Assembly (NCBI GenBank): GCA_977017575.1 | Contig: CDRNVI010000168.1 | Span: forward strand, 64,099-128,098 | From: Paramoeba atlantica | Taxonomy: Eukaryota; Protista; Discosea | Length of the DNA stretch: 64,000 bases | Direction: 5' to 3' | Position numbers and translations under genes: made by a program | In this document: piece by piece, positions 1-64,000 of the stretch | Layout: each line of letters starts with the position of its first letter | Position numbering within the stretch: the first letter of the stretch is position 1 | Notes under the pieces: model-generated | What the model saw: only the letters and a program-made list of their open reading frames with translations | What the model was told of the DNA's origin: nothing | Databases searched by the model: none

Positions 1-183
1 AACTTTTCGATGCCCTATTTAGATAAAAAGAGTATCTTTTCCGCCAACACCTTCTTTTTTGAATTTTCCGACAACACACATCCATTCCTCGAAATTGGTT
101 TTGGGTCTCAAATTTCCTCGAAATCGCCAGAATCTGTTCTGTGATTTGATTTCAAAAAACTTCCTTTGTGGTTGGATGTGAAA

Positions 184-1479
184 ATGGGAAACCAAATTTC
201 GAGCGAAAACTTTCAGAGAGTATGTGGAGGGCTCAGAACCAATCCCCCGCTCGCTTTCCTCGCATACACCTCGTTTCTCTTTCTCGTCCCTCGAACGTTG
301 CCTGAAAGTTCGACCAGAATGAAAATCGGTGTTTGGGCCGCTGCGTCTGTCCCACTCGCAATAATGCCCTTTGGTTTACCAAAAGACAAACCCTCAACAA
401 TGATGGCACATGTGTTTTCTTTCATGATCCCCTTAAAGGGTCTTCAGATGGTTCTTTCCGAACAGTCATCATCGTCATCGCAACAGAAGGCTCTCGAAAA
501 AAAAGGTGATGAAGAGGTCAAGCAGGAGTTTGCTCAAGCCGAAACTTTGATCAAAGCAAGAGGGAAACAACAACAACAGAATCCCACTTTCCAAGAAATT
601 GTTAGGAGCTTTGTTTATTGGCAAGGAAGTTTTCTTTGGTATATGTTTCCGATTCGTCCTGTTTCTCCAGAAGATCGCCGTCCACTGCCAGAAGTAATGA
701 AATATTCTGTGCTCTGCTTTGCGAGTAGCTTTGGAAAGTCAGTGCTTCAAATTTTTCTCCACAAACTGCTCATGGAGTTGTCAAGTGATCGAAATGTCAT
801 CCAAGTTGCAGGGGGATCATTGTTTAACAGACCTCGATACGTTTTGTCGCTTTTGTGGGGTCTTTGGGTTCTCTTTCCAGATCCAATGAATGATATACTT
901 TGTGGGGTAGTGCCATTGATCACGAATGATCGTTATCGGATTTTACCTTTCTCCAATTTTCCTCTTTTTTCACAATCTCTGAGAGAATTTTGGGGTCGAA
1001 GATACAACCAACTCATTCGGACGTTATATCACGAAACTATTTTTGTACCATTGGTGAAGAATAACGTGGATGTGAGTACTGCTTCTGCCTTTGTGTTTTT
1101 CATGAGTGGAGTTTTTCATGCGTACATCGCGAATGGGACTTTTGGAAAAGGAATTGGTTCAACAACAGTCTTCTTCTGTTTACATGGTGGAGCGGTGATG
1201 CTTGAATCTCATTTGAGAAAGAAAGAGAAAGAAAATGAAAAAAAAGACCTCGAGAAAACAAAAAAAGGTTCGTCACCCTTCTCAGTTGGAAAATGGGCAT
1301 TGACACAAACTTTTCTTGGTCTCACACTACCTCTTTATTTGGGGTTGTTTGTTGGTGCGCTTCCAACATTCATTGAGGAGCGCCCTCTTCAAAAAGACAA
1401 CCTGTTAAATCAGGTTGGGAATGGTCTTTGGAACCTAATGGGCTCTCAGTGTGTTGAGTCGATTCGAAAATTGTTGTGA
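184..1479 (+). CDS. MBOAT family O-acyltransferase (wax-synthase-like), intronless
   Basis: Motifs SLREFWGRRYNQL and FFMSGVFHAY (catalytic His); multiple hydrophobic segments; first ATG at 184. Confidence 0.85.
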   Translation: MGNQISSENFQRVCGGLRTNPPLAFLAYTSFLFLVPRTLPESSTRMKIGVWAAASVPLAIMPFGLPKDKPSTMMAHVFSFMIPLKGLQMVLSEQSSSSSQQKALEKKGDEEVKQEFAQAETLIKARGKQQQQNPTFQEIVRSFVYWQGSFLWYMFPIRPVSPEDRRPLPEVMKYSVLCFASSFGKSVLQIFLHKLLMELSSDRNVIQVAGGSLFNRPRYVLSLLWGLWVLFPDPMNDILCGVVPLITNDRYRILPFSNFPLFSQSLREFWGRRYNQLIRTLYHETIFVPLVKNNVDVSTASAFVFFMSGVFHAYIANGTFGKGIGSTTVFFCLHGGAVMLESHLRKKEKENEKKDLEKTKKGSSPFSVGKWALTQTFLGLTLPLYLGLFVGALPTFIEERPLQKDNLLNQVGNGLWNLMGSQCVESIRKLL

Positions 1480-1586
1480 ATGAACGCCTTCACACACATC
1501 AAAAATATACAAGAAAAAACAAACAAATGGGATAATTTTAAAGGAATAATAATAAAATTCAAATTAATTAATTAATAAATATTCAT

Positions 1587-2417
1587 TCATTCATTTTTTT
1601 TAAAAGGAAATTGGTCAGTATTAAAATATCCTTGAATATCTTCTTGATTATCTCCAGAGAACTCTCCCTGTAAATTTTCGTTTAAATCTTTTTGGAAGTG
1701 TTCAGAGGAACAACTATCTTGAGCACCCCGGAAATCTCGGATCGCTTCTTCGATCGATTTTAGCTCTTTTTCGACTTGATTTAACCTTGTTTCGGCTTTC
1801 TGACCCTCCTTCATGAGTGTTTGGTATTTTTCCGTCAGGATCTCGAAAACAGTCTTCTTCTTAAAGAAGACAAGGAAACGATAGCAGCCGTGCTCAGGAG
1901 AAGCTCTTTTGAAGTCCAAAGGGGAATTCGATTCGGCGGGAGTTACGGCTCTCTTCTTCTCACTTACGAGATCAAACACAAACAATCGAGAATTAGCACC
2001 AATAGGTTCTCCAAATCTTGAACCTCTTTTGAGGTGGATATTAACGGTCTCATAGGTCCCAACGTGAGATTTTTTGGCTTCTAGCACCATGGGTTCCGCC
2101 TCATCACCATTGGTTGTGAGGATTTGGAGACATTCATCCTTTTCATACCTCAAAATAATTCCACTTTCAAGGTCAGAGAGAATCTTTTGGGACCCGTTGT
2201 TCTGAATAACAGCCAAGTTCGCGGAAAAGTCATGGCCAGGAATGAAAAGTTCTCTTTGACATTCTTTTTCCGCCCGTTTTAACAGGTCAGCTTGGTTTGG
2301 TTTTCTTTGTCTTGGTTTCGGACTATTTTTCACAAAAAAAATGAGTGGAAATATTGCACGTGGAGATATTTTTAAAAAATTGAAGTGAAAGGGGTACACG
2401 TGTACCTTTTTGAGCAA
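1587..2417 (-). CDS. Hypothetical protein with C-terminal coiled coil; 5' exons probably lie upstream (to about 2750)
   Basis: Long non-repetitive ORF. Probable intron with donor aaaag|gtacac near 2405 and acceptor aatag near 2323. No family recognised. Confidence 0.55.
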   Translation of the reverse strand: MLKKVHVYPFHFNFLKISPRAIFPLIFFVKNSPKPRQRKPNQADLLKRAEKECQRELFIPGHDFSANLAVIQNNGSQKILSDLESGIILRYEKDECLQILTTNGDEAEPMVLEAKKSHVGTYETVNIHLKRGSRFGEPIGANSRLFVFDLVSEKKRAVTPAESNSPLDFKRASPEHGCYRFLVFFKKKTVFEILTEKYQTLMKEGQKAETRLNQVEKELKSIEEAIRDFRGAQDSCSSEHFQKDLNENLQGEFSGDNQEDIQGYFNTDQFPFKKNE

Positions 2418-2912
2418 ACGCGAAGGGGTACCACTGAAGTGAAACCCAAATCAGACAAATCATTGAAATGAGAATCCTTGCCACGCCAATGAACCCTCGA
2501 ATCCAAGAATCTTTTCTCTTCTAGGTGTTGATGATCAAACATTCTCAATTAAAAGTTTCTTTTTAAGAAAAGTAGAAAAAATAAAATAAACCTTCTTCAG
2601 AAAAAGGAGAGAAAAGAAGACCGGTCCTCTTTCTGGAAAAAGAGGCTGGTCTTCTTTTGACTTCAAAAAAAAGGAACAAAACGGTGTCCTGCTGGTGTCC
2701 CCTTCCCTATTTTTCCCTATTTTTCCCTCTTTCTGCACACTCACAAAACCCACTCCTGCTCTGACAAATCAAAAACGAATTACTTCTCTCAGGTTTTTCT
2801 CATCCCTTCCTTTTCTCTTTTTGATCGTTTGTTTAACTCAATTTTGAGGAAACGAAAAATCATTGAAAAAACTCAAATGGGTTCCTTCATTTTTGAATAA
2901 AAAATATTTTAT

Positions 2913-3968
2913 TTAAAAGAGAAGGAAAAAACTGGTGATGGTGAAGACAACAAGACCAAACCAAGCATTGATTTTTACCCCAGCACTCTTTGGGTCCCAA
3001 ACATTATCTCGATAGACAAAATTAACCATTCCAATTTGAGAAGTTTTCCCCCCTCCAATTAATTCCTCTGGATCCGTCACTTCTTTGAGTGTGTAATGAG
3101 TTGGATACATTCCTTCTTCTTGATAGAGATAAGGTTGTGGATAGCTAATAACTGAGCGCTGATATGGCGCAAAGTCTCGAACCCAATTCAAAATTGGAGT
3201 CGCGACCATGACTTCCCAAAAAACTGATTCACCAGCATAACTCCCATAGATAAGAGCAGGTTGTCTTTCAAATAACTCTTTTGTTTCCAACTTGTCTTGA
3301 ACCCAGTGGCGACCCATCCGAGGAACACAATCTCCCTCGTTATAGTATGCAGTTGGGTGAAGTTCAGCTGGTGGTATGTCATCACACTTGGCTTGGATTT
3401 CTGGAGGGGGAGGGTTCACAGGAAATCCTTCCCAATTAATTGCAGAAACGTTCGCTGCAGGAAGAAAAAAGAAGTGAGCATCAACGTGCTGAGTCAACCA
3501 AGACCACGATGTGGGAAGAGCATCACAATTCAGGTCATTATTTTCACAATCATTCCAAAGATGGCGATATTCTTCATAATTTCCGTTCGGATGTCCTTGT
3601 ACGTTAACTTCAAAAGCCATTGCACGAATGGGGTAATTTGGAGAAGCGGGTGGTTCAAATGTCACAACAACTGACTCTCCTGGAGGACAGATAGCGTTAT
3701 CAGGAGGTGGAAGGCAATGAGAAACTCGATCAGGATGAGGAAAACGGACCCCCATTTCACAAATGTGAACGTAAGATTCATTAATCACGGCATAATCAAC
3801 GAATGTGTAGATCTCCATTCCTGGTTGTCCATCTGTTTGATACAAACCCTCACCTTTTCCGTGAATTCGATATTCTTTGTCACAAACAATTTCGGTCGCT
3901 GGATCTTCGCATTTGGCAAACGAGAAAGCAATCAGAAGAAGAACCGAACAAGAAAAGAAAAACCGCAT
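2913..3968 (-). CDS. DUF5602/TTHB210-like His-cluster protein with signal peptide and C-terminal hydrophobic (GPI-like) anchor, intronless
   Basis: Motifs VNVQGHP, HVDAHFF, VPRMGRHWV, IYGSYAGESVFWEVMV and GMYPTHY occur in the order I recall for bacterial DUF5602. N-terminus MRFFFSCSVLLLIAFSFA; hydrophobic C-terminus. Confidence 0.7.
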   Translation of the reverse strand: MRFFFSCSVLLLIAFSFAKCEDPATEIVCDKEYRIHGKGEGLYQTDGQPGMEIYTFVDYAVINESYVHICEMGVRFPHPDRVSHCLPPPDNAICPPGESVVVTFEPPASPNYPIRAMAFEVNVQGHPNGNYEEYRHLWNDCENNDLNCDALPTSWSWLTQHVDAHFFFLPAANVSAINWEGFPVNPPPPEIQAKCDDIPPAELHPTAYYNEGDCVPRMGRHWVQDKLETKELFERQPALIYGSYAGESVFWEVMVATPILNWVRDFAPYQRSVISYPQPYLYQEEGMYPTHYTLKEVTDPEELIGGGKTSQIGMVNFVYRDNVWDPKSAGVKINAWFGLVVFTITSFFLLF

Positions 3969-4365
3969 GATAAAAAATGAGTTTTGACTGAAGTTGTTGC
4001 CCAAAAAAAAAAAACAACAAAAAGAAAACACAAAAAACGAAACCCCCGAAAACAAATCAAAAAAACCCCGATTTTATTTCTCGTCACAAAAAGCTTCTTT
4101 CATAAATTATTTTGTATGTCATTTTGTGATTCAAAAAAATATAAAAAAGCCACTACTCTCTAAATATTTTTTGCTTGGGAGAACGCTGTTTTTTTTTGGG
4201 TAAATAAAACCCTTTTTTAGACTTCAACCCCTATTTTTGTATCTTGACCAAACTTAGTAAAGAAAATGGTTATCTATTTTTGGTCTTCTATTTTTTTTAG
4301 GGCTCTTTCTCTTTTTCCTCTTTTTTCTTTTTTTTTTTTGTTTCTCTTTCTTTCTCTCCAACAAC

Positions 4366-5379
4366 ATGTTGTTGAGATTTGTTGTTCTCTTTTCTCTTCT
4401 TTTGCGGGTTTCTCTGGGAAGCAATGATGAAAATGGAGATAAGGATGTGGTGAGAGGAGTACCATTAGAATTGACAGATGCGACATTTGATCAAGCGATT
4501 GTGTCGAACGAATTTGGATTCCCTTTTCATTTCGTTGGGTTTTTCAGTTCAAATTGTCCTCATTGTATTTCTCTTCTCCCTGTTTGGCGACTCCTTGCCA
4601 AAGAATATAAAGAGGTTTTTCTTTTTCTTTATCTTTTATCTCTTCAGAATCTCTTTTCTTTTCTTTATTTTAGGATTCTTGAAAAAAACATGAATCCAAA
4701 AAAGATGAGACTGATAAATTCATCTTCTTCTCAATAGACAAAGATTGAAGAATCAGTTGATGTTCGTTGGGTCGAAGGGAAAGAGAATCGTTTTTTAATG
4801 GAACATTTCCAAGTTCGAGCTTTCCCAACTCTTTTATTTTTTACCCATGGTAAGGAATATTTTGCTTTTCTTTCTCTCTGATTCTCATCTTTCCCCAACA
4901 ATAGAAGCCATTTATCCTTTTCTCTCTCTCTATCTGTACAATCATCTGACAAGAAAAATCAATAGACAAGAAAGGAGAGCTTTTTTATCGAGAATATCCA
5001 GGAGATAGAGCTCGACAACTTGAGAGTTTGTTAGATTTTATTACCACAGCTCGTCATGAAGTCTTTCAAGATGACTTTTCCAACTTTCTTTCTTTACCAA
5101 CGTCTCCCTCTCTATTCCAAGTGGGTTCGACTTTCTTTTCTCTTTTTCTTTCCTTTCTTTCTTTCAAATTTGAATTCAAAATCAACAGGATTACTCAAAC
5201 TTGAATATTGGGTCACTGAAAACCCTGTCGTTTGGTTTGTTATTTGTGCTGGATTTGGCTCTGTTTTAGGATTTGTTATTGTTACGTTTTGTTTGGATGA
5301 TTCATTCTTTGAGATTGAAGAAGAAGAAGGAAAAAAAAAAGTGGAAAAGAAACAAAAGAAAAAGCCAAAGAGCGAATGA
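4366..5379 (+). CDS. Thioredoxin-domain transmembrane protein (TMX/PDI-like), multi-exon
   Basis: Signal peptide, CPHC active site, FQVRAFPTL cis-Pro loop, TM helix in last exon, C-terminal KKKPKSE ER-retrieval-like motif. Confidence 0.8.
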
Positions 5380-5695
5380 AAAAGGGTTACAGAGAATCCA
5401 ACATCATCTCACATTTACAAAAACTCGAACAAATTACCTTTCTTACAAAAATGATAAACATTATTCGAAAGAAAAAGACTTCCCAGATAAAACTCTTAAA
5501 AACCAAATACAATAGAAGAGGTATTTTTTTCGATTCCCAAAACACCAATTGTTTTGGGAAGAGGAGTTTACTTTTATTCTTCTCTTCTTTTCCCTTTTTT
5601 CTTTTCGTTTTGTTGAAAAAAAAAATGGTTGGATTTTAGTCTCTCTCTTTTTTTGGGGGGGGTGTTTGTCTCATCTTTTTTCTCTTTTCTTCTTT

Positions 5696-8600
5696 TTACC
5701 AATTTGAATCATACATATGCCATTTATCGTTTACTGGGACTCTTTTGTTTCGATACCATTGATTCATAATCACTTTTTCGACCCCCTCCTGAAAAAGAGA
5801 GATTAAAAAGAGAGATTAAAAATAGAGAAAAAAGAAGGAGAAAGAATTTCTAAAAGGGAGATGAATGAGAATGAGAAAGAAAGAAGAGGACCTCGGTATC
5901 ACAACCAGCATGTGTTGTTCTTTCATCTAAGATTCCTTCCATATGTTGATCTTCAAGTACATCATAAAATAAAGCAGCTGATCCTTTCTTTGGTGGAACG
6001 ACAAATGATTTTTCAGGATTGCATCCTTCCTAAAGAAACAAGAAAGAAAAACTAAGAAGGAAAAGAAAACAAGAACAGAGAGAGAGAGAGAAAGGGGAGA
6101 AAAAAAAAACCACTGGATCAACAGTTTGTGTAACATTCTCAGGAGGAACACCAACATGCGGAAACGCAGTATAACCACCTCCAGTTGGTTGAGTCAAATA
6201 GATTACCATTGTCGCAAATCGATTCCCTCCTCCCCGAATATAAGGATTGTCTCCATTTCTTTCACTTGCTGAGAAAGAATCTAGAAAAGAGAGAGAGGGG
6301 GGAGAGAAGGATGAGAGAGAGAGAGGTGAAAATTAAGAGAAAGAAAATCTGAGAAAAAGAAAAAGATAAAAAACCGGTGTGGAAATAGTAATGCCCTTTT
6401 GGAGGATATCGTACGAGCTATGTAATAAACAGAGAGGGAAGAAAAAAATGAGTTTTAAATGTCATTAGAAAGAAAGGAGAAAAGAGAAAAGAGAAATAAG
6501 AAAGAAAAAAAAAGAGAATTAAGAAAAAAGAAAAAGAAAAAGAAAAAGAAAAAAAGATTACTTGAAAAGGTTCCATAACTTCAACAGCATGTTTTAAAAA
6601 AGCTTGAGTTCGACTGTGAACTCTTTTTGTCACTTCATTTGAATTCTTGTTCAAAGGATCAACCCAAAGAGTTTCACTGTATCTGAGAAAAATATTACTT
6701 TTACAAAAATGTTTCTTTCTTTCCTTCTCTTTCTCTTTCTCTTTTTCTCTTTTTCTCATTCTCTTTTTACTGTCACCATCAATACCTTATACTAGTATCT
6801 TCTTGAGAATGGGCAGTATCACTCCCGACACTTGATTTCATCCACTGAAAGAAATAATAGTAAAAAAAAAGAAGATCGGAGCCAAAAAAAAAGAATAAAC
6901 GAAGAAGAAAGAGAAGAAAGAAGAGAAGAAAGAGAAGAAGAAAGAAGAAAAAAGAATAAAGTGGAGAGAGAAAAAAAAACCGTAGCACTCGCCTCTGGAG
7001 GGAGATTATTCACATGGTCCATAATTTGATCACATTCCTAATTTTTTACCACAACAAGAAACAAGATCGTTAGTAAAAAGTTCCTTTCTTTCTCTCTTCT
7101 TTTCTTCTCCCCCTCCTCTCTTTTTTGGATTTTCTCTTTTTTCGAAAAAGAAAAAAAGTGTGCCTCATGTGAGAGAATGTTATCAATCATAAAGATTTTT
7201 GGTTCAAGTGCTAGTGTTGTGACAGTCACTTCTCTTGGTGGAGAATCTAATTCCCCAAACAATTAAAACCAAAAAAATACGAGTACAGAAGAGAGATAAA
7301 AATACAAAAAGAAAAAGAAAAAAAAAACAACAAAACAAAACAAAAAACAAAACAAAAACAAAAACAAACAAAAAAACAAAAAAACTAAAAAACAAAAAAA
7401 CAAAAAAAAACAAAACAAACAAAACAAACAAAACAAACAAAAAACAAACAAACCAGTAGAATCGCGAACCAAAACAGGAACAACCTCCCCAACTCGAACA
7501 GCAGGGAAAAAGAACCTCTCTTCCCTCTCATAACCAAACTCAGTTGTTCGAAGAGGTCTTGTTGCAATGATAAATTGTTTGTATGTTTTCTTTTTTGGGA
7601 GTGGGTGGATGTATTCGTCTATGTCTATGTATCTTGTGTCTCTTTTTTGTTTTGGAGGGGGGGGAAGAGAAGAGAAGAGAAGAGAAGAAGAGAAGAAGAG
7701 AAGAAGAGAAGAAGAGAAGAAGAGAAGAAGAGAAGAAGAGGAGAGGGGAGAGAAGGGAAAAGGAGGAGAGAAGAGAGAAGAAGAGGAGAGAGGAGAGAAG
7801 GGAAAAGAAGAGAAGAGAGAAAGAGGAAGAGAAGAGAAAAGGGGAATTAGAGAGGAAGAAGAAAATTGAAAAAAGAAAAAGAAGAAAAAGAAAAAAGAAA
7901 AACCTTCTCCAAAAGTGTTGAATATAACGATCTCCAAAAGATTCTTGAACATGTTGAAGAAGATCCCTGCCAATTCATCAGAAAACAAACAAAAGAAAGA
8001 GAAAGAAAGCCCTCCACAACCAAGAACTGAAGGAGTGAAAAAAAAGAAGAAAAACGAAAGAAAAGAAAAAAAAGAGAAATAAAAACCGATAAGTTGTACA
8101 ACCATAAAGAAAAGGAAAAGAACGAATTTCTCCCAAACGATAAACATCAATAGTACTTTGAGAAGAAAGAAGAAGAGCTCTCTTCTTACAATCTACTCCT
8201 TCTGTTCTTAGTTTTGCTGAATAAAGAGCTCCTCCTCTTAGAGCGGGGGAGAGAGAGAGGGAAGAGAAGGAAAGAGAAAGAGAAAGAAAGGAAAGAGAGA
8301 AAAGGAAAGAAAAGGAAAGAAAGGAAAAGAGAGAAGGGGGAAGAAAGAGAAGGTAAGATACCGAGTTTTTGCGCTCTCTCTCCTCTCTTCTCTCTTTCTT
8401 CTCTTAATCTGCAGTTTCTCTTTTCTCTTTAAAAAAAATTAAAATAAAAACTTGGTGTTCACAATTGGAGCAAGATTCTGTTTTGTTACATCACATAATT
8501 GTGCATTCTCATCGATAAAGGCTAAAAGAAAGAGAAAGAGAAAGAAAAAAAAAGAGAAAGAGAAAGAGAAAGAGAAAGAGAAAGTAAGAAAAGAAAGATA

Positions 8601-8926
8601 AGAAAAGAAAAACAACGAAAAGCGAAGAAAAAAAAAAGAGAAAAGAAAAAAGAAAAAAAGAAATACAAAGATCTTGGCGAAGTTCTTGAAATGCAGATTG
8701 TTTGAAAGAAAAAGGAAGACTGTTCCAAACCGAAAAGAACATCTTTCTCTTTTCTGTCTCTGTTTTTTTTTGTTTTCATTCCAAAAAAAGAAACGAAAAA
8801 AGAAAGAAAAAGAAAAAAAAAGAAAAAAAAAGAAAAAAAACCATCTGAAACTGATTCAAGACTCTCACAACCAATCAACAAAAACAAAAAACAGAACAAA
8901 AAAAAGAGCTTTTCTCTCTTCATCAT
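5696..8926 (-). CDS. Prolyl 4-hydroxylase alpha-like 2OG-Fe(II) dioxygenase, at least 12 exons
   Basis: Exons give LALEPKIFMIDNILSHE-ECD, LVRYPPKGHYYFHT-D, NRFATMVIYL, GGYTAFP, PPKKGSAALFY, TQHAGC and EKVIMNQW. N-terminal signal-like segment; 5' exons less certain. Confidence 0.85.
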
Positions 8927-9089
8927 TTTTCTCCGCCACTCCTTTTTTCTCTTTTCAAAAAACTTTGTTGGAATGATTTCTTTGAGATTTCTGTGAAATT
9001 TCATCCAAGTTTTCTTTATTTTTTGGGTTTCTTTTTTTTTTTCTTTTTTCTTTTTTCTTTTTGGGTTCTTTGCTCGAGTTTTCAAGAAG

Positions 9090-9617
9090 ATGGAAAAGGA
9101 ACAAGAGGATGAGAAGGAAAAGAAAAACCAGGGGAGCAAAAAATCACAAAAAGGAAAGAAAGGAGAGAAAAAGAAATATTTAGTTGTTGGATGTGGCTAT
9201 ACAACCCGATTTTTGAAGGAACATGAGATCGTAACAAACCAGAAACTCGTCTTTCTGAGTGATTATGGGATTGGGGATGTTATTTTTCGAAGACCTTTGG
9301 ATTTTTTACAAATTGAAGAAGTGATGGATCAATTTTCTGTTTCTCGATGTGGAACAATTTGTTTTGAATTGACTGAAGATAATTCGATTCTTGGGATCCT
9401 CGACAGTTTGGTGGCGTATCACCATTGTGGGTTCTTTTTTTATAAGGAGGTCTATGGGTCCAAAAGTTATGACAAACATCGATTGATTCAAGAGGAAGAT
9501 TTTTATCATTTTCAAGAAGTGAAAGACCAGATTTATTATGGGACACTTTATCAATGTGAAGTATTGAACGGAGTTGTTGATGTTATTTCTCTTCGTTTTG
9601 ATACTGAGAGTGGTTAA
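9090..9617 (+). CDS. Hypothetical 175-aa protein, intronless
   Basis: Complex-sequence ORF with K/E-rich leader and a globular region ending in FDTESG. Confidence 0.6.
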   Translation: MEKEQEDEKEKKNQGSKKSQKGKKGEKKKYLVVGCGYTTRFLKEHEIVTNQKLVFLSDYGIGDVIFRRPLDFLQIEEVMDQFSVSRCGTICFELTEDNSILGILDSLVAYHHCGFFFYKEVYGSKSYDKHRLIQEEDFYHFQEVKDQIYYGTLYQCEVLNGVVDVISLRFDTESG

Positions 9618-10019
9618 GATGGTTGGGAAAGGGGGAGGTTTCCCTTCACAAACTACAAGAGAAAAAAATGTGATGTGTTTTATTCTTCACTTTAGATTTT
9701 TCTTTGGATTTGTGAGTTGTTGAAGGAAAAACTCAATCTTTGGGAACGAGCCGTGGTTGGGGGAGGAAAAAGAGAAAAGGTTTTTGTCCCCCTTTGTGGA
9801 GATTGTTTGTTATTTCTTGATCTCCAAAATAAAACACATCATTATTGGAAGGTTCGAATGAATTTTTTTACTGTGAAATTCACCCAAATTCTTTTTGGTT
9901 TTCGTTTTGGAGGAGTTTCGGAGAAAGCGCTTCTCTTTTCCATTCGCTCGTTTGCATCAAAAAAACAAATCGAGAAGACCAACTTTCTTTTTTCATCTTT
10001 GAGTCTTCGAGAAAGAAGG

Positions 10020-10723
10020 ATGGGGAGCTCTTCATCAAAGAAGAAGCAACCGCGAAACAGACCCCAAGACCTGAAGTTGATGGTTGTTGGTGATCGTGCG
10101 GTTGGAAAGACTTCCCTCCTCTTTACTTCCATAACAAATGACTTTCCAGAGGAACACATCCCAACTGTTTTTGATAACTATTCCACAAATTGTTTCTACC
10201 AAAACACACAATTTGAAATTGGTCTTTGGGGTTCATTTTCTTTTTCTTCCAATCATTCTTGTTATTTTTCTCTTTCTCTTATTCTAACGTTGATTCCACA
10301 GACACAGCTGGAGACGAAGTCTATGACCGCCTTCGTCCTCTTTCATACCCAGGAACAGATATATTTTTTTTGTGTTATTCAGTTGAAGATTCATGTTCTC
10401 TTGAAAACATCAAAGCAAAATGGCTCCCAGAGATTCACCAACACTGTCCCCCCAATACACCATTTATTGTTGTTGGGTTGAAGACTGATCTTCGTGATGA
10501 TGAAGAGACGATTGAACAATTAAAACAAACAAAAAGGAACATGGTATCTCAAGAAGAAGGTCTGAGATTTGCATTGGAAGTTGGAGCAAGTCAATACATG
10601 GAGTGTTCTTCCAAAACATTTGAAGGGTTGAAAGAGGTTTTTGAGATGGTCAACCATGTTATGTTTGATGAACAACCTCCATTACTCACCCCAACTTACA
10701 ATGTCAAAGGAGCAAAAAGATGA
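10020..10723 (+). CDS. Atypical Rho/Rac-family GTPase A (intron 10231-10301)
   Basis: [38 protein letters not shown]; N-terminus MGSSSSKKK; no CAAX. Confidence 0.92.
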
Positions 10724-11400
10724 GCAAAAAAACAAACCAACCTTGTGGGAGATAATTGGTGTTCCAATTGTTCTTGGTTGTTTATTGTTGGTCGGTTTGT
10801 TGTTGGGTGTGTTGGTGTGTGGATGTTTGTCTGAATGATTGAGATTTTGGTTTTTGACATTTTCTTTCCAAAGAAGATCTCGTATGGCATGAGAAAAGCC
10901 ATTCGCTCAACAGACGTCGACACAGATTTGTTTTTCTCTTCAACCTCAGAACCGCTCACTGCAGAGATTCACACAGCAGGATTAATTTTCCTTCTCGTCC
11001 TGTCTTGATGGTCGATCAAAAGCTCCACCTTCTTTCCAAAAATTAAACCATGCCCACCAGCGGTCCTTGTACCCCTTAATATTTCTGCTGCCTGATCACT
11101 CACTCATTTTTCTCTTCTTAAAACCTTCCCCTTCCCCTCTTTCCCTTTGCCAAATAATAAAATTCCACAACAAATTTTTTGGTTGCGAGGGGGTTTTTTT
11201 TATTTTTAATTTGGAAGAGTTTGGGTTGTTTTGAAATAACAAAAAGACTCCAATCCCGAGAGTTTTCCATTCAAAATTATTTCTCGTTGAACTTTCTTAT
11301 GATTTTTTGGAGAAGAAAGAATAGAGGAAGAAAGAAAAGAAAAAAGAAAAGAAAAAAGAAAAATCCCAAGAGTTGAATTGAAAATATCCGAAAATTCAGG

Positions 11401-12287
11401 ATGACAAGAACCGATAATGGAACGGGTGAAATCGAATTGGATTCCTTCCTCCCAGACGAAAGTGAACTCCAGCGACAAGTCCAAGCCCTCGAACAAGAAA
11501 GACAACAACAAGAGCAGCAACAACAACAACAACAACAACAATGGGCACTCAAAAGACAAATATTTGATTGGAAAACATATTTCCCAACACAACAAGAATT
11601 GAATGAGAATCCTTCTGTGAAAATACTCTTTTCAGTGTTTCTCGTTCTTGTTTGGGGTTCTTTTAGTTGTTCTTTTTTTCTTCATGGAACGAACAGAGCG
11701 ACTGCATATTATGGTTCGTTTGCCCTTGTTGGGGTTCATGAAATTTTGACTCTTTTGAGGTTTTTCTTTTCTTTCTTTTCTTTCTTTTCTGCATTCTGAG
11801 GTCTTTTTCTCAAATCATTTTTTTCTTTTTTAGATTCCAAAAAGATAAGACCGAAAAAGGAATTCGCCTTCGAAGCTCCTATTTTTTAATGTTTCTATTA
11901 TGTTGTGTTTACTTCTTCTTTGTTCTTTTTGATACTCTACTGAAACAATGTTCTGACCACTCCAATGATTGCCATTGTGGGAATCCTCTTACGCTTTTAT
12001 TTTTAATCTTGCTTGACTTTTCAGTTGCAACTTTCAAGTTATCCCCTTTTTGGGCTCTTTCATCTCTTCCTTTGGTACTTGTTGCTCTCCTTGAAATCGT
12101 TTCTCTTTTTTTTGGAAGAAAAGTTTCTTTCAAGAATCCTCGGTGGGTATCATCCTTAACTGTGGGTGTACTTGGCATTCCCAGTGCGATTGGCAGTTTA
12201 ACGATGGCCGGTTTCTTCTTGGTTGGCATCTTGTTGCTCCTTTTTGATGTTTGTACTCCCGGTGGACACATGAATTATATTCAATAA
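11401..12287 (+). CDS. Multi-pass membrane protein with polyQ (intron 11760-11833)
   Basis: Two ORFs join in phase 2 across a GT-AG intron; several TM-like segments; (CAA)n tract. Confidence 0.65.
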
Positions 12288-12609
12288 TTCGATCAAATAA
12301 TTTCTCAGAGAAAGTCAAAAAATGAAACTCAATTTGAGTTGGAATGCAACTCTCTCCCCTCACACCATCCTTCTTCAAAAGAACCTGAAAAACAAAGCAA
12401 AGAAGTTATTTCAGACTTGACAATTTATCAACCAATAACAAAAAAATGAAAAGAGTTGAGAATTGAACTTGACGCTCTGACACATAATTTTTCCTTTTTA
12501 TTCTTTTTCCTTTTGGTTTCAGAGAAAGTGGGTTCACTTTTTTCCATTCGAATTCAAAACAAATACCTGACCAACAACTTCCTAATTTTGGTTTTTCATT
12601 TGAGAGAGG

Positions 12610-13315
12610 ATGGGGGGCTCTTCATCAAAGAAGAAGCAACCGCGAAACAGACCCCAAGACCTGAAGTTGACGGTTGTCGGTGATGGTGCGGTTGGAAAGA
12701 CTTGCCTCCTTATTACTTACACATCCAATGCCTTTCCAGAGGAATACGTCCCAACTGTTTTTGATAACTTCTCCGCAAATTGTTTCTACCAAGACACACC
12801 ATTCCAACTTGGTCTTTGGGGTTCATTTTCTTTATCTTTCAATCTCTCTGTTTTTTTCCCCTCTCTTTCTCTTCAACTCTAACGTTCTTTCCACAGACAC
12901 AGCTGGAGCAGATGAGTATGACTGCCTTCGTGCTCTTGTATACCCAGGAACAAACATCTTTTTTGTGTGTTATTCAGTTGAGGATTCATGTTCTCTTGAA
13001 AACATCAAAACGAAATGGATCCCAGAGATTCACCACTGCTGCCCTGATACACCATTTATTGTTGTTGGGTTGAAGACTGATCTTCGTGATGATGAAGAGA
13101 CGATTGAACGATTAAAACAAACAAAAAGGAACATGGTATCTCAAGAAGAAGGTCTGGGATTTGCGTCGGAAGTTGGAGCAAGTCAATACATGGAGTGTTC
13201 TTCCAAAACATTTGAAGGGTTGAAAGAGGTTTTTGAGATGGTCAACCATGTTATGTTTGATGAACAACCTCCATTACTCACCCCAACTTACAATGTCAAA
13301 GGAGCAAAAAGGTAA
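12610..13315 (+). CDS. Atypical Rho/Rac-family GTPase B (intron 12821-12896)
   Basis: [32 protein letters not shown]; N-terminus MGGSSSKKK; ends YNVKGAKR. Confidence 0.92.
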
Positions 13316-13409
13316 CAAAAAATAAAAAGAAAAAACAAATACAATTTTTTGAGGTCTTTTTTTGGGAGGACTTTTTCGTCTTGGAAGAGAGAGAGAGAGA
13401 GAGAGAAGG

Positions 13410-14113
13410 ATGGGGGGCTCTCCATCAAAGAAGAGACGGCTAAAGAGACCTCGGAACCTGAAGTTGGTGGTTGTTGGTGATCGTGCGGTTGGAAAGACTT
13501 CCCTCCTCTTTACTTACACAACAAATGCCTTTCCTGAGGCAGACATTCTGACTGTTTTTCAAAACTACCCTGCAAATTGTTTCTACCAAGGTGCACCATT
13601 TGAAATTGGTCTTTGGGGTTCGTTTTCTTTTTCTTCCAATCTCTCTATTTTTTTTTTCTCTCTTTCTCTTATTCTAACATTCTTTCCACAGACACAGCTG
13701 GAGACGAAGTCTATGACCACCTTCGTCCTCTTGCATACCCAAGAACAGACATCTTTTTTGTGTGTTATTCAGTTGAGGATTCATGTTCTCTTGAAAACAT
13801 CAAAACGAAATGGATCCCAGAGATTCACCAACACTGTCCCGATACACCATTTATTGTTGTTGGGTTGAAGACTGATCTTCGTGATGATGAAGAGACGATT
13901 GAACGATTACGACAAACAAAAGGGCACATGGTATCTCAAGAAGAAGGTCTGAAACTTGCATTGGAAGTTGGAGCAAGTCAATTCATGGAGTGTTCCTCCA
14001 AAACATTCGAAGGGTTGAAAGAGGTTTTTGAGAGGATTGGTCTTGTCATGTTTGATGAACAACCTCCACCAATCATCGCTCCGACTTACAATGTCAAAGG
14101 AGCAAAAAGGTAA
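13410..14113 (+). CDS. Atypical Rho/Rac-family GTPase C (intron 13618-13691)
   Basis: [15 protein letters not shown] (altered switch I), DTAGDE; N-terminus MGGSPSKKR; ends YNVKGAKR. Confidence 0.92.
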
Positions 14114-14454
14114 CAAAAAAAAAACAAATCTTGTGGTGAAAACAAAACTTTCAATTCTCCAAGGAGGAAAGGCTTGAAAAAACCTCAGAGAAAACAAACT
14201 TTTGGAAACAAGAAGAATCAAAAACAAAAAATTCTTCTGAGCCAAGTAAGAAACAACCACAAAATGACTTTTGACGTTTTGAGGACGTCTTTCTCAGACA
14301 TCCAGAGAATGTCCGAACAAAAAGTTTTGCATTCTTTTTTTGTCTTTCTTTCTCTCCTTTCTTTCTCTCCCTCTCCCTCTTCTTTCTTTCTTTCTTTCGG
14401 CTCTCTCTGGCTTTCTCGGTTGCTCTGTGAATTGAGCAATGATTCGTTTTTTCA

Positions 14455-15471
14455 ATGCGTGACGAAGTAATTTTAATCTTTTTGGTTTTCATCTGTTTGA
14501 GATTGGGTGTGGAGATTGAAGATGTCTCAACAAGAGACTTCTGTTGGCGACGGCCGAGCGAAGTTTCGATCAAAAGGGATGAGTTCTTCGTCATTCATGT
14601 TGGAAAGACTGGGGGAACTTCTGTTGTTGCTTCTGTATCAAAAGCTTTTCACTTAGGAAAGGATTTTCATCTATGTGAACCAACAATGAATGAGATCGGT
14701 GATCGCCCTGTTTTAATGACAATCCGAGAACCAATTGCACGCGTTCAATCGATTTGGAGATGGAGAAAGTATCAAACGACAGTCTTAGATCATACTGCGT
14801 TTGGTAAAAGTGAGAAAACTCTTTTTCGTTGCTTCCCCTATTTAAATGACTTTTTGGAAGCCAGAGGAAAGTTTGGAAATTTTACCAACACCTCGATATC
14901 GAACTCTATTTGTCGCCAATTCGCAGAACATTCTTTCGCAGCAACTCCTCATTGGCAATGGGATCATCAGCGATATCTTCGCAACTTTACAGACGATTTT
15001 ATCCAGTCCTATCTCTTTCCTCTTCGACAAACGAATCTTTTGGAAGATTTCTTGGCCTTTTGCAAGTACTTCTCTTTAGATAAACGAAAGTGTTTCGAAG
15101 GAATGGAGGGTCTCGTGTTTGAGCACCAGAATGAAGAATACCCCACCAAACCCAATGACTTTTATCTTTCAGACGAAGCGAGGGAGTTCCTGGCCTTCGA
15201 GCTACAAGACGATATCAGCACATATAATTATCTTGTGGACATCTTGCATGCCAAAGTTCGGACCATGAAAAATGCATGGCAACCAATGAATTTCACAAGA
15301 CCTCTTCCAAATGCGACTCCGATATGGCCTGTGAGACCGATGATTAGCGGACCAAAAAGGCCCCCCCCAAAAAAACCTCCTCTCTCTCCCTCTTTTTCTG
15401 TTCATAACGGAATAGCTCCAAGAAAGTTCGTTTCTCCCTTCAAAAGTAAAAAAGTATTGCACCATCAGTAA
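14455..15471 (+). CDS. Sulfotransferase (Sulfotransfer_2-like), N-terminal membrane anchor, Pro-rich tail
   Basis: 5'-PSB IHVGKTGGTS and 3'-PB IREPIARVQSIW motifs. Confidence 0.8.
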   Translation: MRDEVILIFLVFICLRLGVEIEDVSTRDFCWRRPSEVSIKRDEFFVIHVGKTGGTSVVASVSKAFHLGKDFHLCEPTMNEIGDRPVLMTIREPIARVQSIWRWRKYQTTVLDHTAFGKSEKTLFRCFPYLNDFLEARGKFGNFTNTSISNSICRQFAEHSFAATPHWQWDHQRYLRNFTDDFIQSYLFPLRQTNLLEDFLAFCKYFSLDKRKCFEGMEGLVFEHQNEEYPTKPNDFYLSDEAREFLAFELQDDISTYNYLVDILHAKVRTMKNAWQPMNFTRPLPNATPIWPVRPMISGPKRPPPKKPPLSPSFSVHNGIAPRKFVSPFKSKKVLHHQ

Positions 15472-15509
15472 AAAAAAAGGTTCAAAAATAATATTCCAAA
15501 ATGATTTTT

Positions 15510-17682
15510 TTACAATTTATCTAGAAATCGACTGAGAGGAGGAATCTCCAATGAAAGACCTTTCCTTTTCCTTATCTCTCTCACAACTCCCCCTGCAAGA
15601 GAAAGAGGATCGAGAGGATCCCCTTCAACCATTCTCCATTGATCAAAAAAACAGATTGGTTGGACTTCACCTTGTGTCATTTTCGCAATTTGTTGGTAAA
15701 ATCCAATTGAACATCGAATCGGAAGATGGAGTCTAAGAGTTCTCTCTGGGATTGCTTGGGTGAATTGGGAGGAGGAAAGAATAATAATTTCTCTCTTTTT
15801 GAATTCTTTGGAAATGAGATCGAAATGAGATTCAGAACAAGTTAATTCAACAAGATAAATAGGTTCAACAAGGCGAGGACCAGCAGTTAATTGAGAAGCA
15901 AATAATACCCGCCGTGTAGCAGGGATAATTTGCCCTCCTCCTCGATGAATTGCATCACTCATACCAGCCACATCAACAATATTGTATCGAATACCACGAA
16001 TTGGTTCTTCACAAAGAACTCCCTCAGTCGCGCACCATTGAAATGCAGTAATCATCGAATCCTTTCTTTCATTTAAGTATTGGACACATTTTGTTGTGTC
16101 AATAAGAAAGGAATTGGCAACAGGTCCATTGAAAGCCCAGATTCTTCTCGCTTCTCGTTTTTCCCAATTGTAAGTGTTAACAAGAAGATCGCATGTTTGA
16201 GGTTTAGTTACCTGACCACTACCTTGCACATCTCCCAATTCATTGACTAAATTCTCATCGAGTGGTTCAGCTCGTGCAAAGATTCGATTACGTTTATTCG
16301 CTGACTTAGACATGCACGTTTGCTCAGATAATCGAGAAACAGTTTCGTAATACGAGGGGAAGGGGTCGGTTTTTCGAAGTGGAACTGCTGTCGATCTTTG
16401 TAACTCAGAGATGGCAGTTCTCAATTGAATTTCGTCAGATCCTCCAATGATAAATTCCCCAGCCTCAGTAACTCGACAGGAAATCCCGCTATCACTTTTG
16501 GGTAACTGGGTCATTCCTGAGAGAAGGAGAGGAACTTGTTCTGGATTCACGAGATCAATAGCAATTCGAAGAACAGGAAGATCATTCTTGATTGGCTTTA
16601 CTCGAATAGGAGAAGCTTTCTCTTCTGAAGTTAGAGTTAGAGTGGTCCCAGGTCTCCCCATCCAAGAATGAATTCCGGTAATTGCGATCACATTCCCACA
16701 ACAACACGAGCTGATTCTCTCCTTCACACACCCTGTCGTTACAAGAAGATTTCCCACATTCTTATTTTGTGTTCCTTTGATAAAATTAACCTGTTGGCCC
16801 GAGACGAGAGTCCCAGAAAAAACTCGGCCAAAAACATAAGATTGACTTGAGTAACCATCTTGAATGTTGTGAGAGAGGTAAACGACCAGAGGACCATTTG
16901 GATCACAATTACGAATTCCTTTCGCGACATCATTTGTCTCTTTGCCTCCATACAAAGTCTTAATCCGATTTTGTTGTGCAAGAAGAGGTGATGGAGAGTG
17001 GGAAGCGATCATTGGAAAAAGAGCACCTGAGAGGGGGAGAAATTTTTGGAGAACAACTTGGAGGAGCTTTCGTCCAGTTAAATTCTTTTCCTCTGTTGTC
17101 AATTCAATCCCTAATTTCGCAAATTGTTTCTCATACACATCTTTCTTTTTTAATGTGGCTATATTGTAAAAGAGTTTGCGCAATGGTAAAAAGATAAATT
17201 GACACCACCCCCTATTCAATCTCTTTCCACGCTCATTCAACTCTTTTTTGGTCCATTTTTTTGTTTCAGGATTGTAATAGTTTTCACCCCACAGTTTAGA
17301 AAGAAGCTTCTCTTTTCGGACTCCAAATTTCTTTGAATAAATTTCAGCAAATTTCGAAAGAGTAAACCCAAAACCGTACGACCCTGAACCAAACACAACA
17401 TTCCCCTGAACTGGATCCACAATATCTTCTTTCCTTCCTCTTGTGAGATCTCCTTCCCCAACTTGAGGAGAAAACTTCTCAATCAAACAATTCAAATGGT
17501 CGATTAATAACTTGTAACATTGATAACAATCCTCTGGCTCCATTTCAAACTCTCCAAGCACTCGTTCCATCTTGTTAATCATCAATAATGTTGGGAGAGA
17601 AGAAGGGGTGGACTCAGGAGAGTGGCAGGACGAAAGTGAGGAAGAGGAAGAAGAAGAGGAAGAGGAAGAGGAAGAAGAAGAG

Positions 17683-17713
<31 letters not shown>

Positions 17714-18379
17714 GAGAGGGAGAGGGAGAGGGAGAGGAAGAAGAGGAAGAAGAGGAAGAAGAGGAAGAGGAAGAAGAAGAGGAAGAGGAAGAAGAGGAAG
17801 AGAAGGAGGAGGAAGAAGGAGAGAGAGAAATTTGGAGAAATCTCTCAATCCAAAGTGGAACATCTCTTATCCCATCAAGAAGTAAAAGAGAACTATCAAA
17901 GAGAGGGAGAGATGTTTCTATAGTTTGATGGGGTTGAATGTGAATGAAGTTGAAGAGGTAATTATTGTTGGACCTCTAAACCCAAAAATAAAAAAATGAG
18001 AAAGAACCAAAAAGAAATGAACACAAAAGAAAAGAACCTCAGGAGTTTGAATTGGAAGAGGAGGCGGAGATGGAGATGGAGATGGAGATGGAGATGGAGA
18101 TGGAGATGGAGATGGAGATTGTGAGGCAAAGAGAGAGGGAGAATTGGAAGAGAGGGAAGAGGATTGAACATTCGCATAAAACAAATAATTTCGAGGAACA
18201 AGTGGACTCCCCTCCCAATTCTCTTTTTCTTTTCTTTCCATCTCCTCACCCCCTTCCTTCTCCTCTTCTAATGCCTCACCTTTCGCGATCATTTGCTGCT
18301 GGGAAGACAAAAGGTCAAGAAGGGAATCAGAACCATCTCCAACAATACAAAGATGCCGAATATTCTCTCGATTCTCCAT
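15510..18379 (-). CDS. eEF2-like protein (935 aa) with degenerate GTPase domain; exons 18379-18038 and 17975-15510
   Basis: eEF2 landmarks: NIRHLCIV, LMINKMER, GNVVFGSG..GFGFTL, KSANKRNRIF, DAIHRGGGQII, RLVEPIYLVE, IRKRKGL..FLDKL. The 62-nt phase-0 intron keeps the frame. Confidence 0.9.
17640..17825 (-). repeat. In-frame poly-Ser/(SP)n microsatellite within the eEF2-like gene
   Basis: (GAA/GAG)n and (GAGGGA)n on + strand read as Ser and Ser-Pro in the gene's frame. Confidence 0.9.
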
Positions 18380-19687
18380 CGCTCCTCTGATCTCTGAGAA
18401 AGAAAAAAGATCAGGGGAGGAAATTCAATGAATTTCCAACCCAAAACAGAATAAACCTGCATTTGCAATTGAGGGGGGAAGAAACACATCTTCTTCTGAA
18501 TCCATCGGTTTGTCCAAAAACCAAAACTCTTCTTTCTCTTCTCCAAAGCCAAAAAGGTAAAAGGGACGCCATTCAGGGACACCCTTTCTCTTTTGGTGTG
18601 AGTTGGTTAAATCATGGATCTGATGGACGAGACTTTCGGTCTCAAACCAGAGGAACAAGAAAACTTTAAAGTGGAGGAGAGAGAAACTGGAAATCTCAAA
18701 GTCAGATGGAAGGGTTGGAACAATCTTTATTTCTCTCCCGTTTTCTCCACAGAAAAGGTCTCTCACTTCAAAAAACTTTTGGTTTTCACTCTTTTTCCTC
18801 ACAAGTTTTGGTGTTTATAGAGAGGTGGTGGTGAATTTTTCTCCTTTACACTCAGTGGAAATCCTCGAGTTGTGATTGGTTCGGATTTGTTCTCTCCATG
18901 ACAATGTTCTTCATGTTCATATTTTCTTCCTTTTTAATCACACACAAACAAAAAGGGGCAACTCCAGCTCATCATCTCTTGGATTACGAATGCCTTATGA
19001 GTCATACAACTGTGGCAGTCAGAGCTGAGTCCCTTTTTGGGGCTCGAAGGGATATTCCTTTCTTTAATACAAAAGATAAGACCCGAATCCAGATTTATGT
19101 CGATTTTTTGGCACAGTTTTCCTCTTCTCTTTCTTTTTTGATTCTGAATCCAAAAAAAAAAAACAAGATTTGATGATGATTTGAAATAGGGAAATTCAAT
19201 TTACTGTTGAGGAAGAAAAGATTGCTGCACTTTCTTATCAAAGTTTTTCTCCTTGTTCATTTTTCAAACTTTTGGATTTTCCTCTGAATTTTTTCCCCAA
19301 AAGCACTTAATTGGAATGAAGGATTTAAAGTTGGCATTTGTGGCCACAGAGGTTCAGTTATTGAAGTGGTTCTTTTTCTTTTTGAGTTGATTTGAATTCT
19401 CCCAAATTCATTTTCTTTTTTTTTTTTTCTTCATAGGAACAACAAAGGATCAATCTTAAACCAGCGAAAAGGTGAGAAGAGAAAGATATCAAACTGAAAA
19501 GATGGAAACGAAACTGAGAAAAGAGGAAACTCACACCATCAAGACATGACATAATTTTCCCTTTTTTCCAATTCATTATTTAAAAAGGACATTTTTTGTT
19601 GTTGTTTTTTTTTTCTTCATTTGTGTCTCCTCAATATACAACAAAGATCAAAGATTCGAATTTTTGATCTTTTTGAGATGCCCTTTT

Positions 19688-22129
19688 CTAAGAATCAATC
19701 TCCATCGGATTGTCCAAACGCAAACCTGACAAATTTGATGCAAAATGTTCAACCAAATAAGACGGCCCATACTCTTGATACATTTTTGAAGTAATGATTG
19801 TGTCATGAAATGATTGAGTTTGCGTAAACCGACTTGCTCCTCGCCATGCATCTTTGACATCTTCCCCTATTAATTTGTTAATGTTGGGTGAGAAGAGAGA
19901 GAGAAGAGAGAGAAGGGAGAGAGAGAAGGAGAAATTAAAGGAGAAAATTAAAGAAGAAAGAGAATAAGAAAGAGACCTTGTAACACATTAATTGTTGTTC
20001 CTTCTGGGCAAAGTTGACGAACTTCCATTTCCACACGATCTCTTAAATGATGAAAGAATGATCCTCCTCCTAATTGTTGAAAGAATATTTCATTCAAAAG
20101 TAAGAGAAGAAAGCGAAAAAGAGGAAATTGAAGGAAAAAGAGAGAAGAAAAAGAGAGAAGAAAAAGAAAAGAAAAATTTGTTCACCAGTCACAAAAACAC
20201 TTTGAGCCAATCTTCTCCTTTGATCATCATTGACAGATCGAAATATCATTTCAATTGCTTCACCAATCCCAACTTCATCAACTCCAATCAAGTACGGTCT
20301 GAACAATACTTCTGCGACTCGAAGTCTTTCAACTCCCAAACCAATCTAAGGAAGAAAAGAGAGAGAAGAGAGAGAGAAGAGAGAGAGACAAAGAAAAATG
20401 AGACAAAGATAATTTTGGTTACAATCTTAATCTTTCATCTCCAACTTTTTAACAAAAAATAATCACCCTCTCTCTCTCTCTTTACTTCTTTTCTTTTCCT
20501 CCAACCAAAAACCTGATAAGCTGTACTGTCAGAATCCTCATGTTTATCAATCAAACTCTGTAAATCCGAAAGCTCTTTTTCTTGTTTTTTTAACATTTGT
20601 GTTATTTGTTGGTCAGCACTCGAAGCCATCTCCTCATATACACTCCAATCCTTATCATCTTTTCCAAAACTAATAGAAAAAAAGAAGAAGAAAGAGAAGA
20701 AAAAGTGAGAACCAAAAAAAGAAAATTCTTAAAAGAGAAAAGTGCCTTTCTTAGAAGAAGAAGAGAAAGAGAAAAGAGAAAAAAAAAAGGAGAAAAAAAA
20801 CCCATCTTGATCAATTGACATGGATGCCTCCGCAAGCAATTTCATTCTTTTCTGTGTCTGAGAACCATGCCTTCCCTCTCCTCTTTCTTGTCTTCTTTTC
20901 AAATCTTTCATTGAATATTCAAGACGAGTTTTTTGTGTTTTTAATCTTCTGAGCCATCCCTCTGGATCTTCAAGTCTCTGTTGTTTAAATGAATCAAATA
21001 ATAAGAAGAAGAAAGAAGAAAGAAGAAAGAAATAGATTTTTTTTTACCTCTCTTTCAATCTCCTCTTCTCTCCTCCTCTCTTCCTCCCCTCTCCTTCTCT
21101 CTTCCTCCTCTCTCTCCTTTTTCGCATTCCTCTCTCTCTCTCTCGCCGCTTTCTGTGCTCTCACCAACCTCAAAACTTTCTTTTTCTTTCTCTCTTCTTC
21201 TCCCAATTCTTCATCTTTCTTTGCTAACAATTCATCCTCTCTCTTCCTCCTCTCTTCTTCCTCTTCTCTCTCTCTCTCTTTCTTCTCTCTTTCTTCTTTG
21301 TCTTCTTCTCCTTCTTCTTCTTTTCCATCTTCTCCTTTCTCTCCTTCCTCTTCTCCTCTCTGTTTTCTCTCCCCTTCCGGTTCTTGTTTTTGAAGAAATT
21401 TTTTAATTTTTTTAATTTCTAATTTTAAATCTTTTTCATCGTCAAAATCATATTTTGAGATCTAAAATAAAATAAAAATAAGAAAAGAAAAAAAGAAAAA
21501 AAAAAAAACAAATTAAAATTCAACCTGAGCCTGAAATTTCTTTAAATTCGTTTCCTTCAACGAAAGAAGTTGTTCATAAACTTCAAGAGCATATTTCTTC
21601 TCTTCAACTTTCTTTTCTTTTCTTTGTTTGATTGATTCTGCCAATTTCTTCCCTGGAAAAAAAAAATAAACAAAATTAATTTTCTCTTCTTAAAAAAAAA
21701 TACAAAGTTTGCACATCTCTCTCTTTCTCTTTCAACAAACCTCTCTCAACCCTTTTCTTTTCTTTTTCTCTCAATTCTTCTTCAGTTGGCAAGTCAACCA
21801 CAGGGGCCTCTGGGACTGGTAATTGGAAGATCACTTTCTTCAGTGGGGGTTCTGTAAAAAGAGAGTGAGAAAAGAGAAGGAAAAAGAAGGGAAAAAAATG
21901 AATGTCTGGTTCCAAGATAATCCAGAGGAATAGCAGGATAAAAGAGAAAATTTTTAAAGAAAGCAGAATTCTGAAAACAAAGTTCTCTTCCCCCAAAACA
22001 AAGTTAAAAAAAAAAATGACAAGAAGGTGATAAAAGAACAAGAAGGTGATAAAAAAAGCGAGAAAACTCAAAAAAAAAACAGAAAAAATTTTTTTAAAAA
22101 AACGATAAAAAAATCTCCACCTGTAGGGT

Positions 22130-22167
<38 letters not shown>

Positions 22168-24081
22168 GCCAACTGAGCTAAGGAGGATTTGTTGAAATTC
22201 TTGGATATTTTTATCTTTTTATATGGTGGGAAGGGGGGGAAAAAACAAAAATGCAATACAAGAAGAGTAAAGAAAAGAGGATGGGTTACCTGTGATTTGT
22301 GGCGATAAAGGAAGACAGATGGATTCCAGTTGTTCTCCACTTAATTGGTGAGGCTCAAATTTCTTCCCCCAACATTTAATCTCTCCTTCTCCTTTCCTCT
22401 TCTCCCCACCAAATTTCAGGTTATCATCCCGTTGTCGAAATGTCCTGATGTGAAAAAGAAGATCTTTCAAAAAAAAAGAAAAAAAAAACGAAATCATCTC
22501 AAGAAAATCCCCTCAAAACCTCAAGTCAGAATAAGGATCAAAAGCTCGAATATTTTCATCAAAATTGAGAGAGACATAACAGTGGCGAGATTTGATAAAA
22601 TCACATCGAGTTTCTCAAAAAAAAAATTAGAAAAAGAAGGAAGAAAAGAGAAAAAAATGGATAATGAGGAGAGAAACCTGTTATTTCAGATTTGAAATTT
22701 GGGTAATTTAAATTGAGTGTATCAAACAAGAATTTTGTCAAAGCAGCCCCTTTGATTGAAGGAAAAAATGAGATCGAACCACAAAGAAAGGAAATTGTCC
22801 AAAAGAAAAAACAAAAAAAAAAGTCTTCTTGAATATATTTTTGAAATATCTGATAAAATATCAAAAAGACTGGTTAGCATACCTCCAACAGATAAACGAA
22901 CAACTTTGTTCCAATAAACTTTTCCATCCAAAACTGCGTAAACGTGGGTCACCTATTTCAAAAAATAGAATTAAAAGACAAAGAAAAAGAGAGAAGAAGA
23001 AAAATTGAGGAAGAAAACATGATTTCCAATCGAAATAACTAGAGAATCCCGACAAAGATCACAAGGAGGAGGAGGCAAAGAAGAAGGGTCATTCTTCCTT
23101 TCAAAATCACAAAGCTTTTTCTAAAAAAAAAACTTCAATTTTTCTCTTCAATTTTTTGACTCTTTTTTCCACAATTCTCTCCTTTTGAAGTTTTTTGATT
23201 CTTTTTTTTCTATTCATTGTCTTTTTCAACCTGATACAGAGCAAAGAGCGAGTCAATTCCGTATGAAACTGCAGGAACACCATAACATTCAAAAAATAAC
23301 TCCGATGTATGGGATCTGCAAAAACAAAATGAGAGTGGTTTTATTTATCTTCTCACAAATAACGAAACAAGAATGTTAATCTTCTCCAAGAAAAGAATAA
23401 AATGAAACCAACCTTGAATAAGTAAGATTACACAAAGGTTCAGTGCTCAAAATTGGATGAGGGACATTCCCTGAACTAGTAATCCCCAATCTTTCGAAAG
23501 AAAAATCCAAAATTGACTGAATCAAGTTTTTTGTTCAATTATTAAATTCAGATAATTTAACAAACAATAAAGCAAACAAGTTGTAAAATACAACGTTCAT
23601 TTCTTTTTATCTCCTTGAAAAAAGAACAAAAGACTCCAAAAAAAAGCAGCAACACAAAAAGAGAATGAATAACCTCGTAAGCATCAAAACGAACAATAAC
23701 GTTCGAATCAAAAGGAGATCGACACACCAATTTTTTGGAATTTATCAAACAAGTGTTTCCCAAAAACACATTTTCTTCTGAGGTGGATTTTGTTTTCCCT
23801 TTTCCAACAAGAGTTTGAAAAGAAAGACGAGGGTCTTTTTCACCTCCCCATCTGTAAACCCGATCAGAAAAAAAAGAAGAAAAAAGAAAAAAAAAAGGAA
23901 AAGAAAGGAAAAAGGAAAGGAAAAAGAAAAGAAAAAAGAAAAAGAAGAAAAAAAAAACAAACCCAACACGAGTAAAATGAGAACCACAATCAACAACAAT
24001 TGGGACTTCTTCCCCATACACTGCTTTTTGTGTGGACAACAATTCTGGAACCTCATCCTCAAACTCATATGTCCTTTTCAT
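19688..24081 (-). CDS. ARP5: Actin-related protein 5 (INO80 subunit), multi-exon
   Basis: [53 protein letters not shown], long charged insertion, [37 protein letters not shown]. Confidence 0.88.
22107..22113 (-). terminator. Pol III oligo(T) terminator of tRNA-Asn
   Basis: T7 run 1 nt downstream of the discriminator base. Confidence 0.8.
22115..22187 (-). tRNA. tRNA-Asn: tRNA-Asn(GUU), intronless
   Basis: TCCTCCT-TAGCTCAGTTGGCAGAGC-G-TGTGG-CTGTTAA-CCACA-AGGTC-GTAGG-TTCGAAC-CCTAC-AGGTGGA-G forms a cloverleaf; G73 discriminator; one U4:U69 mismatch. Confidence 0.95.
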
Positions 24082-24386
24082 TTTTCTCTCTTTCTATCTC
24101 TTCCTCTTTTTTTGGGAGAGTTGCCAAGATTGTTGGAAGAAAGAAAGAGGTTGTTGGCAAACACTTTTAAAAAAACTGCGTGTTTCTGTCGCAGTTTTCC
24201 TTTTCTTTTTCTTTTTGGGTTTTTCGAAAGAAAAGGAAGAAGGAGTTTTTTTTTGAGAAGAAAGAAAAAAAAGTCTTCGAATGAAATAAAGGGTTTTTTT
24301 TATTGGTCAAAACTTGAAATTTCTGTACATCAAAAAAGGAGGGGATTTTGTTCAAAAAAAAAGAAGAAATTTTTCTGGAAGAGAAA

Positions 24387-25632
24387 TCATTTTTCCTCTT
24401 CAACATCTTCTCTTCTCCTTTTACGAGGAGAATTCTGGTCTGATTCTTCTCGATTTCTCTTTCGATCCTCTTTTTGATCTTCTGCTTTTTCTTCTTCTTT
24501 TTCTTCTTCTTTTCCTTCTTCTATTCCTTCTTCTTTTCCTTCTTCCTTGGGAGCTTCCCCTTCATTTTCTTCTTCTTCATCCTCAGAAGCAGCATCGTCT
24601 TGTTCTCCCAACATTCCCTCACATTTTTCTTTGAGCCTCTGGTAAACCCCTGAAAGAAAAGAAATCAGAGAACAATTCAAAAAAAAAAGCGAGAAAGAAA
24701 AGAAGAAAGAGAGGAAGGAAAGAGAGGAAGGAAAGAAGAGAAAAAAAAAGAAAAACCTTGCTCATTCATCTGTTTCACAATGTCAGCAATCTCTTCCTCC
24801 GTTGGATGACGACCAGTTCTCTCGAGAAAAGTGTCGAGAACACCTAACATAATAACATCTTCAATTGAATCCAATTCATCTTCATCATCACTTAGGAATT
24901 CAACTTCATCGTCCTCTTCGTCATCTTCGTCATCTTCTTCTTCTTCTTCTTTTTCGTCTCCTTCCTCGTCTTCTTCTTCCTCTTCTTCCTCTTCAGCAGC
25001 AAGATGTTTGTATTTATCAGGGTTTTCTTTGACATCTATAGAGGGAACAACACAAAAATTAAGAATGAAGAAAGAGAGAGAATTACAGAAACAAAGTTGG
25101 GAGAAAAAAGAAGAGAAAAAAGAATACCTTTCGCAAAAGCTTCATATTCTCCTTGAGTAAAATTTGTGGGGGTAGCAGACTCATCCATTCGAACCAACAA
25201 AATCTTCCCTTTCACATCGGCAGAGTCAAAAGGGAAAGGTAACTTGTGTGGGTTTTCTTTAGCTCCCTCTGCGGGCTTATCTGCAACCATGACCACAACT
25301 TGAAGGTCTGTCCATTGCCCAAGAAAAGTGACGCGACCACCAATGAGTTTCTTAGGTGTTTCTTCCTTTGGTGTCATGTCCACCTACATGAAGAGGTCAA
25401 AAAGGAATCAGGAGAAGAAGAAGGTTTTCAAAAAAAAAACAACAGTATTTTTTGGATGAATCACAAAATGAACATGACAAACAAAAAAATAACAAGATAC
25501 CTCGATTTCCTCCGCAACCCCTTCATCATTAATCAATACACAAGAACAAATAGGACCTTTACCATCTAACATAGAAGACCATTGAGCCACCAGACTCGCA
25601 GCAACTTCAGGTTCAACCTTCTCGTTAGTCAT
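24387..25632 (-). CDS. Acidic protein with a compact N-terminal domain, 4 exons
   Basis: Exons join in frame: DMTPKEE..GGRVTFLGQW..NPHKLPFPF..VKGKILLVRMD..FTQGEY, then a D/E tract, a small helical domain and a C-terminal PRKRRR NLS-like motif. Confidence 0.7.
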
Positions 25633-26008
25633 TCTCTTCTCTTGTTTCTTTCTTTTTTGGGTTCAAAAAATAAACGGAATTTTTCGAAAAACCAAAAAAG
25701 CAAACGGACTTTTTTTAAAAGTATGGTCTTTTGCACTTTAAATTTAAATAGGAGTCGGGATCAACTTCAACGTCCCAAAAATGGACTCGGGGGCGACTCG
25801 CTCTCCCACAAATCAGAAAAAGGGGCCAGAACCCCCCAACAGAACCCACAACAACACTGTCACACCCAACCCCTTTGATAAATTTCTCTGAAAAGGAAAG
25901 GTAATTTATTTGAAAATCTACAACAATCCGAATTCAACACAACCACGGAAAAGAACAAACACCAACCAAAACTTCCACCCACCCCCTTCACTCCTCTCAC
26001 ACTCCTTC

Positions 26009-27382
26009 TCAGCACCTCGTCTCTTTTGCTAAATACAATGTCTTTTGTAACCCTTCGTCCATCGTGTAAGCAGGTGAATACCCAAGTACCCGAGTTGCTT
26101 TATCAGAATTCATAACATATGACAAACTTGCAGTCTTAATAGTGGCCGGGGTTACAATCTCCGCATTTCCAAGAGACCATCTCCCACCAGTTTTATAACG
26201 GATCCATTGTAACCATTCTACTGCGTACGCGGTTGGTTTAATCAAATACAAAGGTAAAATTCTATAATCCATCGTTGGATCAAAATGGGTCAAAGAAGAA
26301 TTAAATTCCCAATTCGCAATTGGTTCGTTATTACTGATATGAAAGATTTCACCCCCAACTTGATCCGCAGTCTCGGGATTGCGAAGTTTCTCATCTGCCA
26401 TCAAATGACCCAACGCAACATTTTCAACATAAACGAAATCAATCACCGCAGAAGGAAAAACAACACTCGCAATTTTGGAGTCGATACTCATCTGAGTGGC
26501 AATTCGATCTCGATGACCAAACACTCCACTACAGGGGCGAATTGCTGTGGTTCGAAGAAGTCCATTGATTTTATCCGAACTAATAACTGCTTTTTCCGCT
26601 AAGACTTTCGTTGGAGCATAATGGTTAAAAAATTCGGTCAGGTAAGGGGTTTCCTCAGTAAGCTTTGTTTCCGCAGTGGTGTTTGGACCGACAATCACGT
26701 TTGAGGTTGATGTTTGGATAAGCCGTTTGATTCCAAACTCTACGCAAACATCCAACACATTTTGAGTCCCAACAACGTTTACTTTATGAGACAAAGGGTA
26801 TTGAAATGGCATTCGCTGGTTGTACGAAATCAAGGCCATGGTCAAAAAAACAGCATCCACTGGTCGGACATCCTCTGTTTGATCCTCAGTTCGTCTTCCT
26901 TCTCCCAACGCTGCTTCTAACTGTTTAACCGAAGTAACATCAGTTTTCCGAAAAGAAACGCTGTCTTCCCCATAGTCTTCTTTCCAACGTCTCAAATCAA
27001 GATCAGGAGAAACAATATCCAACAATAAGATCTCTCGTTCGCCCCGTTGCAGCAACAACTCCACAACCCAACGACCTACATTACCAACTCCAATTACAGC
27101 ATACCGTTCTCCATTTCGAGGAGGAAGAAGGCTATTCATCTTCTTTTGTCCCTTGTGCCAATCAACACCAGGAGGTGGAACCCTTCGAAGATTCCCTGAT
27201 TGATCACGTCTAACCGTTCCCCCGTGAGCTGAGCGCGTTGGAACGGGTCTTCTTGAAGCAAAGAAAAGGTGCAAATAAACGCTCACAAAAAGAACAAAGA
27301 TTCCAAAAAAGATTCCAATCATAACACTCGGGATTCCTTCAAATTCCGCCATCGCCGCTTCCATAACGCTTGGTTCATCCAT
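26009..27382 (-). CDS. 3-beta-hydroxysteroid dehydrogenase/NSDHL-like extended SDR, intronless
   Basis: TM anchor, GVGNVG Rossmann motif, YxxxK (YAPTK), NVVGTQNVLDVC, AIRPCSGVFG. Confidence 0.85.
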   Translation of the reverse strand: MDEPSVMEAAMAEFEGIPSVMIGIFFGIFVLFVSVYLHLFFASRRPVPTRSAHGGTVRRDQSGNLRRVPPPGVDWHKGQKKMNSLLPPRNGERYAVIGVGNVGRWVVELLLQRGEREILLLDIVSPDLDLRRWKEDYGEDSVSFRKTDVTSVKQLEAALGEGRRTEDQTEDVRPVDAVFLTMALISYNQRMPFQYPLSHKVNVVGTQNVLDVCVEFGIKRLIQTSTSNVIVGPNTTAETKLTEETPYLTEFFNHYAPTKVLAEKAVISSDKINGLLRTTAIRPCSGVFGHRDRIATQMSIDSKIASVVFPSAVIDFVYVENVALGHLMADEKLRNPETADQVGGEIFHISNNEPIANWEFNSSLTHFDPTMDYRILPLYLIKPTAYAVEWLQWIRYKTGGRWSLGNAEIVTPATIKTASLSYVMNSDKATRVLGYSPAYTMDEGLQKTLYLAKETRC

Positions 27383-27759
27383 GGAGTTCCAAAAATTGAA
27401 AAAAAATGAAAAAGTAATTTCTGAAAAATGATGCGCACGTTTCAAAAACAAAAATAACGAAAAAAACAAAAAATTGTTTCCAAACCTTCTCTAAAATGAC
27501 CCCGCACAAAAAAAAACAGAAAAGGGTGGAATTACAAAAATTTGTTCCCCGAAAAAAAGAAAAAGGGGTTCAAAAGATTCATTTTCACCGAAAACCGGTT
27601 TTTCTCTAACCCGATTTTCTTGTGTTTTTTTGAGTTTGAATCGAAAATGTCTCGTTTTTGTGGAATTCGAGCTGGAGATTTCGCTGACCGGAATTCTTAC
27701 ATTGTAAAAAGGGAGAGAGAAACGTGTTTCCCTTACGTCTTCCAACGACGTTTCTTTCT

Positions 27760-29883
27760 TCATAACTCCCGATGAAAGGATTTTTGAGGTTTCCTTTCAA
27801 AAACAGAATCCATCATCAATTCATCTGATGGAGTTTCGGAAATGTACGCATCAACAGGAGGGATAAAATCCTTCTTTCGGGAGACTAAATTTTTTTTTTT
27901 AATTTCAAAATAAAAATCCAAGAAATTTTGGGACAACTTAAAACAAAAAACAAAAATCAACCTCGAGGTGAAAGATCCATCAAAGTGAAATCAATGTTCA
28001 AGGGACCCCCAAAAACATCGTTTGCGACAGTAAGTTCTGGCTGGTTTTGTTGAAAAAGAGAAAGAACTCAATTCAGTTATTTGGAAGATTTTTTTTTGAA
28101 GTTAAAAAAAAAAGGGTCAGCCAAAGAATGAATAACCTCATCAGCAATTAAAAGAGCAGAAAGGTCAGTAGTTTCCCCTCTCTGAACCCGAAGAGAATTC
28201 ACAACCGAGAAAAAAATCAGACAATATGGCTTTTCTTGTTTCATAACAATCATCTAAAAAACAAAATAAATATTTAACACACTCTATCCATGAGAAGAAA
28301 AAAAAAGAGAAACATAGTCAAATTACCTCTTCGAGATAAGGAGTGATATCATCAAGGATATCATCTGGTGTGAAGGTTTCAAGTGTTGCCCAGTATGTCA
28401 AACAAGGTACCTCATCACTAAAAACAAACACATACTCCTTTGCATCAAGTTCAAGAACCTGACGAGTTGAATATCCGGAAATGTTCGATTTTGCTGCTCC
28501 CATTTGATAGTAAAGGTCGTTTTGATCTTCGACTCCAGCAATTTTTGCTAACTGGTTCCCATACTTCACATCCCATTCTGTTGTTGTGGGCGAACTATTG
28601 ATTTATAGTTGGTGATTAGAACATATCCATGAAATGAGGATCAATTTTTCAAAGAATAAAATAATAATCAAAAAAAAAAGAAGAAATTCATACGAATAAC
28701 CGAGGGTATCTGATAAAATGGCAGACAACATACATTGAGCCGCTTTTGTTGATGGGATTCGTAACGAGTTCTAGAAAAAGGGGGTTAAAAACTTAATTTT
28801 TTTTTTCGGTTCTGGGAAAAAAATGATTAGGTATTCTGAATAACATGAACCACAAACCAAAAACATCTCATAGATAAGAGTTCCAGTGGATCCCCAGGGA
28901 CGAATATCAATGTGAATAACCGATTCATGAGTCACAATTGCACTTTGAATTGCGTGGTGATCAATAATTGCTGGAAGTGTGAAGCTTAAATTCTTGTTTT
29001 GGAGGAACCAAACAAAAATATAAAGAAGAAAAGACAAACCAGCAAGCTTTTCCCGAGGGATATCAAAATATGTGACCGGGGATTGAGACTGTTGATTATG
29101 ATCGACAAGCCCAACACACGAAAAATTTGCGCTGATGATAAAATGTGAATTGGATTAGTAAAAGAAATTGGAACAAGAAAATGACACACGATCTACTGTC
29201 AAAAGAGAGCAGAAAAAAAAGTACTTATCATAGGTCTCTTTAAAAAGAGGAGGGGGATTCGGAAATCCAAAATGATCAATCACAAATTGAGTCTCTCGAT
29301 TCGGCACTTCTGAGATGGAATAAGACCCACTAAAAAAAAAAAGACAGAAAATGATTTGAGATAAAATCAAAAAAAATTAAGTTCCAGTTGAATCAAAAGA
29401 AAAATGAAAAAAGAAATCGATCTCAGATACTTGAAAAGTTCAGCTGCAGAATACGAATTACAATAAGAATCAGTATCCGGACTTAAATGGCCAACCCAAA
29501 GACACCCAGGAGGATATTTGTCAGCAATCGATGCAGGGTGTTTGTGTTCCCACCAATAGAAAGATATACCAATGATAACACAAATCTAAAAAAGTCGAAT
29601 AAAAAAGAGTCCAAAAATCGAAAATTGCTCTTCTTTTTTTTTTCAAGAGAAAAGATCTACAAACCAAAATAGTAAAAAGAGTGATGGAGGTCAAAAGCAA
29701 AGCTGTATTTCTTTTTTCCCAATCATTTTCGGGACATTGTTGAAGGCAAACCTCTTCAACTCCATTTTTCACATCAGTCTCTTCTCGAGCTGCTCCATCT
29801 TCAACCACTCCTCCAGTAACAATTGGTGGAGCCCCACCTGGAACTGGTGATCTCCCAAACCACTCTCGAATCCAGCTGTACAT
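27760..29883 (-). CDS. Family II (DHH/DHHA2) Mn-dependent inorganic pyrophosphatase-like protein with N-terminal TM anchor, about 8 exons
   Basis: Exons give VGHLSPDTDS, NRETQFVIDHFG, VGLVDHNQ, IIDHH, IRPWGSTGTLI, MLSAILSDTL, SPTTT, LDAKEY and VSRKKDFIP, colinear with PpaC-type enzymes. Confidence 0.82.
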
Positions 29884-30347
29884 CAAACTCTCGTTGTTTG
29901 CTCACCAGCGAAGCGTTGTTTGTGCCAAACAAGACAACAAAAACGAAAATAAGGTAACTTTTTTTCGAACTTGAAAAAAATCAATCGAAAGATTTTCAAC
30001 AGTCGAAAAAAAAAACCATAAAAATGACCTCACTTTTGAAGAGGAAAGAAGAAAGAGGCAACAAGCATCCTCAATTTTAATTTTTTTTTCCCTGTCATTC
30101 AGAGAATACACAGTGTCACTGTTTACATTTCAAATCTCCCATTGATTTTCCTCTGAGATGGAATTGAGGTGTGATTGTCTTCTCTGTTTTTGTCTCTTTC
30201 ATCCTTTGGGGGGGAGTTTCTTTTTTCGTTTCAAGTGGTTCGACTCTTCGTGCTTCATGTTCACTCTTTTGAGAGTGGAAAAAGTCTTGACACTACACAG
30301 CATTTCGGTGGGTGAGTCAAAGACGCAGTGATAAAATACTTGATCTT

Positions 30348-30993
30348 CTAGTTCTCCTCACTTTCTGGACTTTTCCCTCTTCGGCTTGCCCCTTTGACAT
30401 TCTAAACGAAAAAAAATAACTTTTTTGAGAACAAGAAAATGGGAGATGTTGGATGGAAGAAAAAAAGGAAACCAATGCCGCTCCAATTTGATTCAAAATC
30501 TCCAGAATAATATTTTGAAAAGTCGAGTCGATTCTCGAATCAGTTTTCACAACTTGGAATCCTTTCTCCTCAGCTTCCTGTCGAAAATAAAAATTGGATT
30601 TTCAAATCAACAAAATTCAACTTATTATTTTGAACTCCAAACCAAACAGAAAAAAACCTCATTTTTTCCAACCACCAAACGAAAACCAGAAAGCAAAGGA
30701 GTAACGCGATCCCAAAACGTTTTGGGATCACTTGGATGAGAGTTGAGAACAACTCCCCAAGATTGTTCGAAGAGGTTCCTTAAATGAATTTGTTCAAGAT
30801 TTTCAATTTGGTTTGCGTGAGAAATCAGATGAAAGTGAATTTGAATAACTCGATCTTCAAAGACAACTTTCCTTCTTCGATGGTCGAGCTTATTTCCCAC
30901 TTTTGCCATACTTTCAAAACAACTATCAGCACCAATCACAACAACTTTTACAATATCTTCTGGAGTTTTCTGGTGGCTGGAAGAACCCCCCAT
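30348..30993 (-). CDS. Degenerate Ras-superfamily-like protein (no P-loop), 3 exons
   Basis: MGGSSS start; KVVVIG, RKVVFEDRVIQIHFH, SWGVVL and LVVGKN track Ras-fold strands; GT-AG introns join exons in phase 0; last exon NVKGASRR...EN*. Confidence 0.55.
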
Positions 30994-31199
30994 GTTCCTT
31001 CCACAAGTTTTTTGTTCAAAAACAAAAATAATTATCAGAAAAAGAAAAAGCGTTCAAAAAGTCCCAATACTCCCTCATTTAGATTCCTATTTCATTTTTT
31101 TGGTGAATTTTTTGGGACTTTTTCCACATTTTTATTTATTTTTTGTTTCATTTCTTTTTTGTGTTCCTCCAAAGGAGTTTCAAGCAAACAAAAAGAGGA

Positions 31200-34100
31200 A
31201 TGTCCCAACAACGCTTTCTCTTATTTTGTGTTTTGTGCTTTGTTTGTTTTGGTTCTTGTCAAGAAGAACCGCGAGCACTTTTATATGGGCGTCCTTATGG
31301 TCTCTTTCTCTTTTCTTTGTTTCTTTCAGTGTTCTTCTTTCTCATGAATTTTGTTTTCTCTTCCCAGCTCCTTCTCCCTACGTCGAATTGGCAAGGGCTC
31401 CTAAGAATCATGGGGTCGTCTTTACCATTGCTTTAAAGCAGGTTTTGAGAACAAAATCTCTCTTCTTTCAACCACAAATTGAAAGTTTCTTTCTTTCAGA
31501 GAAATTTGGATCGCCTTGAAGAAGTTTTGTTTCAAGTTTCAGATCCCAAACATGAACTTTACGGCAAGCATTGGACTCGAGAGCAGGTTTCCAAAAAGCT
31601 ATTTCTCTTTTTATCTTATTTTTTTATTCATAACAAAACAAGGTTCTTGATTTGGTTGCTCCTTTCGAAGAAGATGTCGCACCAGTTCTTCAGTGGCTTC
31701 GTGATGTGAGTCTTTTCTTTTTTCTTTTATGATTCTCAACCAGAAGAAATTTTTCCTGTGGACTTGAATAACTTTCTTGAATCAATAGACTGCTGGAAGT
31801 GAAGCTCTTAAAATTGAAAACCGTCGAGATGCGCTCAAAATTTCGACTTCTGTTGGTTCTGTTTCTTGATTTCTTGAAGTTTTCGTCCAGACTGATATTC
31901 TAATATTTTGGAACAGGAGTTGCAGAACGGTTGTTTCAAACTCGTTTAGTCTATTTTAGAGACAACTCAAAACCCAAGTCTCATGCCTTTATCAAATTTA
32001 TGGGACAATTTTCGATCCCCACCTCCGTTACTTCAGTCATTGATATGGTCACTGGTCTCACGGAATTTCCTCCAAATTCGTTTACCCCCAAAGTTGTTGT
32101 TGATGCTGAGAATGGAACCAATAGCTGCAACACTCCTTACACGTTTGTTGTCACTCTTTTTTGATATATATATTTTCTTCCCTCCTCCTATTTTCCCTAC
32201 ACAAATTAATTAGTTGTTTTCAATCACTCATCAATCTCTTCCCCCCCCCCATCATGTTTTTCTCGATCTGGTTCCTTTTTTGTTTTCTGACTAAACTCCT
32301 TTTTATTTAAGGTTGAAGAAAATTTACAATATGTCAGAGACTCTCACTATTTCCAATAATATGGCAACACAAGGTCCTTTCTCTCGTGATGCTCACCAGG
32401 TACGAGGGTTCATTTTTTTAAAAAAAATCCTTTTTTCTTTTGAAACCACCTGATATTTGACCACAAAAACTTCTTTTTTTCTTTTTCTTATTTTTTTTTT
32501 AATAGACCAAAACTATTGGTTTTGGGGAGTCCGATTTGCAAGAATGGGAAGAACTCAACAACTTACCAGTTGTTCCTGTCTCTTCTATAATTGGAGATGC
32601 AGCTTATCTCTATGGTCCTGATGACTCTTCTCTTGCTGGTGGTGAAGCTCTTCTTGATATTCAGGTATCTCTCCTCCTCCTCTCGATACTTTTTGTGGAG
32701 ATAATCTCAGATGTTAAAAATTATTCGACAATAGATGATGATGGGATTTGCACCTGGAGCAAACACTTCGTTTTGGATTATTTCTGATTGGATTTATGAG
32801 TTTGCGAATGAGATCCTCTCAACACCTGGAGGTTTTTTTTTCTTTCAATTCATTTTTGTTTTTAGGAAACTGGAATTTCTCTCCAATAATAATAATAATA
32901 ATAATCTCTCGTTCGAACAGCACCCTTGGTGAACTCAATGAGTTATGGTTATGAAGAGATCAATCAATGTGATATTACCAATTGCACTGCTCTTGGATTT
33001 CCAGACAGTATCACATACATTCAAAGGACTGATGCTGAGTTCATGTTAGTCTCTCCTTTTTATTGAGAAGACAAGAGGAAAGAGAGAATTTGTTGCGAAA
33101 GAAGTCGAAAAATTGGTAATTTTCGTTCAGGAAATGTGGTGTCTCTGGTTATACTGTCTTAGCAGCGAGTGGAGACAATGGTGTTGAGCCCAACCGAGAT
33201 TGTACACAGATGTTTCAGGTTTTTTGGATCGATCGTTTAATTTATTTATTTTTGAGAATAATTTACGAATCGTTGGGAAAAATGCTCGTCAATGAGTCTA
33301 ATACCTAAAATTTACAGGTGTATCCTGCCTCTTCATTGTATGTCACAACTGTTGGTGCTACTGCAGTGATCAAATCGTTTGGAATCTTAATTTTCATCTT
33401 CCTTTTTTTTTTTTTCTTCTGAACAAAATTCCTTTCACAGAGACTCTGATGACCCAATTGGATCTGACGCACCCCCAATTTGTGACCAAGGAAGGTTCTT
33501 GAATCAATAATTTATCAAATTAATCGATTATTTCTTTATACTAAAGGAACCAAACTAAAACAATATTTCTACAAATAGAGATTGTGAATGCTCAACCTCA
33601 CAAGTTGAAAATGGAGCAATGCACACCAACGCTGCTTTGTTTGATACAGGTATTCTATTCCCTTCAAGCTCCTCATCTTTAAAAAGAAATACCCTTTCTT
33701 TATTAAACTTTTCTTCCCTCTTTTCACACAGGTGGCGGATTTTCTCACTACAATCCTCGCCCAACTTGGCAAGATTCTGCTGTTCAGCAATATTTTAGCA
33801 GTGGTGTTGAGGTAATTTTTTTTTTGAAGATTTATTCCAGTTTTACTTTATCTTCTAAAAAACCAATCCTTTAATTTTTTCTAGTTCCCAGACCAAAAGT
33901 ATTGGAATTCAACCAACCGTGGGTATCCTGATGTCGCGGCTTGTGGTGCTGATATTGCTGTTTATCAAAAAGGCAAAATTAATAAGGTTTGTTGTCTCTC
34001 TGATCCATCTCAAAAAAAGACAAATTATGTCTCCCAATCCTCTTATTTGTTTATTTTCTCCCTTCTCCACAGTTGGCCGGAACTTCTGCATCCTGTCCAA

Positions 34101-34597
34101 TCTGGGCAGCGATTTTGAACATGTTAAATTCAGATCGCATTGACGCAGGAAAATCGCCTCTTGGCTTTGCTAATCCTTTGTTGTATTCTATGTGGCAAGA
34201 GGTAATGAAATTTTCATTCTTGTCATTGACTTTCCTTTAACAAAGATTGTTTTTTCAGAACCCAAGAACCTTTAACGATATTACTGTCGGTCATAATGGA
34301 GGGAATCATTACATTGGAATCGGGGTTTTTTGTCTTTTTTTTTTTTTTTTGGAAGTCTCTTTCAAAAGAATGATTGTTAATCACAAAATCAACAACAGGC
34401 TTGCAATAAATTCGACTTTTATGCCACAGAAGGTTGGGACGCTGTTTCAGGTCTTGGAACACCAAACTTTGGGCTGGTTTGTTATTATTCTCCTTCTCTC
34501 TCTATTTCTTTCTTTTGCAGTCGCCCCTCTTTTTTGAAGAGATGTTTTTGTTTAATCCAATCAATAGATCCGAGAATATGTTGCCAACTTATCATAA
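31200..34597 (+). CDS. Tripeptidyl-peptidase I-like sedolisin (peptidase S53), about 19 exons
   Basis: Signal peptide, pro-domain VSDPKHELYGKHWT, GEALLDIQ, ASGDNG, YPDVAA, AGTSASCP, GFANPLLY, FNDITVG, GWDAVSGLGTPNF. Confidence 0.9.
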
Positions 34598-35080
34598 GAC
34601 CGCAGAGAAAAGAAGTTTTTTCCACTTGCGAAAATGATAATAAACTACACCTCCAAACTCTACACCCTCAATTTCTCAGAACCTCCAGCTAATTTCCCCT
34701 TACTTCAGCACACCCACCCTCCTACTCCTTTTCATCCAGCCTCATCTCACGAAAGTGCGGGATGAAGCTTTTGGAGATACAAGCATCTTGCTTTCCTCTT
34801 TCCTTTGTTTTTTCTGAATAAATTAGAATTTCAAAAAAAACACAAAAAAAACACAAAAAACTCATTGTTTTTAATTTAAAGTCTTTTTTTGTTCATTATC
34901 GATTTTTTAGGGCTACAATGAATACACGAACAGACGAAAGGTACATGTCATAACACAAAAAATCAACTTTCCATCCAATCAACACAAAACAAAAAGAATA
35001 AGACCGCCGACAGGGAGGGAAAAGAGAAAAAGAAGGAGAAGACACGATCTAGGTCTATTGTCGCGCGTGCAATCCGGACC

Positions 35081-35287
35081 TTAAAACAAGGGCTTGGCAG
35101 AACGATCAACAGGGGTGTGGGTGTGGCAGTAGACCTTTCCTTCAACAGCCTTGAAGTTCTTGAGATCCAACTTGCATTGGCAATCAGCGCACTTGAAGCA
35201 CCATTTGTGGAAGAATTTACCACCAGCGGGGATCTTCTCCAAAGGATAGACGGTCTTGTTGCAGATATCACACTTGGGGTTGGCCAT
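35081..35287 (-). CDS. Single-LIM-domain protein (68 aa), LimE/LASP-type N-terminal LIM
   Basis: CxxC..YPLE..HxxCFKCxxC..LDLKNF....YCxxH. Confidence 0.88.
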   Translation of the reverse strand: MANPKCDICNKTVYPLEKIPAGGKFFHKWCFKCADCQCKLDLKNFKAVEGKVYCHTHTPVDRSAKPLF

Positions 35288-35739
35288 TATTATTGTCGAG
35301 AGAGAGAAGGGGGGTTAAAGCAATTGAACCAAAAGGAAAACCGCAAAAAAGAAAAGAAGGTGACGTCTGGGACATTCGGTAGTATGTCTTTTTGTCTTTT
35401 TTTGTTTCTGCTTTTTTCCCCTTTTTTGCCACAAAATAAAACACCTACTACAACAATGTGGGAGCGGGGGCATTCTGCAGAAAAAAAAAAGAGTAAAAAG
35501 AATCAAAAATACCCCTTCATTGGTTCCAGGAAAATTTTGCAAAACAATTTTTTCATTGGGTGTCCATTGTATCAAGGACACCTCCCGTTTTTTTTTTTTT
35601 GAAAATTAATAATTTATTATCACACCCCCTTTTTGTGTTTTTTTTCCTCTTTCTTGTTGCTCAAAAGTTTTTTTGTACAAAATTATTTTTTTGAGAACCC
35701 ACCGATCTCCTTGTTCTCCCTCCCCCTTCTCTCCCTTTC

Positions 35740-36964
35740 TTAGACTCCTTTCATTACATTTTTCATGGACTTTTTCTTTCCAACTTTGACTTGACGAGCA
35801 AGAAGATCATTTTCGGTCCACATCCAATAAGTTCGTTGAAGATCATGAATTGCCTGTTGTCGTCCGATGACATTCAAAGCTTGAAATGCAATTTTACTTC
35901 TGATTGGTCGATTTCGAATTCCAGCAACAGAAGTTGCATTTTGGACAAATTGAATCAAGAAAACTAATGGGTGAGAATCCACTTGTGAGACCAATTCGAT
36001 ATCATCATATCTGATTGCCCACTGTTGTTTGACAAATATTTTAAAATAAGAAAAAAGAGAATGTCCCTAATTTTTATAAGAAAAGAAATGAAAAAAAAAC
36101 CTTAACAATGAAATTATTGCTGGTTTCAGAGGGTGTTGTCATAAAGAGACGATTTGTCGAAAGAACAAGACACCGATAATTCAACTTTTGTTTCTGAAAA
36201 ATTGAAAAAGCTTTTAGGAAAACAACACTCAACACTCAACACAATATTCAATTCCAAAAACCTTGTCGAATTTAAAAACAAATAGGTGTCCCTGGTAAAG
36301 ATCAGGTTGTTGAATGAGGCTCCCTGAAGATCAATAAATTTTTTCATCTTTTTTTTTAAAGGAAAAAAATGTTCAAGAAAAAAAACCTTCAAATAATGCT
36401 TGCCAAAATCTTCTCATCAGAGCCTCTGAAGCAATCGAAACAAGTGTCAGTTGGTTTGCGTCAGAAGATTTCAAAAGCATTGTCTTAAATGAAGATTCTT
36501 TAATTGCTTTTTTCGCCATTTTCGCACCCTAGAGAGAGAACAAGAATAAGAAGGATAGAATTAAGTTGGGGTTAACTTGTAGGAAGAAAATGACCACAAC
36601 CTTTTTGTCAAATTCTTGATAAACCAATCGGAGACCTCCTTCCGCTTCCTTGATTTCATGTAAGTTAAATAATGGCATCACCCAAAGCTTTTTCTTCGAG
36701 TATGGATCAATCTAAAAAATTCAAGTTTCAATAAAAAAAAGGTTCCTTCTGAGGAACAAAAACAAAATGAAATCGAAAAAAAAAAGACTCTTCACCCTCC
36801 AACACAAAAATCCGAACCTTGTAAAAATGTTCAGTGGAAATGAGAAGGTAGACTGGTTTGTTACTTCCTTCTTTGACTTCTAAATGGGTAATATAAGATT
36901 CTCCTTTTGCCAATAATTCTTTTGTCTCGAGTGGTGGTTGGAGGGTTGTGGCTGCATTCGCCAT
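35740..36964 (-). CDS. Multi-exon protein with probable PH-like domains
   Basis: About 6 exons join via GT-AG; PVYLLISTEHFYK and RCLVLSTNRLF resemble PH beta-strands. Confidence 0.55.
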
Positions 36965-37131
36965 TTTTTGTTCCCTTTATTCCAAGCCCCAAACAGCCCC
37001 AAACCACAAACGAACAAAACAAAAAAGGAGTATGGATTTTAGAACTGAAATTTTATTTGTCAGTATGGACCTTGTTTTTTTCTTTCTTTTTTTTTGGTTT
37101 TTTTTTCAGTTCTTTTTCTGTTCTGAAAAAA

Positions 37132-37960
37132 ATGGCAGATGAGAAAGAGAAAAAAGTCTTTTCTCCAAGTAAGATCCCTCTTTCAAATGTTGGAAAGATC
37201 TCTGAATCTTGTCTCGATTATTTGAATATTGAGATGGTTGAATATGTGGTTTCCACTTCCAAAGATTCAAGGGAGGACACTTTTTTGAAGTTGGAAAGGA
37301 TCGGTTTTCTTGTTGGACAAAAACTTGTTCAAAGGTTTGTTATTGTTTCCTTTTTTTGAATTTCTTTTGATGTTTTCTTCCCTAACACTTCTTTTCGAAT
37401 TCCAAAAAAAAAAAAGGTATGCAAAAAATCGCCCACGATTTCATGATACACTGGAGAAAATCAAGTTTGTCTGTAAAGAGTTTTGGCTGGAAGTCTTTCA
37501 AAAACAAGTGGATAAACTTCGAACAAATCACAAGGTTTGGGATTTAATACTTTCGTCGAAATCAAATTCGATTACCACAAAGAAAAAAGATTGGGGTTGA
37601 ATATTGTACAATAATAATTTTTTTTTTCGAAAAGGGTGTTTTCGTTCTTCATGATAACAAATTTCGATGGTTAACACAATTTTCATCACATGGACCATGG
37701 ACAAGAGAAAAGTCACAAAATTATGTTCTATTTCCAAGTGGAATTATACGAGGGGCTTTAAAAGCTCTCGGGGTCTCATGTATTGTTACACCTGAAGCGA
37801 GAGAGATCCCTGCATGTTCGATTTTTCTTACTTTTTCTTTTGTGTGTGTGTAAGTTTTGTTTGTGTGCTTTCTTGGTGATCACTTTTTTTGACACAAAAA
37901 CCATCCTATCCAACAGGTACATTCACTATTGAGATTCTTCAAAATCAAAACAAAAACTAA
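37132..37960 (+). CDS. TRAPPC6: TRAPP subunit 6 (Trs33/Bet3 family), 4 exons
   Basis: LERIGFLVGQKL, KFVCKEFW..VFQKQVDKLRTNHK-GVFVLHD..F, FPSGIIRGAL. Confidence 0.92.
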
Positions 37961-38158
37961 CAAAATTCATCATCACACCATATTTTGTGTGATGAATTGG
38001 AGGGAGGGACTAACCGATAAAAAACACGCTTGTGTGTGTGTGAGTGGGGGAGAAAAGAAATTCTTCCAAATTATTTTCTCTCTGTCAGAAAAGAGAGAGA
38101 GAGAAATAGACTCTCTCTTAATACTTCTCTTTTCTTATTTTTCAAATTTGATCCCTTT

Positions 38159-38875
38159 TTATCTTTTATCTTTTGCTTTCCTCTTTCGAGGGTCAGAACC
38201 AAAGTCATCTCCATCAGCTGCAGCAAGAGCATTTGCAGCAGCCAAACTTTGAACTTCTTGAATTTTCTGAATAATTTGTTTTGCTTGGTCCATATCTCTT
38301 TCTCTCTGTTTTTGAGCAATTTTTGTTTGAGTTTCTGTCGTTTCGATTACTTTAGCTGCTCGGAGCCGCCATTCACTCAAAGTTTCAAACATTCTCTCTA
38401 ACTCTTCGTCTCCTGAGATATCACGTCCAATCTTTTCATCCACAAGTAAAGCTTTTGATTTTTGATCCATCTTTCCTTTCAACACTCCGACATACATTGC
38501 GTCGATGATCAGATCTTCAAGTTCACGAACGTTCGGAAGAGAAAGTTCTTCCAAGAGAAGGGTGTAAGGCAGAACTCTCCTCGAATTTGAAAGAGTAACA
38601 ATTGTGAGTTGCCGAATTTTTTTCTTTTGAATTTCGGGGAGAGAGGCAAACACATTTTCACTCAGATCTTTGACAATTCCAAAAGCAAAAGTTTGGAGAA
38701 GTGGGAAAATCGGAAGAGAGTCGATTCCTGGAATATCCAAGAGTTCTCCAAAAACATAAATCCCAGGATCATTCAGAATTTCTTGGATAATACTCGATCG
38801 TTCTTCTTGAGAAGAACTTTGGGAAAGTTTGGAGAGGTAAGGCCTCAAAGAAGCTTCTTTCATCAACTCTTCCAT
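38159..38875 (-). CDS. COPS7: COP9 signalosome subunit 7 (PCI domain), intronless
   Basis: PGIYVFGELLD, LLQTFAFG, KKIRQLTIVTL, LPYTLLLEEL..NVRELEDLII, GKMDQK, GRDI. Confidence 0.88.
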   Translation of the reverse strand: MEELMKEASLRPYLSKLSQSSSQEERSSIIQEILNDPGIYVFGELLDIPGIDSLPIFPLLQTFAFGIVKDLSENVFASLPEIQKKKIRQLTIVTLSNSRRVLPYTLLLEELSLPNVRELEDLIIDAMYVGVLKGKMDQKSKALLVDEKIGRDISGDEELERMFETLSEWRLRAAKVIETTETQTKIAQKQRERDMDQAKQIIQKIQEVQSLAAANALAAADGDDFGSDPRKRKAKDKR

Positions 38876-38945
38876 CAATTTTCTTTGCAACAAACACAAT
38901 ATTTTTTTTGCAGCAAAAAAACAAAAAAAAAGAGAAAATATGTGC

Positions 38946-38953
38946 TGACGTCA
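38946..38953. promoter_or_regulatory. CRE-like palindrome TGACGTCA in the 224-bp divergent CSN7/CCDC93 promoter
   Basis: Exact palindrome; additional ACACGT cores near 39008 and 39027. Confidence 0.4.
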
Positions 38954-39099
38954 TGAAATATTTTTTGATTTTTAATTTTTAATGTGTTTTTGCACCAAAA
39001 CAAAAATGACACGTAGGATTTTTTTTCACACGTCAGCCAGCTTTTTCTTTGCATTTTGACTTGAGCCAAACAAAGCAACAAGAAGGAAAAGTGTGAAGG

Positions 39100-41085
39100 A
39101 TGACTTCCTTCAAACGCCAACAGTCTGTCGCGATCTATGGTATCGCTGACCAAGATCGATTAGATGGAACACAAGTTGATGCTGAGCAACAAAAAAAGTA
39201 TGAGGAAATTTTAGAGTTGCTTCTTGCTGCTGGATATTTTCGGGCTCGAATCAAAGGTCTTCGTCCTTTTGATAAAGTCATTGGAGGATTGACTTGGAGT
39301 ATTATGAATAGTGCTGTGGATCTCGATGTTGATCTCTTTTTTGAAGAAGGGGCGAAGCTTGGTCAAGAGATCAAACTTGGAGAAGATATTATTCGAACAC
39401 TCCGAAGAATGAAGTGTCCTCATCCTCTCCAATCGAATCAGATCCGAGGTTTAGATTGTGTGAACATCTTTCCTGTTGTTCAATGGTTAGTTAAGAAAGT
39501 GATTGAAACTCGAGAGGAAATGGGAGATCTTCTTCGATCTTTTAGTGTTTATCAGTTTCATCAATCGGATCAACTCCCAGAAGATCGAGCGGCAGAAGAA
39601 CGCCGACCAGCTGCGTCATCTTTTATTGGTGAAGTAGTCGAGCGTTATCAACCTGGACGACAATTTCGAGCCAAAGTTGAATCTGGAAACCAAGATGAAC
39701 GTGTTCAATTGACCTTGTTGGAGTATGGCGATAAATCCGTCTCTGTCGACTTACGTCTTGCAGGCCAGGCACAAAAGAAGACGAAAAAAAGTGCAAGTTT
39801 CGGAGGGAATGTAGCAGCTGCGTCTCTTGGAGCTTCTACTGAAGGAGGTGGAGAAGAAGATTTCTCCTCTCGTTTAGCTGAAGAACAGAAACAAAAGATT
39901 GACAGTCTGATGCAAGGTCTCTCTGCTTTTGAGGGTGATTCATCGAAAGTTTCTGGTGCAAAAGTTGGTGATATTTTGAATTTTCAGTCGAGCGAATTAT
40001 TACAAGTGGTCCAGATGCACGCAGAAGAACATGAAAAGATCAAAGTTAAGTTGGAAGAAATTATGGCTGCAGAAGATTACGCAGATTTGCAACATCGTCG
40101 ACAACTCGAAAAGAGGAAACAAAAGATGGGAAAGTTACAACAACAAATGGAAGAAATTGCGGAAGTTTATAATTCCACCAAATCCGAATTGGAAGAACTT
40201 TCTGAATCTCTTGAGAAGCAACAAAATCTCAACAAAAGGATCGTTGAGGTAATTTTTCTTTTTTTCTCCTCTCTCAATTATTTTTTTAAATCATTTTTTT
40301 TTTTTTGGATATGTCATCCAAAAAAAAAACATATTTTAACACAAAAACAAAAGGAAATTGAGCGATTGAACGCATTGGAGACTCCAGAAAACTCAGACGA
40401 TTTGAAAATGTTGAAAGGTCTTGTTGCTCTCAACGAAAACCTCAAACAACAAGAAAAAGACTTCCGTGCGAGTTGTATTAAAGAGAGAAAGAGACTGCAA
40501 GATCTTTTGGCGAACGATCAACTCTCTCCAGAAGATGAAGAAGAGTTACAGAGGATTGAGATGATTGAGCAAACACATAAAGAAGATTCAGAGAAGTTGA
40601 ATATGTTGAAATCGATGTGCGCGAAGAAGACAAGAGATATTGTGATGGTTAAGAGGAAGATTGACGAAATCCCTTCTCGTACTGAATTAACGCAATACCA
40701 ACAAGCTCTCTTAGATTTATACGAACAAGTTGATGCGAAGTTGAACGAAACAAGGCAATACTTTAGTACCTACAACACGTTGTCGAATACCCTTGAATTC
40801 TGGCAAAGCGAGGTCCAATTGATGGAAAGTATCAGTGGGAACTACAAAATTGCGATGAAAAACGAAAAATCAAGAGAAGCGTTCTTGAAACAATTACAAC
40901 AGAAGTTAGATCTTGTCAAAGAAAATATCGACAAAGCGAACGATCGTTTGGCGAATGAAAAGGGTGCTCTTGAGCTTGTGAAGAAGAAGTACGGAGCTCT
41001 CTTGGAGAAAGAGAGAGCTTACTTTAAAGCAACCAAGGAATTTCAAGAGGAATGTGCATTGAATGAAAAGCTTCGAGGAGAATAA
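39100..41085 (+). CDS. CCDC93: CCDC93 (Commander/CCC complex); intron 40249-40353
   Basis: LLLAAGYFRARIKGL.PFDKVIGG.TW, MKCPH.L...QIRGLD...IFPVVQWLVK, KIDEIPSRTELTQYQ. The 105-nt intron is in frame and stop-free. Confidence 0.93.
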   Translation: MTSFKRQQSVAIYGIADQDRLDGTQVDAEQQKKYEEILELLLAAGYFRARIKGLRPFDKVIGGLTWSIMNSAVDLDVDLFFEEGAKLGQEIKLGEDIIRTLRRMKCPHPLQSNQIRGLDCVNIFPVVQWLVKKVIETREEMGDLLRSFSVYQFHQSDQLPEDRAAEERRPAASSFIGEVVERYQPGRQFRAKVESGNQDERVQLTLLEYGDKSVSVDLRLAGQAQKKTKKSASFGGNVAAASLGASTEGGGEEDFSSRLAEEQKQKIDSLMQGLSAFEGDSSKVSGAKVGDILNFQSSELLQVVQMHAEEHEKIKVKLEEIMAAEDYADLQHRRQLEKRKQKMGKLQQQMEEIAEVYNSTKSELEELSESLEKQQNLNKRIVEVIFLFFSSLNYFFKSFFFFWICHPKKKHILTQKQKEIERLNALETPENSDDLKMLKGLVALNENLKQQEKDFRASCIKERKRLQDLLANDQLSPEDEEELQRIEMIEQTHKEDSEKLNMLKSMCAKKTRDIVMVKRKIDEIPSRTELTQYQQALLDLYEQVDAKLNETRQYFSTYNTLSNTLEFWQSEVQLMESISGNYKIAMKNEKSREAFLKQLQQKLDLVKENIDKANDRLANEKGALELVKKKYGALLEKERAYFKATKEFQEECALNEKLRGE

Positions 41086-41329
41086 TATCTCGTTGGAAGG
41101 ATTGGAAGGGAGAAACAAATAAAAAAGGCTTGAAAATGTGGCTTGAATGTGAGATGAGAAAGTGAGAGTGTTTTTGCTCTCTTTTTTAGCGTTTGTTTAG
41201 AGATCTATTTCTTTTATCTCTTTTTGCTCTTTTTGTTGAGTTTTGTGAAGAAAAGGGTGTTTTGTTTTTTCAAGGAAAGGAAGAAAGAAGAACAACGAAC
41301 CAAAAAAAGAGCAAACAAAAAAAGACATT

Positions 41330-43300
41330 ATGTTTCACCTTAGAAGACCATCAAATCACACTTTCAAATTGTTTTGTCAGTTGATGAAAAAAGAAGATTC
41401 GATTTCTTATTCTTTTCCTCGTTCTCTTCTTTCTTTTCATCCTCAAGCAGCAAAATCGATATCGTCTTCTTCTCCAATTCTCTCTCTTGTTTCTGGTTCA
41501 CCTTCTTCTTCTTCTTCTTTCTCGTTTCTTCCTCCTTCTCTTCCTTCCCTGAGACACACCCAAACCCTCTCCTCTCTGGACAAAACAACAAATAGAATCA
41601 TCGAGTTAAAAGAGCTTCCTCATCGTTGTGACTGGGATCTCGACTCAGAAGGAACTTGGAAATGGAAAGAAGAATCAAAACCCCAAACAATCTTAATTGT
41701 GAAAAGAGAAAAAGATTTAAAGAGCGAAAAAGTTCTGGGGGAGATGTGTGAATGGTTGAAAAAAGAATGGCCAGATGTGAGAGTTTTGGTTGATCCACAG
41801 ACTTTTTCTGATCTTGGTGCTGGGTTTGATCTTGATACGTTTCATTCTCCTCCAATTGATGGTTTTCTCTTCTTTTTTCTTTTCTTTTCTTTTCTTTTCT
41901 CTTTTTCCCCTTGTCTCTCTTCTTTCTCTCTCTCTCTTCTTCTTCTTCATCCTTATCTTAACCCTCAAATCCACAGAGAATGGATTAGAATCAGGGGATC
42001 TCTGCGAAATTGCTCGACAACTCTCTGAAAAAATCGATCTTGTAATCTCTCTTGGTGGTGATGGTACTCTTTTAAGAGCTTGTTCGATGTTTCGAGCTGA
42101 GGTTTTTGGATTTTTTTTTTGTTGTGCTTTGGTTTTGGTTTGTGGAGGGGGTTTTGTGAATCTGGTTTTATGAATTTTGAACTTTTATTTCCTCTTTTTG
42201 AGAAACCCTTTATTACCTTTCTTTTCATGTTAATTAACTGTTCTCTTCTCTCTCTCCCTCTCTCCAAGGTCCCCCCCGTTATAGCATTTCACATGGGAAC
42301 AGTGGGATTTATGACAAATGCTCGAGCTGAAAATTTTAAAGAAGAGATCTCCCGAGTTATGGCTGGGTTCTTTTTTTTTGTCTTTCTCTCCCAAACTTCC
42401 CTGTCTTCATTTTTAATCTCTTTCGGAACTTTCTGACAACAAAAATAGAAATTTTATTTGTTCTTCGAGACAAAGATTAAAGTGTCGTCTTGTTCGAAAT
42501 GATAAACCAATCCATTTGTTTCGTTGTCTCAATGATGTTGCTTTCCACAAGTCTTTTCTCTCTCTTGCTCTTATCGTTTTTTATCCTGTTTTTTTTGTTC
42601 CGTTTGTTTTTTGTTTTTTTCTCTTTAATCTCTGATTTTCTTTTTCCCTTTTTCTCAACCATAGCGGAACAAGACGGTCAATCATGTGTACACTCGATTT
42701 GACTATCAATGGAAGACCTGTCACCACATTGCAAGGTGATGGTCTTGTTATCTCTACTGCAAGTGGATCCACTGCTTACTCTCTTTCTTGTGGAGGTAAT
42801 TGAAAGTTATTTTTAATTTTTTTTTCTCTCTTTTCTTTTTTTAAGATTGATTATGGTTTGAAAAATCTCAAAATTTGCGAATAACTCACCCTTTTTCTTT
42901 TTTCATCTCTCCCTTTAAAAAAAATCAACATTCAGGTCCTGTGATGCACCCAGAATGTACAGGGTTGGTTGTAACACCTATTGCTCCTCGTTCTCTCTCC
43001 TTTCGGCCCATCTTAGTTCCTTGGGATACAGAAATTGTTGTCTCTGAATCTGTTGATAATCGATCAGGTGTTGTTATGATGTCGTTTGATGGGAGACATT
43101 CAGTCCCTTTGCAAAAGGGAGATCACCTCTTTGTATGTTTTTCTTTTCTTTTTTTTTTTCTTAATTTTTTTTCTTATCTTTTCTTCATTGGCTTTCAGGT
43201 TGAAACAACGAGACACTCAGCAAATCTTGTCTGTATTGAGAATTCAATGACAGATTGGCTCCGGGCACTCCAAGGTCGACTTCATTGGAACTTCCAGTAG
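41330..43300 (+). CDS. NADK: NAD(+) kinase, 6 exons
   Basis: VISLGGDGTLL, FHMGTVGFM, LNDV, GDGLVISTASGSTAYSLSCGG, TPIAPRSLSFRP, L.WN. Start codon uncertain. Confidence 0.9.
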
Positions 43301-43465
43301 TAGACCCCTTTCTCTCTCATCCATCACATATGTTCTTTTTCGAGACAAAAACAAAAGGCTCACCTCATGACCCAGAACATCATGAGATGTACTTTTTTTT
43401 TTTAAAGAAGAAGAAAAAACACTTCCTACGAGCTCGCCAAGCTCTTTAACTTAGTTAAAAATATT

Positions 43466-44395
43466 TTATTTTATTTGTGATGGTAATAAGACTGATCTCT
43501 TTGCAATATTTTGTGGATACAAAGGGGGAGCTTGTTGTAATCCAGGACCCAACAATTCCTCCATTCTCTCCAACCAAACCCTCAACTTTCCACCTCTCAA
43601 TGTTTTATTTGAAAATTTGTGAAAGAATTCTTCTTCGCCTATCAACCCTGAACCTTCGACCATGTAGACAAACGCATAAACAGAAATATCATTCAAAGTA
43701 GCTCGATCTCTTTCAAAAAAGAAAGGTCCTTCCCCTAAATACTCGAGCAAATCCTCAACAATTCCGTCTTTCATCCCTTTCAAAGATCCATATTTTTGTT
43801 TCACTTTTTCTCCTTCGGTTTGGATAAACTTGGTTCGGTCTGAGAAACGAAGAATGAGACCCCAAAAAGGACGAATAATCGCAGGAACACCACCAGAAGT
43901 TTTGTTTATCATGCTCGAATAATCCCACGCTAAGTCGAGGGACTTGAAGAATTCTTCGTTTTGGGTCATCAGAAAAAAAAAAGAAGCAAAAAGCGTTTCA
44001 TCTACAAATCCCTTTTCGAAATCCAAGATCTCTTTTTTCGACACTTGATTTTGTTCTTCTGTTGGCAATAATGAATTGGCAGGGAAGAGTTTATCAAGCC
44101 AGACAGCAATGGAAGTCGAATCATCCATCCATTTACAAGTTTTGTTTGTTCCTTCAACGAAAGGTGCTTCATCATCTTCAGACCAACCATCATCGTTCTT
44201 CACCATGACGGCTGGGATCGTTCGGGCATTGAATTCTTTTCCAGTAAAATCCAATTCTTCTTTTGTAAAAGTATTCACATACACAAGTTTAAAGGGGATG
44301 TTCTTCGAGACAAGAGTCCAGTACGTTCGATTTCCAAATGGAGAAGCAGCATAAGTGAAGAATGTAACTTCTTTCTCTCCTTCGTCTGAACTCAT
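43466..44395 (-). CDS. Glutathione S-transferase-fold protein, intronless
   Basis: YAASPF, IPFKLVYVN, TIPAV cis-Pro, DSTSIA.WL, PFFF..ATLNDISVY N-cap motif. Confidence 0.8.
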   Translation of the reverse strand: MSSDEGEKEVTFFTYAASPFGNRTYWTLVSKNIPFKLVYVNTFTKEELDFTGKEFNARTIPAVMVKNDDGWSEDDEAPFVEGTNKTCKWMDDSTSIAVWLDKLFPANSLLPTEEQNQVSKKEILDFEKGFVDETLFASFFFLMTQNEEFFKSLDLAWDYSSMINKTSGGVPAIIRPFWGLILRFSDRTKFIQTEGEKVKQKYGSLKGMKDGIVEDLLEYLGEGPFFFERDRATLNDISVYAFVYMVEGSGLIGEEEFFHKFSNKTLRGGKLRVWLERMEELLGPGLQQAPPLYPQNIAKRSVLLPSQIK

Positions 44396-44644
44396 ATTGA
44401 TCTCGCCGGGAAACTTAAAAAAGAGTCACCCCACGCGTCCTTGACACCTGAAAGAAACTTTCTTCCACTCGGAAAGGAAATTTCATAGGGGACCTAATTC
44501 CGACACTTTGTTCCCCCACAAATTATGACGCAACAAAATGACGCCCCATCCCCTCTCAAAAAGTGTAATTGACGAACAGAGAAAGGTTTTGGAGAAGTCG
44601 GGTGTGAGACAAAGGGAGAAAATTCCGTTTCTTCCTTTCAAATG

Positions 44645-47600
44645 GAGAGCTCTAAAATGAAGAGCTCTAAAATTAAGATCTCTAAAAAATTTGTTTTGTT
44701 TTTTGTGTTGGGGAAAGATGGTTGTGTGGCATCAAACAGAGGACAAGGGTTCAGAGGCTTAGGGTGGCTCAAAGTTTGGAGAAATGGCCAAGAGGACTTT
44801 TTGATTAATTGTTCTGGTTTTTGGTTTTTTATCTTTTTTTGACCAAAGAACATTTTTCCTTTTTCGTTTTGGCGTTCCCAACAAGAGAAAAGGAGGGATA
44901 TGTCTGTGTGTCAAACCTGGGGATTCCTTTGCCCTCTTTTTTTTTAACCAAATAGTCAAAATTAAAACGAAAAATCTTTCCAAAAACATTTCTGGATGGT
45001 TTTTCCATCCGCCTTTAGTTTTCGCTGAAAATTGACGAAAGTGACGCGAACTTTCCTTTTCTTTTGACCCTTTCCGTTTGGTTTTTTTCTTTTTTGCTGT
45101 GGCAACAACCAAGAAAACGACATGAAGTCCCTTTTTTTGTTGTTGTGTCTTTTGTACACTGTTGCTTCTGGTACCTCCACTGTCAAGAACAAGCAAAAGA
45201 TGAGAGACCCTTTGGAGAATCTTCTCGACAAAGCCCAGTTTCAATTGGATTCTTTCCAAAGCGACTTCCCTCCTGCTAACTCGTTATCCAAGCGAGGTTT
45301 TTGCCCCGGTGATGATGGTTTTGAAATCGAACCTTGTGATGGGTGCAGCATTGTCCACAAATGGGCCAATGAGCAGATTGTAACCTATGATGATAGTGAT
45401 GATAGTGATGACGATTTTACCTTTGAAAAAATTGTGACAAAGATTATTTTGGACTTCAAGGACAATAATACACTCACTATTTCCACTGTGTTCACTTTCT
45501 TTCTTTCTGAACAAGCTGGTTATTTTATTTATTTTATTTATTTTATTTTTATTCTTGCTAATTTTTTGTTTAGCTGATCACTACAATGAGTTTGCTGAGG
45601 AACATGATGACTGCTCTGAGATTGACAAAGACAAATACTTCCTTAAGGTGACCCAGAATATTCGATATTCTTATGATTTTGCCGATTGTGATTTGACTTA
45701 TTGTGGGCCAAGTGACACCGATTGCTGGGAATCTAGCGAATCACAAGGGGAACTCTGTGGCTTAGAAAAAATCGATACTGATTTTTCCATCAATGACGAC
45801 TGTGGAGATCTCCCAACTGTCACCTATAATCAAGTTGAATTCCTTGAGGATTGTTCCTTTCTTGACCTATTCCCTGAGACTGATGGTCTTTTTTTCATTT
45901 ATAAAAAAGTGATTGAATCTCCAACTCCAACTCCATCTCCTTCATCACCTTTTTCAATTTCTCCAACACCTTCACCCCCATCACCTTTTTCAATTTCTCC
46001 AACACCGTCACCCCCATCACCATTTTCAATTTCTCCAGCACCTTCACCCTCATCTTCATCTTCGTCTTTTTGGAAATATTTATTATTTTTTGTTGTTGGT
46101 GCGATCGTTGGTTGTCTCCTTGTTTTAATTGTTTTTGGAGTATTTTTTTGGATGAAAAGGAAAAATGAGCAAAAATATCATGATGGTTCAGATTTACTGC
46201 TCAATGACGATGAAGAGGAATATTAATTTCGTTCGATACTCTTTTAATTGAGAGGAACGAATCAAGATTGCAAAGAGAAATTTTGATTAAAATAAAAGGT
46301 CTCTTTCATGTGTAAACTTTAGTGGTTGGAATTTGTCTCAAAGATCCTTCTCTTCAGCTCTTCAAAACCTTTCAACAAAATCGTTGTGTCAAATACACAG
46401 GGTATTGTGCTAAATGAAGAGCTCTAAAAAATTTGTTTTGTTTTTGTGTTTTGGTTTTTTTGTTGGGAAAGATGATGGTTGGTGGGTCAGCATAGTTATC
46501 AACAGAGGACGAGGAATCAAAGGCTTGTGGCTCAAAAAGTCTGGAAACATGGCCAATAGAACTTTTTGATTGGTTGTTCTGGTTTTTGGTTTTTTTTCTT
46601 TTTGACCAAAGAACGTTTTTCCTTTTTCGTTTTGGCGTTCCCAACAAGAGAAAAGGAGGGATAAGTCTGTGTGTCAAATCTGGAGATTCCTTTGCCCTCT
46701 TTTTTTTAACCAAATAGAATATTGGGTGTTATTAACATCCTTTAGACTACAAAAAGTGAGTATTCACTTTTTGGCTCAATTTGCAGCTTCAACAGAATGG
46801 TCCCCTACCCCAACTTATCCTCCTTGGGACATGCCACGGGGGGGTTAATGGTGATTTTGTTGAGCTTTTGTTTCGGGTGTTCCTTTTTGTATGGGGTCGC
46901 TTTTGGGTTTTTGAAAAACCTCAGAGACGAATTTTCCTTCAAAAACCCTTTCGAATTCAAAGACTCCACGAAGGTTTTTATCAGGAGTTTTTTTTTTTGA
47001 AAAACTTGTGACACCCCCTCTGATCACGTGTTCTTTTAAAGTTTTCGCTGAAAACTCAGAAAGCGACAAGAACTTTCCTCAGTTTTTGTTTCGTTTGTTT
47101 TCCATTTGGTTTTTTTCTTTTTTGCTGTGGCAACAACCGAGAAAACGATATGAAGTCCCTTTTGTTGTTGTGTCTGTTGTACACTGTTGCTTCTGGTACC
47201 TTCACTGTCAGGACCAAGCAAAAGATGAGAGACCCTTTGGAGAATCTTCTCGACAAAGCCCAGTTTCGATTGGATTCTTTCCAAAGCGACTTCCCTCCTG
47301 CTAACTCGTTATCCAAGCGAGGTGTTTGCCCCGGTGATGAAGGTTTTAAAATCGAACCTTGTGATGGGTGCAGCATTGTCCACAAATGGGCCAATGAGCA
47401 GATTGAAACCTACGATGATAGTGATGTTCTGTTTGAAAAAATCGTGACAAAGTCTATCTTGGACTTCAAGGACAACAATACACTCACTATTTCCACTGTG
47501 TCCACATTCTTTCTTTCTGAACAAGCTGGTTATTTTATTTATTTTATTTATTTTATTTTTATTATTGCTAATTTTTTGTTTAGCTGATCAATACAATGAG

Positions 47601-47945
47601 TTTGCTGAGGAACATGATGACTGCTCTGAGATTGACAAAGACAAATACATCCTTAAGGTGACCCAGGATTTTCGTTATTCTTATGATTTTACCGATTGTG
47701 ATTTGACTTATTGTGGACAAAATAACACCGATTGCCCTGTATCTTACGAGACACAGAAACTCTGTGACAAGATCGATACTGATTTTGACAGCGACGACAA
47801 CTGTGCAGCTACCCCAACCATTTACTTTGATGATGTTGAATTCCGTGCTAATTGTTCTATTCTTATCCTTTGGGGTGGTCCTAATTACATTTATAAAAAA
47901 GTGATTGAATCTCCAACTCCATCTCCCTCCTCGCCATTTTCAATT
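44645..47945 (+). repeat. Direct segmental duplication: about 44645-45960 versus about 46410-47945
   Basis: Long near-identical stretches (e.g. gaccaaagaac.tttttcctttttcgttttggcgttcccaacaagagaaaaggaggga); same 55-nt intron in both copies. Confidence 0.9.
45122..46226 (+). CDS. Type I membrane protein X1: signal peptide, Cys-rich ectodomain, (SPTPSPPSPFSI)x3 stalk, TM, acidic tail; intron 45519-45573
   Basis: Two ORFs join in phase 1; TM YLLFFVVGAIVGCLLVLIVFGVFFW; tail DGSDLLLNDDEEEY. Confidence 0.8.
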
Positions 47946-47969
47946 CAGCTTGGTGGAAGTTATCTGTGA
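47150..47969 (+). CDS. Secreted paralogue X2 lacking TM and tail; intron 47529-47583
   Basis: Homologous to X1 up to the first S/P repeat, then QLGGSYL*. Confidence 0.75.
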
Positions 47970-48150
47970 TGGTTTTGAATGGAAGTGACTGTTGAATGTT
48001 TTGAAAGAGAGACTTGTTTTCTTTTTTTAGTTTTCCTTTTCATAAATAGAACCTTGATTGATCTGTTTGTGGCTTGAAAGTACTCCATCTTAACTGAGAG
48101 AGCTAAATGAGGGCTCTAAAATCGAGTTTTTTGTTTTTTGTGGTCAAAAT

Positions 48151-48430
48151 ACTGATCTCTTTGCAATATTTTGTGGATACAAAGGAGGAGCTTGTTGTAA
48201 TCCAGGACCCAACAATTCCTCCATTCTCTCCAACCAAACCCTCAACTTTCCACCTTTCAATTTCTTCTCTGAAAATTTGTGGAAGAATCTTTCATTGTTT
48301 GTTCCTGAACCTTCAACCATGTAGAAAAACGCATCATCAGAAATATCATTCAAAGTAGCTCGATCTCTTTCAAAAAAGAAAGATCCCTTCCCCTAAATAC
48401 CCGATCAAATTTTGTCTTTCATCCCTTTCA
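48151..48430 (-). pseudogene. 5'-truncated copy of the 3' end of the GST gene
   Basis: Matches 43491-43782 (RVWLERMEELLGPGLQQAPPLYPQNIAKR identical); no N-terminal domain. Confidence 0.85.
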
Positions 48431-48774
48431 ATTCCCCTACCAGCACCCTCATCTTCACCCTCATTTTGTTGTGATTTTTTTCTTGTGCAATAGAAACTTT
48501 TGAAAAAAAAAAAGAATCATTTTTAAAAACCAAAAAGAAGAGACTTTTCTTATTTTTTCAAGTTGTGGCGAGACTGAGTTTGTATTTTCTAACCTCGTTT
48601 TCTCCTCCATTCCTTTGTCGCTCCTTTTGAGGATTGCAAAAAATAATTTGAATCGACATTAAAAAAGTTTGGGAATGAGTCAAACGAGTGTGTTGGTTGT
48701 TAAAAACCATGGTGTAAAAAGACAAAACTTCAGTCATATTCTTCCGAAAAGAAGAGACAGAAGAAAGCACATCT

Positions 48775-50890
48775 TTAACCAGACTCCATTTCTGCTGGTG
48801 CCGCTCCTTGAGCATCACCACGAGAAGAAGAAGTGAAGAGTTCATTTCGAATCAAAGAAGTGAGAGCCGCATGGTTGTGAGCTCGGAGAAGAGGCTTGAA
48901 TTTTTCTTTTTGTTCCCTGGTTAAAGAAGTCTTGTACCTCTGGAAGAATAAAAAAATGATTTTTAAGTTCAAGAGGGGAAGAAACGAAACTTATTCACAG
49001 TGAATTCAAAAGAACCTGTGCAAAAGTGTACAAACATTGGTGCCATAACACAGGAAGCTCTCGTCTATCATCTACAAATGATAAGAAGTGTTTCACCACC
49101 ACATCAACAACAGAGTAAGGAAGAGCATATTTCTTATTTAGAATGGCTCTCATAAAGATTGAAGAGGCACCCCCATATCGAAGTTGTGCAATTTTCATCA
49201 AGGCAGCAGCAGAGTGTGTCCAAGGAATGGAAACCTAAAATTCATAATTTAATCAAAAAAATAGTAGAATCTCACACAAATCACAAGGTAGATTAAAAGA
49301 TTTTAAAAAAAGAAACCTTGACAACAACTGAAGCGATGATAATCGCCTCCTTAAGAGTACAATCACATTCACACAAGGGTAAAATGATCCCTTTAAAAAA
49401 AGCAGCAGGTTTGTACACCGATTTTCTTAAAGCCTAAAAACAAAACAAAAAAAAAAGTGTGAAAAAACATTCTCACACATAGAAAGTAAGAAGAAAAAAA
49501 ACCTGATAAAGATGATAGTTCAGGCGTTTTGATTCTTTAATATCTGCCCGAACACGTGGAAGAAGAACAAGATTGTAAAATCGTTGGGCCATTGCAGCAT
49601 TCATATTCGAGGCGAAGATTTTTGTTCCTTTTTTTGTCTTATTTTAATGAAAGGACTTTTCTGGAATCGAAATCTTCAAATATCACAGCAGGTAATCATC
49701 AAACCTTGATAAACAGCACAAGAAGACCACTCATCAGGGCGAGTAATATACATAATTTCTTCCCAGTTTTTCAAAACAGGTAAAATTTTAAATGCCTATT
49801 GATCAACGATTTAAGTTTTTTCATCGAATCACATGCACAACAACAACAACAACAACAACCTTTCACCCAAAAATGAAAAATCGATTGAAAAAAAACCTTT
49901 GGTAATTTGCCAAACGTATAAGATTTGAGGATTTTTCCAACTGAAGCATAAACTTCGACAACTTCAGGTTTCAAAGATGATTTGATTCGTTGGTCTACTT
50001 CTTCAGGAGTTTCCTAGGGGCAAAACAAAAAGAAAAAGAAAAAGAAAAAGAAAAACCATTTAGAGATAATTGATCAAAAAGAATAAGAGAGAGAAGAGGG
50101 GTCAAACCTCACCATCAATCTCCAATTTTTCTCTCATAAAATCAGCAAGAGTTTTTCTTTGTTGGGGTTCTTTTGACATGAAGAGAGAAAGAGCTCTTTC
50201 TTCTGCTTCAGAAAGGCGGACATCTGCTTCATAAGAAAAATCATATGCAGCATAATCTTCTTCAGTTTCAGAGAAGTCGTCTTCAGACTCTGTAAAGGAA
50301 AAAAGAAAAAAAATTGTGAGTGTATGATTTTTTTTCCTTTTCAAAAAGAATGAGATTGTTGAAAAGAAAAATTCTCTTTCTCCTTTTTCTTCCTACTTTT
50401 TCCTCCCTCGAAAAAAACCCGAAAAAAAAAGAATCAAAAAACCTGAGTTTGTTGAGGAGAGACTAATTCCAGAAGAACTAGCAGCAACTTTTCCTTTCTG
50501 CTGCCCAGCTCTTTCCTCTTCTTTCTCTTCTTCCAATTGTTCGGCAGCAAGTTTCAAAATTTTGGCAGAAGCGACAGTGTCAAGAAGGTCAGAGTCAGTA
50601 TCACCCTTCTTCGATCTCTTTTTTTGAAATTCTTTTGTTTTCTCAACAGAGACATCTTTCACTTCCTCAATCTCCATTTCATCATCATCATCTTCCTCAA
50701 TCCATTTCTCCTTTTTCTTCTTTTTCCCTTTGACAAGAGGGGTTTGTTTTTGTTGTTTTTGTCTGACCTGTTTCTTTTCTGAAGAAGCTTGAACAGCGAG
50801 ATTTTGATCATTCATCATCTCTTGATCAATAGGCATTCGATCTTTCTTTTCGAAAGTCGCACTTCTCTTCCTCTTTTGTTTGGAAGACAT
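48775..50890 (-). CDS. BYSL: Bystin/Enp1 (40S biogenesis), multi-exon
   Basis: [92 protein letters not shown]. Confidence 0.93.
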
Positions 50891-50946
50891 CGTTTGGTTG
50901 GTTTGGTTTGGCGAGAAAACGAAAACGAAAAAAAAAAGAAAAAATA

Positions 50947-50954
50947 TGACGTCA
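50947..50954. promoter_or_regulatory. CRE-like TGACGTCA 57 bp upstream of the bystin ATG
   Basis: Exact palindrome in a short intergenic region. Confidence 0.4.
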
Positions 50955-51081
50955 TCTTTAGAGAAAAACCATTTATTCCTTTTTTTGGACCTAAATTGTT
51001 GTTGTTTGTTTTTTTGTTTTGCTTCGCCTTGTTTTGTTGTTTCTCTTTTCTTTTCTTTCAATCAAAGTCAGAGATGTTGTA

Positions 51082-51416
51082 TTAGCCACCAAAACCGTAC
51101 AAAGTTTTCCCTTGTCGCTTCAGAGCAAGAATAATGTCCATGGAGGTAACAGTCTTTCTTCGAGCGTACCCTGTGTAAATCACAGCTTCACGAATCACCT
51201 TTTCCAGGAACACCTTCAAGACATTCGAGTTTCTTCGTAAACAAGACCAGAGATTCGTTTCACCCCTCCTCTTCGAGCCAGTCGCCTGATTGATGGTTTG
51301 GTGATCCCTTCAATACGGTCACGAAAACGATATCGAAACCTTCGGTAACGTCTTGCACCCTTCCCCAACCCTTTCCCACCTAACCCTCGGCCAAAAAACT
51401 GATTATTATCATCCAT
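51082..51416 (-). pseudogene. Histone H4 variant copy 3 with a 1-bp deletion (or a sequencing error)
   Basis: aagacattcgag versus aagacacttcgag in copy 2, near 51223. The frame shifts after YEETR; the remainder to LYGFGG* is intact in the other frame. Confidence 0.8.
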
Positions 51417-51644
51417 CGAAACTTGTCAACAAGATTTTAAGAAAAACAAACAAAAATCAGTCCAAAATTGGTAATGCAGCGAGTCGCACCATTCTTGTGT
51501 GAATCTCATGAGCGGTGGAGTGTCGTTCAGTGTGTGTGGGTTGGCAACAATTTCTCTGAAAAGGATTTTTTTTTGGAATAACAAAGTTTATTTATTGGTT
51601 TGGGTTTCGTTGTCTGATCGAAAAATTAAGTTTAGGATATTGTA

Positions 51645-51956
51645 TTAGCCACCAAAACCGTACAAAGTTTTCCCCTGTTGTTTGAGAGCAAGAATAATGT
51701 CCATGGAGGTAACAGTCTTTCTTCGAGCGTACCCTGTGTAAATTACAGCTTCACGAATCACATTTTCAAGAAACACCTTCAAGACACTTCGAGTTTCTTC
51801 ATAAACAAGACCAGAGATTCGTTTCACCCCTCCTCTTCGAGCAAGTCGCCTGATTGATGGTTTGGAAAGGATCAGGTGACAACAACATCGAAACCTTCGG
51901 TGACGTTTTGCACCACCCTTCCCCAACCCTCGTCCAAAAAACTGATTATTATTCAT
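51645..51956 (-). CDS. Histone H4 variant copy 2 (103 aa)
   Basis: [25 protein letters not shown]...KTVTSMD...LYGFGG; divergent tail. Confidence 0.9.
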
Positions 51957-52229
51957 AGCAAATTGTGAACCAATATTTTAAGAAACAAACAAACAATTAG
52001 TCCAAAATTGGGAATGAAGCGAGTCGCACCAATTCTTGTATGAATCTCATGAGCGGAGAGCTACTGTGAGGTTGGCGATCGTTCAGTGTGGGGCTGGCTA
52101 AACGAGCCCACTTTCTGAAAAGCAATCTCTTTTGAAATTGATAAAGTTTATTGGTTTGTGTTTTGTTGTTGGATTGTTGTGCTATTACTTTTACTAATCG
52201 TTCAACAAATCAAGGAAAGAGTGTGTGTA

Positions 52230-52580
52230 TTAGCCATCAAAACTGTACAAAGTTTTCCCTTGTCGCTTCAGAGCACGGATAATGTCCATGGAGGTAACAG
52301 TCTTTCTTCGAGCGTACCCTGTGTAAATCACAGCTTCACGAATCACCTTTTCAAGAAACACCTTCAAGACAGACCGAGTTTCTTCGTAAATTAGACCAGA
52401 GATTCGTTTCACCCCACCTCTTCGAGCAAGTCGCCTGATTGATGGTTTGGTGATCCCTTCAATGCAGTCACGAAAACGAAGATAGCGTAACCTTTGACGG
52501 TACATACCAAAGTTACATTTTGTGCCGATTCCCAACTGTTTCCCTCCTAACCCTCGTCCTTGCTTATTATTATTATTCAT
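52230..52580 (-). CDS. Histone H4 variant copy 1 (116 aa, extended tail)
   Basis: H4 fold as above; MNNNNKQG start at 52580, equivalent to the other copies; ends LYSFDG. Confidence 0.88.
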
Positions 52581-53166
52581 GCGAGATTGTGGACCCTGGA
52601 AGTTTTTTTTTTGTGAGACGAACGACCAGCCCAAAATTGGGAATGAAGCGAGTCGCACCATTCTTGTATGAATCTTATGAGCGAAGAATTGTGAGGTTGG
52701 CGAATGTAACTCACCTTAAGGAAGAAATCCTTTGTCCTGACTCTGGTGGATGAAAAAATTCCCCTGAAAACTATTTGGGTTGGTGGAAAAACATTTGTTT
52801 ATTTTCTTTGGTCTTGACTAAATGACACCAACTCAAACGTGCCAACTGAACTCAAATAAAATCAAAAAACAAGATGGTAACAAGAAAGACAAAGGGTTAG
52901 AAAACGATTTGTTTCAAAAAAGAATGAGTTTGAACCAACTTTTTCGAAAGTCATTCAGTGAAGAAATAAAAACGACGAAAATGAAAAATTGGTTCTCGCA
53001 ACACTCCCCCAGCAACGAGAGGAGAGTCCGTTTTTAGCGGCTTCTTTTTTGTGAAATTTTGCTCTGAAGGAAAGGACAGAAGAAACTTCTTCTCTTTTTT
53101 CTTCTCTTGACGTTTTCGGAGTTAGTCAAAAAAAAAAACGAGTTTGTTTGCCGATTTTGTGAAAAC

Positions 53167-54230
53167 ATGGCAAATTCTCGCCCTTACCAAATCGATGTGG
53201 TATCTTTAGCTGGAAGAAGGACGAGTTTGGATGTCACTTCTGGAACAACGGTTGCTAATGTGATGCGACAGTACCAAGACAAGGAAGGGGTTCCTGTTAA
53301 CCAACAGCGCCTCGTTTGGGCCGGAGCACAAATCTCTTCGGGGGATCGATCAAGGACACTTCAATCTCTGAACATCGGCGAAGGAAGTGTCATTCATCTC
53401 GTATTGACTTTAAGGGATATTGGAATGTTTGATCTTCATATTGCGACTCCTGGTGTCGAACTCCTCCAAACACCGAAGAATTGGAGTGGTGGAGAATTGG
53501 AAATGAAGGAAATTATCCAAAAAGTGAAGGAGAACAAAAGAGTACTGCGAAGGAATCTCAAGTCAAATCATTTTGAATCATATTCTTCAACATCATCAAG
53601 GGATGGTGATGATGATGAGGAGTCCTCAAGATTATTGTTGTCGAAAGAAGAGTGTCAAATTTTGAAGGATTTCTTAGATCGAAAATTCTTTGAATGGGAG
53701 AGTGAACAATGTGACGAAGGGTCAGCAAAGAAGGAGGATTTTCAAATCACAATTGAGGAAGAAGAACTTTCGACTCTGATTGGAGAACAAACAACACGTA
53801 AACTGATCACCTTTTTCAAGGGTCCTTTCACAGAGATTAAATTGAGAAGGGTTAATTCTCATGGAAAATGCATTAACTTCCATTTGGATGTCTCTCTTCG
53901 GACAATGCAGGTTCCTCTCAACAGTGATCAGGTGATTTTTTTCATTTATTTTGTTGATTGTGATCTCTCCCAAATATCTCGATATGTGTATGTGTTGATT
54001 TTCTTTTTTGACTCTTTTTTGACTCTTCTTTTTCCCCAAAATCCCAGGAATATGATGGAGGGCGTCTCGTTTACTTAATTGAAGATCATCAAGCTGAAAG
54101 AACTGGAAAAGTTGAGATTCCTTCTCGGCCTGCAGGATCATGGACAATTCATGACAACACGATTGTCCATGGAGTGACCACTCTGGCATCAGGGATTCGA
54201 TATGCCCTCTTTTTTCTTCAATACCCATAA
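53167..54230 (+). CDS. Ubiquitin-like domain fused to a 2OG-Fe(II) oxygenase; intron 53932-54047
   Basis: Ub fold (QDKEGVPVNQQRLVWAG...IHLVLTLR); HxD (FHLD), EYDGGRL, distal His VHGVT, GIRYAL Arg. Confidence 0.85.
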
Positions 54231-54708
54231 CTCTTTCCAATGTTTTCGAACGCATTATCTTCCCAATAAAATGACTTTTTCAAAAACAAAATTTAAGTCT
54301 TTCTCTTGAAGCCATTGTCTCCTATCTTTTCTTCCTTCATCGCGACCACCACCCAAACCATTCTTCTTCTTTGGGCAAAAGTTTCTGAGTCTTGAGAAGG
54401 GAGCGGAAATCACTAACCAAAAATTCGTATTCGTCTTGTGCAAGTTCAGAATGAGACTGTCCTTTCTCTGTTTTTGGTTATTGTTTTCATCATCAGAATG
54501 TTTGAATCGAGGTTTTTTTTCTTTTTCTCATCCAACTTGAGAGAACAGCCTCAGAGAGAATCTTTTCGTCAGAACAGAGATTATCAAATTTCCACCTGAA
54601 CTTTCTCAGTTTCCGATCTCTTGTTTTGGACAAAAAAGCTAATTTGTGACAATTTTTTCCGCGCTGTTTTGGGGCAAAATTTCCCTCTTGGTGATTTCCT
54701 CGCGGGAG

Positions 54709-56016
54709 ATGGCCTTGTTTGACGCATTGAAAAAACAGGCACAAGAGAGAGAGATCAGTTCTGGAAATCCTCCTGGGCTGTCTGATGAGTTGAGAAAACA
54801 GAGAGAGACAGAAGAGAAGTATGCACAACTTCAAGAGCTCGAACTCCGCTTACTGGATGAGCTGGTTGAAATAAATCTCAGTGAAGAGGAGTTCCAAGAA
54901 GATGCTATTGCCAATTTGGAGCGACGTCTTTCGAAGGTGCAATCTACATTGAAGTTTTTGAAACAGAGATTGGATCGTGAAGAGAGCTCTTCCTCGAGAG
55001 GAGCTGGCTCAGGTGTTGGAGGAAATTTTAGGGTTGCTGGAAAACCATTGCCAAAGTTGGAAGAGAAAGAGGATGATCCTCATCCTCTTTTCACTAGGTT
55101 GAAAAAACAAGCTGACCAAGGGATAGGTTCTAGTATCCCCCCGGCAAATCCGAGCGCTGATTCGAAACCAACCATCGTGAACACAGACCAGGTGTGGGAG
55201 ATTGGACTGTTTGATTTTCATATTGCGGCTCCTGGTGTCGAACTCCTCCAAACACCGAAGAATTGGAGTGGTGGAGAATTGGAAGTGAAGGAAATTATCC
55301 AAAAAGTGAAGGAGAACCATAGAGGGCCAGTGAGAAATCTCGAGTCAAATCAGTTTGAATCATATTCTTCATCAAGGGATGAGGATGATGATGAGGATGA
55401 GGAGTCCTCAAGATTATTGTTGTCGAAAGAAGAGTGTCAAATTTTGAAGGATTTCTTAGATCGAAAATTCTTTGAATGGGAGAGTGAAGAACAATGCGAC
55501 GAAGGGTCAGCAAGGAAGGGGGATTTTCAAGTCACAATTAAGGAAGAAGAACTTTTGACTCTGATTGGAGAACAAACAACACGTAAACTGATCACCTTTT
55601 TCAAGGGTCCTTTCACAGAGATCAGATTGAGAAGGGTTAATTCTCATGGAAAATGCATTAACTTCCATTTGGATGTCTCTCTTCGGACAATGCAGGTTCC
55701 TCTCAACAGTGATCAGGTGATTTTTTTCATTTATTTTGTTGATTGTGATCTCTCCCAAATATCTCGATATGTGTATGTGTTGATTTTCTTTTTTGACTCT
55801 TTTTTGACTCTTCTTTTTCCCCCAAAATCCCAGGAATATGATGGAGGGCGTCTCGTTTACTTAATTGAAGATCATCAAGCTGAAAGAACTGGAAAAGTTG
55901 AGATTCCTTCTCGGCCTGCAGGATCATGGACAATTCATGACAACACGATTGTCCATGGAGTGACCACTCTGGCATCAGGGATTCGATATGCCCTCTTTTT
56001 TCGTCAATGTCCATAA
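54709..56016 (+). CDS. Coiled-coil protein fused to the same 2OG-Fe(II) oxygenase; intron 55717-55833
   Basis: Oxygenase region near-identical to the previous gene; unrelated N-terminus. The 117-nt intron versus 116 nt in the paralogue shows it is an intron. Confidence 0.85.
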   Translation: MALFDALKKQAQEREISSGNPPGLSDELRKQRETEEKYAQLQELELRLLDELVEINLSEEEFQEDAIANLERRLSKVQSTLKFLKQRLDREESSSSRGAGSGVGGNFRVAGKPLPKLEEKEDDPHPLFTRLKKQADQGIGSSIPPANPSADSKPTIVNTDQVWEIGLFDFHIAAPGVELLQTPKNWSGGELEVKEIIQKVKENHRGPVRNLESNQFESYSSSRDEDDDEDEESSRLLLSKEECQILKDFLDRKFFEWESEEQCDEGSARKGDFQVTIKEEELLTLIGEQTTRKLITFFKGPFTEIRLRRVNSHGKCINFHLDVSLRTMQVPLNSDQVIFFIYFVDCDLSQISRYVYVLIFFFDSFLTLLFPPKSQEYDGGRLVYLIEDHQAERTGKVEIPSRPAGSWTIHDNTIVHGVTTLASGIRYALFFRQCP

Positions 56017-56198
56017 CTCTTTCCAATGTTTTCGAACACATTATCTTCCCAATAAAATGACTTTTTCAAAAACAAAATTTAAGTCTTTCTCTTGAAGCCA
56101 TTGTCTCCTATCTTTTCTTCCTTCATCTCAAACCACCACTCTCACCTTCTCTCTATCACCCAAAAACCACACAAAAAAAGAGAGGGAAGGGGACATAC

Positions 56199-56545
56199 AT
56201 GGTGTCCCTCCTTTGTTTTTCTTTTTTTCGTTTTTGCTGTGTTGTTGTTTTGAGATTGACTGGTTTGGGAATATCTGGTACTGTTGTGTGTCTGCAAGTC
56301 TGGATTGGACAATCTTTGGGTATACGTTAACTGGTGCAACGTGGACACTTTCTGTTTCTCCAAATGATACTATTCGCGATGTCCGACTACAATTGATTGA
56401 CAAAGGTGCCTCAAATCCGAGAATCATCTTCGCTGGAAAAGAGCTGTTGGATGATGCCACACTTTCTGATTGTGGGGTTCAACGTGAATCAACTCTCCAT
56501 GTTGTCGAAACTTCACCACCACCAAAGCCTGCAAAAAAAGACTAA
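56199..56545 (+). CDS. Small ubiquitin-like protein; putative ATG exon 56199-56201 and intron to 56254
   Basis: TLTG.T.TLSVSPNDTIRDVR...RIIFAGKEL.DDATLSDCGVQRESTLHVV; no C-terminal GG. Start uncertain. Confidence 0.72.
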
Positions 56546-57462
56546 TATATGGACTGAAGGACCAACACAAATAAAAACTGACGAATACAGAGCCTCTTCT
56601 TTCTTTTAACAACACGATTGTCCGGGGATTGATCAATAGAGTTGCAACACCGAGCACCCAATAACCTTTTGTGTAAGTTTATGGGCCTTGGTTTGGCAGG
56701 TGATATTTAACTTGACAAATCCTCTCCAAAGTGGGAGTGAGGATTTTCTCAGGAGAAGGATGAGTACCATTTTGAAATTCCACAACACCAGATTGCTCTT
56801 TGCAGTTAATTTTCTCAAAGTCGCTTTTTGAATCCAAAAATGGAAAACCAAAGGGACATTGTCAGGAGGACACCTTTTTCTTTTTTCGTTCTTTGTCATT
56901 GCATGAAGGCGGAGTTGCTGTTTCTCCTCTTTGTCACCTTTTTTGTCATAACACAACAAAATAACCATGTTTCTGATGACCCAGAATATCTCCGAAAAAT
57001 TCCACACCCCCCAAAAGTTCGACTCAATTGCTTCTTCGAATGCACCAGCCGAGGTTCGTAAAAAAATCCTCTCTTTTCTATTTTTTCTTCAACTTATTTT
57101 TTCATTTCTTTTTTTTTTTTTTGCTTTTTGTCTCCTTACCAAAAAAAAATCAAAATAATAAATAGGTCTTTGGTGGAGAGTTAAAAGACCCACGCCGCAA
57201 TGAGACAAATAGTTGTGCAACTGAGTACTCACAAGCCACCCACGATCTCATCCAAGAGGCGGACAAAGAACTGTTTCGTCTCTTTCAAATCCCATCATGT
57301 TGTGCTGATCCTTCCAATTCCTTTTCCTTTCCTTTTGGAGAACCTCTGGGCAACAACGATATTCGAAGAGACAAAATGATGCCCAAACACAAAAAATCCA
57401 AAAACACCTTCGCTGAACGACGTTGACATTTAACTTTTTTCAAGAAATTTAGAGAAATTGTG

Positions 57463-57595
57463 CTCATCTTCGGTGGAAAAGACACAACTGGATGATGATG
57501 ACACACTTTCTGATTGTGGGGGGGGTTCAACGTGAATCGACTCTCCATGTTCTCGAAACTTCACCACCAAAAGCCCTGCAAAAAAATACGAATAT
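57463..57595 (+). pseudogene. Frameshifted 3' fragment of the small UBL gene
   Basis: Aligns to about 56423-56545 with indels, including an expanded G-run (gattgtgggggggg ttcaacgtgaatc). Confidence 0.8.
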
Positions 57596-57718
57596 CTACA
57601 AATAATTTGATAAAGGACCAACAAACTCTCCAAAAGAACTCTACAAAAGCCTCTTTGAGAATCTTTTTAATTTTTTTTTGGGGGTAAAAATCAGTTTCAA
57701 ACAAAAAGTAGTGGTGTT

Positions 57719-59242
57719 TTAAAAAACTGCTTCATCACTCTGTATCCAATCACTTTTCACAGGGTTCGCTACAGAAGAAAGAGGAGGATAAATTTTTCGA
57801 AGTTGCATTACATACTCACCCACAAAATAACCTTGCCTTTTCCAAGCGAACATCTCAGAGTAAGTATAAGGACCAAAGATTTCGGCAGTCTCATCCCCGA
57901 AAGCTCGATATTCCCAAGTAACTCCAACTTTGGACTCTATTTGTTCGAGTGTATCATCGTATATTTTTACATCACCCAAAGCAAGAGCTTCAGAGGAGTA
58001 CGAAGTCAGCTCTTCAACAATTTTCCCTTTCTTTTGTCTCTCAAGTTTTTCTTTTTCTTCTGCTTCTTTTTCTTCTTGAGTTTGATCTTTTCTTTGTTTG
58101 CGATTTGTTCTCATTTTTGAAGGAGGGGCAAAACGGCGAAGCGCTTGTTTCACAGTTTCACCACTGTTCAGGTATGGGATAATTTTCCTTCTAAATAGAT
58201 TAATCTCCACTTTGTTATCTTTTTGACCTTCTTTGACATCTTCTTCCATATCGTTTTCGCCACTTTCACTTGTATCTTCCTCTTCTTTTCCTTTCTTAGA
58301 AGTTGGATTGGGAAAGTAAGCATCACCCTGGGCGTCCACCCCTAAAAATGTGGATTAGAATTATAAATAAAAAAACGAAAAGATCTCTCTCTCTCTCTTT
58401 GTCTCCACACACACAAATGCAGTTGAAGAAAAGGACAAAAAAGAAAGGACAAACCTTCCATCACCCCATCAAACCATGGGTCATCTAACTCTTTTTGTTC
58501 TGCGGCATCACCAAACCTATTTTAGATTCAAAAAAATGAGAGAAGATCTCTTGGAAAGAAAGGGAGGAGTCGATTGTTTTTGAAACTCACTCTTTCTCTT
58601 TTGAAAAGTAGTTTGTTCTTTCTGATGAGGTTCTTAAAAACTGGGTCATTTTCTTTCTGACTTTTTGATCAAGGCAAAATTACCTGCGACGTTCGACGTA
58701 GTGTCCACCTTCATCAAATTTACCATAGTCAAGTTCTCGTTTCATATTAAATGGCTCAAGTCTGACCTCATCAGGTTTTTCCAGAAATCTTTTGAAATTG
58801 AGTTAACAAAACTTTGAGAAATTCTTGTTTCTGATAGAAAAGAGAAAAAATAGAAGAAACGAGGAGAAGAGAAAACAAACCTTGTTTTTGGGATTGTGTT
58901 GGTTTTCGTTTCTGATTCATCAATTTGGGTGTCATCAAGATCGTTTTTTTCTTCATAGAGAGGCTGTAAAAAGTCTGGAACAGGTTTTTTCTCCAATTTT
59001 CTTTTTTCTTCTTCTTCTTTTTCACTTTCTCGTCGATTCCCTCTGTCAATTTGCTCTTGCAATCCATCAACTTCGAGCGAATTGATGCTCCAAGAAGAAG
59101 AAGATGATGATGAAGACGAAGAGGAATTGGACGATGGAAGAGTATCTTCTGAAAATCGAACCCTCTTTTTTGGTTGTACTCTTGTTTCGTCAACTTCATC
59201 CTCCTGCTCTTCTTCCTCCCTTTTCCTCCCTCGTCTCTTCAT
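57719..59242 (-). CDS. CD2BP2: CD2BP2/LIN1 (U5 snRNP 52K), multi-exon
   Basis: KKRVRFSE, EPFNMKRELDYGKFDEGGHY, DDPWFD, GETVKQALRR, C-terminal GYF domain (WEY..FGPY...EM..W...GYF). Confidence 0.85.
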
Positions 59243-59885
59243 TCTTGAGTTGGTAAAAATTCCCAAGTTCGTAAAAAAAAAAAATGAAAACGAAAAAAAG
59301 AGTGGTGTCCTTTTCAACCGGAGTGACACCATTAAAAAGTTCCAGACTTTTTGTGATGGTTTGAGCTATTTTGTTGTCTTCTTCACTTTGGATTGAAGGT
59401 CAAAAACTTTATTTTTTCTGTTTTCGAATATTATTGTTTCAGAACTGTTTTTGAAAAACTTTTGGGGTTCCCAGAGAGATTTTTTTCCTTTAATGTGGAA
59501 AAAATTTCCTTTTTAATGAAGCAGTAAGATGAAACACGATTTGAAAACCAGAAAGACCAATGACCAGGATGAGATCAATTTCTTTCTCGTTTTTGAATGC
59601 TCCGTCCCTGAATTTTCTCATCCAACCGGAGAAAAAACAACAAAATTGCTCAATTTGGGGGTTCATTTTTGTATCCCTAACTGAAGAAATTGAGATGTAA
59701 ATGATCCGATTTTCTGAGCATTTAAAAAATCAAATGTAGCACTTAAATTACGGCTCTATTTTTTTCTTTTGGTTGTTTTTTTTTTTTTTGTTGTTTTTTT
59801 TTTTGGTGGTTTTGGTGGCTTGGGCGAAGGAGGATACAAACTCTTTCTTCTTCTTCTTTTGTTTTTTTCCCCTCGCAAAAAGGAA

Positions 59886-62800
59886 ATGGCTTTTCCGGGG
59901 ATCAAACAAGTCCAGGGCTTTCCTGGGACACGGCAGCATGCTGTTGTTGATGCAACGGCAGGTTTTTTTTTTTCAACCAAGAAGATTGGAAAAAACAGAG
60001 AGAAAGGAAAGAGATGAAGAGAATGTGGGAGAAAAAAAAAAAACTCTAAAATGTGAAATGAAAAAACAGATAATTCTCCACACCCTTTTCCTGGAATCAG
60101 ACAACATGCAGTTGTTGACAACACAAAAAGAAGTTCAAATTTCTTTTCTTTTCTCTCCTCTCGTTTCCACCACCCTCCTTTTTCTTGATCCATTCCCTTC
60201 CTTTTTTCTCCTCTCCCATCTCTCTTTCTCTTCAACGTTTTCTCTTCAACGTTTTCTCTTCTCTTCCTTGAAAGAAATTCCCTCTCTTCTTCTTCTCTTT
60301 CTTTCAATTGTTAAAAGATGAAAAAGCAGGTAGTGGCAGATCTATCACATTGGATAAAATCAAAAGTGGGCCAACAAGTCCTTCTGACGCAGCCTCTGGG
60401 CCATCTTCTCCAAGAGATATTGTTTTGGAGGCTGATTTTCGAGCTCAACAACTTGATATTGTTCCTGGTGGTGTGTTCGCTTTGAAGGTTTTTCTCTTTT
60501 TCTCTTTGATGATTCTCTTTTGTTTTTCTCTTTGGCAATGTCTCCATTATGAGAAATATTTTGGTGACAATATTTCTTTTTATTCGATCTTTTCTCCCTT
60601 TTCCTTTCTTTTTCCCCCATTTAAATAACCAATCTTCTCTCATGATGATTAGGATTTGAGACGACTCCATTTGGATGACAATAGCATCAAAGAAATACCA
60701 GAAGCAATTGCCCACCTTACTTCTCTCAGACAACTCACATTGAAGGGAAATGGGCTCACTTCTCTCCCATTTACGATTGGAAAGAACCAAAATTTAATTT
60801 TATTGGATTGTCGAATGAATGAATTGAACTCGCTCCCCTCTTCTTTGGAAAATCTGACCTGTTTGAGACATCTTCTTCTTCGTTCTAATTGTCTTGAGAC
60901 AATTGAGTTGGATGTTCAAGATAAAGTCGAACAAGAGAAGGAAGAAAAGGAGGAGGCGAAAGAAGAGCAAGGAGAGGAAGAGAAAGGGAAGGAAGAGAAA
61001 AAAAGGAAAGGGTCAAAAGCATCAAAAAGAGAAAAAGGAAAAGAAGAAGAAGAAGAGAAAGAAGAAGAGAAAGAAGAAGAGAAAAAAGAAGAGAAAGAAG
61101 AAGAGAAAGAAAACGAAACGGGTAAAAAGTGTATTTTTCCTCTTTCTGTGGAATATGTTGATTTACAAGACAATCGAATGACTTTTCTTCCTCCTGATAT
61201 TGGCTTGTATCGAAATATTACTCTTTTGAGGTTGGCGAGTAATGCCATTATGAGTTTGCCAGACGGTTCTTTTTTTGTTGTCGTTTTATTTATTCTTTAT
61301 TTCTTTTTGAAAATGTTTTGAAACGTTTTTTTGTTTGTGCTTATTTTTTTTTGGTTACTTTTGTTGTTCCGATTGAGTTCTAACATCTTTCTTTTTCTTT
61401 TTTAGAATTTGGAGATTTGGAATCACTTCAAGAACTCGATTTATCAAACAATTTATTGTGTTTTCTTCCTGAGTCTTTTCAAAATTTGAAAAAACTTCGA
61501 GGTTTGATTTTTTTTTAATTCAGTCTTTTTAATTTTTTTATATTAATTTTCTCTCCTCTCCCTCTCTTTCTCTCTCTCTCTCTCTCCTTTCCAACCCACA
61601 GACTTAAATATCTCAAACAACAATCTTTCAATTTTCCCTGAACCGATCTTCCCTCTCTCTCTTTTAACAACTCTCGATATCTCTCACAACTCCATCAAGT
61701 CTATTTCTCCAGGAATTCGAAATTTAACTCATTTGAAATCTCTTTTGATTTCAAACAATCATTTGGAGACTTTGCCTGATGAATTTTGTTCTCTTCTTTT
61801 ATTATCGAGGTTTTCTTCCTTCTTTTCTCTTCTTTTGACAACTTCTTCTTTCTTATTCAAAAACATTTTTTCAGGTTTGATATGTCTGAAAATAAAATCC
61901 AAGATCTCCCAGAAGACTTTGGAAATGATCTTCGCCATCTCGCATATTGGTCGATATATGGCAATCCTGTTGCAAGAAAAACATCTGTGACGTCCCCTCA
62001 TTATGTCAAACTGATCAATTTGAGGACTGTTGTCTTGGAAGGAGCAATTCCTTATCAAGTTCTTCGAGGTGGTGGACAGGTTTGATTTGATTTTTTTTTG
62101 TTTTGATTATTTTTTTAGTGTGTTTCTTTTGATCTTATTTTTTATTATCATTATTTATTATCACTTATTTTGATTGTTTTTTTGTGGCTTGCGATTTCTT
62201 TCTTTTTCTTTATTCTGGTGTTTTTCTTCTTGCTCTCTTGCTCACCATTTTTCTCTTTTCTTTTCCAGGTGAAACTTAAAGCGTCACCGACACAAGCAAA
62301 CAGAAGTAAATTGATTGAAGAGAGAGAGCAAACAAAAGAAGAGAAAGAGAGACAAGAATCAGGAAGAGAGAAAGAGAGACAAGAATCAACAAGAGAGAAA
62401 GAGAGACAAGAATCAGGAAGAGAAAGAGAGAGACAAGAGTCAGTAAGAGAGTTCGGAAGAGATACTTTCTCAAAGAAAACTTTTTCGAAGTTTTCTTTTT
62501 TTAAGGATAAAGGAACTACACCAAGGTTTTTTTTTTCTTTTCTCTTTGTCTCTCTTTTCTTCTCTTCTTCTTCTTTGTGACCTCCTTCTTTTTGTCCTCT
62601 TTCTCAACCACATCACCAAAATAGGACAAGTCGAACGAAAAAAAAAGATGAAGAAAAGGGAGAGAAGAAAGAAGAAGAAAAAAGGGAAGATGAGAAGGAA
62701 GAGAAGGAAGAACAAGAAAAGAGAGAAAAGAAAGAAGAAGAAAAGAAAAAAATGAGAAAAGATAAGAAAAGAACTCTGCGAAAAAGTGAGGGAGAAGAAA

Positions 62801-64000
62801 GAAAAAAAGAGAAGAGAAGTCGAATCAAAAGAGATAAAGGAGAAGAAGAGAAGAATGGGGAAGAAGAGAAGAATGAAGAAGGGAAAGAGAAGAGTGGGGA
62901 GAGAGACGAAGAAGGGAAAGAAAAAGAAGGGGAGAGGGAAAGAATTGACAGTGAGAGAGAAGGAGAGAAAAGAGGAGAGGAAAGAGAAGGTGGAGGAGAA
63001 GAAAGAGAAGAAAGAGAAGAAAGAGAGGGAGAAAAGGATGGAGGAAAGGTAGAAGAGAGTCAAGGAGAGAGAGAAGGGGAGAGAGAGGAACAGGGAGAGA
63101 AAGAAGGAGAGAAAGAAAAAGAGGGAAGAGAAGAAAAAGATGGAGAGAAAGACGGGGAGAAAGAAGGAGAGAAAGAAGGAGAGAAAGAGGAAGGAGTGAA
63201 AGAAATCTCTTTCAACAAAGAAGATCTTCTTGCATCTTTAGCTTGTTTTGAAAATGATTCTTCTCTCTCTCCTTCTTCTTCTCCTGCTCTAAATCCTTCT
63301 TCTATTACAAATTCTCTTTTTGAAGAGAGTGCCAATCTTGTTTTTGATCTCCCTTCTGAGTTTGTGATTAGTACAGATTTATATCTTGGTGAAGGAGAGG
63401 GAGAGAGAAGAGAAGAAGGAGAAGGAGAGAGAGGAGGAGAGGGAGAAAGAGAGGGAGAAGAAGAAAAGAAATTGTTTCTTGATTTCGGATCAGCCGATGC
63501 AATAAACAAAAATGGATTAAGAAGAGGGAAAAAAGAACCAATGAAAGTGGGGGGAAAGAGAGTTTTTATGATGGAGGATAAACATATTTGTTTGCCTTCT
63601 CTTTCTGGTGATCCTCAGAAGGCTCTTTTTTGTGTCTTTGATGGTCATTCAGGTTTTTTTTTTTGTTTTTAATTTTTAATTTTTCTTTTGTAAATTCCCC
63701 CCCCCTCTTTTTTCCCATTTTCTTTCTTTCCTTCTGTTTTATTTTCTTTCCTGACAAGAGAGGTTCAATTGAATTTTTTTCTTTTCCTTTTTTTTAATGT
63801 TTTTCTTTCTTAGGACCTGCTGCAGCAGAACAATGTGTTGAAATTTTACCTGGTGTGTTTCAACGTTGTCAGGCTGAGACGCCAAGCGAAAGAGATTGCG
63901 GTTTCTTCTCTTTTCCTCTTTTTTTTCTCTTTTCTCTCTTTCTTCTCCTTCCGTTTCTTCTCTCTCCCTCTCCAATCCAATCCTTTCTCTTTCCCCTTTT
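59886..64000 (+). CDS. LRR plus PP2C (PPM) phosphatase-domain protein, 3'-truncated by the window end
   Basis: Many LxxLxLxxN repeats, E/K/R-rich linkers, then MEDKH and LFCVFDGHSG (PP2C motifs 1 and 2), followed by GPAAAEQC. 5' end uncertain. Confidence 0.8.
62341..62448 (+). repeat. 27-bp tandem repeat x4 encoding EKERQES(G/T/V)R
   Basis: gagaaagagagacaagaatcaggaaga repeated with few substitutions. Confidence 0.85.

Follow-up and report, generated by a model that had tools for sequence, protein, structure and literature searches.

A probable protein-coding duplicate of elongation factor 2 with degenerate GTP-binding motifs and a retained diphthamide loop in Paramoeba atlantica

The window analysed here, a 64,000-nt stretch of Paramoeba atlantica contig CDRNVI010000168.1, contains on its minus strand a locus that is probably a real, protein-coding duplicate of translation elongation factor 2 (eEF2). 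The best explanation as a whole, which we regard as reasonably likely, is that of a lineage-specific duplicate of the organism's own eEF2 that is protein-coding, is now a pseudo-GTPase and would work by binding rather than catalysis. Few eukaryotic proteins are as conserved and as constrained as eEF2, and the nucleotide pocket still works in both of its known offshoots, EFL1 and Snu114. If the pocket has been lost and selection kept, the EF2 scaffold would be reusable as a pure binding module, especially if similar copies arose repeatedly, and the gene would provide a natural tool for studying ribosome docking or diphthamide function apart from GTP hydrolysis. Should the gene turn out to be a duplicate in slow decay, the locus would be an ordinary one, mainly showing the slow erosion of eEF2 domain IV.

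Gene model and GTP-binding motifs

The best gene model comprises three exons on the minus strand (18505-18457, 18393-18038 and 17975-15510), joined across two predicted introns with GT-AG ends, 63 and 62 nt long, and encodes a 956-aa product. The gene probably starts upstream of 18379, in the putative exon 0 (18457..18505), which begins with the ATG at 18505, encodes MDSEEDVFLPPSIANA and ends in phase 1 at the donor GCAG/GTTTAT. Support for this exon comes from the sister copy L001, where a single uninterrupted ORF encodes the homologous N-terminus MEKEMNLPSIITITEIREAM...; in the canonical copy, MVRFTVDQIKEKM stands at the equivalent position. The acceptor of the predicted intron 0 (18394..18456; 63 nt, GTTTAT...CTCAG) consists of a pyrimidine tract and CAG located 14 nt upstream of the ATG at 18379. 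The same acceptor-like motif occurs in the sister copy L006, the intron is absent in L001, and GTT donors are usual across the genome. Exon 1 (18038..18393), defined by its translation and by alignment with canonical eEF2 and the sister copies, encodes strand beta1, the dead P-loop, the acidic replacement of switch I and an (SP)n tract. The predicted intron 1 (17976..18037; 62 nt, GTTCTT...TTTAG, phase 0) is required to join two open frames, and L001 carries a GT-AG intron matching it in position and phase (GAG/GTACTT...CAAG/ATC). Exon 2 (15510..17975) is an open frame of 821 codons including the stop, extending from the dead switch II through the G'' subdomain and domains II-V to FLDKL. The initial annotation had described 15510-18379 as a single intact frame of 935 codons, which does not hold: the frame from 18379 stops at 17918, the frame encoding eEF2 opens no earlier than 17975, and 935 codons demand the 62-nt intron (18037-17976), which is predicted and was not observed in reads. 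Alternative introns using GTGAGG donors, after IAK (~18281) and further downstream, were rejected, as these donors have no in-phase acceptor and the intervening region is homologous coding sequence in the sisters.

Alignment bore out the changes in G1, switch I/G2, G3 and G4 that had been described earlier, and Pfam GTP_EFTU gave no match in the window protein even at E<=1, against 176 bits in the organism's canonical eEF2. In G1 (18340-18317, minus strand, as are all features below), GDGSDSLL is found in place of AHVDHGKST, with a 3-residue deletion, leaving a P-loop that contains neither Lys nor Ser/Thr. An acidic, disordered stretch of low complexity replaces the Thr56-type site and RxITI of switch I/G2 (18280-18209), HIQPH replaces DSPGH in G3/switch II (17942-17928) with a 4-residue deletion, and NKME replaces NKMD in G4 (17576-17565). 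The G domain also contains two low-complexity inserts, an (SP)n tract in exon 1 (18118-18065) and a poly-Ser tract in exon 2 (~17822-17589) that forms a loop of roughly 75 residues. The window protein lacks the signatures of a functional G domain (G1 GxxxxGK[ST], switch I Thr, G3 DxxG and G4 NKxD), and its G core keeps 27% of the residues that are invariant in 22 canonical eEF2 sequences. The losses in the P-loop, switch I/II and NKxD, together with the poly-Ser loop, make GTP binding or hydrolysis and any translocase action almost certainly impossible for this protein, as judged from its sequence.

Ancestry, sister copies and selection

A phmmer search of PDB with the whole 691-aa C-terminal ORF gave 4e-160 for eEF2, 3e-99 for Snu114 and 4e-38 for EFL1. 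In a careful tree, the four dead copies of this genome form one clade (96/96) within the organism's canonical eEF2 group (100/100), and an AU test rejects a position of the window copy outside all other eEF2 (p=0.0056). Snu114-like sequences lie far from the window copy in the trees, which were built without a labelled EFL1 sequence, EFL1 being judged by phmmer score only. These comparisons agree with the earlier assignment to eEF2 rather than EFL1 or Snu114, and they place the window protein as a descendant of eEF2, grouped with three sister copies within or next to the group of the organism's canonical eEF2. The canonical eEF2 expected elsewhere in the genome was found (P0001/L003). The collections searched yielded no orthologue from any other organism, and looking up the exact 690-aa ORF among public assemblies returned no record.

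At least four degenerate eEF2 copies are present in this genome: the window gene, L001, L006 and L002. L001, the other full-length copy, shares 76% nucleotide identity with the window gene and has HRGPGQ in the diphthamide loop, and L006 and L002 stop after domain II and are devoid of domains III-V. The idea that L001 is an orthologue from a related species, with its frameshifts reflecting pseudogenisation, was rejected, as its ENA assembly represents the same genome as the window; L005 of that assembly matches window positions 22011-14145 without a single mismatch, differing over the 7.9 kb by ~50 one-base insertions. L001, L006 and L002 are therefore paralogues. Frame breaks of -1, -7, -10 and +1 are seen in L001 in the draft assembly, and those in L001, L006 and L002 may be assembly errors. 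The 3-residue P-loop deletion and the 4-residue switch II deletion are common to the window gene, L001 and L006; the death of the G motifs predates the divergence of these three copies.

Selection on the gene, previously argued from its open frame, is supported by NG86 dN/dS values of 0.22-0.36 among the dead copies, with every confidence interval below 1: 0.36 (0.28-0.43) for the window gene versus L001, 0.22 (0.14-0.29) for the window gene versus L006 and 0.24 (0.18-0.32) for L001 versus L006. Because these copies share the lost motifs, selection continued after the loss of the GTPase. dS among the compared copies reaches 1.1-1.3, the G core has an omega of 0.23, and the segment from HIQPH to ERFLQISL has an omega of 0.06-0.08. 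Constraint is relaxed relative to real eEF2. The combination that characterises a pseudoGTPase, lost nucleotide motifs with purifying selection, is thus present in the window gene.

Expression support for the window gene is weak. In the RNA-like run X3, positions 15665-17630 are covered at ~6x and the neighbouring gene at 136-141x (~4%); exons 0 and 1 have no read support in this run, and no splice joints were seen in reads. One X4 contig (24x) has a SMART cDNA adaptor at 16854, and the contigs over 17831-18042 are unspliced with DNA-like depth. In the 2015 RNA run X6, the neighbouring gene is present and the window gene is not. GC3 of the window gene is 0.32, like the genome background, and that of the canonical copy is 0.48. 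A Pfam search on the strongly expressed neighbouring ORF (14455-15471) gave no match.

The low apparent expression and the lack of codon bias are compatible with a young, slowly decaying and functionless duplicate, in which case the family would consist of eEF2 pseudogenes at various stages of decay and omega would mix past constraint with present neutrality. The truncation of L006 and L002 after domain II, the microsatellite-like inserts within the coding region, the lack of orthologues in the collections searched and an omega of up to 0.59 in domains III-IV point in the same direction, as do the L001 frame breaks, although the draft assembly that displays them is rich in indel errors, as its one-base insertions indicate. 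This explanation is nevertheless considered unlikely, given that all pairwise omega intervals exclude 1 at a dS of 1.1-1.3 even though the copies already share the dead motifs, that the dead G core itself is under constraint, and that 956 codons are open with both introns keeping GT-AG and phase.

Retained domains and possible roles

Of the ancestral parts of the window copy, the domain IV tip and its diphthamide loop are the best preserved. The loop DAIHRGGGQII (15956-15924) is the same as the canonical one, and, as had been reported, both this intact loop and a terminal FLDKL (15527-15513; 15527-15510 with the stop) are seen in the translation of exon 2, which also encodes the other tip loop of domain IV, SKSANKRNR (16310-16284). 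The diphthamide-type histidine is His812 in the numbering of the 956-aa model, and the conserved His five residues upstream is lost (GMSDAIH versus LHADAIH; test motif HxDxxHRGGGQ). Identity to the canonical copy is 0.32 in the G core, 0.47 in G'', 0.40 in II, 0.34 in III, 0.60 in IV and 0.30 in V, with 0.44 overall. The earlier statement that domains III-V are well conserved therefore stands for domain IV, which keeps 74% of the residues invariant in canonical eEF2, and fails for III and V, which contact the GTPase-associated centre and are the most altered domains after the G core (30-34% identity); in domain V of exon 2, CSIGF (15713-15699) takes the place of the canonical ESFGF. Pfam detected EFG_IV (64.7 bits) and EFG_C (37), both above the cut-off, and D2 (25.7) just below it, with EFG_III not detected in the window protein; the five-domain EF2 architecture (II, III, IV, V) was recognised. 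Around the domain IV tip, amino-acid identity is 0.62-0.72, with identity at third codon positions at saturation level, for which reason gene conversion from the canonical copy was rejected as the cause of the kept diphthamide region.

An AF2 model of the exon-2 product, with strand beta1 and the P-loop of exon 1 lying outside it, has a pLDDT of 81.4, with a disordered poly-Ser stretch and a G-core remnant (residues 20-51) at pLDDT 80-88, and its best Foldseek matches are eEF2. The model is nearer to Snu114 (TM 0.75) than to ribosome-bound eEF2 (0.54), which is meaningless, since a control model of canonical eEF2 from the same alignment also gave 0.81 versus 0.73.

Selection on the window gene is further favoured by the frame, intact over 956 codons, and by the intron position common with L001. 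We infer that the window protein works through binding, with no catalysis. In the preferred mechanism, it would dock at the ribosomal factor site independently of nucleotide and would place the preserved domain IV tip, with both tip loops and the diphthamide histidine, in the decoding centre. Present in small amounts and not as a bulk factor, it would serve there as a placeholder or brake, on idle ribosomes for instance. Taken alone, this mechanism is tentative; the kept domain IV tip supports it indirectly, and the strong changes of domains III and V, including ESFGF to CSIGF, speak against it. Moreover, two sisters end after domain II and the loop reads HRGPGQ in the other full-length copy, so whatever the family shares needs no domain IV.

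Function may alternatively reside in the N-terminal half common to the four copies (dead G, G'' and II), which would bind or soak up a partner of that eEF2 face without enzymatic activity, with domain IV a slowly eroding leftover. Candidate partners of this face include the ribosomal P-stalk tails, eEF2 chaperones and a kinase. A comparison of the two full-length copies gives an omega of 0.25 (0.18-0.34) in G+G''+II versus 0.59 (0.41-0.85) in III+IV (bootstrap P ~0.001), indicating that since the last duplication the dead G/G''/II half has been more constrained than III-IV. Two copies consist of this half alone with an omega still at 0.22-0.24, and the HIQPH-ERFLQISL segment is the part with the values of 0.06-0.08 given above. 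On the other hand, domain IV is best kept relative to the ancestor in the window copy, the polarised domain IV changes fall mainly on L001 (25 versus 13, p=0.07), and the truncated copies may be simply dead, so that this alternative is quite unlikely.

The conservation of DAIHRGGGQII within the best-kept region would also suit a role as decoy substrate for toxins of the exotoxin A or cholix type, made by prey bacteria, that specifically ADP-ribosylate diphthamide. A protein in this role would be in competition with one of the cell's most abundant proteins, whereas the read depth of the gene is ~4% of that of its neighbour and its codon usage is unadapted; the upstream His is lost (LHADAIH to GMSDAIH), the loop of the sister copy contains Pro, and the domain is absent from two copies. 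A stoichiometric decoy is thus disfavoured by the low apparent expression and background codon usage, and the idea is highly improbable.

Related factors and degenerate copies in other lineages

The window copy shares with canonical eEF2 (yeast PDB 1N0U and the organism's own P0001/L003) five domains with a G'' insert, both domain IV tip loops, the context of the diphthamide histidine and the C-terminal FLDKL. It differs in the destroyed G1/G2/G3, the altered G4, the two low-complexity inserts and the diverged III and V; in its 44% identity, whereas canonical copies across amoebozoan groups share 73-74%; and in having two introns and no codon bias, whereas the canonical copy is intronless. EFL1/Ria1 and Snu114/EFTUD2 are likewise eEF2-derived, do not translocate tRNA and act via binding and conformational change. 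However, they are ancient and pan-eukaryotic and keep a GTP-binding G domain, in contrast to the young, lineage-specific window copy with no nucleotide motifs. PseudoGTPases are pseudoenzymes with a G-domain fold and no nucleotide binding, such as degenerate septins (PMC10731463). As in these septins, P-loop and switch motifs are lost in the window copy and the remaining fold, as seen from the sequence and the exon-2 model, is still under selection. A literature search found no paper on a pseudoGTPase from an EF2-family translational GTPase, and queries for dead or divergent eEF2 led to EFL1, Snu114 or unrelated work. A survey of trGTPase subfamilies lists eEF2, Ria1 and Snu114 and, in the portion considered here, no degenerate eEF2 class (PMC4342817).

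A rather speculative extension is that eEF2-derived pseudo-GTPases with a diphthamide-bearing domain IV tip form a recurring class of translation regulators in eukaryotes that has so far gone unrecognised; they would have originated independently in several protist and fungal lineages and would dock GTP-free in the ribosomal A site or factor site, for example parking or braking ribosomes in dormancy; the window gene would be a member of a small diversifying family. Degenerate eEF2-like proteins were found in Dictyostelium purpureum (XP_003291740.1), Arcella intermedia (A0A6B2KY08), Cladochytrium replicatum (KAI8807393.1), Anaeramoeba (KAJ5071238.1) and Aphanomyces euteiches (P0022/P0024). These resemble the window copy in their eEF2 length, in a G1 and/or G3 that does not fit GK[ST] or DxxG, and in an often kept HRG.GQ and DKL-type end, but several of them keep a GK[ST] P-loop. 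In a quick tree, in which long branches leave their exact positions unsure, they did not group with the window family, itself nested in its own organism's eEF2 group, and this points to independent origins of the degenerate copies across lineages.

Gene structure and nucleotide-binding motifs

The window carries a degenerate eEF2 copy on the minus strand, for which the initial annotation proposed an intact frame of 935 codons at 15510-18379. The frame from ATG 18379 meets a stop at 17918, and the open part of the eEF2-homologous frame is confined to 17975-15510, ending in a stop; therefore, the 935 codons can be reached through a 62-nt intron (18037-17976) and not as a single open frame. This predicted intron 1 (GAG/GTTCTT...TTTAG/AGG, phase 0) separates exon 1 (18393-18038) from exon 2 (17975-15510), and a GT-AG intron of identical position and phase is present at L001, a locus with a sister degenerate copy. 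EIRGAM, encoded upstream of ATG 18379, is homologous to QIKEKM of the canonical eEF2 N-terminus. A predicted exon 0 (18505-18457, minus strand; product MDSEEDVFLPPSIANA) begins with ATG 18505 and ends at the donor GCAG/GTTTAT of predicted intron 0 (18456-18394), whose pyrimidine tract and CAG lie 14 nt upstream of ATG 18379. The gene would thus comprise three exons encoding 956 aa, both introns being predicted from sequence; no splice joints for it were reported in reads of the sequencing runs X1, X3, X4 and X6. The L001 counterpart of the exon 0 stretch, MEKEMNLPSIITITEIREAM, is a single uninterrupted ORF. Intron 0 (18394-18456) is apparently shared by the sister copy at L006 and is absent from L001 (L001:3751-3830); intron gain or loss appears to have occurred between these young eEF2 paralogues. 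A family II pyrophosphatase gene in the window (28540-29100, minus strand) has two clear introns with donors GTTTGT and GTTATT, and therefore the unusual GTT donor of the eEF2 copy fits the genome, in which intron position +3 seems often to be occupied by T (GTTTGT, GTTATT, GTTTAT, GTTCTT).

An alignment that included the organism's own canonical eEF2 alongside further canonical sequences bore out the proposed loss of G1, switch I and G3 and the change of G4. AHVDHGKST of G1 is replaced by G---DGSDS, with three residues deleted and neither Lys nor Ser/Thr left; switch I (GETRFTDTRQDEQDRCITIKST in canonical eEF2) has become an acidic stretch, DSPGHVDF of G3 reads ----HIQPHQ, and NKMD of G4 reads NKME. 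The G domain also contains an (SP)n run and a poly-Ser run of approximately 75 residues. Pfam GTP_EFTU gave no match in the protein at E<=1, versus 176 bits for canonical eEF2. DAIHRGGGQII and the terminal FLDKL are retained as annotated, and SKSANKRNR, the other tip loop, is also kept. The His conserved in canonical LHADAIH has been lost. The claim that domains III-V are all well conserved held for domain IV only. Pfam domain III was not detected, and the scores of D2 (25.7 versus 50.7 bits in canonical eEF2), domain IV (64.7 versus 104.6) and domain V (37 versus 75) are lowered. An AlphaFold2 model of the exon 2 product, built with a 40-sequence alignment (pLDDT 81.4, pTM 0.74), is predicted to be eEF2-like from G'' to V, with the poly-Ser stretch disordered, and Foldseek ranked eEF2 first by E-value. 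A likeness to Snu114 by higher global TM-score was rejected, since a control model of canonical eEF2 behaved alike; this preference reflects the predicted conformation only.

Origin of the degenerate copies

The assignment to eEF2 rather than EFL1 or Snu114 was confirmed by PDB phmmer with the 691-aa ORF (4e-160 for eEF2, 3e-99 for Snu114, 4e-38 for EFL1). As anticipated, a canonical eEF2 is present elsewhere in the genome (P0001 at locus L003), intronless and intact. The closest database proteins to the window gene all derive from one ENA assembly. Over 7.9 kb, L005:1-7921 of ENA assembly ERZ24900291 corresponds to window 22011-14145 with 0 mismatches and approximately 50 one-base insertions, which mostly lengthen base runs and 17 of which fall inside the window gene; ERZ24900291 therefore represents the window's own genome, assembled with more errors. 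Its gene calls are fragmented, and frameshifts there should not be taken as pseudogenisation.

The L001 copy is full length, with 72% aa identity to the window gene and the loop HRGPGQ. Located on other contigs, the L006 copy (L006:5045-7035; 58% identity; TKME instead of NKME) and the L002 copy (P0031, L002:6001-7410; GSVDHGKG, KYPFF, NKID) terminate at an almost identical point after domain II, and no domains III-V were found downstream of either; they may represent a short protein form of dead G, G'' and II, or dead fragments. In a careful tree, the window gene and its three degenerate sisters are united in a single clade (96/96) nested in the group of the canonical copy and its nearest relatives (100/100); the stem of this clade is 0.37 plus 1.35 substitutions per site long. 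The AU test rejected a grouping of all other eEF2 without the dead copies (p=0.0056) and did not reject a sister position of the dead copies to the six nearest canonical eEF2 (p=0.079), so a lineage-specific duplication, with a burst of change after it, is indicated. The nearest named canonical sequences are those of Acanthamoeba, Balamuthia and Vannella (73-74%), which makes an amoebozoan the probable source of the window. P0129 (MMETSP1310), filed as the green alga Chloropicon/Chloroparvula, is 84% identical to the canonical eEF2 and groups with it, not with plants; its probable source is a heterotroph contaminating that algal culture.

Selective constraint and candidate functions

The P-loop and switch II deletions are common to the window gene, L001 and L006, and therefore dN/dS among these three reflects evolution after GTPase death. 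By NG86, with 95% bootstrap intervals and low-complexity inserts excluded from both window comparisons, dN/dS was 0.36 (0.28-0.43; dS 0.49) for window versus L001, 0.22 (0.14-0.29; dS 1.29) for window versus L006 and 0.24 (0.18-0.32; dS 1.11) for L001 versus L006; dS saturation or sister-locus assembly errors would raise, not lower, these values. All intervals lie below 1, in agreement with the suggested selection, and the window gene is well supported as an eEF2-derived pseudo-GTPase under selection; non-functional decay is regarded as the less likely reading.

Constraint differs among regions. Between the window gene and L001, dN/dS was 0.23 in the G core, 0.25 in G'', 0.28 in II, 0.59 in III, 0.59 in IV and 0.38 in V, and the pooled G+G''+II (0.25; 0.18-0.34) and III+IV (0.59; 0.41-0.85) differ with bootstrap P ~0.001. 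In contrast to this recent constraint, which favours the N-terminal half, ancestral retention is highest in domain IV: of the positions that never vary across 22 canonical eEF2 sequences, the fractions retained in the protein are 27% (G core), 66% (G''), 53% (II), 38% (III), 74% (IV) and 42% (V). Recent gene conversion from the canonical copy at the domain IV tip is excluded because third positions are saturated despite 0.62-0.72 aa identity. Polarised domain IV changes fall mostly on L001 (25, versus 13 on the window gene; p=0.07), and thus the window copy appears to be the best keeper of the tip within the family. We favour the proposal that the protein would dock at the ribosomal factor site independently of nucleotide via this preserved tip, although domains III and V have diverged, recent constraint is stronger on the N-terminal half, and two sister copies lack III-V. 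These same three observations favour a rival reading, namely that the protein would work through its N-terminal half.

Transcription and degenerate eEF2 in other organisms

Run X1 gave a flat 2.8x over the region and looks like DNA. X3, from the same sample, behaves like RNA, with 136-141x over a neighbouring convergent gene and ~6x over 15665-17630 of the window gene. X3 had zero coverage of intergenic DNA and of exons 0 and 1, and X6 (a 2015 RNA run) had none of the window gene though the neighbouring gene was covered; read placement skipped repeats and some records were filtered, and such gaps carry no weight. X4 yielded a 24x contig over 16854-17630 starting with the SMART cDNA adaptor. 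This run is filed under another organism label but is sequence-identical; its SMART primer is fused to the gene body at 16854 with no oligo-dT tract, suggesting mispriming or template switching within a transcript. Together with GC3 (0.32, versus 0.48 in canonical eEF2), run coverage points to low-level transcription at best. A role as a stoichiometric toxin decoy is unlikely because expression is low. The convergent neighbour ORF (14455-15471, plus strand, 338 aa; 136-141x in X3, 22x in X6) matched nothing in Pfam; its 3' end and the stop codon of the window gene are no more than ~40 nt apart.

The collections searched yielded no orthologue of the dead family from any other organism, and no paper on such degenerate eEF2-like proteins was found. 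Among 146 long eEF2-like proteins gathered, mostly representatives of 50%-identity clusters, 60 lack GK[ST] and/or DxxG, and many keep HRG.GQ. Named sources of such degenerate proteins include Dictyostelium purpureum, Arcella intermedia, Cladochytrium replicatum, Anaeramoeba and Aphanomyces euteiches; in a quick tree, examples from other organisms are separate from the window family. The degenerate proteins of these five taxa in which the diphthamide loop is retained (P0257, P0294, P0256, P0323 and P0022/P0024) are annotated solely as hypothetical or eEF2.

Follow-up and report, generated by a model that had tools for sequence, protein, structure and literature searches.

A tandem trio of divergent histone H4 genes in a Paramoeba-related amoeba

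The array and its surroundings

Three histone H4-like reading frames lie head to tail on the minus strand of a 64,000-nt stretch of the Paramoeba atlantica contig CDRNVI010000168.1 (hereafter the window, whose positions are used throughout), in a repeat unit of 563–585 bp. The genes and the elements that precede them are the following.

51082–51416, minus strand: H4 variant copy 1, seen both among the listed ORFs and in the sequence itself; its frame is broken in the window strain by the loss of 1 bp
51459–51515, minus strand: upstream element (~57 nt) of copy 1, found by alignment, as repeat families D4 and D5 and by pattern search
51645–51956, minus strand: H4 variant copy 2, an intact ORF of 103 aa with scrambled residues 23–30 and R92Q
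51999–52056, minus strand: upstream element of copy 2, which has 1 nt inserted when compared with those of copies 1 and 3
52230–52580, minus strand: H4 variant copy 3, an intact ORF of 116 aa with tail insertions, Y88R, G99S and G101D
52628–52684, minus strand: upstream element of copy 3, with an internal ATG that shares the H4 reading frame in each strain

A sequence-only reading had placed tandem H4 variants at 51082–52580, and the three minus-strand frames confirm it. In phmmer against PDB chains, copy 3 matches histone H4 at E ~1e-37, with a best value of 8e-38, and retrieves 89 H4 chains at E ≤1e-10, the alignment spanning its residues 5–116; its aligned identity to canonical H4s is 73–76%. 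Pfam histone-fold families match the copies with scores under the gathering cut-off, as is usual for H4. The AlphaFold2 monomer of copy 3 is a model of too low confidence to be relied on (mean pLDDT 53, pTM 0.25), with helices at the positions expected for α1, α2 and α3. A motif scan of the window in all six frames gave no core histone gene beyond these three.

The unique parts of the array have a depth of 64–69 in DNA run X1, against 66–71 in the flanks, and this equality indicates three copies and no hidden extra ones. Contig joints that bypass the array (50726>52854, in runs X1 and X3, and others) are probably spurious; they are treated so because their matching sides are short (~21–22 nt) and of low complexity and because the array depth equals that of the flanks. 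The 50726>52854 joint carries 22 foreign letters in both runs.

The DNA is assigned to the nucleus of the host, a dactylopodid amoeba resembling Paramoeba. It is not that of the kinetoplastid endosymbiont, which is intron-free (PMC5601477), since RNA contigs reveal GT..AG introns of 77 and 116 nt adjoining the array. The neighbouring CCDC93 gene (39100–41085) also argues for the host: a Paramoeba aestuarina protein matches it at 69% identity, followed among named sequences by animals and Balamuthia at 36–43%. A viral or otherwise foreign origin of the array is rejected, since its GC3 (0.35–0.40) is that of the neighbouring genes and the variant motif is absent from viral contigs.

The ~57-nt element precedes each H4 ATG and is conserved as strongly as the coding sequence. 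In the window it occurs only in the three H4 units (pattern search, with 0 matches expected by chance). It contains an imperfect palindrome followed by AATTTTGG and is a candidate promoter or 5′ leader. In copy 3 its ATG stays in frame although the two strains differ there by indels of 1 bp and 8 bp. Two other identities were considered. A structured RNA or an SL/snRNA gene, with AATTTTGG as an Sm-like motif, is rejected: there is no Rfam match and the folds have z-scores of –0.4 to 0 relative to shuffled sequences. An upstream exon with an intron at the start codon (ATG|GTGCGA ... CAG|) is unsupported, the ATG being destroyed in copy 2 and the frame meeting a stop in copy 1. At the other gene end, AATAAA-like motifs lie downstream of the stop codons of copies 2 and 3, and the region 50900–52900 yields no metazoan-type histone 3′ stem-loop, with neither a Histone3 nor any other Rfam match at E up to 1.

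Beside the array, the plus strand carries two adjacent paralogues (53107–54078 and 54646–56016) with nearly identical C-terminal halves and different N-terminal modules, ubiquitin-like in one case and coiled-coil in the other. RNA contigs place the 116-nt GT..AG intron at 53929–54044 in this region. In contigs from runs X1 and X2, position 54359 is followed directly by 54600, so that 240 bp between the two genes (54360–54599) are left out, which looks like a presence/absence polymorphism.

Substitutions in the histone fold and the tails

Residue numbering is anchored on K44 of the KRISG motif. In the resulting alignment all three copies have A33S, D68E, T71I, E74G, H75Y, A83S, V86I, V87I and R95K, and Y88 is replaced by L in copies 1 and 2 and by R in copy 3. 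Arginine at position 77 is likewise found in all copies and counts as K77R only relative to animal H4. The substitutions that the sequence-only reading had listed as common to the copies are therefore all recovered, with A33S to be added. Other changes are partial: Q27E and N64K in copies 1 and 3, I50V in copies 1 and 2, R92Q in copy 2, and G99S with G101D in copy 3, the C-terminus of which reads LYSFDG. Conservation is equally uneven. Residues 31–63, devoted to H3 pairing and DNA contact and including R35, R36, R39, K44 and R45, are canonical except at 33, 50 and 56, which agrees with the earlier description of residues 34–63 as almost canonical. No copy has lost Y72, K91 or Y98, and R92 has changed only in copy 2.

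Of the ten fold substitutions common to the copies, nine lie within residues 68–95 (p ~0.0013 under a uniform expectation). Their rarity was judged against the 256 other H4 proteins returned by two database searches. T71, E74 and H75 are invariant in this set, V86 is present in 254 and Y88 in 247, and the replacements T71I, E74G, H75Y, V86I and Y88L are absent from it. By contrast with these truly unusual changes, K77R, A83S and R95K are ordinary H4 polymorphisms, since 165 of the 256 proteins have R77, 36 have K95 and 11 have S83. The canonical H4 of two related amoeba assemblies (L005 and L006) already carries R77 and S83. The list of the sequence-only reading thus mixes lineage background with the unusual replacements at 71, 74, 75, 86 and 88. 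Both relatives encode a fully canonical H4 with a normal tail, and L006 comes from the same assembly as an orthologue of the CCDC93 gene (L004, 74% identity).

Structural studies help to read this cluster. H75 of H4 is buried and hydrogen-bonds to H2B (PMC6698655), Y88 stacks on Y83 of H2B, and the main salt bridge links R92 of H4 to E76 of H2B; the H4–H2B binding energy comes to a large extent from H75 and R92, and T71 figures in the same analysis of energies (bioRxiv 10.1101/2025.02.14.638149). The placing of H75 and Y88 in the H2B contact, stated in the earlier reading, is thus supported by published work (bioRxiv 10.1101/2025.02.14.638149; PMC6698655), and because H75, Y88 and R92 all belong to this contact, altered docking of H2A–H2B by the variant H4 is plausible. 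The interface would be repacked rather than destroyed, with an aromatic residue gained at 75 and one lost at 88, and Y72, K91 and Y98 retained. The H2B interface is not the sole possible reading, since H4 residues 64–80 also form much of the LRS surface around K79 of H3 (PMC6698655). The proposed focus of the changes on the H4–H2B interface therefore holds as a clustering in C-terminal α2, L2 and α3, and fails as an exclusive description: part of the cluster is shared with the LRS, and the tails are changed more.

The N-terminal tails are the most divergent part of all copies and differ by in-frame indels. Ahead of GRG, every copy has an extra M(D)DNN/MNNN extension. Copy 1 further has K5L, K16R, H18Y, K20R and an insertion; copy 2 is shorter by about five residues and shows K20R; in copy 3, insertions accompany K5L and K12I. 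No copy presents the canonical combination of an SGRGK start, lysines 5, 8, 12, 16 and 20 and the basic patch 16–20. Most acetylatable lysines are missing and an arginine-rich patch remains. Every indel that separates copies 1 and 3 has a length divisible by three; those with copy 2 are ambiguous and net in-frame. In copy 2, CCCHLILS replaces residues 23–30 with a net deletion of 9 nt, disrupting the entry to α1. This scrambled stretch may go back to a micro-inversion, of which a 10-nt reverse-complement match (one mismatch) surrounding a palindromic GATC gives a weak hint.

A side observation concerns two metagenomic canonical H4 genes (L002, 530–625; L003, 385–480), which contain a spliceosomal intron in the tail after GRGKG. 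The 3′ end of this intron (ATG TAT AAC AAT AAT CCAG) resembles the MNNNQ start of the variants in the array, a likeness that may be due to chance in AT-rich sequence. These genes have GC-rich codons and no tie of theirs to the amoeba lineage was made.

Constraint, expression and strain polymorphism

Over 72 codons of the fold, dN/dS (Nei–Gojobori) is 0.12 between copies 1 and 2 and 0.28 for copies 1 and 3 as well as 2 and 3, values that derive from small counts and that gene conversion between copies could blur. On the three-branch tree there are ~8.5 non-synonymous and 12 synonymous events, against ~34 non-synonymous events predicted by neutrality (binomial p ~0.001–0.002). Copy 3 has the highest non-synonymous rate among the three. 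When canonical H4 from the two relatives serves as the reference, synonymous change has reached saturation (pS 0.70–0.82) and dN is 0.11–0.14. Such saturation, in frames that are still open, points to an old variant lineage.

Comparison with a second assembly of the same species (L001; ENA ERZ24900291), 98–99.97% identical to the window, leads in the same direction. All three H4 ORFs are open in L001. Between the strains there is no SNP in 647 fold bases, the chance of zero being ~0.0013; the non-coding bases show 9 SNPs and 2 indels in 874, and the tails 4 SNPs in 342 bases, three of them non-synonymous. The copy 2 allele of L001 (P0008) is 98% identical, with 3 SNPs that all lie within the scrambled stretch, two being non-synonymous. 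At the level of sequence comparison, the histone fold is shown to have been kept under purifying selection since the triplication, so that the copies are not simply neutral.

Expression was recorded in run X5, which is taken as RNA from its two spliced joints. A 256-nt contig covers 52279–52534 in copy 3 with 0 mismatches and a depth of 9.8, neighbouring genes having depths of 5–15; there is no depth on the flanking intergenic DNA nor on copies 1 and 2. The contig establishes the presence of copy 3 in RNA and not its level, and does not imply silence of the other two. The sequence-only reading had named silence and neutral evolution of the copies as evidence against it. Neutrality is contradicted by dN/dS values below the neutral level in the fold, and silence by the RNA contig as far as copy 3 is concerned; copies 1 and 2 are without such a contig.

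In the window strain, the T-run at 51224–51225 lacks 1 bp, a deletion that breaks copy 1 into two frames. In L001 (10541–10876), which represents another strain or haplotype, it is intact and encodes a protein of 111 aa (P0040). The extra base is found in 0 of 65.6 in DNA run X1 and 0 of 31.5 in X3, and in 4.5 of 4.5 in X2, which shares the other differences of L001. Run X1 may be the source sample of the window assembly and so is not independent support for the deletion. Since the DNA contigs of X1 and X3 carry the deletion and X2 has the base, the frameshift is a real strain polymorphism. Its occurrence in one strain indicates that the copies are individually dispensable, as in birth-and-death turnover. 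Identity between L001 and the window is itself mosaic, reaching 99.97% across 6.4 kb (39928–46357) and 96–98% across the adjoining 9 kb that include the array, which suggests recombining haplotypes or strains.

Beyond these two strains the family is, as far as databases show, restricted to one species. A search of 5.8 billion proteins gave identities above 82% for P0008 and P0040 alone, both alleles from the same species; the best matches otherwise are canonical-type H4s at ≤82%, and none of 1.84 billion representatives exceeds 79%. Two degenerate-motif scans found no orthologue in JGI metagenomes, and viral contigs did not contain the variant motif. The related-species contig L004 is syntenic with the window only over 36.9–41.1 kb, loses synteny ~10 kb before the array and carries no H4; when the flanking dioxygenase gene served as query, no relative's long contig came up.

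Interpretation and relation to known H4 variants

Taken together, the data make it probable that the array is a lineage-specific, selected and partly redundant H4 variant family in a Paramoeba-related dactylopodid amoeba. Its status as 'variant' rests on the canonical H4 genes of two related species (L005 and L006). The family is new, is under birth-and-death turnover and is partly decaying.

Decay raises the question whether the array is just a relic, made of (nearly) non-functional H4 pseudogenes in which a young duplication or gene conversion mimics constraint. The real frameshift of copy 1 in the window strain, the scrambled stretch of copy 2 and the damaged C-terminus of copy 3 would fit such a relic, as would the low RNA support (one contig, in one run, for copy 3), the lack of orthologues found elsewhere and the three non-synonymous changes among four inter-strain coding SNPs. 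Yet dN/dS of 0.12–0.28 deviates from neutrality (p ~0.001), and this ratio is not one that gene conversion reduces. Despite saturated synonymous divergence from the relatives' canonical H4, the reading frames have stayed open and the indels of the tails are in frame, the fold has 0 SNPs in 647 bases against 1% in spacers, and the upstream element is as conserved as the coding sequence. The array does not have the features of processed or decayed pseudogenes either, only copy 1 being disrupted, in this strain, and ω lying well below 1. A relic is on this balance unlikely. That the three copies could be the ordinary H4 genes of an organism with a divergent lineage H4 is scarcely credible: it draws on the fact that the canonical references come from relatives and not from this organism, and it runs against the fully canonical, normally tailed H4 of two related assemblies (one holding the CCDC93 orthologue at 74% identity), the mutual differences of the copies in the tail, the frameshift in one of them and an RNA depth like that of the neighbours and unlike that of bulk histones.

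Histone-fold proteins that function outside nucleosomes are a further alternative, with another partner (for instance a variant H3 or a different histone-fold protein) or a role outside host chromatin, such as delivery to the kinetoplastid endosymbiont. The parts that are changed, i.e. the H2B-docking residues and the tail, are those that define nucleosomal behaviour, and the Pfam core histone score under the gathering cut-off, though usual for H4, goes the same way. Against this, the H3-pairing and DNA-contact half is nearly unchanged, including the R35/R36/R39/R45 region, K91, Y72 and Y98 have not changed in any copy and R92 is replaced only in copy 2, and the copies share no conserved targeting extension; a non-nucleosomal function appears improbable. 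Equally speculative, and to be entertained with much reserve, is an elaborate version of the variant reading, in which an orthogonal H4 encoded by these genes and an H2B partner dedicated to it would have evolved together, H75Y and Y88L/R re-keying the H4–H2B bundle; with its non-acetylatable tail, this H4 would form a separate nucleosome class for a particular state of the amoeba or for its dealings with the endosymbiont.

For the favoured reading, that of a selected variant family, the following history may be proposed. An old H4 duplicate would have gained a burst of changes in C-terminal α2, L2 and α3, a region covering the H2B four-helix-bundle contacts H75 and Y88 (and R92 in copy 2) together with the LRS surface. 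It would have lost the constraint on its N-terminal tail and then undergone tandem triplication with its own ~57-nt upstream element. The protein would pair normally with H3, because residues 31–63 are canonical, and would offer a repacked face to H2A–H2B and a tail unable to carry the usual K5/K8/K12/K16/K20 marks. Such variants would mark a minor, low-abundance nucleosome class with altered dimer binding and tail signalling. Their mRNAs would be devoid of the metazoan-type histone 3′ stem-loop and present at ordinary, not bulk-histone, levels.

H4 is the slowest-evolving core histone. To our knowledge its sequence variants are few, namely the trypanosomatid H4.V, the ascomycete H4E, the hominid H4G and forms from Oikopleura and ciliates. 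The amoeba family constitutes a natural experiment among them, with the H3 side intact, T71, E74 and H75 substituted at the H2B/LRS face and the tail drifting, and is relevant to the question of which partner constrains which region of H4. It is of moderate general importance, given a little-studied amoeba, one species so far and partial decay. Orthology to H4E, H4G or H4.V is not found, the best matches being canonical-type H4s.

In behaviour the closest analogue is H4E. This variant (hheA) combines a conserved fold with a lysine-poor divergent tail, is expressed at low level or conditionally and has no knockout phenotype (PMC10878826). Like it, the amoeba genes are lineage-restricted H4 paralogues with a conserved fold, a divergent tail that has lost most modifiable lysines and a recognisable basic patch. 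H4E, however, exists as one gene copy, is conserved throughout a subphylum, and has a distinctive intron pattern and longer tails at both ends (PMC10878826), whereas the amoeba genes are a tandem trio in one species, with no evident intron and with H2B-contact residues of α2 and α3 also changed.

H4G and the amoeba family arose independently. H4G reportedly makes less stable nucleosomes. Both are lineage-specific H4 variants, H4G being a young one of ~85% identity, and the changes of H4G also concern the C-terminal region that meets the H2A–H2B dimer (PMC10878826). H4G is C-terminally truncated and nucleolar, whereas in the amoeba the C-terminus is complete in copies 1 and 2 and H75 and Y88 are replaced in every copy. 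The trypanosomatid H4.V is likewise a variant of a single lineage, encoded apart from the canonical arrays and with a genomic distribution distinct from that of canonical H4 (PMC13052989); it belongs to the already divergent kinetoplastid histones, and searches gave no sequence relationship between it and the amoeba copies. Finally, the testis-specific H4 of Oikopleura dioica is a stage-restricted form, the changes of which affect contact with the H2A–H2B dimer (cited in PMC10878826). Only three residues differ in it, located in the basic patch of the tail that meets the acidic patch (PMC10878826), whereas in the amoeba copies 15–19 residues differ from position 24 on, in addition to the whole tail.
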